A stretch of DNA of 37,702 nucleotides, taken from assembly GCA_947624945.1 (NCBI GenBank), contig CANQMJ010000001.1, positions 1 to 37,702 on the forward strand, in the 5' to 3' direction. The translations under genes and the position numbers were made by a program. The first letter of the stretch is position 1; every line of letters begins with the position of its first letter. This DNA comes from an uncultured Clostridia bacterium. GTDB taxonomy: Bacteria; Bacillota; Clostridia; Oscillospirales; CAG-272. This document shows, in pieces, positions 1 through 37,702 of this stretch. Under the pieces are notes generated by a model that was given only the letters and a program-made list of their open reading frames with translations, was not told where the DNA came from and searched no databases.

Positions 1-30
1 GACGAACACACGGGAGCCTCTTTCGGGTTC

Positions 31-68
31 GACAAGGGGGACTTTCTTGCGAGAAAGTCCCCCTTGTC
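31..68. repeat. Perfect 16-bp-stem hairpin (gacaagggggactttc / gaaagtcccccttgtc, 6-nt loop)
   Basis: Both arms read directly and are exact reverse complements. No U-tract follows on either strand, so it is not a classical terminator. Confidence 0.8.
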
Positions 69-255
69 AAAAACCTGCTCTAAGGTGTGAAAGACGTCAC
101 CACGTCAAGTGTGCAAAGGTAGCTGCCGGTGGGTACAGACTGTACATTGAACCGCGGTGAGCGGAGATGCGAGCTATGGCAACGGTTGAGCGATTACGCG
201 AAAAGTGCGGGTGAAACACTGCGTTATTTTCAGCAAAAGTTTTTGAAAGGGGTCC

Positions 256-285
256 GGGGGAAAACTTTTCAAAAAGTTTTCCCCC
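256..285. repeat. Perfect 30-nt palindromic hairpin gggggaaaactttt-ca-aaaagttttccccc
   Basis: Exact self-complementarity (about 13 bp usable stem). Shares the aaaagtttt/gaaaactt word with the arm ends of the 15.7 kb palindrome. Confidence 0.75.
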
Positions 286-291
286 TGAAAA

Positions 292-320
292 TTGCATTTT
301 ATTTGAATCTATGGTACAAT
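292..320 (+). promoter_or_regulatory. Putative sigma-A promoter for the GH43 gene
   Basis: TTGCAT (292-297), 17-nt spacer, TG-extended TACAAT (315-320). RBS aaaggggg lies before the ATG at 343. Confidence 0.5.
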
Positions 321-342
321 AAAATAAAAAGGGGGCGATGTT

Positions 343-1299
343 ATGAAATACAACAGTCCGTTAGTTGAGCAGAGGGCGGACCCGCACGTATACAAGCACA
401 CGGACGGGTGGTACTATTTTACGGGCAGCGTGCCGTCGTACGACAGAATAGAGCTGCGCAGGTCAAAGACGATAAACGGTCTTACGACGGCGGAGACCGT
501 CGACGTATGGCACAAGCACGAGCACGGACCGATGGGGAACCACATCTGGGCGCCCGAGCTTCATTATCTCGATGGCAAATTCTACATCTATTTCGGCGCG
601 GGCGAAGCGGAAAACAAGTGGGCGCTGCGTCCGTACGTCATCGAATGCGAGGGACAGGACCCGATGCGGGACCCGTGGCGCGAGCTTGGCATGATGCAGC
701 GTGCAGACGACGATGAGTCGTCGTTCACGGGATTTTCTCTCGACGGCACCGTGTTCGAGGCGGACGGCAAGCGGTATTATGTGTGGGCGGAAAAGGTCGG
801 CTTCGGCAACGGGCTTCTGACCTCGAATCTCTACATAGCGGAGATGGCGACGCCGTGGAAGCTCAAAACGCCCGCGATGCTCCTGACTACTCCCGACTAC
901 GACTGGGAGCGCATCGGCTTCTGGGTCGACGAGGGACCGTACGCGCTCATCACCGATAAGAAAATATTCGTCACATTCTCGTCGTCGGCGACGGGAGCCT
1001 GCTACTGCATGGGCATGATGGAGGCGGACAGAGGCGCCGACCTGCTCGACCGCAATTCGTGGCGCAAGTCGAGACACCCCGTGCTCGAAACGGACGCGGA
1101 ACGCGGCGTATTCGGCCCCGGCCACAACTGCTTCACGGTCGCGGAGGACGGAAAGACCGTGCTCTCAATATACCACGCGCGCCCGTATGAAAAGATAGTG
1201 GGCGACCCGCTCTACGACCCGAACCGCCACGCTCACGTCATGGAGGTCAGCTTTGACAGCGACGGCAGACCTGTATTCGATCTGTCCGCACAGGAGTAA
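343..1299 (+). CDS. Glycoside hydrolase family 43 (arabinofuranosidase/xylosidase-like)
   Basis: 318-aa ORF. N-terminus ADPHVYKHTDGWYYFTGS is typical of the GH43 five-bladed propeller catalytic Asp region. WAPELHY and later blade motifs are present. RBS present. Confidence 0.8.
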   Translation: MKYNSPLVEQRADPHVYKHTDGWYYFTGSVPSYDRIELRRSKTINGLTTAETVDVWHKHEHGPMGNHIWAPELHYLDGKFYIYFGAGEAENKWALRPYVIECEGQDPMRDPWRELGMMQRADDDESSFTGFSLDGTVFEADGKRYYVWAEKVGFGNGLLTSNLYIAEMATPWKLKTPAMLLTTPDYDWERIGFWVDEGPYALITDKKIFVTFSSSATGACYCMGMMEADRGADLLDRNSWRKSRHPVLETDAERGVFGPGHNCFTVAEDGKTVLSIYHARPYEKIVGDPLYDPNRHAHVMEVSFDSDGRPVFDLSAQE

Positions 1300-1304
1300 A
1301 TCAT

Positions 1305-3725
1305 TTGCAGACTAAGGAATATAGAGAAAAATATCTGAAACTCAAACGCATGCTGTTTTTCCGCGCGTACGCGGACTTAAACGACATGCAGCGCCAAGCG
1401 GTCACGACTGTGTCGGGACCGCTTCTCGTGCTTGCGGGCGCGGGCAGCGGAAAGACGACGGTGCTCGTCAGGCGCATCGTGCATATAATCAAGTACGGCG
1501 ACGGGTTCGAGTCCGAATACGTGCCGGACGACGCAGACGAGAGCACGCTTCTGCGATATGAATACGCGCTCAAAACTCTGTCGCCGCGCGAGATCGAGGA
1601 GATGATACTGCCCGACTTCGCACACGCGAAGTGTCCGCCGTGGGCGATGCTCGCGATCACGTTCACGAACAAGGCGGCGGGCGAGATAAAGTCGCGTCTT
1701 GCATCAGCGCTCGAGGGAGTCGATGTTGACGGCGGCGCCGGCGACATTTGGGCGGGCACGTTCCACTCGATATGCATGCGCATACTGCGCGCGCACGGCG
1801 ACCTTGTCGGATATTCGCGCGGATTCACCGTCTACGACACCGACGACACGAAAAAGCTCGTCTCCGACTGCATGAAGGACTTGTCGATAGACGAAAAGAC
1901 GATGCCGATACGCGCCGTCATGAACACGATATCGCGCGCGAAGGACAGGCTCCAAACGTGCGAGCAGTTCGACGTGTCCGCGCACGCGAACGGGGATTTC
2001 CGCACGGAAAAGATAGCGGAAATATACAAAATGTACGAGTCTCGTCTGCGCGCGTCGAACGCGCTCGACTTCGACGACATAATCATGGCGACGGTGACGC
2101 TTCTGTCCGAGCACGAGGACGTGCGCGACTACTACCGCCGCAAGTTCCGCTACGTCTCCGTCGACGAGTATCAGGACACGAACTACGCGCAGTTCAGACT
2201 GACGGCTCTTCTGACCGGCGAGCACAACAACCTCATGGTCGTCGGCGACGACGACCAGAGCATATACAAGTTCCGCGGCGCGACGATAGAGAACATACTC
2301 GGCTTCGACCGCGAATACGAGGACGTTAAGATAATCAAGCTCGAGCAGAATTACCGCTCGACGGCGACGATACTCAAAGCCGCGAATTCGCTAATCGCGA
2401 AAAACAAGGGACGACGCGGCAAGAATCTGTGGTGCGACGGCGAGGAGGGCGCGAAGATAACGCTGTCCGAGCTCGACAACCAAAACGACGAGGCGAAGTA
2501 CATAGCGGACACCGTCGAGGCGGCGGTGTCGGCGGGCGAGGCGGCGTATAAAGATTTCGCCGTGCTCTACCGCATGAACGCGCAGTCGTCGCCGATAGAG
2601 ACGGCGTTCGCGAAGGCGGGGATGCCGTACCGCATGCTCGGAGGGCTTCGCTTCTACGACCGCAAGGAGATACGTGACGTCATCGCGTATCTCTGCGTCA
2701 TCGAGAACAAAAACGACGCCGTGCGCCTCAAGCGCATCATAAACGAGCCGAAGCGCAAGATAGGTGCGGCGGCAGTCGCTGCGGCGGAGCAGATAGCGGC
2801 AGTCGAGGGCAGGTCGCTCTACGGCGTCATAGCGGACGCGGACGGGTACATAGCGCTCGCAAGGAGCGCGGCGGCGATGAAGTCGTTTGTCGACATAATG
2901 GAGACGCTGCGCGAATTCGCCGCGTCGGCGACAGTCGCGGAGACTATTGACAGGACGCTCGAGCTGACCGGATACCGCGAAATGCTCGTCGCGGGCGGCG
3001 ATGCGGAGCGCGACAGGCTCGAAAACGTCGAGCAGCTCATATCAAACGCATACGAATACGGGCAGTCGAACGAGGACGCGACTTTGTCCGGCTTTCTCGA
3101 GGAGGTGGCGCTCGTCTCGGATGTGGACAAATACGACGAGACCGCCGACGCCGTCGTTTTGATGACGATACACAGTGCGAAGGGACTCGAATTTCCTATC
3201 GTGTTCCTTCCGGGCATGGAGGACGGCATATTCCCCGGCATGCAGTCGGCGAGCATTGAATCCGAGCTCGAGGAGGAGAGGCGGCTCGCCTACGTCGCGG
3301 TGACGCGGGCGAAGCGTCGGCTCTACATCACGCGCGCGCATTCGCGCATGCTGTACGGGCAGACGAGGTATAACCCGCCGTCGCGGTTCATCGCCGAGAT
3401 GCCGCCCGAATGTATCGACGACCTGTCGGCGGAGAAACGACGTCAGCGCGAGCTTATGCGCGAGCAGTTCCGCGCCGAGAGAGAGGCGATGAAGCAGAAG
3501 CCGCAGTTCCGCGACGGCGCGGGCGTGAAGGTGGAGATACACAAGGTCGAGGCGCCTACGGTGACGTTTGCGCCGGGAACGATAGTGCGCCACCGCACGT
3601 TCGGACGCGGCGAGATAATATCGGCGACGATGATGGGCGGCGACGTCATGTACGAGATAATATTCGACGACGTCGGCACGAAAAAGCTCATGGCGAGCTT
3701 CGCAAAGCTGACAAAGGAAACGTAA
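1305..3725 (+). CDS. pcrA: ATP-dependent DNA helicase PcrA/UvrD family
   Basis: Walker A AGAGSGKT, motif II VDEYQDTN, and the later helicase region VAVTRAKRRLYIT. C-terminal Tudor-like tail. TTG start at 1305 sits 8 nt after aggag; an alternative ATG at 1350 is possible. Confidence 0.9.
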   Translation: MQTKEYREKYLKLKRMLFFRAYADLNDMQRQAVTTVSGPLLVLAGAGSGKTTVLVRRIVHIIKYGDGFESEYVPDDADESTLLRYEYALKTLSPREIEEMILPDFAHAKCPPWAMLAITFTNKAAGEIKSRLASALEGVDVDGGAGDIWAGTFHSICMRILRAHGDLVGYSRGFTVYDTDDTKKLVSDCMKDLSIDEKTMPIRAVMNTISRAKDRLQTCEQFDVSAHANGDFRTEKIAEIYKMYESRLRASNALDFDDIIMATVTLLSEHEDVRDYYRRKFRYVSVDEYQDTNYAQFRLTALLTGEHNNLMVVGDDDQSIYKFRGATIENILGFDREYEDVKIIKLEQNYRSTATILKAANSLIAKNKGRRGKNLWCDGEEGAKITLSELDNQNDEAKYIADTVEAAVSAGEAAYKDFAVLYRMNAQSSPIETAFAKAGMPYRMLGGLRFYDRKEIRDVIAYLCVIENKNDAVRLKRIINEPKRKIGAAAVAAAEQIAAVEGRSLYGVIADADGYIALARSAAAMKSFVDIMETLREFAASATVAETIDRTLELTGYREMLVAGGDAERDRLENVEQLISNAYEYGQSNEDATLSGFLEEVALVSDVDKYDETADAVVLMTIHSAKGLEFPIVFLPGMEDGIFPGMQSASIESELEEERRLAYVAVTRAKRRLYITRAHSRMLYGQTRYNPPSRFIAEMPPECIDDLSAEKRRQRELMREQFRAEREAMKQKPQFRDGAGVKVEIHKVEAPTVTFAPGTIVRHRTFGRGEIISATMMGGDVMYEIIFDDVGTKKLMASFAKLTKET

Positions 3726-3769
3726 ACGCAAGGGGAGCCGAATCGTACAGCGGACAGGAAATCGGTGAA

Positions 3770-4513
3770 ATGAGCAAAGCGCAAAACATATTTGATAATC
3801 AGGATTTTTTTGACGGATACAAAAAGCTGCGCGACAATCGGTACAGCGCAAACGATCTTGAGGAAAAACCTGCTCTCTTCTCTCTTTCGCCCGATCTCCG
3901 CGGTAAAGATGTACTTGATCTCGGATGCGGTTACGGCGAAAACTGCGCCGAGTTCAAGGCACGCGGAGCGGCTTCGGTTTTAGGTGTGGATATTTCCCAA
4001 AAAATGCTCGCGGTCGCGACAGCAGCGCATCCGGATATTGAATTTATCTGCGCGGACATGAGCGATCTTTCGTTTCTGAACCGCAAATTCGACGTAGTAT
4101 TCAGCTCGCTCGCGCTGCATTATATTGACGATTTTCGAGCGCTTGTAAGGGGCGTATACAGTCTGCTGAATGCGGGCGGTTATTTCATCTTCTCACAGGA
4201 GCACCCGCTGACGACCGCGCCGATCGGGGGAGCCGGCTGGACAAAAGACAGCGACGGCAACGTACTCCATTACAACTTAACGGATTATGCATGCTGCGGA
4301 AAGCGCATCACAAGGTGGATCGTCGACGGCGTCGAAAAGTATCACCGCACTTTCTCCGAGATCGTAAATACACTTGTCGACGCGGGCTTTACCGTTGAAA
4401 AAATGCTTGAGCCTGCCCCGACGCAGGAGACGATCGAACGCGATAAGAGCTGGGAAAAAGACCTGCATAAACCGAATTTTCTTCTTGTCAAAGCAATGAA
4501 ACGATATGAGTGA
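3770..4513 (+). CDS. Class I SAM-dependent methyltransferase
   Basis: Motif I VLDLGCGYGENC. ATG at 3770 (MSKAQNIF...) chosen because the 3410 start in the ORF track overlaps pcrA and encodes Arg-rich junk. Confidence 0.8.
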   Translation: MSKAQNIFDNQDFFDGYKKLRDNRYSANDLEEKPALFSLSPDLRGKDVLDLGCGYGENCAEFKARGAASVLGVDISQKMLAVATAAHPDIEFICADMSDLSFLNRKFDVVFSSLALHYIDDFRALVRGVYSLLNAGGYFIFSQEHPLTTAPIGGAGWTKDSDGNVLHYNLTDYACCGKRITRWIVDGVEKYHRTFSEIVNTLVDAGFTVEKMLEPAPTQETIERDKSWEKDLHKPNFLLVKAMKRYE

Positions 4514-4620
4514 GATTTTTTTCACCGACGATGAAAAAGCAAGAACGGGTGAGTCCGCATCTGACCGTCGTTTTCCGAAAGATAAAAAGTGGTATTTTGA
4601 GACAGAAGGTGAGTGTAAAT

Positions 4621-5043
4621 ATGAAAAGAGTTCTTTGCATCGCCGCCCTCTCGATTGTCTTTCTGCTTACATCATGTATAAGCAATCTGACGTCGAAAGA
4701 GAGTATTGAAAACCTCTACACAAAAAACGAGAAACTGTTTATCGACGCCGCGTCAAGCGGAGATTTTGCGGACCTCGAAAAAATAAACGGCGTATGGGAA
4801 GTTTCGGTGAAGGATGATCATGTAGATATAAAGTGCGGCGGCAGCGGTCTCGGCTCAAGCACGAATTATTACGGCATATTCTATTCCGAAAATGACGATC
4901 TTTGCGCCGTCGACGTTGCGGGACCGCGCGACGAGCTTGTCGCGGACGGGAACGGATACAGATATGTGCAGTCCGACGGCGACAATGAATACTATGTCGA
5001 ACCGCTCGGAAACCACTATTTCTACTATGAAGCGCATTTTTGA
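4621..5043 (+). CDS. Small lipoprotein, unknown function
   Basis: MKRVLCIAALSIVFLLTSC: signal peptide plus lipobox (LLTSC). RBS aaggtgag upstream of ATG 4621. Confidence 0.6.
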   Translation: MKRVLCIAALSIVFLLTSCISNLTSKESIENLYTKNEKLFIDAASSGDFADLEKINGVWEVSVKDDHVDIKCGGSGLGSSTNYYGIFYSENDDLCAVDVAGPRDELVADGNGYRYVQSDGDNEYYVEPLGNHYFYYEAHF

Positions 5044-5072
5044 TAAACAGCTTCATGATCGTAAAAACGCAA

Positions 5073-5097
5073 GGGAGCCGCAGAACGGCTCCCTTTT
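5073..5097 (+). terminator. Rho-independent terminator
   Basis: gggagccg / cggctccc stem, 5-nt loop, then TTTT. Confidence 0.75.
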
Positions 5098-5120
5098 CCG
5101 CGTCAAAGCGTCTTTGGCAC

Positions 5121-5149
5121 TTGACAAACAGGAGAATTTGTGGTATAAA
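5121..5149 (+). promoter_or_regulatory. Sigma-A promoter for miaA
   Basis: TTGACA (5121-5126), 17-nt spacer, TG-extended TATAAA (5144-5149). Confidence 0.65.
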
Positions 5150-5181
5150 TGTTAGAATAATAAAAGGGGAGAGTGGGCGAG

Positions 5182-6135
5182 ATGCGCGCAGTCGCTGTAT
5201 GCGGGGCGACAGCTACGGGCAAGTCGAAGCTGGCGATAAGGATCGCGGAGACGCTGAACGGCGAGATCGTCAACTGCGACTCGATGCAGATATACCGCGG
5301 CATGGAGATAGGCACTGCAAAGCCGTCGCCGGCTGACCGCGCGCGCGTGCCGCACCACATGTTCGACGTCGCCGATATTGTAGACGGCTACTCCGCCGCC
5401 GAGTACGGAGAGGCGGCGCGGCGCGTCATCGACGAGATAGAGTCGCGGGGACACGTCTCCGTAATCTGCGGCGGCACGGGACTTTACCTTGACGCTGTCG
5501 TGTACGACAACAAGTACAGCGTCGAGGACGGAGACGCGACTATACGTGACGAGCTATACGCATACGCGGCGCAGAACGGCGCTGACGCGCTCCACGAGCG
5601 GCTCGCGGCGGTAGATAAAGCATCCGCGGACGCGATACACAAAAACAACGTGCGCCGTGTCGCAAGAGCGCTCGAAATTTATATCCGCACAGGCAGACCG
5701 AAAAGCGAGTGGGACGCGGAGTCGAGAAAGGACGGCATCGTCCCCGGCATCGCCGTTTTGGGCGTGCGCTACCGCGACCGCGAGCGTCACCGTACCGCGA
5801 TACGAAAGCGATGCGAAAAGATGATAAAGTCGGGGCTCGTTGACGAGGCGAGGACGCTTTATGAGGCGGGTATGCTGATGAACGGCTCCGCCGCGTCGCA
5901 GGCGATAGGGTACAAGGAATTCGTGCCGTATCTGCGCGGCGAGGAAACGATCGACGAAGCCGGGGACAGGCTCTACTACGATACGTGCCGGTACGCGAAG
6001 CGTCAGGCGACGTGGTTTTATAAAAAGGATTACATCAAATGGCTTTACGCGGACGAGATGTCGGAGGACGAGATGCTCGCCGCGGCCGTAGAATATTATA
6101 ACGAAGTCGTAAAAACCTCCGGGACAGCGCATTAA
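5182..6135 (+). CDS. miaA: tRNA dimethylallyltransferase
   Basis: P-loop GATATGKS, then the MiaA signature CDSMQIYRGMEIGTAKP. ATG 5182 preferred to GTG 5173. Confidence 0.9.
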   Translation: MRAVAVCGATATGKSKLAIRIAETLNGEIVNCDSMQIYRGMEIGTAKPSPADRARVPHHMFDVADIVDGYSAAEYGEAARRVIDEIESRGHVSVICGGTGLYLDAVVYDNKYSVEDGDATIRDELYAYAAQNGADALHERLAAVDKASADAIHKNNVRRVARALEIYIRTGRPKSEWDAESRKDGIVPGIAVLGVRYRDRERHRTAIRKRCEKMIKSGLVDEARTLYEAGMLMNGSAASQAIGYKEFVPYLRGEETIDEAGDRLYYDTCRYAKRQATWFYKKDYIKWLYADEMSEDEMLAAAVEYYNEVVKTSGTAH

Positions 6136-6171
6136 AAAGCGTCTCGGTCGGGACTTCGGGAAAGGAGTCAC

Positions 6172-7530
6172 GTGGATCGCGAATATCTGAAGCGCGTCGT
6201 GCTGTACGTTTTCGTATCGGTGCTCGCGATCGGCGTGATAGTGTACGTGGGCGTACACATGGTGCGCGGCTTCACCGCCGACATAGAGACGCAGACCGCG
6301 TACATCGACACGTTTTCCGAGTCGGTGACGCTCGACGCGTACATAATGCGTCATGAGGAGGTCGTCGGCGCGGGCGCCGACGGCACAGTGAATTATCTCG
6401 TCGGCGACGGCGAAAAGGTCGCGGTCGGCGACGAGGTCGCGGACATTTGCAGAGGCGGCGCCGGCGGCATACGCGAGAGGATCGCGGAGATAGACGCGCA
6501 GATAAAGCGTCTCGAAGCCGTGCAGTCGGGGGCGAGATATTCGTCCGTATCGGACGCGACGAACATTGAGGCAAATATACGCGAGCTGACCGTAAACGTC
6601 AGCAGGCGAGTCGCCGAGGGCGATATCGCGTCGGCGAGCGTGGCGTCGGCGCAGCTTTTATCTGAGCTCTGCCGCCACGACATAGTGACGGGCAAAATAG
6701 ACGGCTTTGACGGCGAGATCGCGTCGCTGCGCGCGGAGAGGGAGTCGCTGACCTCACAGCTCACCGATGTGGCGCGGACGATAGTGACGGACAAGAGCGC
6801 GTACTTCTTCTACGACGTCGACGGCTACGAGGACGCGTTCGCGTTCGACGATATTGACGAGGTAACGCTCGACGACATATACGCGATGACGGAAGCGTCG
6901 GTCAAGACGGGGTCGGACGCGATAGGCAAGCTCGTGACGGACTATATGTGGTATGCGGCGGTCACGACCGACCGCAGGACTGCGCTCTACTTTACCGAGG
7001 GCAAGTCGTACGACATCATGTTCGGCTCCGAGGGCGTAACGCTGCCGATGATGTGCAGCCGCGTTCTTACCGTCAAGGGCACGGACGATGAGAGCCGCGC
7101 CGCGGTGATTTTTGCATGCTCGGTCATGCCGGAGGACTTCTCGTATACGCGTATGCAGCCGGTCACGGTGACGGTGCAGTCGTACGAGGGCTACCGCGTG
7201 CCGATATCGGCGGTGCGAGTCGTCAAATACGGGGACGACGACGTAAACGGCGTTTACATACTGTACGGTCAGGTCGTATATTTCAGACGGATCGAGATAG
7301 TGCTGTCGCAGGACGGATACGTTCTCTGCGACAGTCACGCGGACGAGACTGTCGAGGTCGAGGACTATGCGGGTTTCCCCGAGGTAGGCGACGGAGGAGT
7401 CGTTAAAGAGACGGAGCCGCCCGAGACGGAAAAGCCGCCCGAATACGCGTCGGTGCCGTTTTTGCAGCTTTACGACCAGGTCATAGTTTCGGCGCGCGGA
7501 CTTTACGACGGCAAGATAGTGGGCGCGTGA
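6172..7530 (+). CDS. Membrane-anchored HlyD/membrane-fusion-like protein, function unknown
   Basis: N-terminal TM (VVLYVFVSVLAIGVIVYVGV), biotinyl-lipoyl-like segment (GDGEKVAVGDEVADI), coiled-coil stretch, beta-rich C-terminus. GTG start 4 nt after aaaggag. Family call is by resemblance only. Confidence 0.5.
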   Translation: MDREYLKRVVLYVFVSVLAIGVIVYVGVHMVRGFTADIETQTAYIDTFSESVTLDAYIMRHEEVVGAGADGTVNYLVGDGEKVAVGDEVADICRGGAGGIRERIAEIDAQIKRLEAVQSGARYSSVSDATNIEANIRELTVNVSRRVAEGDIASASVASAQLLSELCRHDIVTGKIDGFDGEIASLRAERESLTSQLTDVARTIVTDKSAYFFYDVDGYEDAFAFDDIDEVTLDDIYAMTEASVKTGSDAIGKLVTDYMWYAAVTTDRRTALYFTEGKSYDIMFGSEGVTLPMMCSRVLTVKGTDDESRAAVIFACSVMPEDFSYTRMQPVTVTVQSYEGYRVPISAVRVVKYGDDDVNGVYILYGQVVYFRRIEIVLSQDGYVLCDSHADETVEVEDYAGFPEVGDGGVVKETEPPETEKPPEYASVPFLQLYDQVIVSARGLYDGKIVGA

Positions 7531-7554
7531 GAAAGGTACGGTGACGAATATAAA

Positions 7555-8274
7555 ATGGGCGAGATCATATGCGGATATGACACAGACGTGATACGCGATA
7601 ATTTCGCGCGCGTGCGCGAAAATCTCGAACGTGCGGCGGAGAAGGCGGGAAGAAAGACGCCGCTTCTGATAGCGGCGACAAAGACGGTGCCGGTCGAGGT
7701 CATAAACTTCGCAGCGTCCGAGCTCGGGCTGACCGACATCGGCGAAAACAGAGTGCAGGAGCTGACGGAGAAGTACGACCGCCTTGACAAGAGCTTAAAC
7801 GTACACTTCATCGGCACGCTCCAGACGAACAAGGTGCACAGTGTCGTCGGCAAGGCGTCGGTGATACACTCCGTCGACAGCGTGAAGCTGGCGCGCGAGA
7901 TAGACCGCGTGTCGAAGAAGACGGGCGTCGTCACTGACGTTCTGTGCGAGATAAACATCGGACGCGAGGAGGCGAAGGGCGGCGTTATGCCGGAGGACGC
8001 GGTACCGTTCGCGCTCGAAATAGAGGAGCTTGAGTCGATTTTTGTACGCGGTATGATGACGATGGCGCCGAAATGCGTCGAAAAAACGGATTATCTTAAA
8101 TATTTTGAAGAAACTTACGCTATATTTGTTGACTTTTTGCGAAAAACACGGCATAATATAATAGAACCCGTATTATCAATGGGAATGAGCGACAGCTACG
8201 AATACGCAGCCGCGTCGGGCGCCACGGCGGTCCGCGTCGGACGTGCGCTTTTCGGTGAACGGCTCGTCCCGTGA
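7555..8274 (+). CDS. yggS: YggS/YlmE family pyridoxal-phosphate homeostasis protein
   Basis: Alanine-racemase N-terminal-like fold with candidate PLP lysine in LLIAATKTVP. HFIGTLQTNKV motif. Positioned before sepF as in B. subtilis. Confidence 0.85.
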   Translation: MGEIICGYDTDVIRDNFARVRENLERAAEKAGRKTPLLIAATKTVPVEVINFAASELGLTDIGENRVQELTEKYDRLDKSLNVHFIGTLQTNKVHSVVGKASVIHSVDSVKLAREIDRVSKKTGVVTDVLCEINIGREEAKGGVMPEDAVPFALEIEELESIFVRGMMTMAPKCVEKTDYLKYFEETYAIFVDFLRKTRHNIIEPVLSMGMSDSYEYAAASGATAVRVGRALFGERLVP

Positions 8275-8301
8275 CAATAAAGTTATCGGAGGATAAATAA
8301 A

Positions 8302-8880
8302 ATGGGATTCATGGATAAGATAAAGAAGATCACGGGCGTCGACGGCTACGATGACAACAACTACGAAGACGACGGCTACTACGATGATGTGATCGGCGGC
8401 GGATACGAGAGCGACGCGGACGCGCAGAACTCACAGCCTGTCGACAACGCGCAGACGCAGTATGTGGGAGGCGGTTATTCCGCGCCGACAAACGACCAGT
8501 ACGGCGGTCGCGGTTATCAGCAGCAGTCCCAGTCGACGGCTCCCGCTATGATGGGCGGCATAAATATAGGCGGCTCCGCGCTCCAGATGAAGGTCATACG
8601 TCCCGAGAGCTTCGGTTCCGTCAACCAGATCGCGGATCACCTCCTTTCCCAGCGCACCGTCGTTCTCAACCTCGAGGCGACGAACAAGGAGACGGCGCGC
8701 CGTCTTATCGACTTCCTCTCCGGTGTCGCATATTCTATAGACGGTTCCCTCAAGAGAATAGCCAACAACGCGTACATCATCACGCCGAGCAACGTCGACG
8801 TGAGCGGCGACCAGCTCCGCGAACAGCGCCGTCCGCAGCAGCAGCAGACGTCGGACGACGACGCGGGCTACACGTACTGA
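8302..8880 (+). CDS. sepF: Cell division protein SepF
   Basis: Conserved C-terminal SepF domain (VIRPESFGSVNQIADHLLSQRTVVLNLE...AYIITPSNVDV) after a D/Y/G/Q-rich linker. RBS ggagga. Confidence 0.9.
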   Translation: MGFMDKIKKITGVDGYDDNNYEDDGYYDDVIGGGYESDADAQNSQPVDNAQTQYVGGGYSAPTNDQYGGRGYQQQSQSTAPAMMGGINIGGSALQMKVIRPESFGSVNQIADHLLSQRTVVLNLEATNKETARRLIDFLSGVAYSIDGSLKRIANNAYIITPSNVDVSGDQLREQRRPQQQQTSDDDAGYTY

Positions 8881-8959
8881 TCGGCGAAAGTAAAAAAATA
8901 AAGGCGATAAACACGCCGCTTCCGGGTCTGCGGGCGCGGCGTTTTACCCGTAACAACGA

Positions 8960-9223
8960 ATGATAATACTGTTTGTCAAAACGGCAGCTCTCGCTTTTTT
9001 AAGGGCGGAGATGGCGCTGCTCTTTTTGCGCGCGATACTCTCGTGGATACCTGTCGGTGATTCTGTATACGGCGCCGTCGAGTTCATGACGGAGCCGGTC
9101 ATAGCGCCCGTGCGGAAAATAGTAGACAAAATAATGCCGGACTCGTCGCTGCCGATAGACATATCGTTTATAGCCGCATACGTCATAGTCAGCATTTTTG
9201 AGCTTATTCTGAGCGCGGTATAG
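8960..9223 (+). CDS. yggT: YggT/YlmG family membrane protein
   Basis: 87 aa, two TM segments, LRAILSWIP motif typical of YggT. Synteny after sepF. Confidence 0.8.
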   Translation: MIILFVKTAALAFLRAEMALLFLRAILSWIPVGDSVYGAVEFMTEPVIAPVRKIVDKIMPDSSLPIDISFIAAYVIVSIFELILSAV

Positions 9224-9236
9224 AGCCTTATCGGAT

Positions 9237-10034
9237 ATGGAAAAAGACAAGGAAGGCGAGCTTTTCGAAAAGCGGACGCTCGAGCTCGCGAAACGCGCCG
9301 CAGGCGGAGTTTTCGCGTCGGGAGATTTTCTCTCGCCGAAGGAGATACACGACGCCGACGCGATACTTGTGCGCGGCGGATACCGCGGCACGTACGCGTT
9401 TTACGGCGGGTACGCGGACGCGGAGCGCCGGCGGCTTTACTGTCTGCCCGACTATATGCTGTGGGAGTCCGCCGAGTCGGCGGCGAAGGAGGCAGCGGCG
9501 GACGATATCGCCGTTTTGCGCATAGAGGGCAGCGGATATAAGACTCTCGGTCACCGCGATTTTATGGGCGCGATACTGTCGCTCGGCATAAAGCGCGCCG
9601 TTCTCGGCGATATTATAGTAGACGACGACGCGCCGGGCGCGTATGTGTTCTGCGACGCGGAGATGGCATGCTATATCGCGGAGAATCTTTCGCGCATAGG
9701 CTCGGACGCCGTAAAGGTGCAAAAGCTCGCGCTCGACATGTTGCCGGACGGATTCAGCGCGGCGCGCAAGACGGAGCCTATATCGGACACGGTCGCGTCG
9801 ATGAGGGCGGACTGCGTCGTCGCGGCGCTGTGCAATACTTCGCGCGAACGCGCGAAATCGCTCATTCTGCAGGGACTCGTCGAGGTGAATTACGAGACGC
9901 TTTATAAACCCGATGCGGAGATAGCGGAGGGCGACGTCGTGTCGGTGCGCGGCGAGGGCAAGTTCCGTGTGAACGGAACGGACGGGACAACAAGACGCGG
10001 ACGGCTGCGGCTGTCGGCGGAAAAATATATTTGA
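9237..10034 (+). CDS. ylmH: YlmH-like RNA-binding protein with S4 domain
   Basis: C-terminal S4 domain (RADCVVAALCNTSRERAKSLILQGLVEVN). Lies between yggT and divIVA. Confidence 0.8.
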   Translation: MEKDKEGELFEKRTLELAKRAAGGVFASGDFLSPKEIHDADAILVRGGYRGTYAFYGGYADAERRRLYCLPDYMLWESAESAAKEAAADDIAVLRIEGSGYKTLGHRDFMGAILSLGIKRAVLGDIIVDDDAPGAYVFCDAEMACYIAENLSRIGSDAVKVQKLALDMLPDGFSAARKTEPISDTVASMRADCVVAALCNTSRERAKSLILQGLVEVNYETLYKPDAEIAEGDVVSVRGEGKFRVNGTDGTTRRGRLRLSAEKYI

Positions 10035-10047
10035 CGGAGGATACGAA

Positions 10048-11301
10048 ATGCTGTTGCCGGTGGAAATAGAGAATGCGAAATTCTCGCGCAGCGTCGGCGG
10101 ATATACGCCCGCCGAGGTCGACGAATTTCTCGACTACATAAAGAGCAAATGCGCGGAGAACGCGGACGCGGAAGCAAGGCTCGCGGTGTCGGTGAACGAG
10201 GTCAAAGTGCTCGGGGATCGAATAGCGGAGCTCGAGGCGCAGATGGAAGCGATCACGGCAGAACGCGACGAGCTTAAAGTCAAAAACGACGAGCTCAAAG
10301 CGGCGCTGGCGGAGGCGATAGCGCAGGCGGCGGCAAAAGCGGCGGAGGCGCTGCCGGTGAACAACGTCGCGGCGGATCCCGTGTGGGATCCCGATGCCGA
10401 CGAAGAAATCCCCGAACCCTTTCGTGTCGAAGGTGACGGAGACAATGGAACTGAGGAAGAGGGGGAAGCCGAGATCGACGAGTCCGAATCAGACGGCGAC
10501 GCAGACGTTGCAGACACCGCAGTCGAAGCCGAAACAGCGCTCGAATCCGAAAATAACGATCAGGACGTCGCTGCCGAGGCCGGGACGGAACAGTTCGGCG
10601 ATCTCGAAAATATATTCTCGCATCTCGACGATATCGGCGACATCGTTGATGTCGCGAACGAACAGGCGGACGCGGCGGAAATAACCGATACGACCGATAT
10701 AGACATAGATACAGATATCGACGTCGCGGATGCGCCGTCGCGCGGAGACGAGGATATTGCGGCGGCGCTCGAAGCAGCTCTCGCGAGCCTCGACATCAAG
10801 CCGCAGGACGCGCAGGAGTCGAACGTTAAAGACGCGAACCCGTACGACGGCATCGACGTGTCGCTCGACTTCGACGAGATCGAAAGCTCGGGACGAAATG
10901 AAACCGGTGCGGAGACGGAAGACGACAGTGAGGACGAGTTCGAGTTCAGCTTTGATACTGCGGACGAGGAAAATGCAGGAGATGCAGCAGATGCAGTCGA
11001 TGCAGCTGAAGCAGCCGAAGATGTAGAAACTGTTGAAGCGATCGAAACCATCGACAGCATTGATGATGCAGATAGTGCGGACGAAGCGGACAGTGCGAAC
11101 ACTGCCTCGGCTCCGCCTGCGCAGTACGCGCGCCGCGTTTACCGCATGAGATTGAAGCGCGCCGCAAAGCGCCACGACGAGGACCAGGCGATACTTGACG
11201 CTCTGCGCGCCGCATACGATGAGGACGACGACGATGACGACGACCTCACGCAGCACGAGTACGACCAATATCACTATACATTCGACAGCGGCAAGAAGTA
11301 A
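10048..11301 (+). CDS. divIVA: DivIVA domain protein with very long acidic low-complexity extension
   Basis: N-terminal DivIVA lipid-binding domain (PVEIENAKFSRSVGGYTPAEVDEFLDYI) and a coiled coil, then roughly 250 aa rich in D/E/A. Confidence 0.85.
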   Translation: MLLPVEIENAKFSRSVGGYTPAEVDEFLDYIKSKCAENADAEARLAVSVNEVKVLGDRIAELEAQMEAITAERDELKVKNDELKAALAEAIAQAAAKAAEALPVNNVAADPVWDPDADEEIPEPFRVEGDGDNGTEEEGEAEIDESESDGDADVADTAVEAETALESENNDQDVAAEAGTEQFGDLENIFSHLDDIGDIVDVANEQADAAEITDTTDIDIDTDIDVADAPSRGDEDIAAALEAALASLDIKPQDAQESNVKDANPYDGIDVSLDFDEIESSGRNETGAETEDDSEDEFEFSFDTADEENAGDAADAVDAAEAAEDVETVEAIETIDSIDDADSADEADSANTASAPPAQYARRVYRMRLKRAAKRHDEDQAILDALRAAYDEDDDDDDDLTQHEYDQYHYTFDSGKK

Positions 11302-11345
11302 AAAGCCGCATACATATACGATAAACAACTAAGGAGTTCACCTTT

Positions 11346-14165
11346 ATGGCAAAGGATTACACCGGCACACTGAATCTGCCGAAGACCGATTTCCCGATGA
11401 GAGCAAATCTGCCCGAGCGCGAGCCCGGAATGCTCAAATACTGGGACGATATCGACCTCTATCACAAGATGCTCGACGCCCGCGAGGGCTGCGAGCTGTT
11501 CGTCCTCCACGACGGTCCTCCGTTCTCGAACGGAAATATTCACATGGGCACGGCGATGAATAAAATACTCAAGGATTTCATCAACAAGTCCAAGACTATG
11601 GAGGGATACCGCGTTCCGTATACGCCGGGCTGGGACAACCACGGCATGCCGATAGAATCCGCCATCATAAAGAAAAACAAGCTCGACAGAAAGAAGATGT
11701 CGATACCGGAGTTCCGCGACGCGTGCGAGAAATTCGCCCGCGACTACGTTGATATACAGCGCACCTCGTTCCGCCGTCTCGGCGTATCGGGCGACTGGGA
11801 GCATCCGTATCTGACGATGTCGAAGGAGTTCGAGGCGCGCGAGGTCAAGGTGTTCGGCAAGATGTTCGAGTGCGGCTACATCTACCGCGGGCTCAAGCCC
11901 GTGTACTGGTGCCCACACGACGAGACAGCTCTCGCCGAGGCCGAGATAGAGTATCAGGACGACCCGTGTACGTCTATATACGTTAAATTCAAGCTCGTCG
12001 ACGACAAGGGACTGCTTTTCGATGTCTGCGATCCCGAGAAAACGTACGTCATAATCTGGACGACGACGACGTGGACGCTGCCGGGCAACCTTGCGATAGC
12101 GCTGTCGCCGGTCGAGAATTACGTCGCGGTGAAGGCGTCGAACGGCGAATATTACATCGTCGCCGAGGCGCTGTGCGAAAAGACGATGAGAGAGGGCGGA
12201 GTCGACAGCTACGAGATAGTAAAGACGCTTCGCGGCGACAGCTTCGAGTTCATGCGCGCGCGTCATCCGTTCCTCGACCGCGATTCGGTGCTTCTCAACG
12301 CCGACTACGTCACGATGGACAGCGGCACGGGCTGCGTCCACACGGCTCCGGGCTTCGGCGCCGACGACTACGTGACGTGCAAAAAGTACAACATTGATAT
12401 AATCGTCCCCGTCGACGACAGGGGATATCAGACTGCGGACGCGGGCAAGTACGCGGGCATGCGCTACGACGAGTCGAACGCGGCGATACTTGCCGACATG
12501 AAGGAGTCGGGAGCTCTGTTCGCGTCCGAGGACGTCGTTCACAGCTATCCGCACTGCTGGAGATGCAAGAGTCCGATAATATTCCGCGCGACGTCGCAGT
12601 GGTTCTGCTCCGTTTCGTCGTTCATAGAGGACGCGGTAGCGGCGACCGAGAACGTCGAATGGCTGCCCGCATGGGGCGGCGACCGCATCCGCTCGATGAT
12701 GAGAGAGCGCACGGACTGGTGCATATCGCGCCAGCGCCACTGGGGTCTGCCGATACCGGTGTTCTACTGCTCGGACTGCGGTCACGTGATCTGCACGCCC
12801 GAGACGATAGAGGCAGTGTCCGAGCTGTTCGGACGCGAGGGCTCGAACGCGTGGTATCTGCATGAGGCGTCGGAGATACTGCCGGACGGCTTTAAGTGCA
12901 TGCACTGCGGAGGCAGTCATTTCGAGAAGGAGACGGACACGCTCGACGGTTGGTTCGACTCCGGTTCGAGCCATTTCGCCGTCATCGAGGGCGACGAGAA
13001 CGTACACTATCCCGCAGACATGTACCTCGAGGGCGCGGACCAGTACCGCGGTTGGTTCCAGTCGTCGCTTTTGACCTCGGTCGGCGCGGGAGAGGGTGCG
13101 AAGGCGCCGTATAAGACGGTTTTGACGCACGGCTGGACCGTCGACGGCGAGGGCAAGGCTATGCATAAGTCTCTCGGCAACAGCATCGCGCCGGAGGACG
13201 TCATAAAGAAGTACGGAGCGGATCTCGTGCGCATGTGGGTCGCGTCGAGCGATTACAGAGTCGACGTGAGAGTTTCCGACAACATCTTTAAGCAGCTGTC
13301 CGAGACGTACCGCAAGATAAGGAACACGGCGCGCATCCTGCTCGCCAATATAGGCGACTTCGACCCGAACGCGGATATGGTGCATGAGTGCGAGCTCTAC
13401 GATATAGACAAATGGGCGATCTCGAAGCTGAACAGCCTTTCCAAAACCGTTCGCGAGGCGTACGACAGCTACGAGTTCCACATCGTATATCATTCGATAA
13501 ACAATTTCTGCACGATAGATATGTCGAAGCTCTACATCGACATAACGAAGGACCGCGTCTATACCGAGGGCGCGAAGAGCAAGGCGCGCCGTTCGGCGCA
13601 GACGGCGATGTACACGATACTGCATTCGCTCGTCAGACTTGTCGCGCCGCTCATCGCGTTCACCGCCGAGGAGATATGGCAGGCTATGCCGCACCTCGAC
13701 GGCGACATAAAGGAGAGCGTATTCTGCAACATGCTTCCCGAGTATACGGAGGCGCGCGAATTCGCGGACGTGGCGTCGCGGTACGAAAGCATGCTCTCCG
13801 AGCGCGACGCGGTAATGGCGGCGCTCGAGGTGGCGCGCGCGGCGAAGCTTATAGGCAAGTCGCTCGACGCGAAGGTGGACGTATACTTCACCGATAAGGA
13901 AAGATACGACGAGCTTGCGTCGTTCACGGAAGCGGAGCTTGAGGACGTGTTCATCACGTCGGGAGTGAAGCTGCACGTCGGCGAGGACGCGCCCGAGGGC
14001 GCGTATGTGAGCGAGACGGACGCGGGTATCGCCGTGCTCGTGTCGCCCGCTGACGGCGAGAGATGCGACCGCTGCTGGAAGTATTCCTCCGACTGCGTAC
14101 GCGACGATGACGGAGACGTGCTTTGCCGCCGCTGCGCGGAGACTGTCGCAAAAATCGACGCATGA
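11346..14165 (+). CDS. ileS: Isoleucine--tRNA ligase (type 1)
   Basis: HIGH-type motif (PFSNGNIHMGT), KMSKS-type motif (GKAMHKSLGN), C-terminal Zn-finger cysteines (CDRCWKY...CRRC). RBS aaggag. Confidence 0.95.
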   Translation: MAKDYTGTLNLPKTDFPMRANLPEREPGMLKYWDDIDLYHKMLDAREGCELFVLHDGPPFSNGNIHMGTAMNKILKDFINKSKTMEGYRVPYTPGWDNHGMPIESAIIKKNKLDRKKMSIPEFRDACEKFARDYVDIQRTSFRRLGVSGDWEHPYLTMSKEFEAREVKVFGKMFECGYIYRGLKPVYWCPHDETALAEAEIEYQDDPCTSIYVKFKLVDDKGLLFDVCDPEKTYVIIWTTTTWTLPGNLAIALSPVENYVAVKASNGEYYIVAEALCEKTMREGGVDSYEIVKTLRGDSFEFMRARHPFLDRDSVLLNADYVTMDSGTGCVHTAPGFGADDYVTCKKYNIDIIVPVDDRGYQTADAGKYAGMRYDESNAAILADMKESGALFASEDVVHSYPHCWRCKSPIIFRATSQWFCSVSSFIEDAVAATENVEWLPAWGGDRIRSMMRERTDWCISRQRHWGLPIPVFYCSDCGHVICTPETIEAVSELFGREGSNAWYLHEASEILPDGFKCMHCGGSHFEKETDTLDGWFDSGSSHFAVIEGDENVHYPADMYLEGADQYRGWFQSSLLTSVGAGEGAKAPYKTVLTHGWTVDGEGKAMHKSLGNSIAPEDVIKKYGADLVRMWVASSDYRVDVRVSDNIFKQLSETYRKIRNTARILLANIGDFDPNADMVHECELYDIDKWAISKLNSLSKTVREAYDSYEFHIVYHSINNFCTIDMSKLYIDITKDRVYTEGAKSKARRSAQTAMYTILHSLVRLVAPLIAFTAEEIWQAMPHLDGDIKESVFCNMLPEYTEAREFADVASRYESMLSERDAVMAALEVARAAKLIGKSLDAKVDVYFTDKERYDELASFTEAELEDVFITSGVKLHVGEDAPEGAYVSETDAGIAVLVSPADGERCDRCWKYSSDCVRDDDGDVLCRRCAETVAKIDA

Positions 14166-14773
14166 CGCTGATCTTATACTATCTTATCGCGGCGGCTGTC
14201 GTCGTCATCGACCAGGTGACGAAGAGGCTGGCCGTCTCGGGACTGTCCGGCATTGAAACGTACCCGCTCATCGACGGCGTTCTGCATCTCACGTATGTGG
14301 AGAACACGGGCGCTGCGTTCGGCATGATGAAGGACTCGCGCTGGGTGTTCATGGTCGTGTCGGCGGCGGCGATAATACTCCTGCCGATCGTGATAGCGGT
14401 ATACAGAAAGCGGTACCCGTTCGCGTGCGTCTGCATGGCGATGATACTGGGCGGCGGCATCGGCAATATGATAGACCGCGTGACGCTCGGCTACGTCGTC
14501 GACTTCATTGACTTCAGACTCATACATTTCGCTGTGTTCAACGGCGCGGATTCGTTCGTCACTGTCGGCGAGATAATGCTCGTCGTATATATGATACTCG
14601 AATTCATACGCGAGTCGAAAGCGGAGAGGGCGCAAAAGCTCGCCGCGGCTGCGGACGGTGACGGAAGCGTCAACGACGCCGTCACGGACGGTGATAATGA
14701 CGCCGACACGGATGCCGACGCCGACACAAACACAGACAGCGAAGCGGACGAAACGAGCGGTGACGGGAAATGA
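14162..14773 (+). CDS. lspA: Lipoprotein signal peptidase II with acidic C-terminal tail
   Basis: GGGIGNMIDR and FNGADSFVTVG catalytic-Asp motifs. ATG 14162 overlaps the ileS stop (ATGA). C-terminal roughly 50 aa are D/T/A-rich. Confidence 0.9.
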   Translation: MTLILYYLIAAAVVVIDQVTKRLAVSGLSGIETYPLIDGVLHLTYVENTGAAFGMMKDSRWVFMVVSAAAIILLPIVIAVYRKRYPFACVCMAMILGGGIGNMIDRVTLGYVVDFIDFRLIHFAVFNGADSFVTVGEIMLVVYMILEFIRESKAERAQKLAAAADGDGSVNDAVTDGDNDADTDADADTNTDSEADETSGDGK

Positions 14774-15717
14774 ACGGCTGCGATAACGTCATATTGACAG
14801 TTGATAAGGCAAACGTCGGGGCACGCCTCGACGTTTTTGTCTCCGACGGGGTAGGAGTAACGCGCTCGCAGGCGCAGAAGCTGATAGACGACGGGGACGT
14901 TGACGTGAACGGACGCGCGGAGCCGAAACGGTATCGCGTTCGCGAAGGTGACGCGGTGACGGTCGCGGTGCGCGAGCCGGAGGCGTGCGACGCAAAACCT
15001 GAGGATATAAAACTCGATATAGTCTACGAGGACGCGGATATACTTGTCGTCAATAAGCCGAAAGGCATGGTGGTGCATCCCGCGCCGGGAAACGAGACGG
15101 GGACGCTGGTGAATGCGCTCCTTTACCATTGCGGGGCGAGTCTGTCCGGAATCGGCGGCGTTCTGCGTCCGGGAATCGTACACAGAATAGACAAGGACAC
15201 GACGGGACTTTTAGCCGTCGCAAAAAACGACATGGCGCACGAGTCGCTGTCGGGACAGCTCGAACGCCACGACATGCACCGCGAATACAGAGCTCTCGTC
15301 GTGGGCAGGACGGGGGACGGAGTCATAGATAAGCCCATCGACCGCCACCCCGTCGACAGAAAGCGCATGGCGGTGAGCGACGGAGGCAGAGAGGCGAGGA
15401 CGGAGTATCACACGATCGCGGTGTACACGTCGCCGTACCGCGACACGTTTTCGCTCGTCGACTGCCGCCTCTATACGGGACGCACGCATCAGATACGCGT
15501 CCATATGGCGTATATCGGGCACCCGGTCGCGGGGGATACCGTGTACGGCGGCGGAAGAACGAAGTTCGAGCGCGCGCACGAGGAGCTGTTTCACGGTCAG
15601 TGCCTGCACGCGTACAGACTCACGCTGACGCATCCGCGAACGGGCGAAACGATGACGTTCGAGGCGCCGCTGCCGCATGATTTTGAAAAGATACTCGCGC
15701 TTCTCACCCCGTCATAA
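14770..15717 (+). CDS. rluD: RluA-family 23S rRNA pseudouridine synthase (RluD-like)
   Basis: N-terminal S4 domain, catalytic HRIDKDTTGLL motif, GRTHQIRVH. ATGA overlap with lspA. Confidence 0.9.
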   Translation: MNGCDNVILTVDKANVGARLDVFVSDGVGVTRSQAQKLIDDGDVDVNGRAEPKRYRVREGDAVTVAVREPEACDAKPEDIKLDIVYEDADILVVNKPKGMVVHPAPGNETGTLVNALLYHCGASLSGIGGVLRPGIVHRIDKDTTGLLAVAKNDMAHESLSGQLERHDMHREYRALVVGRTGDGVIDKPIDRHPVDRKRMAVSDGGREARTEYHTIAVYTSPYRDTFSLVDCRLYTGRTHQIRVHMAYIGHPVAGDTVYGGGRTKFERAHEELFHGQCLHAYRLTLTHPRTGETMTFEAPLPHDFEKILALLTPS

Positions 15718-16070
15718 AAGTTTTCGCCCGCCTTTTTCAAAAGGCGGCGAGGGGGACGGGGGCGAGCAGCCCCCGTGCCGCCCCTCTCTTTTTGCGAGCT
15801 TTTTCTCTCGGGCGTCCTTCCTCCGAGAGAAAAAGCGGACAGCGGACGCGCAGAGATATTGACTGTACGCACCGGTCGAAAGCGTATCGTTTGCCTATTT
15901 CTCGTATTTGCCGATTTTTGCGCATCGACATTCGCTTTTTCTCTTGTGTGAAAAAGGCACAAGAGAAAAAGCTTGCAAAAAGAGAATGCCGCTCTTTCGC
16001 GCTTCGCGCGACAAGGGGCTGCTCGCCCCCGTCCCCCTCGCCGCCTTTTGAAAAAGGCGGGCGAAAACTT
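15717..16070. repeat. Composite palindrome: two inverted copies of a ~175-nt hairpin-rich unit
   Basis: 15719-15774 is the exact reverse complement of 16014-16069 (56/56, checked base by base). Inner arms are diverged but alignable. Each carries its own hairpin (15798-15834 and 15935-15971). Confidence 0.9.
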
Positions 16071-16171
16071 CTGCTGAGACGGCGAAGCCTTTCACGACAG
16101 CGTTGCGCGCATAAGTGCGCGGAGCGTGCACATAAAATAAACATACCGAATAAGCAAGGAACAAAAACTAC

Positions 16172-18682
16172 ATGAAACATGCACATAAGCTCCCCACGCT
16201 TGCGCTTGCGGCGCTGATGCTCCTTTCCTCGTGCGCGCGTGACGTCGGCGACGGCGCGGACGGCACCGGCACCGGTGTCCCGGACAGCATGGACACGATG
16301 CCGGAGACTGCGTTTTCCGAGACGGGGCATCTGCTCGGCGTCTATTCCGACGACGGCGACACGTACACGTTCGGCACGTCGGTGACGGCGCTGCCGGAGT
16401 CGTGGAACCCACATGAGGAAACGGGCAGCGACGAGGAGAGCATACTCTCGTATACGACCGACACGCTGTATAAGTTCGAGTACAATAACGATTTCACAGG
16501 TGCAGTTCTCGTGCCGTCGATGGCGGAGAGCTATCCCGTGGACGTGACCGCCGACTACGCGGGGCAGTACGGCGTCGAGTCGGCAGAGACGGGGAGAGCG
16601 TATAAAATAATGCTGCGCGACAGTCTCCGTTACGATAACGGCGAGGCGATAACGGCGGCCGATTTTGTCGAATCGTTCCGTCTGATACTGTCCGAAGGCG
16701 TAAGAAACGGCGAGATGTCGGACATCGTCGGCGCGGACGAATACGCGGCGGGCGGCGGCGAGGTGTTCGAGAGCTTTATATCCGAGGATTTCGGTGCGGA
16801 CGAGTACATAATGCCGGACGCGCTCGACGTGACAGACGGCGTACTCTGCCGCGACGGATGCCCGGTCGTCGTAAACATAAACGACGGCGGGCGCTGGAGC
16901 GTGCAGTCGCTGTACGAGTATAACGAGATGCGCCGTTTCGACGGCGCGACGGCGGACGATACGGCGGCGTCCGACGCGTACGCGCATCTCGCGGACGCTG
17001 CCGACGCGGACGGTATAGTGTATCTGACGCCGGGGCTCGCCGCCGATATGCAGCTTTGCATAGCACGGCTCAACGGCTTTGACAGCGTCGAGGCGCGGTA
17101 TGAGGCGGTCGGCGATTATGCGTACACGGAATTCGAGGAGATGGCGTACGTCATAGTCGACAGACCCGCTGTCACATATGAGCGGAACGTGGGATTTTTC
17201 GCGCCGTCGGAGCGCGAGCTCGTCGTCGTGTTCGAGGAGCCGCTGACGGACGAATTCGCGCTGCTCCACAGACTTAACACGAATTTCGGGCTCGTATATC
17301 TGCCGCTCTACGAGCGCGACGGCGAAAGCTACGCGACGAGCGTTGAAACCTACGTCGGTTTCGGACCGTACGCGCTGACGGTGTACGCGGCGGGGTCGCG
17401 CGTCATGCTCGAACGCAACGCATACTGGCACGGCTACGGCGAGGGCGAGTACATAGACGGCACATACATGGCGGACCGCGTCGAGATGACGGTTTTGCCC
17501 GACGACGAGCACAGACTGCGCTCGTTTCTGTCGGGACAGATGGACGAGGTCGAGCTGTCGCCGTCCGACGCGAGAGTGTATATAGGCGGCGGCTACACGG
17601 TCTACACCGAAAGCGCGGCGACATGGATAATGGCGATGAATCCCGACGCGGAGCGTCTTGCGGAGGCGGAAAAGAGCGCAAGACCCGCGACCGAGGGTAA
17701 CGAAGTCAACAAGACTGCGCTGACGGTGCGCGAGTTCAGGCTCGCGCTGTCGTACGCGACCGACCGTGTAGGCTTTGTGCGCACGGTATCGCCGACGTCG
17801 ACGTATGCGCTCGGCATATTCTCGGACGCGGTAGTGGCGGACACGTCGCTCGGCGTGCCGTACCGCGATACCGAATACGGCGCGGACGCGATATCGGAAA
17901 TATGGGGCGACGCGGAAGCGGAATCGGCTGGATACGACGTCGACGCGGCGCGCGAATACTTCGACAAAGCATACGAGATAATGTGCGATGACATGCTTTT
18001 ATCAAAAGATGCAATCGACTCCGGCGGCTGGGAAGTGCAGATAATAGTCGGCAAGCCGACGAACAACGAATACTGGACGCGCGGACTCGAATTCCTCTCC
18101 GACTGCTGGCTCGACGCCGCCGTCGGGACGCCGTTTGAGGGAAAACTCGTCATAAAGGAGAGCCGTGCTCTCGGCGAGGTCGCGTTCTCGGACGCGCTGA
18201 GAGACGGCAGGGTCGACATGCTGTTCTCTGTCGGCTACGGCGGCGACGGCTACGAATACGACCCGTACTCGCTGCTCGGCTGCTACACGGGCGATATCGC
18301 CTACGACGCGTTTACAGATAAGAGAACGATCGAGGTAAAAGTCAAACTCGGCGAGCGCGAGGTTACGGCGAGCCTTTACGACTGGTCGCAGCTTTTATGC
18401 GGCGAGGACACGGACGCTGATATAAGCGTCGACGTGAGCCGCGGCTCGGTGCGGTCGGAGATACTGTCCGCGTGTGAGGCGGCGATACTGCGCGAGGCGC
18501 GCATAATCCCGCTTATGACGGACGCGAAAACGTCGCTGCGCGGCGAGCGCATCATGTACGGCACAGACAAAGCTGTGACAGGCATGGGACACGGCGGCAT
18601 CGAGTGGATGAAGTTCACGATGGACGACGACGACTTTTCCGACTATATAGACGAGCGCGGCGGCGAGCTCGAGTACAGATAA
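16172..18682 (+). CDS. ABC transporter substrate-binding lipoprotein, family 5 (OppA/peptide-nickel type)
   Basis: Signal peptide plus lipobox (LLSSC). YKIMLRDSLRYDNGEAITAADFVESF resembles the SBP_bac_5 signature. No permease or ATPase genes are adjacent. Confidence 0.7.
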   Translation: MKHAHKLPTLALAALMLLSSCARDVGDGADGTGTGVPDSMDTMPETAFSETGHLLGVYSDDGDTYTFGTSVTALPESWNPHEETGSDEESILSYTTDTLYKFEYNNDFTGAVLVPSMAESYPVDVTADYAGQYGVESAETGRAYKIMLRDSLRYDNGEAITAADFVESFRLILSEGVRNGEMSDIVGADEYAAGGGEVFESFISEDFGADEYIMPDALDVTDGVLCRDGCPVVVNINDGGRWSVQSLYEYNEMRRFDGATADDTAASDAYAHLADAADADGIVYLTPGLAADMQLCIARLNGFDSVEARYEAVGDYAYTEFEEMAYVIVDRPAVTYERNVGFFAPSERELVVVFEEPLTDEFALLHRLNTNFGLVYLPLYERDGESYATSVETYVGFGPYALTVYAAGSRVMLERNAYWHGYGEGEYIDGTYMADRVEMTVLPDDEHRLRSFLSGQMDEVELSPSDARVYIGGGYTVYTESAATWIMAMNPDAERLAEAEKSARPATEGNEVNKTALTVREFRLALSYATDRVGFVRTVSPTSTYALGIFSDAVVADTSLGVPYRDTEYGADAISEIWGDAEAESAGYDVDAAREYFDKAYEIMCDDMLLSKDAIDSGGWEVQIIVGKPTNNEYWTRGLEFLSDCWLDAAVGTPFEGKLVIKESRALGEVAFSDALRDGRVDMLFSVGYGGDGYEYDPYSLLGCYTGDIAYDAFTDKRTIEVKVKLGEREVTASLYDWSQLLCGEDTDADISVDVSRGSVRSEILSACEAAILREARIIPLMTDAKTSLRGERIMYGTDKAVTGMGHGGIEWMKFTMDDDDFSDYIDERGGELEYR

Positions 18683-18715
18683 TGGATTTGAGCATAAAAA
18701 ATAAATAAAACCTAC

Positions 18716-18744
18716 TTGAAAAATCGTCCGTTTTATTGTATGAT
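18716..18744 (+). promoter_or_regulatory. Sigma-A promoter for the FGGY kinase gene
   Basis: TTGAAA (18716-18721), 17-nt spacer, TATGAT (18739-18744). Confidence 0.55.
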
Positions 18745-18786
18745 AATAACAGATGATCCGCACCGCGGAAAACGGAGGTATTACAT

Positions 18787-20385
18787 ATGGACAAGAACGA
18801 GATAAAAAAGGCGATAGAGAGCGGTAAGACCGTTATCGGCATCGAGCTCGGCTCGACGCGCATTAAATCGGTTCTTATCGGCGACGATTTCACTCCCATC
18901 GTGTCCGGCTCCCACGACTGGGAAAACCGGCTTGAGAACGGCGTTTGGACTTACAGCGAGGAAGCGATATGGGAGGGCGTCCGCGACAGCTACGCGAAGC
19001 TCGCGGCGGCGGTCAAGGACGAATACGGCGTGACGCTGCGCCGCGTCGGCGCCATCGGATTTTCCGCGATGATGCACGGCTACCTCGTATTCGACGAGAC
19101 TGGCAAGATGCTCGTGCCGTTCCGCACATGGCGCAACTCGATAACGGGCGAGGCGTCCGCGATACTCTCCGAGAAGTTCCACTTCAACATTCCTCAGCGC
19201 TGGAGCATCTCGCATCTGTATCAGGCGATACTCAATAACGAGCCGCACGTCCCGAACATACGCTTCATCACGACGCTCGCGGGTTACATTCACTGGAAGC
19301 TGACGGGCGAGCGCGTGCTCGGCATCGGCGACGCGTCGGGCGTGTTCCCCATCGACCAGTCGACGAACAATTACGACGAGTGGCTGATAAAGAAATTCGA
19401 CGACATGATAGAGGATAAGCACTATCCGTGGAAGCTCGCGGACATACTGCCGAAGGCGGTGATGGCGGGCGAGTACGCGGGCGTACTTACGACGACGGGC
19501 GCGAAGCTGCTCGACCCGTCGGGCAACCTCGAGGCTGGCATACCGTTCGCGCCGCCGGAGGGCGACGCCGGCACGGGCATGACGGCGACGAACAGCGTCG
19601 CGCCGCGCACGGGCAACACGTCGGCGGGCACGTCCGTGTTCGCGATGGTGGTGCTCGAGCGTCCGCTCAAGGGTTACTATCCCGAGATCGACATAGTTAC
19701 GACGCCTACGGGCAAGCTCGTCGCGATGGTGCACTGCAATAACTGCACCTCCGACCTCAACGGCTGGGTCGACATGTTCGCCGAAGTCCTGCATGAGGCG
19801 GGCTGCGACATACCGAAGTGGAAGCTGTACGACATATTCTACTTCAAATCCGAGGAGGGCGACGCCGACTGCGGCGGGCTCATGTCGTACGGCTACGTGT
19901 CGGGCGAAAACGTCACCGGCATGGACATCGGCAGACCGCTGTTCGTGCGCACGCCGGACGGCAATTTCAACCTCGCCAACTTCACGCGCACGGTGCTGTT
20001 CTCAACGCTCGGCGCGCTTAAAATCGGACTCGATATCCTCTTTGAGGAGGAGGGCGTCAAGGTCGATATGATGTACGGTCACGGCGGACTGTTCAAGACG
20101 GAGCGCGTCGGTCAGAGCTATCTCGCGGCGGCTATCAATTCACCCGTCACCGTCATGAAGACGGCGGGCGAGGGCGGCCCGTGGGGCATGGCGTTGCTCG
20201 CGTCCTACCTCGTCAACAAGGAAAACGGCGAGACGCTCGAGGACTTCCTCGCAAATAAGGTGTTCAAGGGCGAACAGGGCACGACGCTCGAACCCGACCC
20301 GAAGAACGTCGAGGGTTTCACGCGCTTCATCGAGCGCTACCGCGCGGGACTTCCCGTCGAAAAAGCGGCGACCGAGAATCTGTAA
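18787..20385 (+). CDS. FGGY-family carbohydrate kinase (xylulokinase-like)
   Basis: ASKHA phosphate-1 motif [14 protein letters not shown]. Length and layout typical of the FGGY family. Substrate is not deducible from sequence. Confidence 0.75.
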
Positions 20386-20406
20386 TATAGCAGCTTAATA
20401 CAAACC

Positions 20407-20450
20407 GCAGCGCAGAAAGCATTTCGCTTTCTGCGCTGCATTTATATTTT
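20407..20450 (+). terminator. Rho-independent terminator
   Basis: 14-bp perfect stem gcagcgcagaaagc / gctttctgcgctgc, 5-nt loop, T-rich tail. Confidence 0.85.
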
Positions 20451-20460
20451 AAGATGAATA

Positions 20461-20494
20461 TTGTATTGCAATCCGCAATACAATATGATATAAT
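20461..20494 (+). promoter_or_regulatory. TA-operon promoter with overlapping palindromic operator
   Basis: TTGCAA (20466-20471), 17-nt spacer, TG-extended TATAAT (20489-20494). The 9-bp inverted repeat ttgtattgc-N5-gcaatacaa (20461-20483) covers the -35. Confidence 0.7.
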
Positions 20495-20519
20495 CGGGTA
20501 TAGAAAGGCGGTGATAATC

Positions 20520-20816
20520 ATGCCGACAAAAAGCGCAAACGTGACGGCTCGCGTTCAGCCCGAGATAAAGCGTCAGGCGGAGGCGGTTCTTGAGAGGATA
20601 GGACTGCCCGTTTCGGTCCTGATAGATACACTGTACAGACAGATAATAATGACGGGCGGAGTTCCGTATTCGCTGACTGTGCCGAAGCTGCCGACGAGAG
20701 ACGGCTTGACAGATGAGCAATTTGACGAGATGATGGAAAAAGGCTTTGATCAGGCAAGATCGGGCGACGGAGTGTCCGTTGACGAAGCATTTGCGAAGAT
20801 CCGCGACGGTATCTGA
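20520..20816 (+). CDS. relB: RelB/DinJ-family type II antitoxin
   Basis: MPTKSANVTARVQPEIKRQAEAVLERIGLPVSVLIDTLYRQI is a typical RelB/DinJ ribbon-helix-helix N-terminus. ATG 20520 follows aaaggcgg. Confidence 0.8.
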   Translation: MPTKSANVTARVQPEIKRQAEAVLERIGLPVSVLIDTLYRQIIMTGGVPYSLTVPKLPTRDGLTDEQFDEMMEKGFDQARSGDGVSVDEAFAKIRDGI

Positions 20817-20872
20817 GCAGGGGGTATGAGATAAAGCTGACTTCGCAGGCAGTCGGGCAGATCGAGGAGACT

Positions 20873-21160
20873 GTGCAGTATATATCCAAAGTTCTGCTCG
20901 AGCCGCAAACCGCAAGAAATTGGGCGGATACGATGCAACGTGAGATCGAGAATCTGCACTCTATGCCGCAAAGATATCCTCTTGTTGAGGATGAGCCGTG
21001 GCATACAAAGGAAATACGCAAAATGCTTGTCGGAAATTTCCTTGTTTACTATTTTGTTGATGAGGAAAGCAAAACCGTGTGGGTCACGGCTGTGATATAC
21101 GGACGGAGAGATCAGCTCGCGGCGCTGCTCGACATGACGCCGGATGATGCGGAGCGATAG
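20873..21160 (+). CDS. parE: ParE/RelE-family type II toxin (start codon unresolved)
   Basis: ParE-like core (PQRYPLVEDEPW...RKMLVGNFLVYYFVDEESKTVWVTAVIYGRRD). The frame is open from 20783, and 20825-20872 encodes the expected N-terminus YEIKLTSQAVGQIEET. There is no in-frame ATG/GTG/TTG before GTG 20873. Confidence 0.7.
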   Translation: MQYISKVLLEPQTARNWADTMQREIENLHSMPQRYPLVEDEPWHTKEIRKMLVGNFLVYYFVDEESKTVWVTAVIYGRRDQLAALLDMTPDDAER

Positions 21161-21207
21161 ATCGATGTGTATACGTATATCAGTGCGTATGATTCTTTAA
21201 CAAAACT

Positions 21208-21235
21208 CCGGGCGTTTCCGAAAGGAAACGCCCGG
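21208..21235. terminator. Terminator hairpin between convergent parE and permease genes
   Basis: 12-bp perfect stem ccgggcgtttcc / ggaaacgcccgg with GAAA loop. A T-rich run follows on the - strand (agttttgtt). Confidence 0.75.
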
Positions 21236-21262
21236 CGCACTTATATAATCATTTTCACCGCG

Positions 21263-22426
21263 TCACAGGGCCTTTATCAGAAATTCAAATCCGACGAGAA
21301 CGGCGAGGAACGCGAAGTTGAAGAGCGAAAACTCGGCGACGTATTTCAGTGCCTTGCCCGGATTGTGCTTCACGTACTCGCGGAACGTGATGAGGCTCGC
21401 GAGCGACGCTATGAGCGAGCCGACGCCGCCGACGTTGACGCCGACGAGCAGGTCGGCGTAGTCGGAGGTGAACTGCGACAGCAGTATCGCCGACGGGACG
21501 TTGCTGATGAACTGGCACGACAATGTGCTGAACAAAAGCGTGCTCTTGTCGAGCAGCATCGAGAAGAAGTCGCGCACGACGCCGATGCGCGCCATGTTGC
21601 CGGAGAAGATGAAGAAGAATACGAACGTCAAGAGCAGAGGATAGTCGACCTCGGTAAGCGCATGACGGTCGGCGAAGAACAGCACTATCGGGATCACGAT
21701 GAGTCCTATCCAGTACGGTATGCCGCGGAACACGATCGCTATCGCGAGCGCGAACAGCACAAGGTACAATGCGGCGCGCCGCGGGTCGACGTTGTCGTGA
21801 CCGTCCTCGACGGACAGCGGCTCGGGCTTGACGAAGATGAAGCAGCATGCCGTTATCATCGCGACCGAAAGCACGAACGGCGGCGCCATTATGGACATGA
21901 ACTCGCCCGTCGGTATGCCGAACTTAGTGTAGAGATACAGGTTCTGCGGGTTGCCGAACGGCGTCAGCATGCCGCCGAGATTGGCGGCGATGTTCTGCAT
22001 GATAAAGGTGAACGCCATGTACTTCTGCTTGCCGGTCGTGGACAAAACGAGATATCCGAGCGGCAGGAATGTGAGCAGCGCCATATCGTTGGCGATCAGC
22101 ATCGAGCCGATGAATGTTATGTACACGAGCGCGAGTACGCTCATGCGCGCGTTCTTGAACAGCGCCACGACTCTGTGCGCGAGCATGTAGAAGAAATTGA
22201 TGTCGCGCAGTGCGCACACGACGGCGAGCACGCAGAACAGACACGTCAGCGTCTTGAGATCGAAATAGCCCGCGTAGCTCTCGTCAACGGGTACGATTAT
22301 GCTCGTCACAGTCGCCGCTATGAGCGCTATGACCATCACTACATTCTTTTTTGCAAATCCGACCGCAGCCGACGCCGCCTTGTGCGCGCGAACCGCTGCG
22401 GTCACATGCTGTGCCTCAGTCACCAT
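21263..22426 (-). CDS. ArsB/NhaD-superfamily anion permease (citrate-transporter-like, PF03600 type)
   Basis: 387 aa, about 10 or more TM segments, TPFGNPQNLYLY motif typical of the superfamily. The overlapping + strand ORF 21167-22468 is Arg/Glu/His-rich junk. Confidence 0.8.
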   Translation of the reverse strand: MVTEAQHVTAAVRAHKAASAAVGFAKKNVVMVIALIAATVTSIIVPVDESYAGYFDLKTLTCLFCVLAVVCALRDINFFYMLAHRVVALFKNARMSVLALVYITFIGSMLIANDMALLTFLPLGYLVLSTTGKQKYMAFTFIMQNIAANLGGMLTPFGNPQNLYLYTKFGIPTGEFMSIMAPPFVLSVAMITACCFIFVKPEPLSVEDGHDNVDPRRAALYLVLFALAIAIVFRGIPYWIGLIVIPIVLFFADRHALTEVDYPLLLTFVFFFIFSGNMARIGVVRDFFSMLLDKSTLLFSTLSCQFISNVPSAILLSQFTSDYADLLVGVNVGGVGSLIASLASLITFREYVKHNPGKALKYVAEFSLFNFAFLAVLVGFEFLIKAL

Positions 22427-22453
22427 GAAACATGCACTTCCTTCCGAACGAAT

Positions 22454-22482
22454 ATTATAGTAATATAATTATTAAATGTCAA
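22454..22482 (-). promoter_or_regulatory. Consensus sigma-A promoter for the permease gene
   Basis: On the - strand: TTGACA (22482-22477), 17-nt spacer, TATAAT (22459-22454). RBS ggaaggaag lies before the ATG at 22426. Confidence 0.7.
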
Positions 22483-22499
22483 GCGGGAGAGGAAAAACT

Positions 22500-22932
22500 T
22501 TTTGAAAAAAATAGAATTTGATACAGCAAAACCGCATCGTGCCGTAGGCTTTCTCAACCACACCTACATGCACCGTGCTCGTGCGCTGTTCGGCGCTATA
22601 GCTGACGGGCAACGTGCCGTAGGCTTCGCGGCTTCACCTACGTGCACATCGCTCGTGCGATGACGGCGCTCCCAGCGTCAAACGCAGACACGACGCTTAG
22701 ACGGCGCACTCGCCATGCCGCGAGGGAGCTGTTATGCCGAAGTGTTGACGCGGTCTACGCCCTGTCGCCTCTTTTGCCGCCGATTGAATCACATCGACGG
22801 CACGCTGTGTCGCTTTCGGGGATCATTAATGGGGCTGGGAGATTCCGCAAGCGGAATCTCCTTACGACATTGGAAAGAGTCCCTTAATACGCGTGTATTC
22901 GTCGTGCGTAGGACGAAGTGAACACTTTATGC
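22500..22932 (-). ncRNA. Candidate structured non-coding transcript (unclassified); ends are guesses
   Basis: Lies downstream of the putative - strand promoter at 22939-22967. Contains strong hairpins (22842-22865, 22776-22801) and two tandem copies of the repeat unit. No credible ORF. Confidence 0.2.
22537..22733. repeat. Left arm of the long imperfect inverted repeat (includes two tandem hairpin units)
   Basis: 22601-22733 aligns by eye with the reverse complement of 23052-23190. Long shared blocks include gccgcgagggagctgtt, acgcagacacgacg, cgctcgtgcg and ggcttcgc.gcttcacctacg. 22537-22597 is a second direct copy of 22611-22670. Confidence 0.8.
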
Positions 22933-22938
22933 TGTGAG

Positions 22939-22967
22939 CTTATAAAAAATTCACACTAATTTGTGAA
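22939..22967 (-). promoter_or_regulatory. Putative leftward promoter inside the island
   Basis: On the - strand: TTCACA (22967-22962), 17-nt spacer, TATAAG (22944-22939). Weaker match than its + strand neighbour. Confidence 0.35.
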
Positions 22968-22973
22968 AAATAC

Positions 22974-23002
22974 TTGACAAATCACGAAAAATGTGGTATA
23001 AT
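22974..23002 (+). promoter_or_regulatory. Near-consensus orphan sigma-A promoter facing right
   Basis: TTGACA (22974-22979), exact 17-nt spacer, TG-extended TATAAT (22997-23002). The next CDS is about 400 nt away and has its own promoter. Confidence 0.7.
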
Positions 23003-23008
23003 ATAGGC

Positions 23009-23325
23009 AGTTAAGGGAAAGAGGTGTTTGCAGGCCCGGCGGGGGGCTGCGAACAGCTCCCTCGCGGCGGGGCGATATCGTCGTCCAAACGTCGTGTCTG
23101 CGTCGAACCGTGTTGCGCCGTCAACGCACGAGCGTGGTGCGCGTAGGTGAAGCTGCGAAGCCTTACGGCGGCAGTTCGTCGCTGACGCGCCGACCTGCGA
23201 CACGTTTCCGCTTCGCGGAAAGTGTGGCGTTGCCATCGTTTGGACGGCGAATTTATAAAATGATGTATACTTTATGCAAAAACTAAAACAAAAAACATTT
23301 TCATTCCGACATGGAATTTTTGCAT
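23009..23325 (+). ncRNA. Candidate structured non-coding transcript (unclassified); 3' end is a guess
   Basis: Starts after the orphan promoter. GC-rich with no credible ORF. Local hairpins at 23042-23061 and 23201-23229, and a 13-bp long-range complement (23079-23091 with 23237-23249). A weak hairpin plus T-run lies near 23303-23321. Confidence 0.3.
23052..23250. repeat. Right arm of the long imperfect inverted repeat
   Basis: Reverse complement aligns with 22601-22733 (see left arm). The tail 23237-23249 is an extra inverted copy of the cg.tt.gacggcg word found at 22694-22706. Confidence 0.8.
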
Positions 23326-23331
23326 GTTCTC

Positions 23332-23360
23332 TTGACAAAAACGAAAACGTATGATATTCT
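23332..23360 (+). promoter_or_regulatory. Promoter for the RHH regulator gene
   Basis: TTGACA (23332-23337), 17-nt spacer, TG-extended TATTCT (23355-23360). Confidence 0.5.
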
Positions 23361-23405
23361 ATTTATGCTCCGATTAGAGCATATTCTTGCTACAGAGGTA
23401 CATTT

Positions 23406-23798
23406 ATGGAAACGAGTGAAAAGGTATCCGTCAACATGAACATCGCAACGCTGTCTCAAATCGACCTTTTGGTCGATAAAGGGTACTATTCCAACCGAAG
23501 TGATTTTATCAATCAGGCTGTGAGGCAGGCGCTTGGTGAGAAAAGAGCGGTCGTCGAGGAGACGAGCAGGCAGCAAAACGAGCTTGATTTCAGATGGTTC
23601 ATCGGCGTGATGTCTCTTGAAAAAGAGGAACTGCTGAAAGCAAAAGAGAGCAATATCAAGATAAAGATCAAGGGTTACGGGCTGCTGTGCATCGACGGCG
23701 AGCTCGACGACCTCGTGCTCGAAAATGTTGAGAGCGTCGCCGTGAAGGGCAAAGTCATATGCTCCGACAGGATAAAGGAGCATTTTAAGATACGGTGA
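23406..23798 (+). CDS. CopG/ribbon-helix-helix DNA-binding protein with an uncharacterised C-terminal domain
   Basis: VSVNMNIATLSQIDLLVDKGYYSNRSDFINQAVRQAL has the RHH beta-alpha-alpha pattern. The remaining roughly 85 aa have no motif I recognise. Lower GC than neighbours. Confidence 0.65.
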   Translation: METSEKVSVNMNIATLSQIDLLVDKGYYSNRSDFINQAVRQALGEKRAVVEETSRQQNELDFRWFIGVMSLEKEELLKAKESNIKIKIKGYGLLCIDGELDDLVLENVESVAVKGKVICSDRIKEHFKIR

Positions 23799-23880
23799 AG
23801 GACTATTTAGGAATCAAAATAGACGCAAATGCACATTACCTCGCCCGTTTATCCGTCATGACCCTCCCCGCAAAAAATGA

Positions 23881-23909
23881 TTTACACTTCCCGCATCTTG
23901 TGCTACAAT
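23881..23909 (+). promoter_or_regulatory. Promoter for the flavoprotein-ferredoxin operon
   Basis: TTTACA (23881-23886), 17-nt spacer, TG-extended TACAAT (23904-23909). RBS ggaggg lies before ATG 23930. Confidence 0.6.
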
Positions 23910-23929
23910 AAAGTGACGGAGGGTGTGCG

Positions 23930-25891
23930 ATGAACTTTGAATGGCCATATAAAAACGAATTTTACGAGACGGAATATCTCGAATGCGACGTGCTCGTGCT
24001 CGGCGGCGGTCTTGCGGGCTGCAACGCGGCGATAGCGGCGGCGAGACGCGGCAAGCGCGTCATACTTGTCGAGAAAGGCGCGACCGAGCGCAGCGGCGCC
24101 GCCGGTACGGGCTTTGACCACTGGGAGTCGGCGTGTACGAATCCGTGCTCGCTCGTGACGCCGAAGGAGATAGCGGAGGCGTACGTGGACGAGCAGTGCG
24201 GGTATTCGAACGGGCCGGCGCATTACATAGAGTGCAGAGAGGGCTACGATCGTCTCTGCGACATCGAGTCGTTCGGCGGTAAGATACGCGACACCGACGA
24301 CGAATTTGCGGGCGCCGCGTTCCGCGACGAGAAGACGAAGCTGCTTTTCGCCTACGACTACAAGAACCGCTTCACGATACGCGTGTGGGGCTCGACGTTC
24401 AAGCCCGCGCTCTACCGCGAGCTTTTGCGGCTCGGCGTGCGTGTTTACGACAGAGTCGAGGCGACGAAGCTTTTGACCGTCACCGAAAACGGCAAAAAGC
24501 GCGCCGTCGGCGCGTGCGGCATGAACGTCAGAACGGGCAAATTCTACGTCTTCGCCGCGAAGTCGACGGTGCTCGCGATGAGCCGTCCCGCGCGCATATG
24601 GCTGTTCTCGCCCGACATGGTCGGACTGTCCGAGTTCCGTCCGACGCAGTCGATAGGGTCGGGGCACGCGATGGGGTACAGAGCCGGCATGGAGTTCACG
24701 ATGATGGAAAAGTCTGTGAAAGGCGAATTCTCCGCAGCGGGACGCAGCTTCCCGCCGTACGGCACCGGCAACAACCACAATACATGGTATGCGGCGACGA
24801 TGGTGGACGCGAGAGGCGTCGAGATACCGTACGTAGACAGGGACGGCAACGAGCTGAAAACTGTGCTCGAACGGTACATGCCCGCGCCGGGGCAGAAATT
24901 TTTCCTCAAGGGCGGCGTCATCGACGACCCGAAGTACGAGTACAGAGGCCCCGAGACGCTGCCGTTTGACGAGCTCATAAAGCGCGGCTACGAGCTGCCG
25001 TTCTACGCCGACCTGTCGCGTATGCCGGACGAGGAAAGACACGCGATATGGGGACTCATGGTCGGCGAAGAGGGCAAGACGAAGATACCGATATACGAAA
25101 ACTACACAGAGCGCGGATTCGACCCGACGCGGCACAGGCTTCAAAGCTACGGCACGGGGTGGCAGTCGGCGAGCTTTCTTCCGCAGGAGCGTCAGCTTTT
25201 CGGCGCACCCGGCGGCATATGGCACGACTGGGACCTCAAAACGAACATTGACGGCGTGTATGCGGCGGGTGATCAGCTGTTCGCCTCCGACTGCGCGGGA
25301 TTCGCGTGCGCGACGGGATATTACGCGGGGCGCAAAGCATCTGCGGCGGCGGACACGACAGACATTCTTCCCGTCTCTGCCGACGAAATCGACGAGGAGC
25401 GCGAGCGCCTTTATGCGCCGATGTACAGCAGAGGCGGCATGGACTGGCGCGAGCTCAATATGGCGATAGCGAAGGCGATGCAGAACTACTGCGGCGGCGT
25501 CAAATGCGACGCGCTTCTGCGCGAGGGACTCGACCTGCTCGCGGACTTTGAGAAAAACGCACTTCCCGAGATAACGTGCAAAAACCCGCATGAGCTCATG
25601 CGGACGCACGAGGTCGCCGACATTCTGACAGTGTCGGAGCTGATAATGCACGCGTGCATGGCGAGACGTTCCTCGAGCGTGCCGCTCTGCTTCGAGCGGA
25701 CGGACTGCGGCGGCGCCGTCGACCCCGAATGTGACCGCAGATTCATCACGGTGCGTAAAGAGAACGGTAAGATCGTGGAAGGATCGCATCCGCTCGACGT
25801 GTTCGGCGACCTTGAGTCGGAATACGAAAAGCGCAACGCGGACTACATAGAGAGCGAGCAGAAAGGGGATTACAGAAAAAATGAACGATAA
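23930..25891 (+). CDS. FAD-dependent oxidoreductase, AprA/succinate-dehydrogenase-flavoprotein-like; substrate unknown
   Basis: N-terminal dinucleotide fold DVLVLGGGLAGCNAAIAAARRG. Length and mid-region resemble adenylylsulfate reductase alpha-type flavoproteins. GVYAAGD motif lies near the C-terminal FAD segment. Confidence 0.7.
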   Translation: MNFEWPYKNEFYETEYLECDVLVLGGGLAGCNAAIAAARRGKRVILVEKGATERSGAAGTGFDHWESACTNPCSLVTPKEIAEAYVDEQCGYSNGPAHYIECREGYDRLCDIESFGGKIRDTDDEFAGAAFRDEKTKLLFAYDYKNRFTIRVWGSTFKPALYRELLRLGVRVYDRVEATKLLTVTENGKKRAVGACGMNVRTGKFYVFAAKSTVLAMSRPARIWLFSPDMVGLSEFRPTQSIGSGHAMGYRAGMEFTMMEKSVKGEFSAAGRSFPPYGTGNNHNTWYAATMVDARGVEIPYVDRDGNELKTVLERYMPAPGQKFFLKGGVIDDPKYEYRGPETLPFDELIKRGYELPFYADLSRMPDEERHAIWGLMVGEEGKTKIPIYENYTERGFDPTRHRLQSYGTGWQSASFLPQERQLFGAPGGIWHDWDLKTNIDGVYAAGDQLFASDCAGFACATGYYAGRKASAAADTTDILPVSADEIDEERERLYAPMYSRGGMDWRELNMAIAKAMQNYCGGVKCDALLREGLDLLADFEKNALPEITCKNPHELMRTHEVADILTVSELIMHACMARRSSSVPLCFERTDCGGAVDPECDRRFITVRKENGKIVEGSHPLDVFGDLESEYEKRNADYIESEQKGDYRKNER

Positions 25892-26153
25892 GATGATAAA
25901 TCTTACGGCGGAGACTGTCCCCTGCCACACAAGACCGATAATCATCGACGCGGAAAAGTGCGTCGGCTGCCTGCGGTGCGTGAACGTATGTCAGGTCGAC
26001 GTGCTGCTGCCGCCGCCGAACGGCGAGAAAGCGCCCGTCGCCGCGTATCCGGGCGAATGCTGGTACTGCGGCGCGTGCGTCATGGCGTGCGGCACGGGGG
26101 CTATAAAGCTGCGCCACCCGCTGATGAACAGGGCGAGATTCGTCGAGCGCTGA
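25881..26153 (+). CDS. 2x[4Fe-4S] ferredoxin-like small subunit (AprB-like)
   Basis: Two CxxCxxCxxxC motifs (CVGCLRCVNVC and CWYCGACVMAC). Overlaps the flavoprotein stop by 11 nt, suggesting translational coupling. Confidence 0.75.
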   Translation: MNDKMINLTAETVPCHTRPIIIDAEKCVGCLRCVNVCQVDVLLPPPNGEKAPVAAYPGECWYCGACVMACGTGAIKLRHPLMNRARFVER

Positions 26154-26176
26154 CGGTAAATTTTTTGCAAAATCAC

Positions 26177-26210
26177 GTTTTCCCCGTGGAAATCACGGGG
26201 AAAATTTGTT
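26177..26210 (+). terminator. Rho-independent terminator
   Basis: 11-bp stem ttttccccgtg / cacggggaaaa, loop gaaat, followed by tttgtta. Confidence 0.8.
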
Positions 26211-26293
26211 ATACTGTATATGTATCATCAGTGTAGTTTTTTTCATCACCGAAATGCATGATATCCCGCACACAATATAACAGGGAGTACAGT

Positions 26294-26563
26294 ATGAAAT
26301 TCTTAAATCTTTTGTCTATAGCCAAATTTCTTGACAGATATACAAACGACGACAGCAAATCAAACGAAGATAGAAAGAATGCTGAATCATCAGCCGCAGT
26401 TCTGTTTGTGTCAGCGGTCTTTTTCGGACTGATAGCAATTGTTGAATATAATGCGCCGGGTAGATTCTCTCATTTCTTCGGCACAATTTATGTAATTATA
26501 TCACTGATATTGATCTATTGCGGAGTTACTGTAATATTATCTTTATTAAAAAGAAATGAATAA
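26294..26563 (+). CDS. Small two-TM membrane protein, unknown function, in an AT-rich islet
   Basis: 89 aa from ATG 26294 (RBS agggag). Two hydrophobic spans (AAVLFVSAVFFGLIAIV and TIYVIISLILIYCGVTVILSLL). Composition is markedly AT-rich compared with the flanks. Confidence 0.5.
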   Translation: MKFLNLLSIAKFLDRYTNDDSKSNEDRKNAESSAAVLFVSAVFFGLIAIVEYNAPGRFSHFFGTIYVIISLILIYCGVTVILSLLKRNE

Positions 26564-26618
26564 ATAATTTTCACTTGATAATTCATAATATACACATACA
26601 TTAGGAGATTTCTATAAA

Positions 26619-27833
26619 ATGAAGTCATTGCGTCAGCTTTATAAAATAGGACACGGGCCGTCGAGCTCGCACTCGATGGGACCCGCATACGCGGCGGAGG
26701 CGCTATTGCGCCGAGTCCGCGACCCCGACCGCGTCAAGGTCACGCTTTACGGCTCGCTCGCCAAAACGGGACGCGGCCATCATACGGACTATGCGCTCGC
26801 ATCCGTGCTCGGCGCGGACCGCACCGAGGTCGTATTCGACACTGAAACGACCGATATACCGCACGAAAACACCCTCGACTTCGAGGCGTACAAAAACGGA
26901 CGTCTCGCGTGCCGCATGAGAGCGATATCGGTTGGCGGCGGCGACATCGAGATCGAGGGAGAGGGCGTAAAAACGGAGAGCGAGGTCTACCCCGAGCGGA
27001 CGTTTTACGAGATCGCGAATACGTGCCGCAAAAACGGCCTGCGCATATCGGACTACGTCATCGAGCGCGAGGGCAGGGGAATACTCGACTATCTCGCCCG
27101 CGTGAAGCGCGCGATGTGGGATGCCGTCGACAGAGGACTTTCGACGTCCGGTGTGCTCGAGGGCGGACTCAACGTCGAGCGAAAGGCGCAGTATCTCTAC
27201 GAGGTAGGAAGGACTAACGAGCGCGACGCCGCGCGCGAGAACAGGCTCGTCTGCGCGTACGCGCTTGCTGTGGCGGAGGAAAACGCGTCGGGTGGCATCG
27301 TCGTGACAGCGCCGACGTGCGGCTCATGCGGCGTCGTCCCTGCGTCGCTGCGGTATATATCCGAGGTCGAAGGGTTCGACGACGAAAAAATAATACGCGG
27401 ACTCGCGGTCGCCGGGATAATCGGCAACATAGTCAAGACGAACGCGTCCGTGTCGGGCGCGGAGTGCGGATGTCAGGCGGAGATCGGCACCGCGACGTCG
27501 ATGGCGGCGGCAGCGCTCGCGGAGATGTACGGTATGCAGCTCGACCAGATCGAGTACGCGGCAGAGGTCGCGATGGAGCACCAGCTCGGACTGACCTGCG
27601 ACCCCGTATGCGGACTTGTGCAGATACCGTGCATAGAGCGGAACGCAGTCGCGGCTATGAGGGCGATAGACGCGCTGTCGCTGTCGCGGTACCTGTCGGG
27701 CACGCGAAAAATATCGTTCGACCTTGTAGTTGAGACGATGTACGAGACGGGACGCGACATAAACGAGCATTACAGGGAGACTGCGGAGGGCGGGCTCGCA
27801 AAATTATATACAGACAAGGAGTATTACAAATGA
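26619..27833 (+). CDS. L-serine ammonia-lyase (iron-sulfur dependent), single-chain form
   Basis: N-terminal GHGPSSSHSMGP signature. Conserved cysteines in the alpha domain (APTCGSCGV, GAECGCQAEIG). Confidence 0.85.
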   Translation: MKSLRQLYKIGHGPSSSHSMGPAYAAEALLRRVRDPDRVKVTLYGSLAKTGRGHHTDYALASVLGADRTEVVFDTETTDIPHENTLDFEAYKNGRLACRMRAISVGGGDIEIEGEGVKTESEVYPERTFYEIANTCRKNGLRISDYVIEREGRGILDYLARVKRAMWDAVDRGLSTSGVLEGGLNVERKAQYLYEVGRTNERDAARENRLVCAYALAVAEENASGGIVVTAPTCGSCGVVPASLRYISEVEGFDDEKIIRGLAVAGIIGNIVKTNASVSGAECGCQAEIGTATSMAAAALAEMYGMQLDQIEYAAEVAMEHQLGLTCDPVCGLVQIPCIERNAVAAMRAIDALSLSRYLSGTRKISFDLVVETMYETGRDINEHYRETAEGGLAKLYTDKEYYK

Positions 27834-28675
27834 GACAGCAGCTCAGAATGAGATTCCCCGAGGGACGCGCGAAAGCGTTCACACTAAGCTACGACGACGG
27901 CGTCGAGCAGGATATCACGCTAATTGAGTTGATACGCGCGCACGGATGCAAGTGTACCTTCAATCTCAGCTCGGGCGAGTACCCGCCCGAGGGACACGTA
28001 TGGGAGCAGGGACGCATACACCGCCGCATGCCGCTCTCGCGCTGTCAGGGCGTATACGTCGGCGGCGACATCGAGGTGGCGATGCACGGCACGCATCACC
28101 CGTTCTGGGACGCGATGCCTGCGGAGGCGGCGATGTGGGACGTCATAAACGACCGCCGCGAGCTCGAGGCACAGTACGGACGCGTCGTCAGAGGCGCCGC
28201 GTACCCGTTCGGCGCATACTCGGACACGGCGGTGGAGATGCTGCGTCTTGCGGGCATCAAATACTGCCGCACGGTCAATTCGAGCCATAGCTTCAATATC
28301 CCCGCCGACTGGCTGCGCCTGTCGGCGACGTGCCATCACCGCGACCCCGAGCTCGAACGGCTGGCGGACAGATTCGTCTCCGCCGACACGGGACGAGTCC
28401 GCGACCCGATGATGTTTTATGTGTGGGGGCACACGTACGAGTTCGAGGACAACAATAACTGGGGCGTGATGGAAAAGCTGCTCGACACTGTCGGCGGGCA
28501 CGACGACGTGTGGTACGCGACGAATATCGAGATCTACGACTGCTGGGAAGCGTTCACGCGCCTCTACTTCTCCGCCGACGGGAACAGAGCGTACAATCCA
28601 TCCGCCGTCGACGTATGGGTGTGGAACGGCGAGGAAACGGTGAAGATACCGGCGGGCGGCAGCGCAGACGTATAA
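27830..28675 (+). CDS. Polysaccharide deacetylase (CE4/NodB-like) family protein
   Basis: FTLSYDDG motif-1-like sequence, with His residues in HGTHH and WGHTYEF. ATGA overlap with the upstream gene. Confidence 0.7.
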   Translation: MRQQLRMRFPEGRAKAFTLSYDDGVEQDITLIELIRAHGCKCTFNLSSGEYPPEGHVWEQGRIHRRMPLSRCQGVYVGGDIEVAMHGTHHPFWDAMPAEAAMWDVINDRRELEAQYGRVVRGAAYPFGAYSDTAVEMLRLAGIKYCRTVNSSHSFNIPADWLRLSATCHHRDPELERLADRFVSADTGRVRDPMMFYVWGHTYEFEDNNNWGVMEKLLDTVGGHDDVWYATNIEIYDCWEAFTRLYFSADGNRAYNPSAVDVWVWNGEETVKIPAGGSADV

Positions 28676-30813
28676 TGGACGAATCGACGAGCGTGACCGC
28701 GCTGCGCGGAGTGAGCGCGGGCGGCAGACGTGAGGAGCAGCTTTACAGACTCGGCATCACGACTGTCGGCGAGCTCGTGCGCCACTATCCGCGCGCGTAT
28801 CAGGACCGGGGCGACGTCAGATGCGTGTCCGACGGTGCTGACGCGGACGACGGGGCTCATTCCTACATCCTCACCGTCGTGACGTCGCCGGTGACGGTGA
28901 CGCTGCGCGGACGCATGACGATGACGAAATTCCGCGCCGCCGACGAAACCGGCGCGTGCGAGGTCGTGTTTTTTAATCAGCCCTACGTCAGAAACACATT
29001 CACCGTCGGCGCTCGGTTTCGCTTTTTCGGTCGGCTCACGCACGAGAAAAACGGCGCGCGGCTGTCGTCGCCGTCGTATGAGGCCGTGACATGCGGCGAG
29101 GGCGAGCTGCCGCGGTATTTGCCCTTATATCCGACGACGGAGGGACTGTCGCAGAAAATGATATCGGGACTCGTCGCGCAGGCGGTCGCGGCCGTTGCAC
29201 CCGGTATAAAAGAATATATCCCCGAAGAGATACTGCGCCGCCGCATGCTGTCAACTCTCAGATTTGCGACGGAGAAGATACATGCACCGGGTACGCCGGA
29301 GGAACTCGAAAAATCGCGCAGACGACTCATATACGACGAGTTTTTCATCTTCGCCGTGCGTATGAGACTGTCACGCAAGCGGCGCGCAGACGAAAAAGCC
29401 GTAAAAATGCAGCACGTCGACATGGAGCCGTTCACGAAGTCGCTGCCGTACGCGCTGACGGGAGCGCAGTCGCGCGCCGTCGGCGATATAATCGGCGACT
29501 TGTGCGGCGACGGCATAGAAAAAGAACGCGGCAACATACCGATGGCGAGGATAGTTATAGGAGACGTCGGATGCGGCAAGACCGCAGTCGCGGCGGCGGC
29601 CGCGTATATGACGGCGAAAAACGGATATCAGACCGTGCTGATGGCGCCGACGGAGATACTCGCACGCCAGCACTACGACGAAATGACGCGCACGCTCTGC
29701 CCGCTCGGGCTGAACGTGACGCTTCTGTGCGGCTCGCAGACGACGAGGGAGCGAAGGCTCGCGCTCGCCGAATGCATCGGCGACGGCGCGCCGCGCGCCG
29801 ACCTCATAATCGGCACACACGCGCTAATCGAGGACGCGGTGAAGTTCGACGCGCTCGGACTCGTCATAACGGACGAGCAGCACCGTTTCGGCGCTTTGCA
29901 GCGCGCGGCGCTGTCGGAGAAGGGCGGCGGCGCGTCGCATACGCTCGTGATGAGCGCGACGCCGATACCGAGGACGCTGTCGCTCGTCATGTACGGCGAC
30001 CTCGACGTCTCCGTCATTGACGAGATGCCGCCGGGGAGGCAGACGGTGGACACGTTCGCCGTCAACGAGGGGTACAGGCAGCGGCTCAACAACTTCATAC
30101 GCGCGCAGATAACGGACGGACATCAGGTCTACGTAGTATGCCCCGCCGTCGACGAGGTCGAGGCGGAGGACGTGTACGGCGGCGAGCCGATGAAGTCGGC
30201 GGTCGCGCACAGGGACGAGCTCGCAAAGACGTTCCCCGACGTCGGTGTAGACGTCGTACACGGCAAGATGAAGGGCGCCGACAAGGAGCGCATAATGGCG
30301 GATTTCGCGTCGGGCAAGACGAAGATACTCGTGTCCACGACCGTTATCGAGGTCGGCGTCAACGTTCCGAACGCGACTTTGATGATAGTGGAGAACGCGG
30401 AGCGGTTCGGACTGTCTCAGCTGCATCAGCTTCGCGGACGCGTCGGCAGGGGGAGCGCCAAGTCGTACTGCGTGCTCGTCTCGAACGCGAAGCCGGGCTC
30501 GACTGCGTACGAGCGCCTTTTGACGATGAAACGCGAGCACGACGGCTTCAAAATAGCGGAGCGCGACCTTGCGCTGCGCGGTCCCGGCGACTTTCTGCCG
30601 CAGAACGGCACGATACGTCAGAGCGGCAGCTTCGGCTTCCGTCTCGCCAAAATAGACGATGGGACAGAATCGGGGGAGGAAGGCATGGAGCGCATGAGGG
30701 AGGCGTTCGCGGACGCGGGGGAACTCTTGGACAGCGACCCGACGCTCGTGGAGCACCCCGAGCTTTTGCGCGTCATAAAGCGCGAGTCCGCCAGCGACGC
30801 ATCAATATCATAA
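28675..30813 (+). CDS. recG: ATP-dependent DNA helicase RecG
   Basis: Wedge/OB N-terminus, Walker A GDVGCGKT, DEQH box ITDEQHRFG, motif VI QLHQLRGRVGRG. ATG 28675 overlaps the upstream stop (TAATG). Confidence 0.92.
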   Translation: MDESTSVTALRGVSAGGRREEQLYRLGITTVGELVRHYPRAYQDRGDVRCVSDGADADDGAHSYILTVVTSPVTVTLRGRMTMTKFRAADETGACEVVFFNQPYVRNTFTVGARFRFFGRLTHEKNGARLSSPSYEAVTCGEGELPRYLPLYPTTEGLSQKMISGLVAQAVAAVAPGIKEYIPEEILRRRMLSTLRFATEKIHAPGTPEELEKSRRRLIYDEFFIFAVRMRLSRKRRADEKAVKMQHVDMEPFTKSLPYALTGAQSRAVGDIIGDLCGDGIEKERGNIPMARIVIGDVGCGKTAVAAAAAYMTAKNGYQTVLMAPTEILARQHYDEMTRTLCPLGLNVTLLCGSQTTRERRLALAECIGDGAPRADLIIGTHALIEDAVKFDALGLVITDEQHRFGALQRAALSEKGGGASHTLVMSATPIPRTLSLVMYGDLDVSVIDEMPPGRQTVDTFAVNEGYRQRLNNFIRAQITDGHQVYVVCPAVDEVEAEDVYGGEPMKSAVAHRDELAKTFPDVGVDVVHGKMKGADKERIMADFASGKTKILVSTTVIEVGVNVPNATLMIVENAERFGLSQLHQLRGRVGRGSAKSYCVLVSNAKPGSTAYERLLTMKREHDGFKIAERDLALRGPGDFLPQNGTIRQSGSFGFRLAKIDDGTESGEEGMERMREAFADAGELLDSDPTLVEHPELLRVIKRESASDASIS

Positions 30814-30823
30814 AATATCGGGG

Positions 30824-30878
30824 GCGGGAGCGCGGCGCTGTGTCGGCTCGCGCTCCCGCTGACGTTGCGGCTTTTTTT
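30824..30878 (+). terminator. Probable terminator after recG
   Basis: 11-bp GC stem gcgggagcgcg / cgcgctcccgc. A T7 run lies 12 nt downstream, so the geometry is non-ideal. Confidence 0.45.
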
Positions 30879-30990
30879 CGCTTCCAAGCTCAACGCAAAG
30901 TTGAGGAGCGTTCCTTTTTAAGTCGATTCCGTTTACTTTGGCGGCGTGAGATAATATGTTTGCAGACAAATTTCGCAAAGAGGTGCTCTT

Positions 30991-32136
30991 ATGAAAGAAA
31001 CGATGGGGCAGGTGATCCGCCGACTGCGGCGTGAGAAAAATCTGTCGCAGGAACAGCTTGCCGAACAGCTCGGCGTCACGTTTCAAGCCGTGTCGAAATG
31101 GGAAAACGACGCCGGTATGCCGGACATATCGCAGGTCGTGCCTATCGCGCACGTTTTCGGCGTGTCGACGGATGTGCTGTTCGGTACGCGCGACACAAAC
31201 GACAAAGAGGAGGTAATGAAGATATTCGACTATGCACAGTCGTTTATCGACTCGCCCCTCACGTCCGCGGGACTTTATAAAAAATACTGCGCGCTGAAGG
31301 ACGGCTTAAAGCTGTATCCGAACAATATGATACTGCTGACAGGTATACTCGAGGCGGGCGTATCGCTCGCGTATCCCGAAAACGACGTCTACGACGAAGA
31401 ACACGCCGGCGCGATATACAAAGACTGCATCAGGTACGCAAACCTCGTCATCTCATATTCGCCGAGCGTCAGCGACGTCCTGCGCGCGCGTATGATAATG
31501 GTCATACTACATTCCGCAAACGGCAATTTCCCCGCCGCATTTTCGCACGCGGAGCAGTTCCCCGTCCGCGCCGACTTCAACGTCCACGTCATGTACGCGT
31601 ATTACGCGCACTGGAAGCGCGACTATAAAAGTGAAGCGAAAAGCTGTCAGTTCGGCGTTTTGCACTATCTCGAAGGCATGGCGAATATAACGACGCGGCT
31701 GGCGCTTTGCTATGAGCGCATGGGAAAATACAAAGACGCGGAGCGCACGCTCGAGGTGCTGCTCGCGCTTTTCGATGTCATTTTCAGCGGCGACGAGATA
31801 CCGCCGCCCGTTCACTGCCGCGAGCAGGGCGACATTTATATGCTGCTCGCGGGAATATACACAAAGGACGGCGACTTTGACCGTGCGATTTATTATCTTG
31901 AAAAAATGGTCGACTACGACATGAACGTGTACGAAAATATAGACGACAAAGCGTCCACAAATTCGCCGCTTTTGCGCTCGATACCGCACGGTCTTTACGT
32001 CAAGCGCGTCGACAGGTACAGGCAGCTCAAATCAAAGCTCACGGACGCGAGATTTGACGCGTTGAAGTCGGATGCAAGGTATAGGGACTTGATAAACGTG
32101 GTCGAAGCGATGGCGCCGCACGGCGAAATATCATAA
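30991..32136 (+). CDS. XRE-family HTH regulator with large helical-repeat (TPR-like) C-terminal domain
   Basis: HTH_3 signature IRRLRREKNLSQEQLAEQLGVTFQAVSKWENDAGMPDISQVVPIAHVFGVS. About 310 aa of helical repeat-like sequence follow (the TPR call is inferred). Confidence 0.7.
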   Translation: MKETMGQVIRRLRREKNLSQEQLAEQLGVTFQAVSKWENDAGMPDISQVVPIAHVFGVSTDVLFGTRDTNDKEEVMKIFDYAQSFIDSPLTSAGLYKKYCALKDGLKLYPNNMILLTGILEAGVSLAYPENDVYDEEHAGAIYKDCIRYANLVISYSPSVSDVLRARMIMVILHSANGNFPAAFSHAEQFPVRADFNVHVMYAYYAHWKRDYKSEAKSCQFGVLHYLEGMANITTRLALCYERMGKYKDAERTLEVLLALFDVIFSGDEIPPPVHCREQGDIYMLLAGIYTKDGDFDRAIYYLEKMVDYDMNVYENIDDKASTNSPLLRSIPHGLYVKRVDRYRQLKSKLTDARFDALKSDARYRDLINVVEAMAPHGEIS

Positions 32137-32230
32137 AAATGCGAAAAAATGCGCTTTTGTCCCGTGATTCTCAGTTAATGGGGTGGACTCGGCGCGCACG
32201 CTGTGATACAATTTGCGCGGAGGTGGGAAC

Positions 32231-32752
32231 ATGGACAAGGGAAAAACGGGACGTTATATAGCGGCGCGCCGCCGCGCGGCGGGACTGACGCAGGAGCAGC
32301 TCGGGGAGCGGCTCGGCGTGTCGTATAAGACCGTGTCGCGCTGGGAGAGAGGCACATATATGCCCGATATCGAAATGCTCGAGGCACTGGCGGCGACATT
32401 TTCGGTCACGGTCGACGAGATCATAGCGGGCGAGGACAAAATAAACGCGCGCGGCGTTGTCGGTGACGTAAATATCAACACAGACGGCGCAACCGCAAAA
32501 CCCGACGCAGACGACGCCGCGCCGTCCGCGTTCACTGTCGGCGACCGCGCCGCATACTTCAAGCGCAAATGGCTCCGCGACCATATCGCGTTCATCGTGA
32601 CCGTCTACGTTGTGATAGCCGCCGTCGGGATATTCGCCGTGCTGCGCGTCGGCACGGTCGCGGCTGTGCTGATGGCGCTCGCATCGGCTGCCGCCGCAGT
32701 ATATTTCCGCAATTCGATGATGGCGTATGTCGAGGCGCGCGTGTGGAAATGA
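32231..32752 (+). CDS. XRE-family HTH protein with C-terminal transmembrane segments
   Basis: IAARRRAAGLTQEQLGERLGVSYKTVSRWERGTYMPDIEMLEALAATFSV is an HTH_3 domain. Two hydrophobic spans lie near the C-terminus. ATG 32231 follows ggaggtggg. Confidence 0.7.
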   Translation: MDKGKTGRYIAARRRAAGLTQEQLGERLGVSYKTVSRWERGTYMPDIEMLEALAATFSVTVDEIIAGEDKINARGVVGDVNINTDGATAKPDADDAAPSAFTVGDRAAYFKRKWLRDHIAFIVTVYVVIAAVGIFAVLRVGTVAAVLMALASAAAAVYFRNSMMAYVEARVWK

Positions 32753-32770
32753 CGCCGCATACGTTAAAAC

Positions 32771-32796
32771 AAAAAGGGGGCAAACGCCCCCTTTAC
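32771..32796. terminator. Bidirectional terminator between convergent genes
   Basis: aaaaagggggc-aaac-gcccccttt, with A/T runs on both sides. Confidence 0.75.
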
Positions 32797-32807
32797 TATA
32801 TATTGCC

Positions 32808-34091
32808 TTAATACGTCTCGATCATTTTGCCTTCGCTTTGCGCCCACGCTTCCGCAAACGAACCGGCAGGAACGTGGAACTTGATGTTTCCGCAGCCGTT
32901 GAACGCCGCCTCAGAAATGTCCGTGACGCCCTCGTGCAGCGTCAGGTCGGCAAGGCTCGAACAGTCGGTGAACAGCATCGTCGACACTGTCGTAACGCCC
33001 TTCGGTACGGTGAACGCGCGCAGCGAGCGGCATCCGGCGAACGCGGACGGCCCCATCGTGGTCATCGTGTCGGGGAGGTTTATCTCGACGAGCGTCGTGC
33101 AGTCTCTGAACGTGTTGCGCACAAGCTCCGTCACAGAATCGGGCACCGTCACCGACGTGAGCGACTTGCACGACTCGAATGCGCCCTCGCCGATAGAAGT
33201 CACAGACGAAGGGATATTGAGTTCCTTAAGCGACGAACAGTATATGAACGCCTCGCGTCCGATGGACGTCACCGTCGACGGGATCGTGCACGACGTCATC
33301 GACGAGCACTTGTAGAATACGTGCTCGGGCAGCTCCGTCACGCCTTCGGGGACGACGGCGGACGGGAGCGACTCGCAGTCCATGAACGCGCTCGAGCCGA
33401 TAGATGTTACGGTCGAGGGGATAGTGAAATCGGAAAGAGAGACGCAGTCGACGAACGTGTTCACGCCTATCGCGGTCACTGCCCCTTCGAATTTCACCGA
33501 TTTGAGCGACGAGCATCCGGCAAACAGACCGTCGGGCGCCGTCGTTATCTTCGCGGGCAGTGTCGCCGATTCGAGAGACGTACAGTTGAAGAATATGCGC
33601 GTGCCTATATTTTCAAGCGTCGACGGGAACGTGACCGAGCGAAGCGCGCGGCACTCGCTGAACGCCATATTGCCGATAGTCGTGACGCCTTCGGGGATCA
33701 CGATGCTCTCGAGCGCGCTGCAGCTCGCGAACGCGTTTTCGCCTATCTCGACGAGTCCTGCGCCGAGCGTGACCGTCGTCATGCCCTTCGTGCCGCGGAA
33801 CGCGTCCTTGCCTATTTTCGTTATCGTGTCGGGCAGCGTTATCGACTCGAATATCTCGTCGACGAACGCCTCGTCCGCGATCTCCGTTATCGGAACGCCC
33901 TTGTACTCGTCGGCGACGGTGACGTTCTTCGACTCGCCCACATAGCGCACGATAACGGCGTGGTCGCCGACTATCTCGCAGCGCACGCCGAACGTGCCCT
34001 TCCCGCACGATGTCAAAACAAACAGCGCCGTCACGGCGGCGAGCACGAACGCAAAGACTGCGGTCTTCTTCAATATCCCGACATTTTTCAT
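32808..34091 (-). CDS. BspA-type leucine-rich-repeat (LRR_5) surface lipoprotein
   Basis: Signal peptide plus lipobox (LFVLTSC). About 14 tandem repeats of roughly 23 aa of the form IP.(S/G)VT.IG..AF..C.SL. The + strand ORF 32727-34151 is Arg-rich junk. Confidence 0.8.
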   Translation of the reverse strand: MKNVGILKKTAVFAFVLAAVTALFVLTSCGKGTFGVRCEIVGDHAVIVRYVGESKNVTVADEYKGVPITEIADEAFVDEIFESITLPDTITKIGKDAFRGTKGMTTVTLGAGLVEIGENAFASCSALESIVIPEGVTTIGNMAFSECRALRSVTFPSTLENIGTRIFFNCTSLESATLPAKITTAPDGLFAGCSSLKSVKFEGAVTAIGVNTFVDCVSLSDFTIPSTVTSIGSSAFMDCESLPSAVVPEGVTELPEHVFYKCSSMTSCTIPSTVTSIGREAFIYCSSLKELNIPSSVTSIGEGAFESCKSLTSVTVPDSVTELVRNTFRDCTTLVEINLPDTMTTMGPSAFAGCRSLRAFTVPKGVTTVSTMLFTDCSSLADLTLHEGVTDISEAAFNGCGNIKFHVPAGSFAEAWAQSEGKMIETY

Positions 34092-34127
34092 GTAAAAATC
34101 CCCTCAAAACGCATATATTCACATATC

Positions 34128-34156
34128 AGTATACCAAATCCGCCGATGTAAATCAA
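34128..34156 (-). promoter_or_regulatory. Promoter for the LRR lipoprotein gene
   Basis: On the - strand: TTGATT (34156-34151), 17-nt spacer, TG-extended TATACT (34133-34128). Confidence 0.55.
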
Positions 34157-34210
34157 TAACCGACGCCAAAGTTTACAATCTGTTAATATTTCTTTCTCAG
34201 CAGATCGAGC

Positions 34211-34259
34211 GACGGTATCACCACACTTTTCGCAAAGCGGAAAGTGTGGTGATACCGTC
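34211..34259. repeat. 49-nt hairpin with 23-bp stem (one G-T) and AAA loop
   Basis: All 23 pairs checked by hand. Lies between divergent promoters. Shares gcggaaagtgtgg with 23215-23227. Confidence 0.85.
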
Positions 34260-34277
34260 TGCGGCGCCGCGCGCACG

Positions 34278-34309
34278 CTCAAAATCGCGCGAAAACGCGA
34301 GATTTTGAG
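34278..34309. repeat. Second hairpin (ctcaaaatc..gattttgag outer stem, cgcg/cgcg inner stem)
   Basis: 13 bp with one internal mismatch, read directly. Confidence 0.65.
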
Positions 34310-34359
34310 AGCTTACCGAAACAAAACTTAAAATTTCGAAAAAAATTTCAGAAAAACTC

Positions 34360-34388
34360 TTGACAAAGACACATCGGTATTGTATAAT
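34360..34388 (+). promoter_or_regulatory. Consensus sigma-A promoter for rplM-rpsI
   Basis: TTGACA (34360-34365), 17-nt spacer, TATAAT (34383-34388). A roughly 60-nt leader with a small gcgc-aaa-gcgc hairpin precedes the RBS. Confidence 0.75.
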
Positions 34389-34454
34389 CACACTCGCGCA
34401 AAGCGCACGAATATTTTGCAATTATTTGTTTTGTCATTACACGGAGGAAACATC

Positions 34455-34883
34455 ATGAAGACCTTTATGGTAAAAAAAGAGGATGTTTCGCGCAAGTGGT
34501 ACGTCATCGACGCCGCGGATAAGCCTCTCGGTAAGACCGCAGTCGCGGCGGCGACGATCTTGCGCGGCAAGCATCGTCCCGAGTTCACGCCCCATGTAGA
34601 CTGCGGCGAGTACGTCGTCATCATCAACGCCGAGAAGGCGGTCCTGACCGGCAAGAAGCTCACGCAGAAGTACTACCGCCGCCACTCAGGCTACATCGGC
34701 GGACTCAAGGAAGTCCAGTATAAAACGCTCATGGCTACGCGTCCCGAGCTCGCCATGGAGCTCGCCGTCAAAGGCATGCTCCCGAAGAATTCGATCGGCG
34801 ACAAGGCGATCACGCGTCTGCATGTTTATCGCGGACCCGAACACGATCAGGGCGCGCAGAAGCCCGAAGTTTACGAGATATAA
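34455..34883 (+). CDS. rplM: 50S ribosomal protein L13
   Basis: [46 protein letters not shown] is the canonical L13 sequence. RBS ggagga lies before ATG 34455. Confidence 0.95.
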
Positions 34884-34901
34884 GAAAGGACGGACCGATA
34901 A

Positions 34902-35303
34902 ATGTATACGAGTGCTAAACCCTATTTCTACGGAACAGGCAGAAGAAAGAAGTCCGTCGCGCGCGTCCGCATAGTGCCCGGCTCGGGCGCCGTTACGATC
35001 AACGGTCGCGACATCGACGATTACTTCGGTCTTGACACGCTCAAGCTCATCGTCAACCAGCCCTTCGCAGTCACCGACACAGAAGGCAAGTTCGACATCA
35101 TCGCCCTCGTTCACGGCGGCGGCTTCTCCGGTCAGGCGGGCGCTATCCGCCACGGACTTGCGCGCGCGCTCTGCGCCGCTGACGAGAATTTCCGCCCCGC
35201 GCTCAAGCGCGCCGGATTCCTTCGCCGCGACCCGCGTATGGTCGAGAGAAAGAAGTACGGCCTCAAAAAGGCTCGCCGTGCAAGCCAGTTCTCAAAGAGA
35301 TAA
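34902..35303 (+). CDS. rpsI: 30S ribosomal protein S9
   Basis: [14 protein letters not shown] near the N-terminus and C-terminal [17 protein letters not shown]. Confidence 0.95.
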
Positions 35304-35320
35304 AATCGAAAACATAAAAG

Positions 35321-35350
35321 AAAATCCCGCGTATGCGGGATTTTTGCTTT
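35321..35350 (+). terminator. Rho-independent terminator after rpsI
   Basis: aaaatcccgc-gtat-gcgggatttt followed by tgcttttg. Confidence 0.85.
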
Positions 35351-35458
35351 TGCCCATGTCGTAAAATTTTCTTTATTTTCCCGCTAACAAAACGGCCGCC
35401 GTATGCGTCTTACTTTATGAAGGGCCCGAAAAAACAAGGATCGGAGGTTTTTGTTTAC

Positions 35459-36073
35459 ATGGACGACGCCGAAAAGGAACAAAAACAGACGAAAAAGCGT
35501 CCCGCCCTCTCTGACGCCGAGATAGTGGCGCTTTACCGCAAGCGGTATGAATCGGCGATAAGTGAGACTGAGACGAAATACGGCAGGCTGCTCTATTCTG
35601 TCGCGTATTCGATACTCGGCAGCCGCGAGGACGCGGAGGAATGCGTCAACGACACATACGTGCGTGCGTGGGAGTCTGTCGCGTTCGACGACCCCGACAA
35701 TCTGTCCGCATATCTGTGCCGCATCACGCGAAACCTCGCCATCGACATGTACAGGCGCGGACGCTCGCGCGCCGAGACGGCGACGGACGCGATGGATGAG
35801 CTTGCCGACGTCGTCGGCTCCGTCGACAGCGACACGATGACGGACCGCGTCGCGCTTACGAACGCGATAAACAGGTTTTTCATGTCGCTGCCGCCGAAAA
35901 AGCGCATGATCTTCATGCGCCGCTACTTCTACATGAACTCGACGAAGGAGATTGCGAAGATGCTCACGACGACGGACGGCGCAGTCCGCGTCACGCTTCA
36001 CGGATTGCGCAAAAAGCTGCGCGAATATCTCGAAGGCGAAGGGATCGTGTACGATACAAAGAAAGGAAAATGA
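35459..36073 (+). CDS. Sigma-70 family (ECF-like) RNA polymerase sigma factor
   Basis: Region 2 (DAEECVNDTYVRAWESV) and region 4 HTH (STKEIAKMLTTTDGAVRVTLHGLRKKL). ATG 35459 follows ggagg. Confidence 0.8.
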   Translation: MDDAEKEQKQTKKRPALSDAEIVALYRKRYESAISETETKYGRLLYSVAYSILGSREDAEECVNDTYVRAWESVAFDDPDNLSAYLCRITRNLAIDMYRRGRSRAETATDAMDELADVVGSVDSDTMTDRVALTNAINRFFMSLPPKKRMIFMRRYFYMNSTKEIAKMLTTTDGAVRVTLHGLRKKLREYLEGEGIVYDTKKGK

Positions 36074-36074
36074 T

Positions 36075-37604
36075 ATGGCAAAAGCAACAAACGAAAGTAA
36101 ACTTAATATGCTCGTCGACGCTATCGGCGAGGTCAACGGCTACGCGATACGCGAATCCGTCGCGGGCAGCCGTGAAATGAAGGATTACAACAGAACGAAA
36201 TGGGGACTGAGAGCATCGGCGCTCGCGCTCGTCGCTGTCATGGGCATTACGACTGTGCTCATGCCGAGAAAGGGCGGCGCTGCCGTCGGACCCGAACCGG
36301 GAGCAGACGGCGCGGACGTGTACGCGGACACGTATGCGGACACGGAGGAAGTACCCGGCGAGGACAGTCTCGACGTGCTCGGCATCGTTTCGGGAAAGGT
36401 ATACGATATCGTGCCCGAGAACGACATGCTTGATCTGGCGGAAAAATATCTCGGCGAAGAGATCTCCGGCGCGACGTTCACATACTATCCCGGCACGCTT
36501 GATGAAAACACGCCCGACGGCCCCGTAATGTACGCAGGCATACATGTTGACGAAGGCGAGGCGGAGCTTTTGGCAAAGCTGCATCTGTCGGCGACGTGGG
36601 AGTCCGAGATAGTCGAGCAGTTCACAAGCGACGAATACGACAAGATCGCGGAAAAGTACGGTCTTTCCGACGGTTCGGGTACTGTCACTGTATCATGCGA
36701 CGGGTGCGAGCCTCTCGACATCAGCTTTGAGGGCGCGAAGGGACGCAACGTGAAGTGCCTTGAGTGCGGCGGCGAATATAAGCTGCTGTCGCACGGCGTC
36801 GCGGACGACGGCGTCACATACGCAGCCGTTTACAAATGCGAAAACGAGCATGAAGGCGATCTTGGCCGCGTCATCGTTCTGATACAGAAATACGGACGCA
36901 GCACGGACGGGAATGAATTCGTCGAGGACGTCAACGGCGACGGCATCAACGATTACGTGTATATTGGCTCCAAAACGGGGTACGATTACAGCACGTACGA
37001 CGGCATCATGCAGGCGCTCACGGACGCGATGTTCCGCATGAGGGACGATATCCCGATAATAGAGGGCGAGGGCTATGAAAACAAATCGTTCGATACGCTC
37101 GGACGTCTTCTCGACGCGGCGCTTGACGGCAAAACGCAGAAAGAGCTTCTCGAATACGTCGACCTCGGCGGCGGACGCATCAACAGAGGTCAGTTTTTAG
37201 AGCCGATGCGCATGATGACAGAGCGCTATCCCGAACAGATCGCGGGCGAGCACGAGATCATGGATGTGTTCGAGATGATGTGCCGTCTCGATCAGGAGGA
37301 GTATATGTCTGTTGATGATCTTCTTGAAAACAAATATATTTACAGTGAAATTTTCGGCAGCACCGACGCTCCCAGAACGACGGCGAACGGCGACGGCTCC
37401 GTAACAATTTCCTATGATTCGTGCGATATAAGGATCATATCGTTATACGGCGACGACGAAAAAACGGCCCCGCACTTCGATATTTTGGACGTAGAAGATC
37501 GGACGATCACGGTTCCCGCCGGATGCATCGGCGAGATCACCGTGGCTCCCGTAAGCGAATACGGAGTCATAGGCACTCCCGCGATCGTGTATGTCGGCAA
37601 GTGA
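36075..37604 (+). CDS. Single-pass membrane protein co-transcribed with the sigma factor (putative anti-sigma or sensor)
   Basis: ATG 36075 lies 1 nt after the sigma stop. A short cytoplasmic N-terminus, one TM (ASALALVAVMGITTVLM) and a roughly 430-aa extracytoplasmic domain. No motif I recognise. Confidence 0.5.
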   Translation: MAKATNESKLNMLVDAIGEVNGYAIRESVAGSREMKDYNRTKWGLRASALALVAVMGITTVLMPRKGGAAVGPEPGADGADVYADTYADTEEVPGEDSLDVLGIVSGKVYDIVPENDMLDLAEKYLGEEISGATFTYYPGTLDENTPDGPVMYAGIHVDEGEAELLAKLHLSATWESEIVEQFTSDEYDKIAEKYGLSDGSGTVTVSCDGCEPLDISFEGAKGRNVKCLECGGEYKLLSHGVADDGVTYAAVYKCENEHEGDLGRVIVLIQKYGRSTDGNEFVEDVNGDGINDYVYIGSKTGYDYSTYDGIMQALTDAMFRMRDDIPIIEGEGYENKSFDTLGRLLDAALDGKTQKELLEYVDLGGGRINRGQFLEPMRMMTERYPEQIAGEHEIMDVFEMMCRLDQEEYMSVDDLLENKYIYSEIFGSTDAPRTTANGDGSVTISYDSCDIRIISLYGDDEKTAPHFDILDVEDRTITVPAGCIGEITVAPVSEYGVIGTPAIVYVGK

Positions 37605-37702
37605 GATATGAAAGCATAAACAGGACCCCCGGGTAACTTCCAATAAAACAGTATCGAAGCAATACTGATATAGGGTAGTTGCCAAACAGGGGTGCAACAA
37701 AG

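Follow-up and report, generated by a model that had tools for sequence, protein, structure and literature searches.

A palindrome downstream of rluD is probably an inverted doublet of a dispersed, apparently undescribed hairpin-string repeat of gut Oscillospirales

Within the 37,702-nt stretch of an uncultured Clostridia genome that we analysed (the window), a 354-bp palindrome lies between an rluD-type pseudouridine synthase gene and an OppA-like lipoprotein gene. This palindrome is probably a heads-outward doublet, i.e. two inverted copies of a modular non-coding unit, which we call the hairpin-string unit. Such units are scattered patchily through gut Oscillospirales, with amplification in places; as a family they are of the broad type that includes REP/BIME/REPIN elements and MITEs, and are apparently undescribed, being absent from the searchable literature and from Rfam. 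The original prediction had treated the palindrome as a single locus; its sequence instead places it within a large dispersed family.

The outer arms are inverted repeats that match at 56 of 56 nt (100% complementary) and lie 241 nt apart, and a perfect repeat of this length within 37.7 kb is far beyond chance. These arms had been recognized correctly, with coordinates off by one (corrected in Table 1). The inner arms (15785-15837 and 15933-15985) were 81% complementary in the repeat search, and each contains a perfect hairpin, the left and right hairpins being two different sequences. The difference between them (CGG/CCG versus TGTG/CACA), which had been described as compensated, is real, both stems being perfect; it represents two variants of the M4 module, as in every other copy, rather than co-evolution between the arms. 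The two small hairpins predicted for each outer arm are also present, although folding of the right arm left pairing in its second hairpin only in a 5-bp core, GGGGC/GCCCC. Folding of the whole 365 nt gave −230.6 kcal/mol, against −125.7 ± 6.5 for shuffled sequences (z = −16). The TAA stop codon of rluD (15715-15717) adjoins the element without a gap, and an SBP_bac_5 gene likewise lies 3′ of rluD in two other genomes, G016 and G005. By consensus scan we found no promoters or terminators inside the element, and 0 terminator-like sites between 15500 and 16300 as against 2.0 expected from shuffles. As predicted, the element is of the foldback type, is non-coding and has no transposase close by. 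Kinship with an island at 22.5-23.3 kb of the window was also considered, and the latter proved to be a separate family with 0 M1-M4 modules in common.

Table 1. Features of the palindrome and its flanking genes (window coordinates)
Feature	Position	Strand	Description
rluD-type pseudouridine synthase gene	14770..15717	+	ORF list; Pfam PseudoU_synth_2 and S4
Left copy, 56-nt perfect inverted repeat	15718..15773	+	Conversion tract plus constrained head
Left arm, M1	15718..15749	+	Head AAGTTTTCG 15718-15726; hairpin CCGCCTTT-TTCA-AAAGGCGG 15728-15747
Left arm, M2 variant 'a'	15756..15776	+	Hairpin ACGGGGGC-GAGCA-GCCCCCGT
Left arm, M4	15785..15840	+	TCTCTTTTTGCGAGC, hairpin 15798-15836 (GCTTTTTCTCTCGG...CCGAGAGAAAAAGC, stem 15798-15811/15823-15836), GCGGAC; repeat search
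Centre, tails of both arms meet	15841..15932	.	No promoter/terminator (consensus scan)
Right arm, M4, other variant	15933..15985	-	Hairpin 15934-15972 (GCTTTTTCTCTTGTG...CACAAGAGAAAAAGC, stem 15934-15948/15958-15972) and GCTTGCAAAAAGAGA; repeat search
Right arm, M3	15997..16011	-	TCGCGC-GAA-GCGCGA (read on - strand); left arm without M3
Right arm, chimeric M2	16012..16033	-	5′ half variant 'a', 3′ half (..GCCCCTTGTC) variant 'b'
Right copy, 56-nt perfect inverted repeat	16015..16070	-	
Right arm, M1	16041..16070	-	Hairpin 16041-16060, head 16062-16070; sequence and repeat search
SBP_bac_5 (OppA-like) lipoprotein gene	16172..18682	+	836 aa; context gene

Each unit runs from the head AAGTTTTCG through the M1 hairpin, M2, M3 where present and a T-rich M4 hairpin to a tail, M2 and M3 being variable. 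The M1 stem covaries in genomes G034 and G063, the column pairs of M2 covary across the family and the left-arm M4 module recurs at other loci. The left-arm M2 has the same sequence as the SBP-side arm of the G016 ortholog, and the right-arm M3 is identical with that of its rluD-side arm. The covariance model matched the right arm at 15995-16070(-) with 63 bits.

Exact matches to the 30-nt head region were found in over 120 stretches of DNA that come from many genomes of gut Oscillospirales; the carriers include Anaerotruncus massiliensis AT3, Oscillibacter, Caproicibacter and Butyricicoccus. In an order-wide sample of 151 genomes from 97 genera, a structure-model search found units in 12 genomes, representing 8 genera, at one to at least 31 copies each, these copy counts being lower bounds. 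Covariance-model matches numbered 7 in G016, 29 in G022, 17 in G034 and 35 in A. massiliensis. The window genome (G000) gave five matches at E ≤ 0.01, which amount to four units: two in contig C1, one in C110 and a short end in C151, the fifth match being the opposite strand of the C110 unit. The second copy in this genome spans the C110/C151 contig junction. The search for further copies proposed in the original prediction thus found them both here and in other genomes. Among congeners, 2 of 18 had a match, convincingly so in G016 only, G001 having a single match at E 0.009. The C110/C149 copies differ between G000 and G016 only in linkers and loops, and G063 holds copies that are near-identical within the genome.

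Across loci the module order M1-M2-M3-GAAA-M4 is shared, with alternative tails and leaders, and the exact-head copies have a sharp 5′ similarity boundary at the head, (A)AAGTTTTCG being present in all. Neighbouring units no more than 700 nt apart are arranged heads-outward in 15 of 21 pairs, with spans of 251-848 bp. Units in G034 fill the spacers between ordinary metabolic genes, their heads lying a few nt from stop codons or start regions; 17 of 124 heads overlapped a crude ORF call. Units that bracket successive genes in G034 were also considered as an integron-like cassette array, an idea that we rejected since the genes are ordinary metabolic or operon genes with no integrase. All-against-all ORF clustering at 120 loci revealed neither a recurrent neighbour protein nor a linked transposase (largest cluster 13 loci), and no phage carriage was found. 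A plasmid search returned one 59-nt match, on an Anaerotruncus colihominis plasmid.

The history of the window locus can be read from its relatives. G016, a sister species with an independent assembly and an rluD 93% identical to that of G000, carries at the same rluD-SBP junction a shorter palindrome (147 bp) with heads outward and two different M2 hairpins. G005 has the same rluD-SBP synteny with no element and a spacer of 95 nt, which is the empty site that the original prediction had suggested looking for. Pairwise arm alignments of G000 and G016 identify the G000 right arm as a chimera of the two M2 variants found in G016, with the conversion tract edge at 16015. These comparisons establish both the empty site and the conversion chimera. 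The perfect run measured from the head spans 0-32 nt in 15 other doublets, whose arms are approximately 60-80% alike; a 56-nt perfect run occurs in one of 16 doublets, at the G000 locus only. Given the chimeric M2, the perfect 56 nt reflect recent gene conversion. Perfect outer arms beside diverged inner ones had been ascribed to either conversion or constraint, and both apply: the first 30 nt are constrained across the whole family, as judged from the exact 30-mer in more than 120 stretches, and the next 26 nt were homogenized by gene conversion, as judged from the right-arm chimera and the sister-species M2 variants. The long duplex is thus a property of this copy rather than of this kind of element, which makes it unlikely that serving as an RNase III substrate is a conserved function. 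We propose that a doublet entered the rluD-SBP spacer in a common ancestor of G016 and the G000 species, that the locus was later remodelled by inversion or deletion of the doublet middle, and that a gene-conversion event copied 56 nt from one arm onto the other.

Conservation of the stems was assessed in an alignment of 26 units, in which 98.8% of cells were paired, as against 38-61% in slid controls, and 10 pairs had changed on both sides. At the level of this alignment, the data demonstrate covarying, near-perfect Watson-Crick stems in the family. Of 2707 cells, 39 were GT/TG, 21 AC/CA and 23 other, in an alignment fitted by a model that favours G:U, and these counts look like those of DNA-like palindromes. 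Assignment of a functional strand from G:U versus A:C (39 versus 21) was abandoned, the difference being weak and the model-fitted alignment biased. Pairing of the M2 loop with the pre-M2 segment to give an H-type pseudoknot (CACGG...CCGTG) was dropped too, being confined to a few copies. A search against Rfam 15 returned microRNA-type chance matches only for the window (E 0.5-0.7) and nothing for the elements of six relatives.

These properties resemble those of several known repeat systems. Like the REP/BIME elements of enterobacteria and pseudomonads, hairpin-string units are short extragenic palindromic units, with hairpins M1-M4 in spacers; they form mosaics in alternating orientation with conserved linkers, they lie after genes and within operons, and compensatory change keeps their stems while close relatives differ by remodelling. 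REP/BIME elements have a conserved GTAG-type 5′ head recognized by RAYT. In contrast, the present family is unrelated in sequence, with the head AAGTTTTCG rather than GTAG, each unit consists of three to four different hairpins, the hosts are Firmicutes and there is no RAYT. Its copy number, with four units in G000 and from one to at least 35 elsewhere, patchily, also differs from the hundreds of copies per genome typical of REP/BIME. As in REPIN-RAYT systems, an inverted doublet with heads outward recurs, accounting for 15 of 21 neighbouring pairs, and is able to form a single long hairpin; however, all stems usually differ between its two arms, which therefore fold independently, and searches for PF01797 in G000, G016 and five high-copy carriers found none. 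The Correia/NEMIS elements of Neisseria and the ERIC/IRU elements of enterobacteria are likewise 100-350-bp imperfect palindromes in transcribed spacers. Correia/NEMIS elements have 26-bp TIRs with TA target duplication, and Correia hairpins in transcripts are reportedly, in the work of De Gregorio et al., RNase III substrates. The window element, in contrast, has unrelated sequence and ends, no TA duplication and no detected promoter or IHF-type features, and a long duplex is exceptional in its family.

As to how the units move, the known mobilizing enzymes are absent from G000. Y1/RAYT genes (PF01797) were not found in G000 (96.9% complete), in G016 or in the five high-copy genomes G063, G132, G174, G091 and G041. 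Y1 genes exist in G034 and G022, with no units beside them, and we therefore rejected a RAYT/REPIN system as the mover. A tblastn search with a 512-aa IS1182-family transposase gave no match in G000, and this transposase was absent also from G063, G132, G034 and G041. No target-site duplication was found: the flanks of the window element, ..CCGTCATAA| and |CTGCTGAG, have nothing in common, nor do those of 14 other doublets. The lack of an identified mobilizing enzyme, the lack of target duplication at tip-less doublets and the four units in G000, far below REP-like abundance, all count against a REP-like repeat as the best explanation.

The 512-aa protein (NF033551, 452 bits) is encoded by a 1.58-kb IS, and it leads to a further known system, the IS1182-family MITEs (cf. 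IS1272). In other genomes, copies of approximately 245 bp, which we call type A, have the tips TCAGACTGTAGACAAAAC and TTTTGTCTACAACCTGA on either side of the same M1-M4 body; six of them are flanked by a direct duplication of a whole target hairpin, i.e. a terminator hairpin duplicated at insertion, the IS has the same tips and hairpin duplication, and MITE and IS share a single contig in one MAG. By eye, the centre of the window element is also weakly like the 3′ tail of type-A copies (TTGAC..TGT.C.CACC..GGTC). The palindrome might on these grounds be a decayed pair of such MITEs, with tip-less copies as truncated relics and the M1-M4 body as MITE interior, but we give this only a slim chance. 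Approximately 97 of 122 exact-head copies have no recognizable tips (by regular expression, which misses a few variant tips), the single sharp 5′ boundary at the head is not what random truncation would give, and the doublets of the window, G016 and G034 have neither tips nor hairpin duplication, CTGTAGAC-type tips giving one unrelated chance pattern match (C20) in all of G000. IS1182 is in addition absent from G000 and from high-copy genomes. Since other leader types precede the same head, it is simpler to suppose that a MITE captured the body. An alternative in which selection has kept the units as a cis-acting RNA structure in 3′ UTRs or between cistrons, guarding upstream mRNA from 3′ exonucleases or marking RNase III/RNase E processing sites and abundant through usefulness rather than selfishness, seems to us improbable, if somewhat better founded. 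Three to four hairpins stay paired through compensatory changes, 82 of 116 single units have the orientation of the gene upstream, which they follow at a median distance of 80 nt, convergent contexts outnumber divergent ones by 33 to 7, heads lie 0-25 nt past stop codons, the C110/C149 copies vary just in linkers and loops, GT/TG wobbles are commoner than AC/CA ones (39 and 21), and the whole window element folds far more stably than shuffles. Stem conservation with compensatory change and the orientation bias would thus also suit such an element. However, its spread is patchy (12 of 151 genomes; one convincing congener among 18), the near-identical copies within G063 suggest bursts, the adjoining housekeeping genes are unrelated and one arm of each doublet is antisense. 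Furthermore, stems that are 95-99% Watson-Crick with approximately 1.4% G:U are unlike those of typical RNA families, no Rfam family matches, the orientation bias could stem from the Firmicutes gene-strand bias, and the wobbles were counted in an alignment fitted by a G:U-favouring model.

The GC-rich hairpins immediately 3′ of the stop codon might instead serve rluD and the SBP gene as an intrinsic terminator or attenuator acting in both directions, a reading that we consider very unlikely: no hairpin is followed by a T-run, the scan of 15500-16300 detected no terminators, G005 copes with a 95-nt spacer, and some units lie within operons, one example in G034 being between 2-oxoacid:ferredoxin oxidoreductase subunits. 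That the palindrome is a chimeric or collapsed assembly artefact appears unlikely in the extreme. The MAG does consist of 209 contigs, and another family copy breaks its assembly at the C110/C151 junction, but the independent G016 assembly has a same-headed palindrome at the same junction, similar doublets occur in many independent assemblies, and the 56-nt arms are shorter than the apparent k-mer, the 77-nt contig overlap in the G000 assembly suggesting a final assembly k of 77. A RluD search of contigs and two metagenome scans with junction 30-35-mers found no independent assembly of this very locus.

Under the reading that we favour, a doublet of dispersed hairpin-string units, the units would spread as DNA, and hairpin-templated correction and/or selection would keep their stems perfect. 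If transcribed by read-through from rluD, the element would fold either with each arm separate or as a single long hairpin, and could then serve as a 3′ stabilizer or a processing site, like REP and Correia elements. It is rather doubtful, but conceivable, that the units are a selected structure-dependent element acting on mRNA 3′ ends, stability or intercistronic processing, or are moved by an undescribed hairpin-recognizing enzyme without target duplication; either reading, if true, would explain the 95-99% perfect stems and the invariant head in hundreds of diverged copies.

A locus that looked odd by itself is accounted for as a single member of a widespread repeat family. Hairpin-string repeats interrupt the assembly of MAGs (the C110/C151 junction is an example), create spurious ORFs and mediate inversions, deletions and rearrangements between sister species; in gut Clostridia, which are abundant but little studied, they may also influence mRNA ends. 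Their body is linked to an IS1182-type, hairpin-duplicating MITE, yet it amplifies without a known transposase, which makes the family a test case for REP-like spread without RAYTs and also for the upkeep of near-perfect hairpins in diverged copies. Cultured carriers exist (A. massiliensis and, on a plasmid, A. colihominis), so both questions are testable.

A repeat search of the window located a perfect inverted repeat between a rluD-type gene and an OppA-like (SBP_bac_5) gene, with a second, less perfect pair of arms nested inside it and a perfect hairpin in each inner arm. All of the palindrome and hairpin features described in the original prediction are present, with their coordinates shifted by one base. 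The ileS and lspA genes lie upstream of the rluD-type gene, and the same SBP_bac_5 gene comes after rluD in G016 (the sister species) and G005 (a congener). The SBP_bac_5 lipoprotein of the window has no neighbouring ABC permease or ATPase genes. Folded as a single RNA of 365 nt, the element has a predicted energy of -230.6 kcal/mol, compared with -125.7 +/- 6.5 kcal/mol for shuffled sequences (z = -16). Consensus scans of 15500-16300 found neither a sigma-70-type promoter nor a hairpin-plus-T-run terminator.

Features of the palindromic element, its flanking genes and other inverted repeats of the window
Feature	Position	Remark
rluD-type gene	14770-15717	TAA stop contacts the element's first base
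Perfect inverted repeat	15718-15773 / 16015-16070	56 nt, arms 241 nt apart
Nested arm pair	15785-15837 / 15933-15985	81% complementary
Perfect hairpin, left inner arm	15798-15811/15823-15836	
Perfect hairpin, right inner arm	15934-15948/15958-15972	
SBP_bac_5 gene	16172-18682	836 aa, downstream of the element
Two more perfect hairpins	255-285 / 31-68	
Island without genes	22483-23330	Strong TTGACA-N17-TATAAT promoter flanked by GC-rich inverted arms

The element is one copy of a repeat family. Exact matches to the 30-mer AAGTTTTCGCCCGCCTTTTTCAAAAGGCGG occur in more than 120 stretches of a species-representative genome collection; among the matches listed, the carriers are nearly all gut or rumen Clostridia MAGs (labelled Oscillospiraceae, Ruminococcaceae, Eubacteriales and others), and the exact 30-mer is also found in Anaerotruncus massiliensis AT3, Oscillibacter sp. 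1-3, Caproicibacter and Butyricicoccus. The aligned copies have a single architecture in common: a head, AAGTTTTCG; the hairpin M1, CCGCCTTT-TTCA-AAAGGCGG; the GC-rich hairpin M2, whose stem varies among copies with pairing kept (GGAGGGC/GCCCTCC, CAAGGGC/GCCCTTG, CCAACGC/GCGTTGG); M3, TCGCnnnC-CGCA-GnnnGCGAAA, in which changes are compensated too; and the T-rich module M4, TTTCTTTTTGCnAAGCTTTTTCTTTGCGCC-loop-G.CAAAGAAAAAGCGG, which is exchanged for a different hairpin tail in some subfamilies. Between genomes, the copies become similar abruptly at the head's first base and the similarity tails off 150-200 nt further downstream; no recurrent protein was found to neighbour them. At one locus (L122:83-180) the 5' half of M1 (AAGTTTTCGCCCGCCTTTCTCACGA) forms four tandem repeats with a 25-nt period, and a truncated M1 precedes the full M1 in several others (L089, L115, L137), a pattern suggestive of slippage at the head or of copying aborted there.

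The original prediction had suggested a search for other copies, and these were found both in the genome of origin, G000 (2.34 Mb in 209 contigs, 55% GC, 96.9% complete), and in other gut Clostridia. The repeat broke the assembly at the one further copy in G000, so that contig C110 ends and contig C151 begins within it; C110:8281-8429 and C151:1-124 can be joined through a 77-nt overlap within the repeat copy into a ~195-bp unit, M1-M2-M3-M4, ended by a short inverted M1, TTTCGCCCGCC-GGGAAAAA-GGCGGGCGAAAACTTTT. In addition, a 52 kb plasmid of Anaerotruncus colihominis, a cultured human isolate, carries, in unannotated sequence, 59 nt that match the head region at 85% (NZ_CP094683.1:26827-26885); it is a possible inter-genome vehicle in a tractable host.

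The three-helix structure was assessed on 26 distinct units aligned without gaps, among which 98.8% of cells were standard pairs as against 83.4% with shuffled and 38-61% with slid partners; ten pairs displayed changes on both sides, and the covariation score was 0.403 compared with 0.120 for shuffles. The M1 stem likewise covaries in genomes G034 and G063 (CCACC/GGTGG, CGGCC/GGCCG, GTCAAGCC/GGCTTG..). A covariance model, R1, built from this alignment and used for genome searches returned five matches in G000 (E <= 0.01), namely two units in contig C1, the C110 unit, that unit's opposite strand and the short inverted end in C151, together with 7 in the sister species, 29 in G022 (same family), 17 in G034 (same order) and 35 in A. 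massiliensis. In an even sample of the order (E <= 1e-6), R1 matched 12 of 151 genomes, 8 of 97 genera and 7 of 30 families, with between one and at least 31 copies per carrier genome. The copies of G063 have near-equal model scores, which suggests bursts. Among 2707 paired cells of 139 distinct units, in an alignment fitted by a G:U-favouring model, there were 39 G:T or T:G, 21 A:C or C:A and 23 other mismatches; the units are nearly pure Watson-Crick palindromes with weak strand asymmetry. Hairpin-templated correction works by template switching within quasi-palindromes, and the near-perfect stems may be maintained by such correction and/or by selection. The two additional perfect hairpins of the window are matched by the M1-M3 model in neither case; one, GGGGGAAAACTTTT-CA-AAAAGTTTTCCCCC, has the word AAAAGTTTTC in common with the element head, and the other is GACAAGGGGGACTTTCT-TGCGA-GAAAGTCCCCCTTGTC. 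The promoter-bearing island is of a different repeat family and has none of the M1-M4 modules.

Two inverted units with heads outward, as in the window (353 bp), are the standard form of the family: 15 of 21 pairs of model matches <=700 nt apart had this arrangement, with spans of 251-848 bp, several of them 308-367 bp. Perfect arms are not standard. The stems usually all differ between the two arms of a doublet. Counted inward from the head, the arms match perfectly over 0-10 nt in 14 doublets, over 32 nt in the G016 ortholog and over 56 nt in the window. In G034, doublets occupy the spacers of ordinary co-directional genes, which ruled out a cassette array; their neighbours include 2-oxoacid:ferredoxin oxidoreductase subunits, acyl-CoA synthetase, M28 peptidase and glutamine synthetase, among others, and the heads lie 5-25 nt past stop codons and from a few to ~45 nt ahead of start codons. 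One G034 unit (L187, G034:C6:42000-61500, at 2642-2857) lies within an operon, with the TPP-binding (beta) subunit gene of a 2-oxoacid:ferredoxin oxidoreductase on one side and the gamma subunit gene on the other, and starts 6 nt past the stop codon.

The history of the locus could be followed in relatives, as the original prediction had proposed. All 18 congeners searched have rluD, with other genes beside it in the more distant ones. In G005 (rluD 80% identical) the rluD-SBP synteny is conserved and the spacer, of ~95 nt, lacks the element; this junction is an empty site, with flanks too diverged for the insertion point to be placed. In G016, a rabbit-gut MAG (rluD 93% identical), the same junction holds a 147-bp palindrome with identical heads, whose two M2 hairpins differ from each other: the rluD side has variant b (CAAGGGGC-GCGGA-GCCCCTTG), then M3, and the SBP side variant a (ACGGGGGC-GAGCA-GCCCCCGT). 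The left arm of the window element carries variant a; its right arm matches variant a exactly over 56 nt and then, at ...GCCCC|TTGTCGCGCGAAGCGCGAAAG, passes into the 3' half of variant b and its M3. This makes the right arm a chimera, joined within the M2 hairpin, where folding of the arm leaves pairing reduced to a 5-bp core. The chimera is the mark left by gene conversion or by a recombination event involving the two inverted arms, and the middle of the element has also been flipped relative to G016 and either expanded in the window or deleted in G016. Recent gene conversion and constraint on the ends had been offered as alternative causes of the perfect arms; both are true, of different parts: constraint across the family applies to the first 30 nt, and a recent event accounts for the identity of the next 26 nt.

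A terminator-like hairpin, GGAGTGAGAGC-GCG-GCTCTCACTCC, also separates the rluD stop from the element in G016 (L168). This hairpin was lost in G000 (window 15690-15717), where the rluD stop abuts the element and, owing to the loss, RluD ends in ..LLTPS* compared with ..LLTLE* in G016. The second copy (G016 C14:21985-22138 and C149:413-559; G000 C110/C151) has different neighbours in the sister species, and thus a rearrangement has its breakpoint within the element. The C14 copy lacks precisely M2 and M3, between two GGCGG direct repeats, and the differences between the C110 and C149 copies are confined to linkers and loops.

How the family moves was considered in terms of two transposase systems. 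Y1/RAYT genes (PF01797) were not found in G000, G016, G063, G132, G174, G091 or A. massiliensis; G034 and G022 have Y1 genes, and no units adjoin them. No target duplication surrounds the window element or 14 other doublets. In other genomes, ~245-bp copies (type A) have the M1-M4 body enclosed by the tips TCAGACTGTAGACAAAAC and TTTTGTCTACAACCTGA, and six of them are flanked by a direct duplication of a whole 19-33-nt hairpin. The same tips and hairpin duplication belong to a 1.58-kb insertion sequence (L215:2290-3885, L210, L209), whose 512 aa transposase matches NCBIfam IS1182 at 452 bits (cut-off 270); at L215 the whole target hairpin, GGGGATAGCC-TTT-AGGCTATCCCC, stands on both flanks, and the L209 copy has an in-frame TAG within the transposase gene. 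However, recognizable tips are absent from ~97 of 122 exact-head copies among the matches listed (counted by regex, with a few variant tips overlooked), neither the tips nor an IS1182 transposase were found in G000, the transposase was not found in the high-copy genomes G063, G132, G034 and A. massiliensis, and other lineages have different leader modules ahead of the same head. The IS1182 route is therefore insufficient for most of the family; on the simplest view, one unit was captured by a hairpin-targeting IS1182 MITE, which is one of several vehicles.

Among the matches listed, 82 of 116 single units run in the direction of the upstream gene, and 33 lie in convergent compared with 7 in divergent spacers. 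These preferences fit a 3'-UTR element, and equally fit tolerated insertion sites plus the Firmicutes gene-strand bias. An Rfam search matched no family to the window or to the elements of six relatives, and a search for independent assemblies of the rluD-SBP locus found none. Among 16 doublets compared, the long duplex, on which a role as RNase III substrate would depend, is confined to the window copy; RNA processing, if relevant, would more likely act arm by arm than through this duplex.

In look and working the window element resembles REP/BIME/REPIN mosaics and Correia- or ERIC-type palindromic repeats. It differs from REPIN-RAYT systems, whose RAYT is absent here, from IS1182 MITEs, whose tips, duplication and transposase are all absent from the element or G000, and from intrinsic terminators. 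Searching the literature by topic and by sequence words gave no published description of this hairpin-string family, which is notable for its invariant head in many genera, its per-copy compensated hairpins and its amplification without a known enzyme.

Follow-up and report, generated by a model that had tools for sequence, protein, structure and literature searches.

The intergenic gap at 22427-23405 of the analysed DNA, a 37,702-nucleotide contig stretch from an uncultured Clostridia bacterium (hereafter the window), lies between genes for a CitMHS permease (21263-22426, - strand) and an RHH_8 regulator (23406-23798, + strand), and it holds no apparent gene but a long inverted repeat with a promoter inside it. 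The question is what such an island is. The initial annotation suggested a pair of homologous, divergently transcribed structured RNAs, and named a foldback MITE remnant among the alternatives. Here, we consider it probable that the island belongs, as a canonical copy, to a lineage-specific family of non-coding mosaic repeats that is present in many copies and carries a promoter, akin to the Correia, BOX and BIME elements. The repeat is previously undescribed, and it is more likely to be selfish or regulatory DNA than to encode a unique pair of structured RNAs.

A gene-free island with long inverted arms

As first noted, the island contains no credible gene: the open reading frames within 22427-23405 had no Pfam match. 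A 118-aa ORF across the right arm, which we regard as spurious, was tried as a handle on the family through predicted proteins, and two protein searches (5.8 billion proteins and 1.84 billion representative proteins) found zero relatives, which also argues against a decayed gene. Both neighbouring genes have promoter-like sites of their own, as had been proposed, located at 22482-22454 on the - strand for the permease gene (12/12 hexamer matches) and at 23332-23360 on the + strand for RHH_8 (10/12). The statement that no recombinase gene lies in the window also held, since a domain scan of 38 window ORFs detected no recombinase, transposase or invertase domain; 6 of the 38 were without any Pfam match.

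The long imperfect inverted repeat was readily confirmed, with ~81% identity over the aligned core, far above chance: the local inverted-alignment score was 61, compared with 9.6 +/- 1.2 (maximum 15.5) in 200 dinucleotide shuffles. It contains two ungapped inverted blocks, 22621-22669/23115-23163 (49 nt, 90%) and 22682-22733/23052-23103 (52 nt, 85%). The motif CACCTACNNGCACNNNGCTCGTGCG occurs three times in the window (0 expected), and an invariant 14-nt block, ACGTCGTGTCTGCG, is found inside every arm. The GC content of the arms is 0.61-0.68 versus 0.26-0.43 in the flanks. The whole element covers about 22511-23271 (~0.76 kb) and thus exceeds the arms originally described.

Distribution of the family

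When 185,579 species genomes were searched with CACCTACNNGCACNNNGCTCGTGCG, 17 loci were found, all of them in a single MAG (uncultured Clostridia MAG Lapin-004__bin51); two further matches, in Actinobacteria, were due to chance. A core profile search of this MAG identified 29 arms at 19 intergenic places. The copy count proposed in the initial annotation thus gave ~20 unrelated intergenic sites, among which pairing is not conserved, and this counts against the RNA pair, as the annotation itself had stated for such an outcome. The module map is common to different loci. A head-to-head (-,+) arm pair around a central module is present at 11 places (10 in the MAG and one in the window), and among the 19 MAG places and the window there are no tail-to-tail or full-length tandem core pairs. 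Neighbouring genes are unrelated (OGG, beta-galactosidase, Cys/Met PLP enzyme, ClpP, LytR, PHP and others) and have any orientation relative to the arms and the promoter. Some copies, such as L017, have no co-oriented gene on either side, and L021 lacks a promoter module; three copies (L013, L021 and L022) are symmetric, with long leaders on both sides.

Arms of one element could be expected to resemble each other most if they had co-evolved to pair. This foldback reading was rejected, as arm-arm identity is 0.81 within one element versus 0.79 +/- 0.05 between different elements. The left core arm of the window is 81% identical to the right arm and 80-86% identical to the MAG copies.

Outside this lineage, a gapped core pattern gave only one chance match in JGI metagenome contigs, on a high-GC actinobacterial contig, and viral contigs, scanned three times with core, M and promoter-module patterns, gave zero matches. 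In a blastn search of plasmids and phages, the sole match was a generic promoter stretch of 52 nt in Bacillus plasmids. No copy had a transposase next to it, and the ~8 kb read around each copy linked neither a transposase nor a RAYT or invertase to the family.

Module organization of the element

The element is modular and consists of core, leaders, central M/M', promoter module and hairpin tails. The following features were assigned in the window:

22511-22610, - strand: left tail (partial core match by nhmmer; direct repeats D3/D4)
22611-22737, - strand: left core arm, a ~125-nt GC-rich unit (nhmmer E=7.9e-35)
22738-22799, - strand: leader module b1, adjoining the left core (common to L013, L015, L020, L024 and L029)
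22800-22938, + strand: central module M', a short variant of M (from alignment with the orthologous MAG locus)
22950-23030, + strand: promoter module Pr (12/12 consensus; 15 family copies)
22950-22967, within the promoter module: palindrome TTCACAC-TAAT-TTGTGAA
22974-22979, + strand: putative -35 element of Pr, TTGACA
22997-23002, + strand: putative TGn-extended -10 element of Pr, TATAAT
23030-23050, + strand: short leader 'a', hairpin GCAGGCCC...GGGCTGC in the gap between promoter and right core
23048-23170, + strand: right core arm (nhmmer E=9e-32)
23171-23271, + strand: right tail, composed of X, H2, H1 and T (inverted repeat I5 and family comparison)
23171-23200, + strand: linker X
23201-23226, + strand: H2 palindrome, CACGTTTCCGC-TTC-GCGGAAAGTGTG
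23228-23250, + strand: H1 hairpin, complementary to core 23078-23091
23251-23271, + strand: terminal stretch T
1-211, + strand: central module M of a truncated second copy (84-96% identical to the inter-arm M modules of 12 MAG loci)
34210-34262, no strand assigned: solitary extended H2-type palindrome, GACGGTATCACCACACTTTTCGC-AAA-GCGGAAAGTGTGGTGATACCGTC

A full copy contains two ~125-nt GC-rich core arms in inverted orientation and spans roughly 0.7-1 kb. Outward of each arm, small hairpin modules (H1, H2, S and T) follow in a variable series, and tail composition differs from copy to copy. Between the arms lie a leader, which is b1 or c, the module M or M' (~140-210 nt) and the promoter module (~80 nt), which points via the short leader 'a' or a long leader into one arm. 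The ends of M' are homologous to those of M, with a different hairpin inside, GGGAGATTCCGCAAGCGGAATCTCC (22838-22862); the orthologous MAG locus has M in place of M', and further M' copies were detected in L011, L020, L021 and L022. Leader 'a' is present in the window, L024, L007, L008, L009, L014, L015 and L017, and its hairpin shows a compensatory C-G to T-A change in the ortholog that can be read directly from the sequence. The left tail contains a terminal hairpin-like stretch (22520-22538) and a third, partial core copy in direct, tandem orientation (22536-22611). The second family copy, truncated, opens the window contig, and the palindrome at 34210-34262 indicates that the hairpin module is also found alone.

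Neither a sharp common terminus nor a conserved short TIR was found, the outer ends being ragged and different between copies. Target-site duplications were likewise not found, with ragged ends and no empty site to fix the boundaries. One candidate family terminus, CGCGGTTTTGCTGTATCAAWTTC, was rejected because it is confined to the window locus. Long-range pairing between H1 and core 23078-23091 (12/14 positions in the window) occurs in a few other copies but is not general.

A conserved internal promoter

The strong rightward promoter proposed within the island was well supported: 22974-23002 reads TTGACA-17-TATAAT, matching the consensus at 12/12 hexamer positions, with a TG extension. The predicted start is close to 23009, and conservation between copies extends over the first ~20 bases of the transcript (ATAGGCAGTYAAGGGAG...). 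Among the 15 promoter modules of the family, the -35 hexamer is intact in 13 and the -10 hexamer in 14; mean conservation is 0.98 in the hexamers, 0.79 in the spacer and 0.60 upstream, and it is the middle of the spacer that varies. Since both hexamers are perfect in 12 of the 15 copies while the spacer varies, the promoter of this repeat family looks to be under selection. The module is oriented either way relative to M, depending on the copy. Consensus promoters are also found elsewhere in this genome, for example at the permease gene, a tRNA gene and the gene adjoining L012.

The leftward promoter suggested at 22939-22967 is weak. It reads TTCACA-17-TATAAG, with the last T of the -10 missing, and was not reported by a promoter scan; in most family members the conserved stretch of the promoter module does not include this -10, which is also missing at the orthologous locus. 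The left arm is, as judged from these predictions, without a credible promoter of its own. With only one of the two promoters holding up, a unique pair of homologous divergent structured RNAs is not supported.

In the window, the right arm would be transcribed by the one credible promoter of the element. No terminator was predicted beyond that arm, so read-through in the direction of the RHH_8/flavoprotein operon is probable. The resulting right-arm RNA may be a by-product or a local regulatory input, and not a dedicated structured-RNA gene.

RNA structure and coding tests

One alternative is that the copies are expressed non-coding RNA genes, each making, from the conserved promoter, a trans- or cis-acting RNA of ~250 nt composed of leader, core and hairpin tail. 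Besides the conserved promoter positions and first transcribed bases, several structural features are consistent with this. The RNA 23010-23262 folds better than its shuffles (z = -3.3), where only one side of a predicted core helix has changed, the change always gives a G-U pair on the transcribed strand, and the small hairpins in M and H2 keep their pairing through double changes. On the other hand, the opposite strand folds equally well (z = -3.2), as is expected of DNA palindromes. The conserved structure proposed for the ~125-nt unit was not supported either: the consensus fold is weak for either strand (-14.5 and -13.5 kcal/mol), and among 17 predicted core pairs only one was compensatory, with 116 of 500 shuffles doing as well. 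Mutual information in the core alignment revealed zero Watson-Crick pairs, and the antisense strand was equally weak. Covariation over module M as a whole was not above shuffles and was limited to three hand-picked 4-5-bp hairpins.

Scans against Rfam gave no family match, in line with the initial view that the unit is not a terminator, a short REP or a riboswitch: at gathering thresholds, the window and 15 related loci contained nothing but two tRNAs, and at permissive E-values up to 10 only chance-level matches appeared. Moreover, the 3' end of such an RNA is not defined by any predicted terminator, its tail would differ in composition from copy to copy, and the left arm, the solo arms and the copies without a promoter module would be silent. 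A guide-RNA reading of the variable 25-nt block within the conserved scaffold was rejected, the longest matches to its own flanking DNA being 8-12 nt, the same as for unrelated loci. Considering both sides, we regard multi-copy RNA genes as unlikely.

A small protein encoded in the leader (ORFs 23024-23146 and 23028-23150, with short ATG ORFs in other copies) was also considered; it was ruled out by a 2-nt indel in the ortholog, an unconserved start codon and the lack of a Pfam match.

Sequence turnover at the same site and the possibility of inversion

The orthologous permease|RHH site of the MAG (L024) made a direct comparison between strains possible. While the permease flank and the promoter module have identities of 0.97-0.98 (98% for the promoter module) and the surrounding genes 94-95%, the arms are only 0.78-0.82 identical. 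The window right arm has better matches in MAG copies at other loci (85-86%) than in its orthologous MAG arm; its nearest relative is the same-locus core arm of strain contig L029 (91.8%). In addition, the tails, as well as the inner junction of the right arm, vary among the closely related strain contigs L001, L003, L029, L030 and L031. X and H2 are missing from the orthologous arm in L024, L001, L029, L030 and L031, and an H2-type hairpin replaces the left tail in L003 and L024. At the RHH-side arm, three inner junctions were observed: Pr-a (window and L024), rcM-b1 (L029) and rcM-c (L031). Thus, modules have been swapped between strains, and there is rapid sequence turnover at one chromosomal site. 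Short-read contigs break at the element; on the permease side, a search for the junction or an empty site found that the contigs of L003 and L033 end short of it, and L032, a close permease match, has other neighbouring genes and no element; no empty site was recovered.

These junctions bear on a second alternative, in which the islands are invertible promoter cassettes. The inverted cores would be recombination sites, an invertase encoded elsewhere would flip the centre, and the single strong promoter would drive the left or the right neighbour by turns. Indeed, 11 places have an inverted repeat-promoter-inverted repeat arrangement, in each case with a single strong promoter between inverted arms, with the invariant 14-nt block in every arm and no predicted outward terminator. 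A flip of an L024-like centre would produce the rcM-b1 junction of L029, the L029 core is orthologous to the window right core, and Pr occurs in either orientation relative to M. Inversion has also been reported for Correia elements (PMC10969869).

That the L029 leader resembles the ortholog's left-arm leader was considered as proof of inversion and rejected: copies at other loci are equally similar (~96%), so there is no locus-specific evidence for a flip. Symmetric long-leader elements (L013, L021 and L022) give the same junction without a flip, and both complete orthologous copies, in the window and L024, share one orientation. No invertase was found in the window, no permease-side contig was found that extends to the element centre, and neither L017, with no co-oriented gene to drive, nor L021, with no promoter module, fits such a switch. 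Invertons such as fimS and the Mpi-controlled promoters of Bacteroides are similar in having a promoter between inverted repeats and many similar copies per genome in a gut bacterium. However, their repeats usually measure tens of bp and are almost identical, with an invertase that is known or adjacent, whereas the arms here are far longer and more divergent (~125 nt, ~80% identical) and no invertase was detected among the 38 window ORFs scanned. Invertible cassettes, with multi-locus phase variation as their result, are somewhat less likely still than the RNA genes. Equally doubtful is its genome-wide form, in which ~20 cassettes with unusually long repeats recombine at the invariant arm block, flipping or exchanging centres and redirecting the promoter; if it were true, the three RHH-side junctions would be snapshots of the process.

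Finally, an origin of the island from the remains of a coding gene or insertion sequence that decayed and was duplicated in inverted orientation is highly improbable: although the arms have a GC content like that of coding DNA, unlike the AT-rich intergenic flanks, and are crossed by long open frames, their conserved blocks are separated by length differences of 1, 2 and 3 nt among copies, protein, plasmid and phage collections contain nothing similar, and the same non-coding architecture is fixed at ~20 sites.

A probable mosaic repeat and its implications

The mosaic repeat that we favour accounts for the dispersal over ~20 sites, the fixed head-to-head architecture, the modularity, the lack of coding capacity, the conserved promoter positions, and the fast sequence turnover and exchange of modules at a single chromosomal site. 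The family may have spread and been rearranged as DNA, whether through a trans-acting transposase or recombinase, through ectopic recombination and gene conversion between its copies, or through both. Several observations fit this explanation less well, including the absence of a linked transposase, RAYT or invertase around the copies and of a target-site duplication, sharp terminus or empty site. Size, arm length and GC content are outside the usual description of MITEs (PMC10969869). Most copies retain a perfect promoter and some small hairpins have changed in a compensatory way, which suggests a function beyond pure selfishness, and consensus promoters are common in the genome anyway.

If this explanation is correct, the island represents a new family of sizeable modular repeats that carry promoters, in an uncultured Oscillospiraceae-like lineage of the rabbit gut. 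This family would have seeded a consensus promoter into about 20 intergenic regions, and its sequence would change in place several times faster than the genome around it. Such islands should not be annotated as RNA genes or ORFs, they would break short-read assemblies, and they would contribute regulatory variation at strain level. Their importance would be much greater if the cassettes were invertible or made functional RNAs.

Comparison with known repeat elements

Prokaryotic MITEs are multi-copy, non-coding and mostly intergenic elements, typically under 500 bp and AT-rich, with TIRs of ~4-30 bp and flanking direct repeats, for which a related autonomous IS supplies the transposase in trans (PMC10969869). 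The present element is also multi-copy, non-coding and intergenic (29 arms at 19 MAG places plus two window copies), but it is 0.7-1 kb long and GC-rich, with inverted arms of ~125 nt plus tails and no conserved short outer TIR. The foldback MITE remnant offered by the initial annotation as an alternative came closest to the truth in its MITE-like foldback nature; it is not a remnant, but a full canonical member of a living family with its promoter intact.

Sigma-70 promoters and inversion have been documented in Correia elements and other bacterial MITEs, and the internal promoters of Correia elements can drive neighbouring genes (PMC10969869). Our element and these Neisseria MITEs are alike in that they are intergenic and present in many copies, have inverted-repeat ends and internal sigma-70 promoters, and differ between strains (PMC10969869). 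Correia elements are, however, about 100-200 bp long with short TIRs and a TA duplication, whereas the element described here is 0.7-1 kb, GC-rich and modular, with arms of ~125 nt or longer and one central promoter module, and has no detectable duplication and no sequence similarity to them.

BOX elements of Streptococcus pneumoniae are modular as well (PMC10969869). Like BOX and the BIME/REP elements of enterobacteria, which are mosaics of short hairpin modules in variable number and order, the family has alternating unit orientation and modules that also occur singly, is intergenic and lineage-restricted, and has a strain-dependent composition. BIMEs are mosaics of hairpin-forming units, and BIME/REP elements are linked to RAYT transposases. 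The present family differs from BOX and BIME in its much longer units and its fixed symmetric architecture around a conserved consensus promoter, and shares no sequence similarity with them. REPINs, which are REP doublets that form hairpins and are mobilised by RAYTs, are about 100 nt long with a short spacer and no promoter. The element is likewise an inverted pair of GC-rich units, but the pair spans ~0.7 kb and encloses a promoter-bearing centre of ~310-580 nt.

An intergenic island with a long inverted repeat

Here, the island within the 979-nt gap between a CitMHS-type permease gene (21263-22426, - strand) and an RHH_8 regulator gene (23406-23798, + strand) was filed as a dispersed non-coding mosaic repeat outside any named family. 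The feature is real and non-trivial. The initial annotation had described a gene-free island with a long imperfect inverted repeat, between genes that each possess their own promoter, and all of this was borne out: none of the ORFs within the gap had a Pfam match, promoter-like sites were found for both genes, and the inverted arms are 81% identical over ~125 nt in a gapped alignment, including two ungapped blocks of 49 nt (90% complementary) and 52 nt (85%). The local inverted-alignment score of 61 is far above that of 200 dinucleotide shuffles (9.6 ± 1.2, maximum 15.5). A partial third copy of the core, the ~125-nt GC-rich unit that forms each arm, lies in tandem at 22536-22611.

Features of the repeat family and of the flanking promoters in the window (nucleotide positions; strand where assigned)
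1-211: central module M of a second family copy, 84-96% identical to copies in the related MAG
22482-22454, - strand: promoter-like site of the permease gene, 12/12 hexamer matches
22511-22610: left tail
22611-22737: left core
22738-22799: b1 leader
22800-22938: M'
22950-23030: promoter module Pr
23030-23050: 'a' hairpin
23048-23170: right core
23171-23271: right tail, made of the modules X, H2, H1 and T
23332-23360, + strand: promoter-like site of the RHH_8 regulator gene, 10/12 hexamer matches

Comparison of the copies revealed a canonical plan: a tail, a core (-) and a leader (b1 or c); the central module M or M' (+); Pr; a short leader 'a' or an inverted M-b1; and finally a core (+) with its tail. 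M' is a short variant of M, with ends common to both and different perfect hairpins. Each tail strings together a variable set of small palindromic modules, such as H2 (CACGTTTCCGC-TTC-GCGGAAAGTGTG), whose pairing is kept through double changes (ccgc/gcgg vs tcgc/gcga). Module S plus H2 is found within M in one subfamily and also in tails. The hairpin modules also occur as stand-alone REP-like units; a solitary 53-nt palindrome around H2 (GACGGTATCACCACACTTTTCGC-AAA-GCGGAAAGTGTGGTGATACCGTC) is located at 34210-34262, 3' of the ORF at 32727-34151 and upstream of rplM.

Distribution of the family

A 20-base core motif, present three times in the window against 0 expected, was searched for in 185,579 genomes, one per species, and was found at 17 loci of a single genome, that of the related rabbit-gut MAG 'uncultured Clostridia bacterium Lapin-004__bin51' (CANPXS01); the only two other matches were chance occurrences in Actinobacteria. 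A profile of the ~125-nt core detected 29 arms at 19 places in this MAG. Head-to-head (-,+) core pairs, with 311-583 nt between the cores, were observed at 10 of these places as well as in the window, and neither tail-to-tail nor full-length tandem pairs were seen among the profile matches. The copies are intergenic, next to unrelated housekeeping genes (including those for 8-oxoguanine glycosylase, beta-galactosidase, a Cys/Met PLP enzyme, ClpP, LytR and PHP) with no fixed orientation in respect of the arms or the promoter. Because bases 1-211 of the window correspond to module M, its contig starts within a second copy; a hairpin (GGGGGAAAACTTTT...AAAAGTTTTCCCCC) follows at ~256-285, just upstream of a GH43 gene (343-1299).

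Apart from a single chance match, no family sequence was detected in JGI metagenome contigs; viral contigs and phage records gave zero matches, and plasmid records only a 52-nt generic promoter match. The element is also absent from the related loci of more distant relatives (L025-L028, L032). Each short-read contig with the RHH or permease gene (L001, L002, L003, L029, L030, L031 and L033) stops in or at the edge of the element, the contig ends falling at cores, the M hairpin or tails when placed relative to window positions 22540-23175. In these metagenomes, assemblies break systematically at members of the family. A common ~170-nt sequence (GGGACCCCTTTTTGTAGAAAGGTAGGAG...GGACCGATTAGTG.TTATCTTAAGCTAT) was noticed outside the tails of two different elements (L014:7200-7430 and L015:650-880); it represents either a separate repeat family or an additional module, and had no Rfam match at the gathering threshold.

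One conserved promoter per element

The near-consensus rightward promoter recognized previously (22974-23002) matches TTGACA-17-TATAAT perfectly and has a TG extension. The leftward one proposed beside it was not confirmed: in TTCACA-17-TATAAG the conserved final T of the -10 is missing, the promoter scan did not report this site, and its -10 is absent from the orthologous locus of the MAG. Among 15 copies of Pr in the family, the -35 is TTGACA in 13 and the -10 is TATAAT in 14 (both perfect in 12), and TGTGG is found ahead of the -10 in every one of the 15. Averaged over columns, conservation is 0.98 in the hexamers, 0.79 in the 17-nt spacer, whose middle part is variable, and 0.60 upstream; the first ~20 transcribed bases are conserved too. 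Pr is the best-kept part of the element. Since its hexamers are conserved and its spacer varies, each element appears to carry one promoter that is functional and under selection. Promoters of consensus sequence are frequent in this genome, those of the permease gene and a tRNA gene being examples.

Pr is directed at a co-oriented neighbour in ~6 copies and at a convergent one in ~4, and hence is not a dedicated leader for one kind of gene. In the window, transcription from Pr would proceed through the right arm toward the RHH gene, and read-through is likely because no terminator is predicted 3' of this arm. A perfect palindrome (TTCACAC-TAAT-TTGTGAA, 22950-22967), centred ~50 nt upstream of the inferred start of the element promoter, could be an operator for some regulator; it is complete in about half of the family copies, and the rest keep its right half only.

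Coding potential and RNA structure

The family is non-coding and contains no recognizable structured RNA. The stretches separating conserved core blocks differ by 1, 2 or 3 nt among copies, and searches of 5.8 billion proteins and of 1.84 billion representative proteins found no relative of the 118-aa ORF that lies over the right arm. The Rfam scan suggested initially, applied to the window and 15 related loci, matched no family other than two tRNA genes. The predicted RNA of 23010-23262 folds better than shuffled sequences (z = -3.3), as do its reverse complement (z = -3.2) and the left unit (z = -3.1); such folding on both strands is what DNA palindromes give. For 26 cores, either strand gives a weak consensus structure (-14.5 and -13.5 kcal/mol), no Watson-Crick pair was among their top column pairs by mutual information, and the pair-count test yielded one compensatory pair, a count reached by 116 of 500 shuffles. 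Module M as a whole likewise showed no covariation above shuffles. Three small M hairpins, a biased choice as they were picked by eye, do covary (17 cells vs 8.3 ± 2.2; 0 of 500 shuffles as high), which says only that the hairpins are kept, in DNA or RNA. Where only one side of a pair in the predicted core helices has changed, the outcome on the transcribed strand is always G-U, a weak hint of RNA pairing that is biased by how the structure was derived.

The initial reading of the island as divergent structured RNAs that form a unique pair is thus not supported, given the failed leftward promoter, the lack of core covariation and the dispersal of the unit over many unrelated intergenic sites without conserved pairing. 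The element is most likely repeat DNA.

Turnover at the permease-RHH site

The same element is present at the same site in the MAG (locus L024), where the surrounding genes are 94-95% identical to those of the window. The permease start with its promoter (97%) and Pr (98%) are similarly conserved, whereas identity falls to 82% and 78% in the two cores. In addition, M' of the window is replaced by M, the left tail differs, and X and H2 are missing from the right arm. Copies at other MAG loci are closer to the right arm of the window (85-86%) than the orthologous arm is. Differences were also observed among contigs of closely related strains (RHH 95-100% identical): L001 and L030 have a different right core and tail, and L003 has an H2 hairpin in place of the partial tandem core. 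Pr-a adjoins the inner side of the right core in both the window and L024; its place is taken by inverted M-b1 in L029 and by inverted M-c in L031.

Arms that belong to the same element resemble each other no more than those from different elements do (identity 0.81 vs 0.79 ± 0.05), and therefore mutual pairing as the force that keeps them alike was ruled out. Inversion of the segment that the two inverted cores enclose is possible: it would produce the junction of L029, whose core is orthologous to the right core of the window (91.8%, best match). However, copies at other loci match the L029 leader equally well (~96%), some elements (L013, L021 and L022) are symmetric, with a long leader on either side, and the two complete orthologous copies are oriented alike. 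None of the permease-side contigs obtained extends to the centre. Moreover, no recombinase domain was found among the 38 window ORFs scanned, in agreement with the initial annotation. The turnover in place would best be accounted for by ectopic recombination or gene conversion among copies.

Comparison with known repeats

BIME/REP are mosaic repeat elements, which the family resembles; its modules have the same mosaic make-up as these and BOX elements. It works like the promoter-bearing repeats reviewed in PMC10969869, which include the modular BOX elements and Correia elements with sigma-70 promoters, inverted ends and reported inversion. It does not fit the usual description of MITEs (<500 bp, TIRs of 4-30 bp, AT-rich; PMC10969869) in length, TIRs or composition. 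Its outer ends are ragged and vary from copy to copy, and no target-site duplication was detected at them. The earlier rejection of a terminator, a short REP or a riboswitch was correct. The family is previously undescribed; its design is unusually large, symmetric and centred on a promoter, and it is rapidly remodelled in place.

Neighbouring genes

A RelB-like/ParE-like toxin-antitoxin pair (20454-21160) adjoins the permease gene, and has the same place in the MAG and strain contig L003. Between its RHH and flavoprotein genes, the MAG carries an additional gene, Rce1-like (CPBP protease; L024:6541-7137), which is absent from the window (23799-23929); the flanks of this site are ~95% identical. 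Finally, a hairpin (ATGCTCCGATTAGAGCAT, 23364-23383) just 3' of the RHH gene's own -10 is kept in all strain contigs; it may serve in RHH autoregulation, as an operator or as a leader structure.
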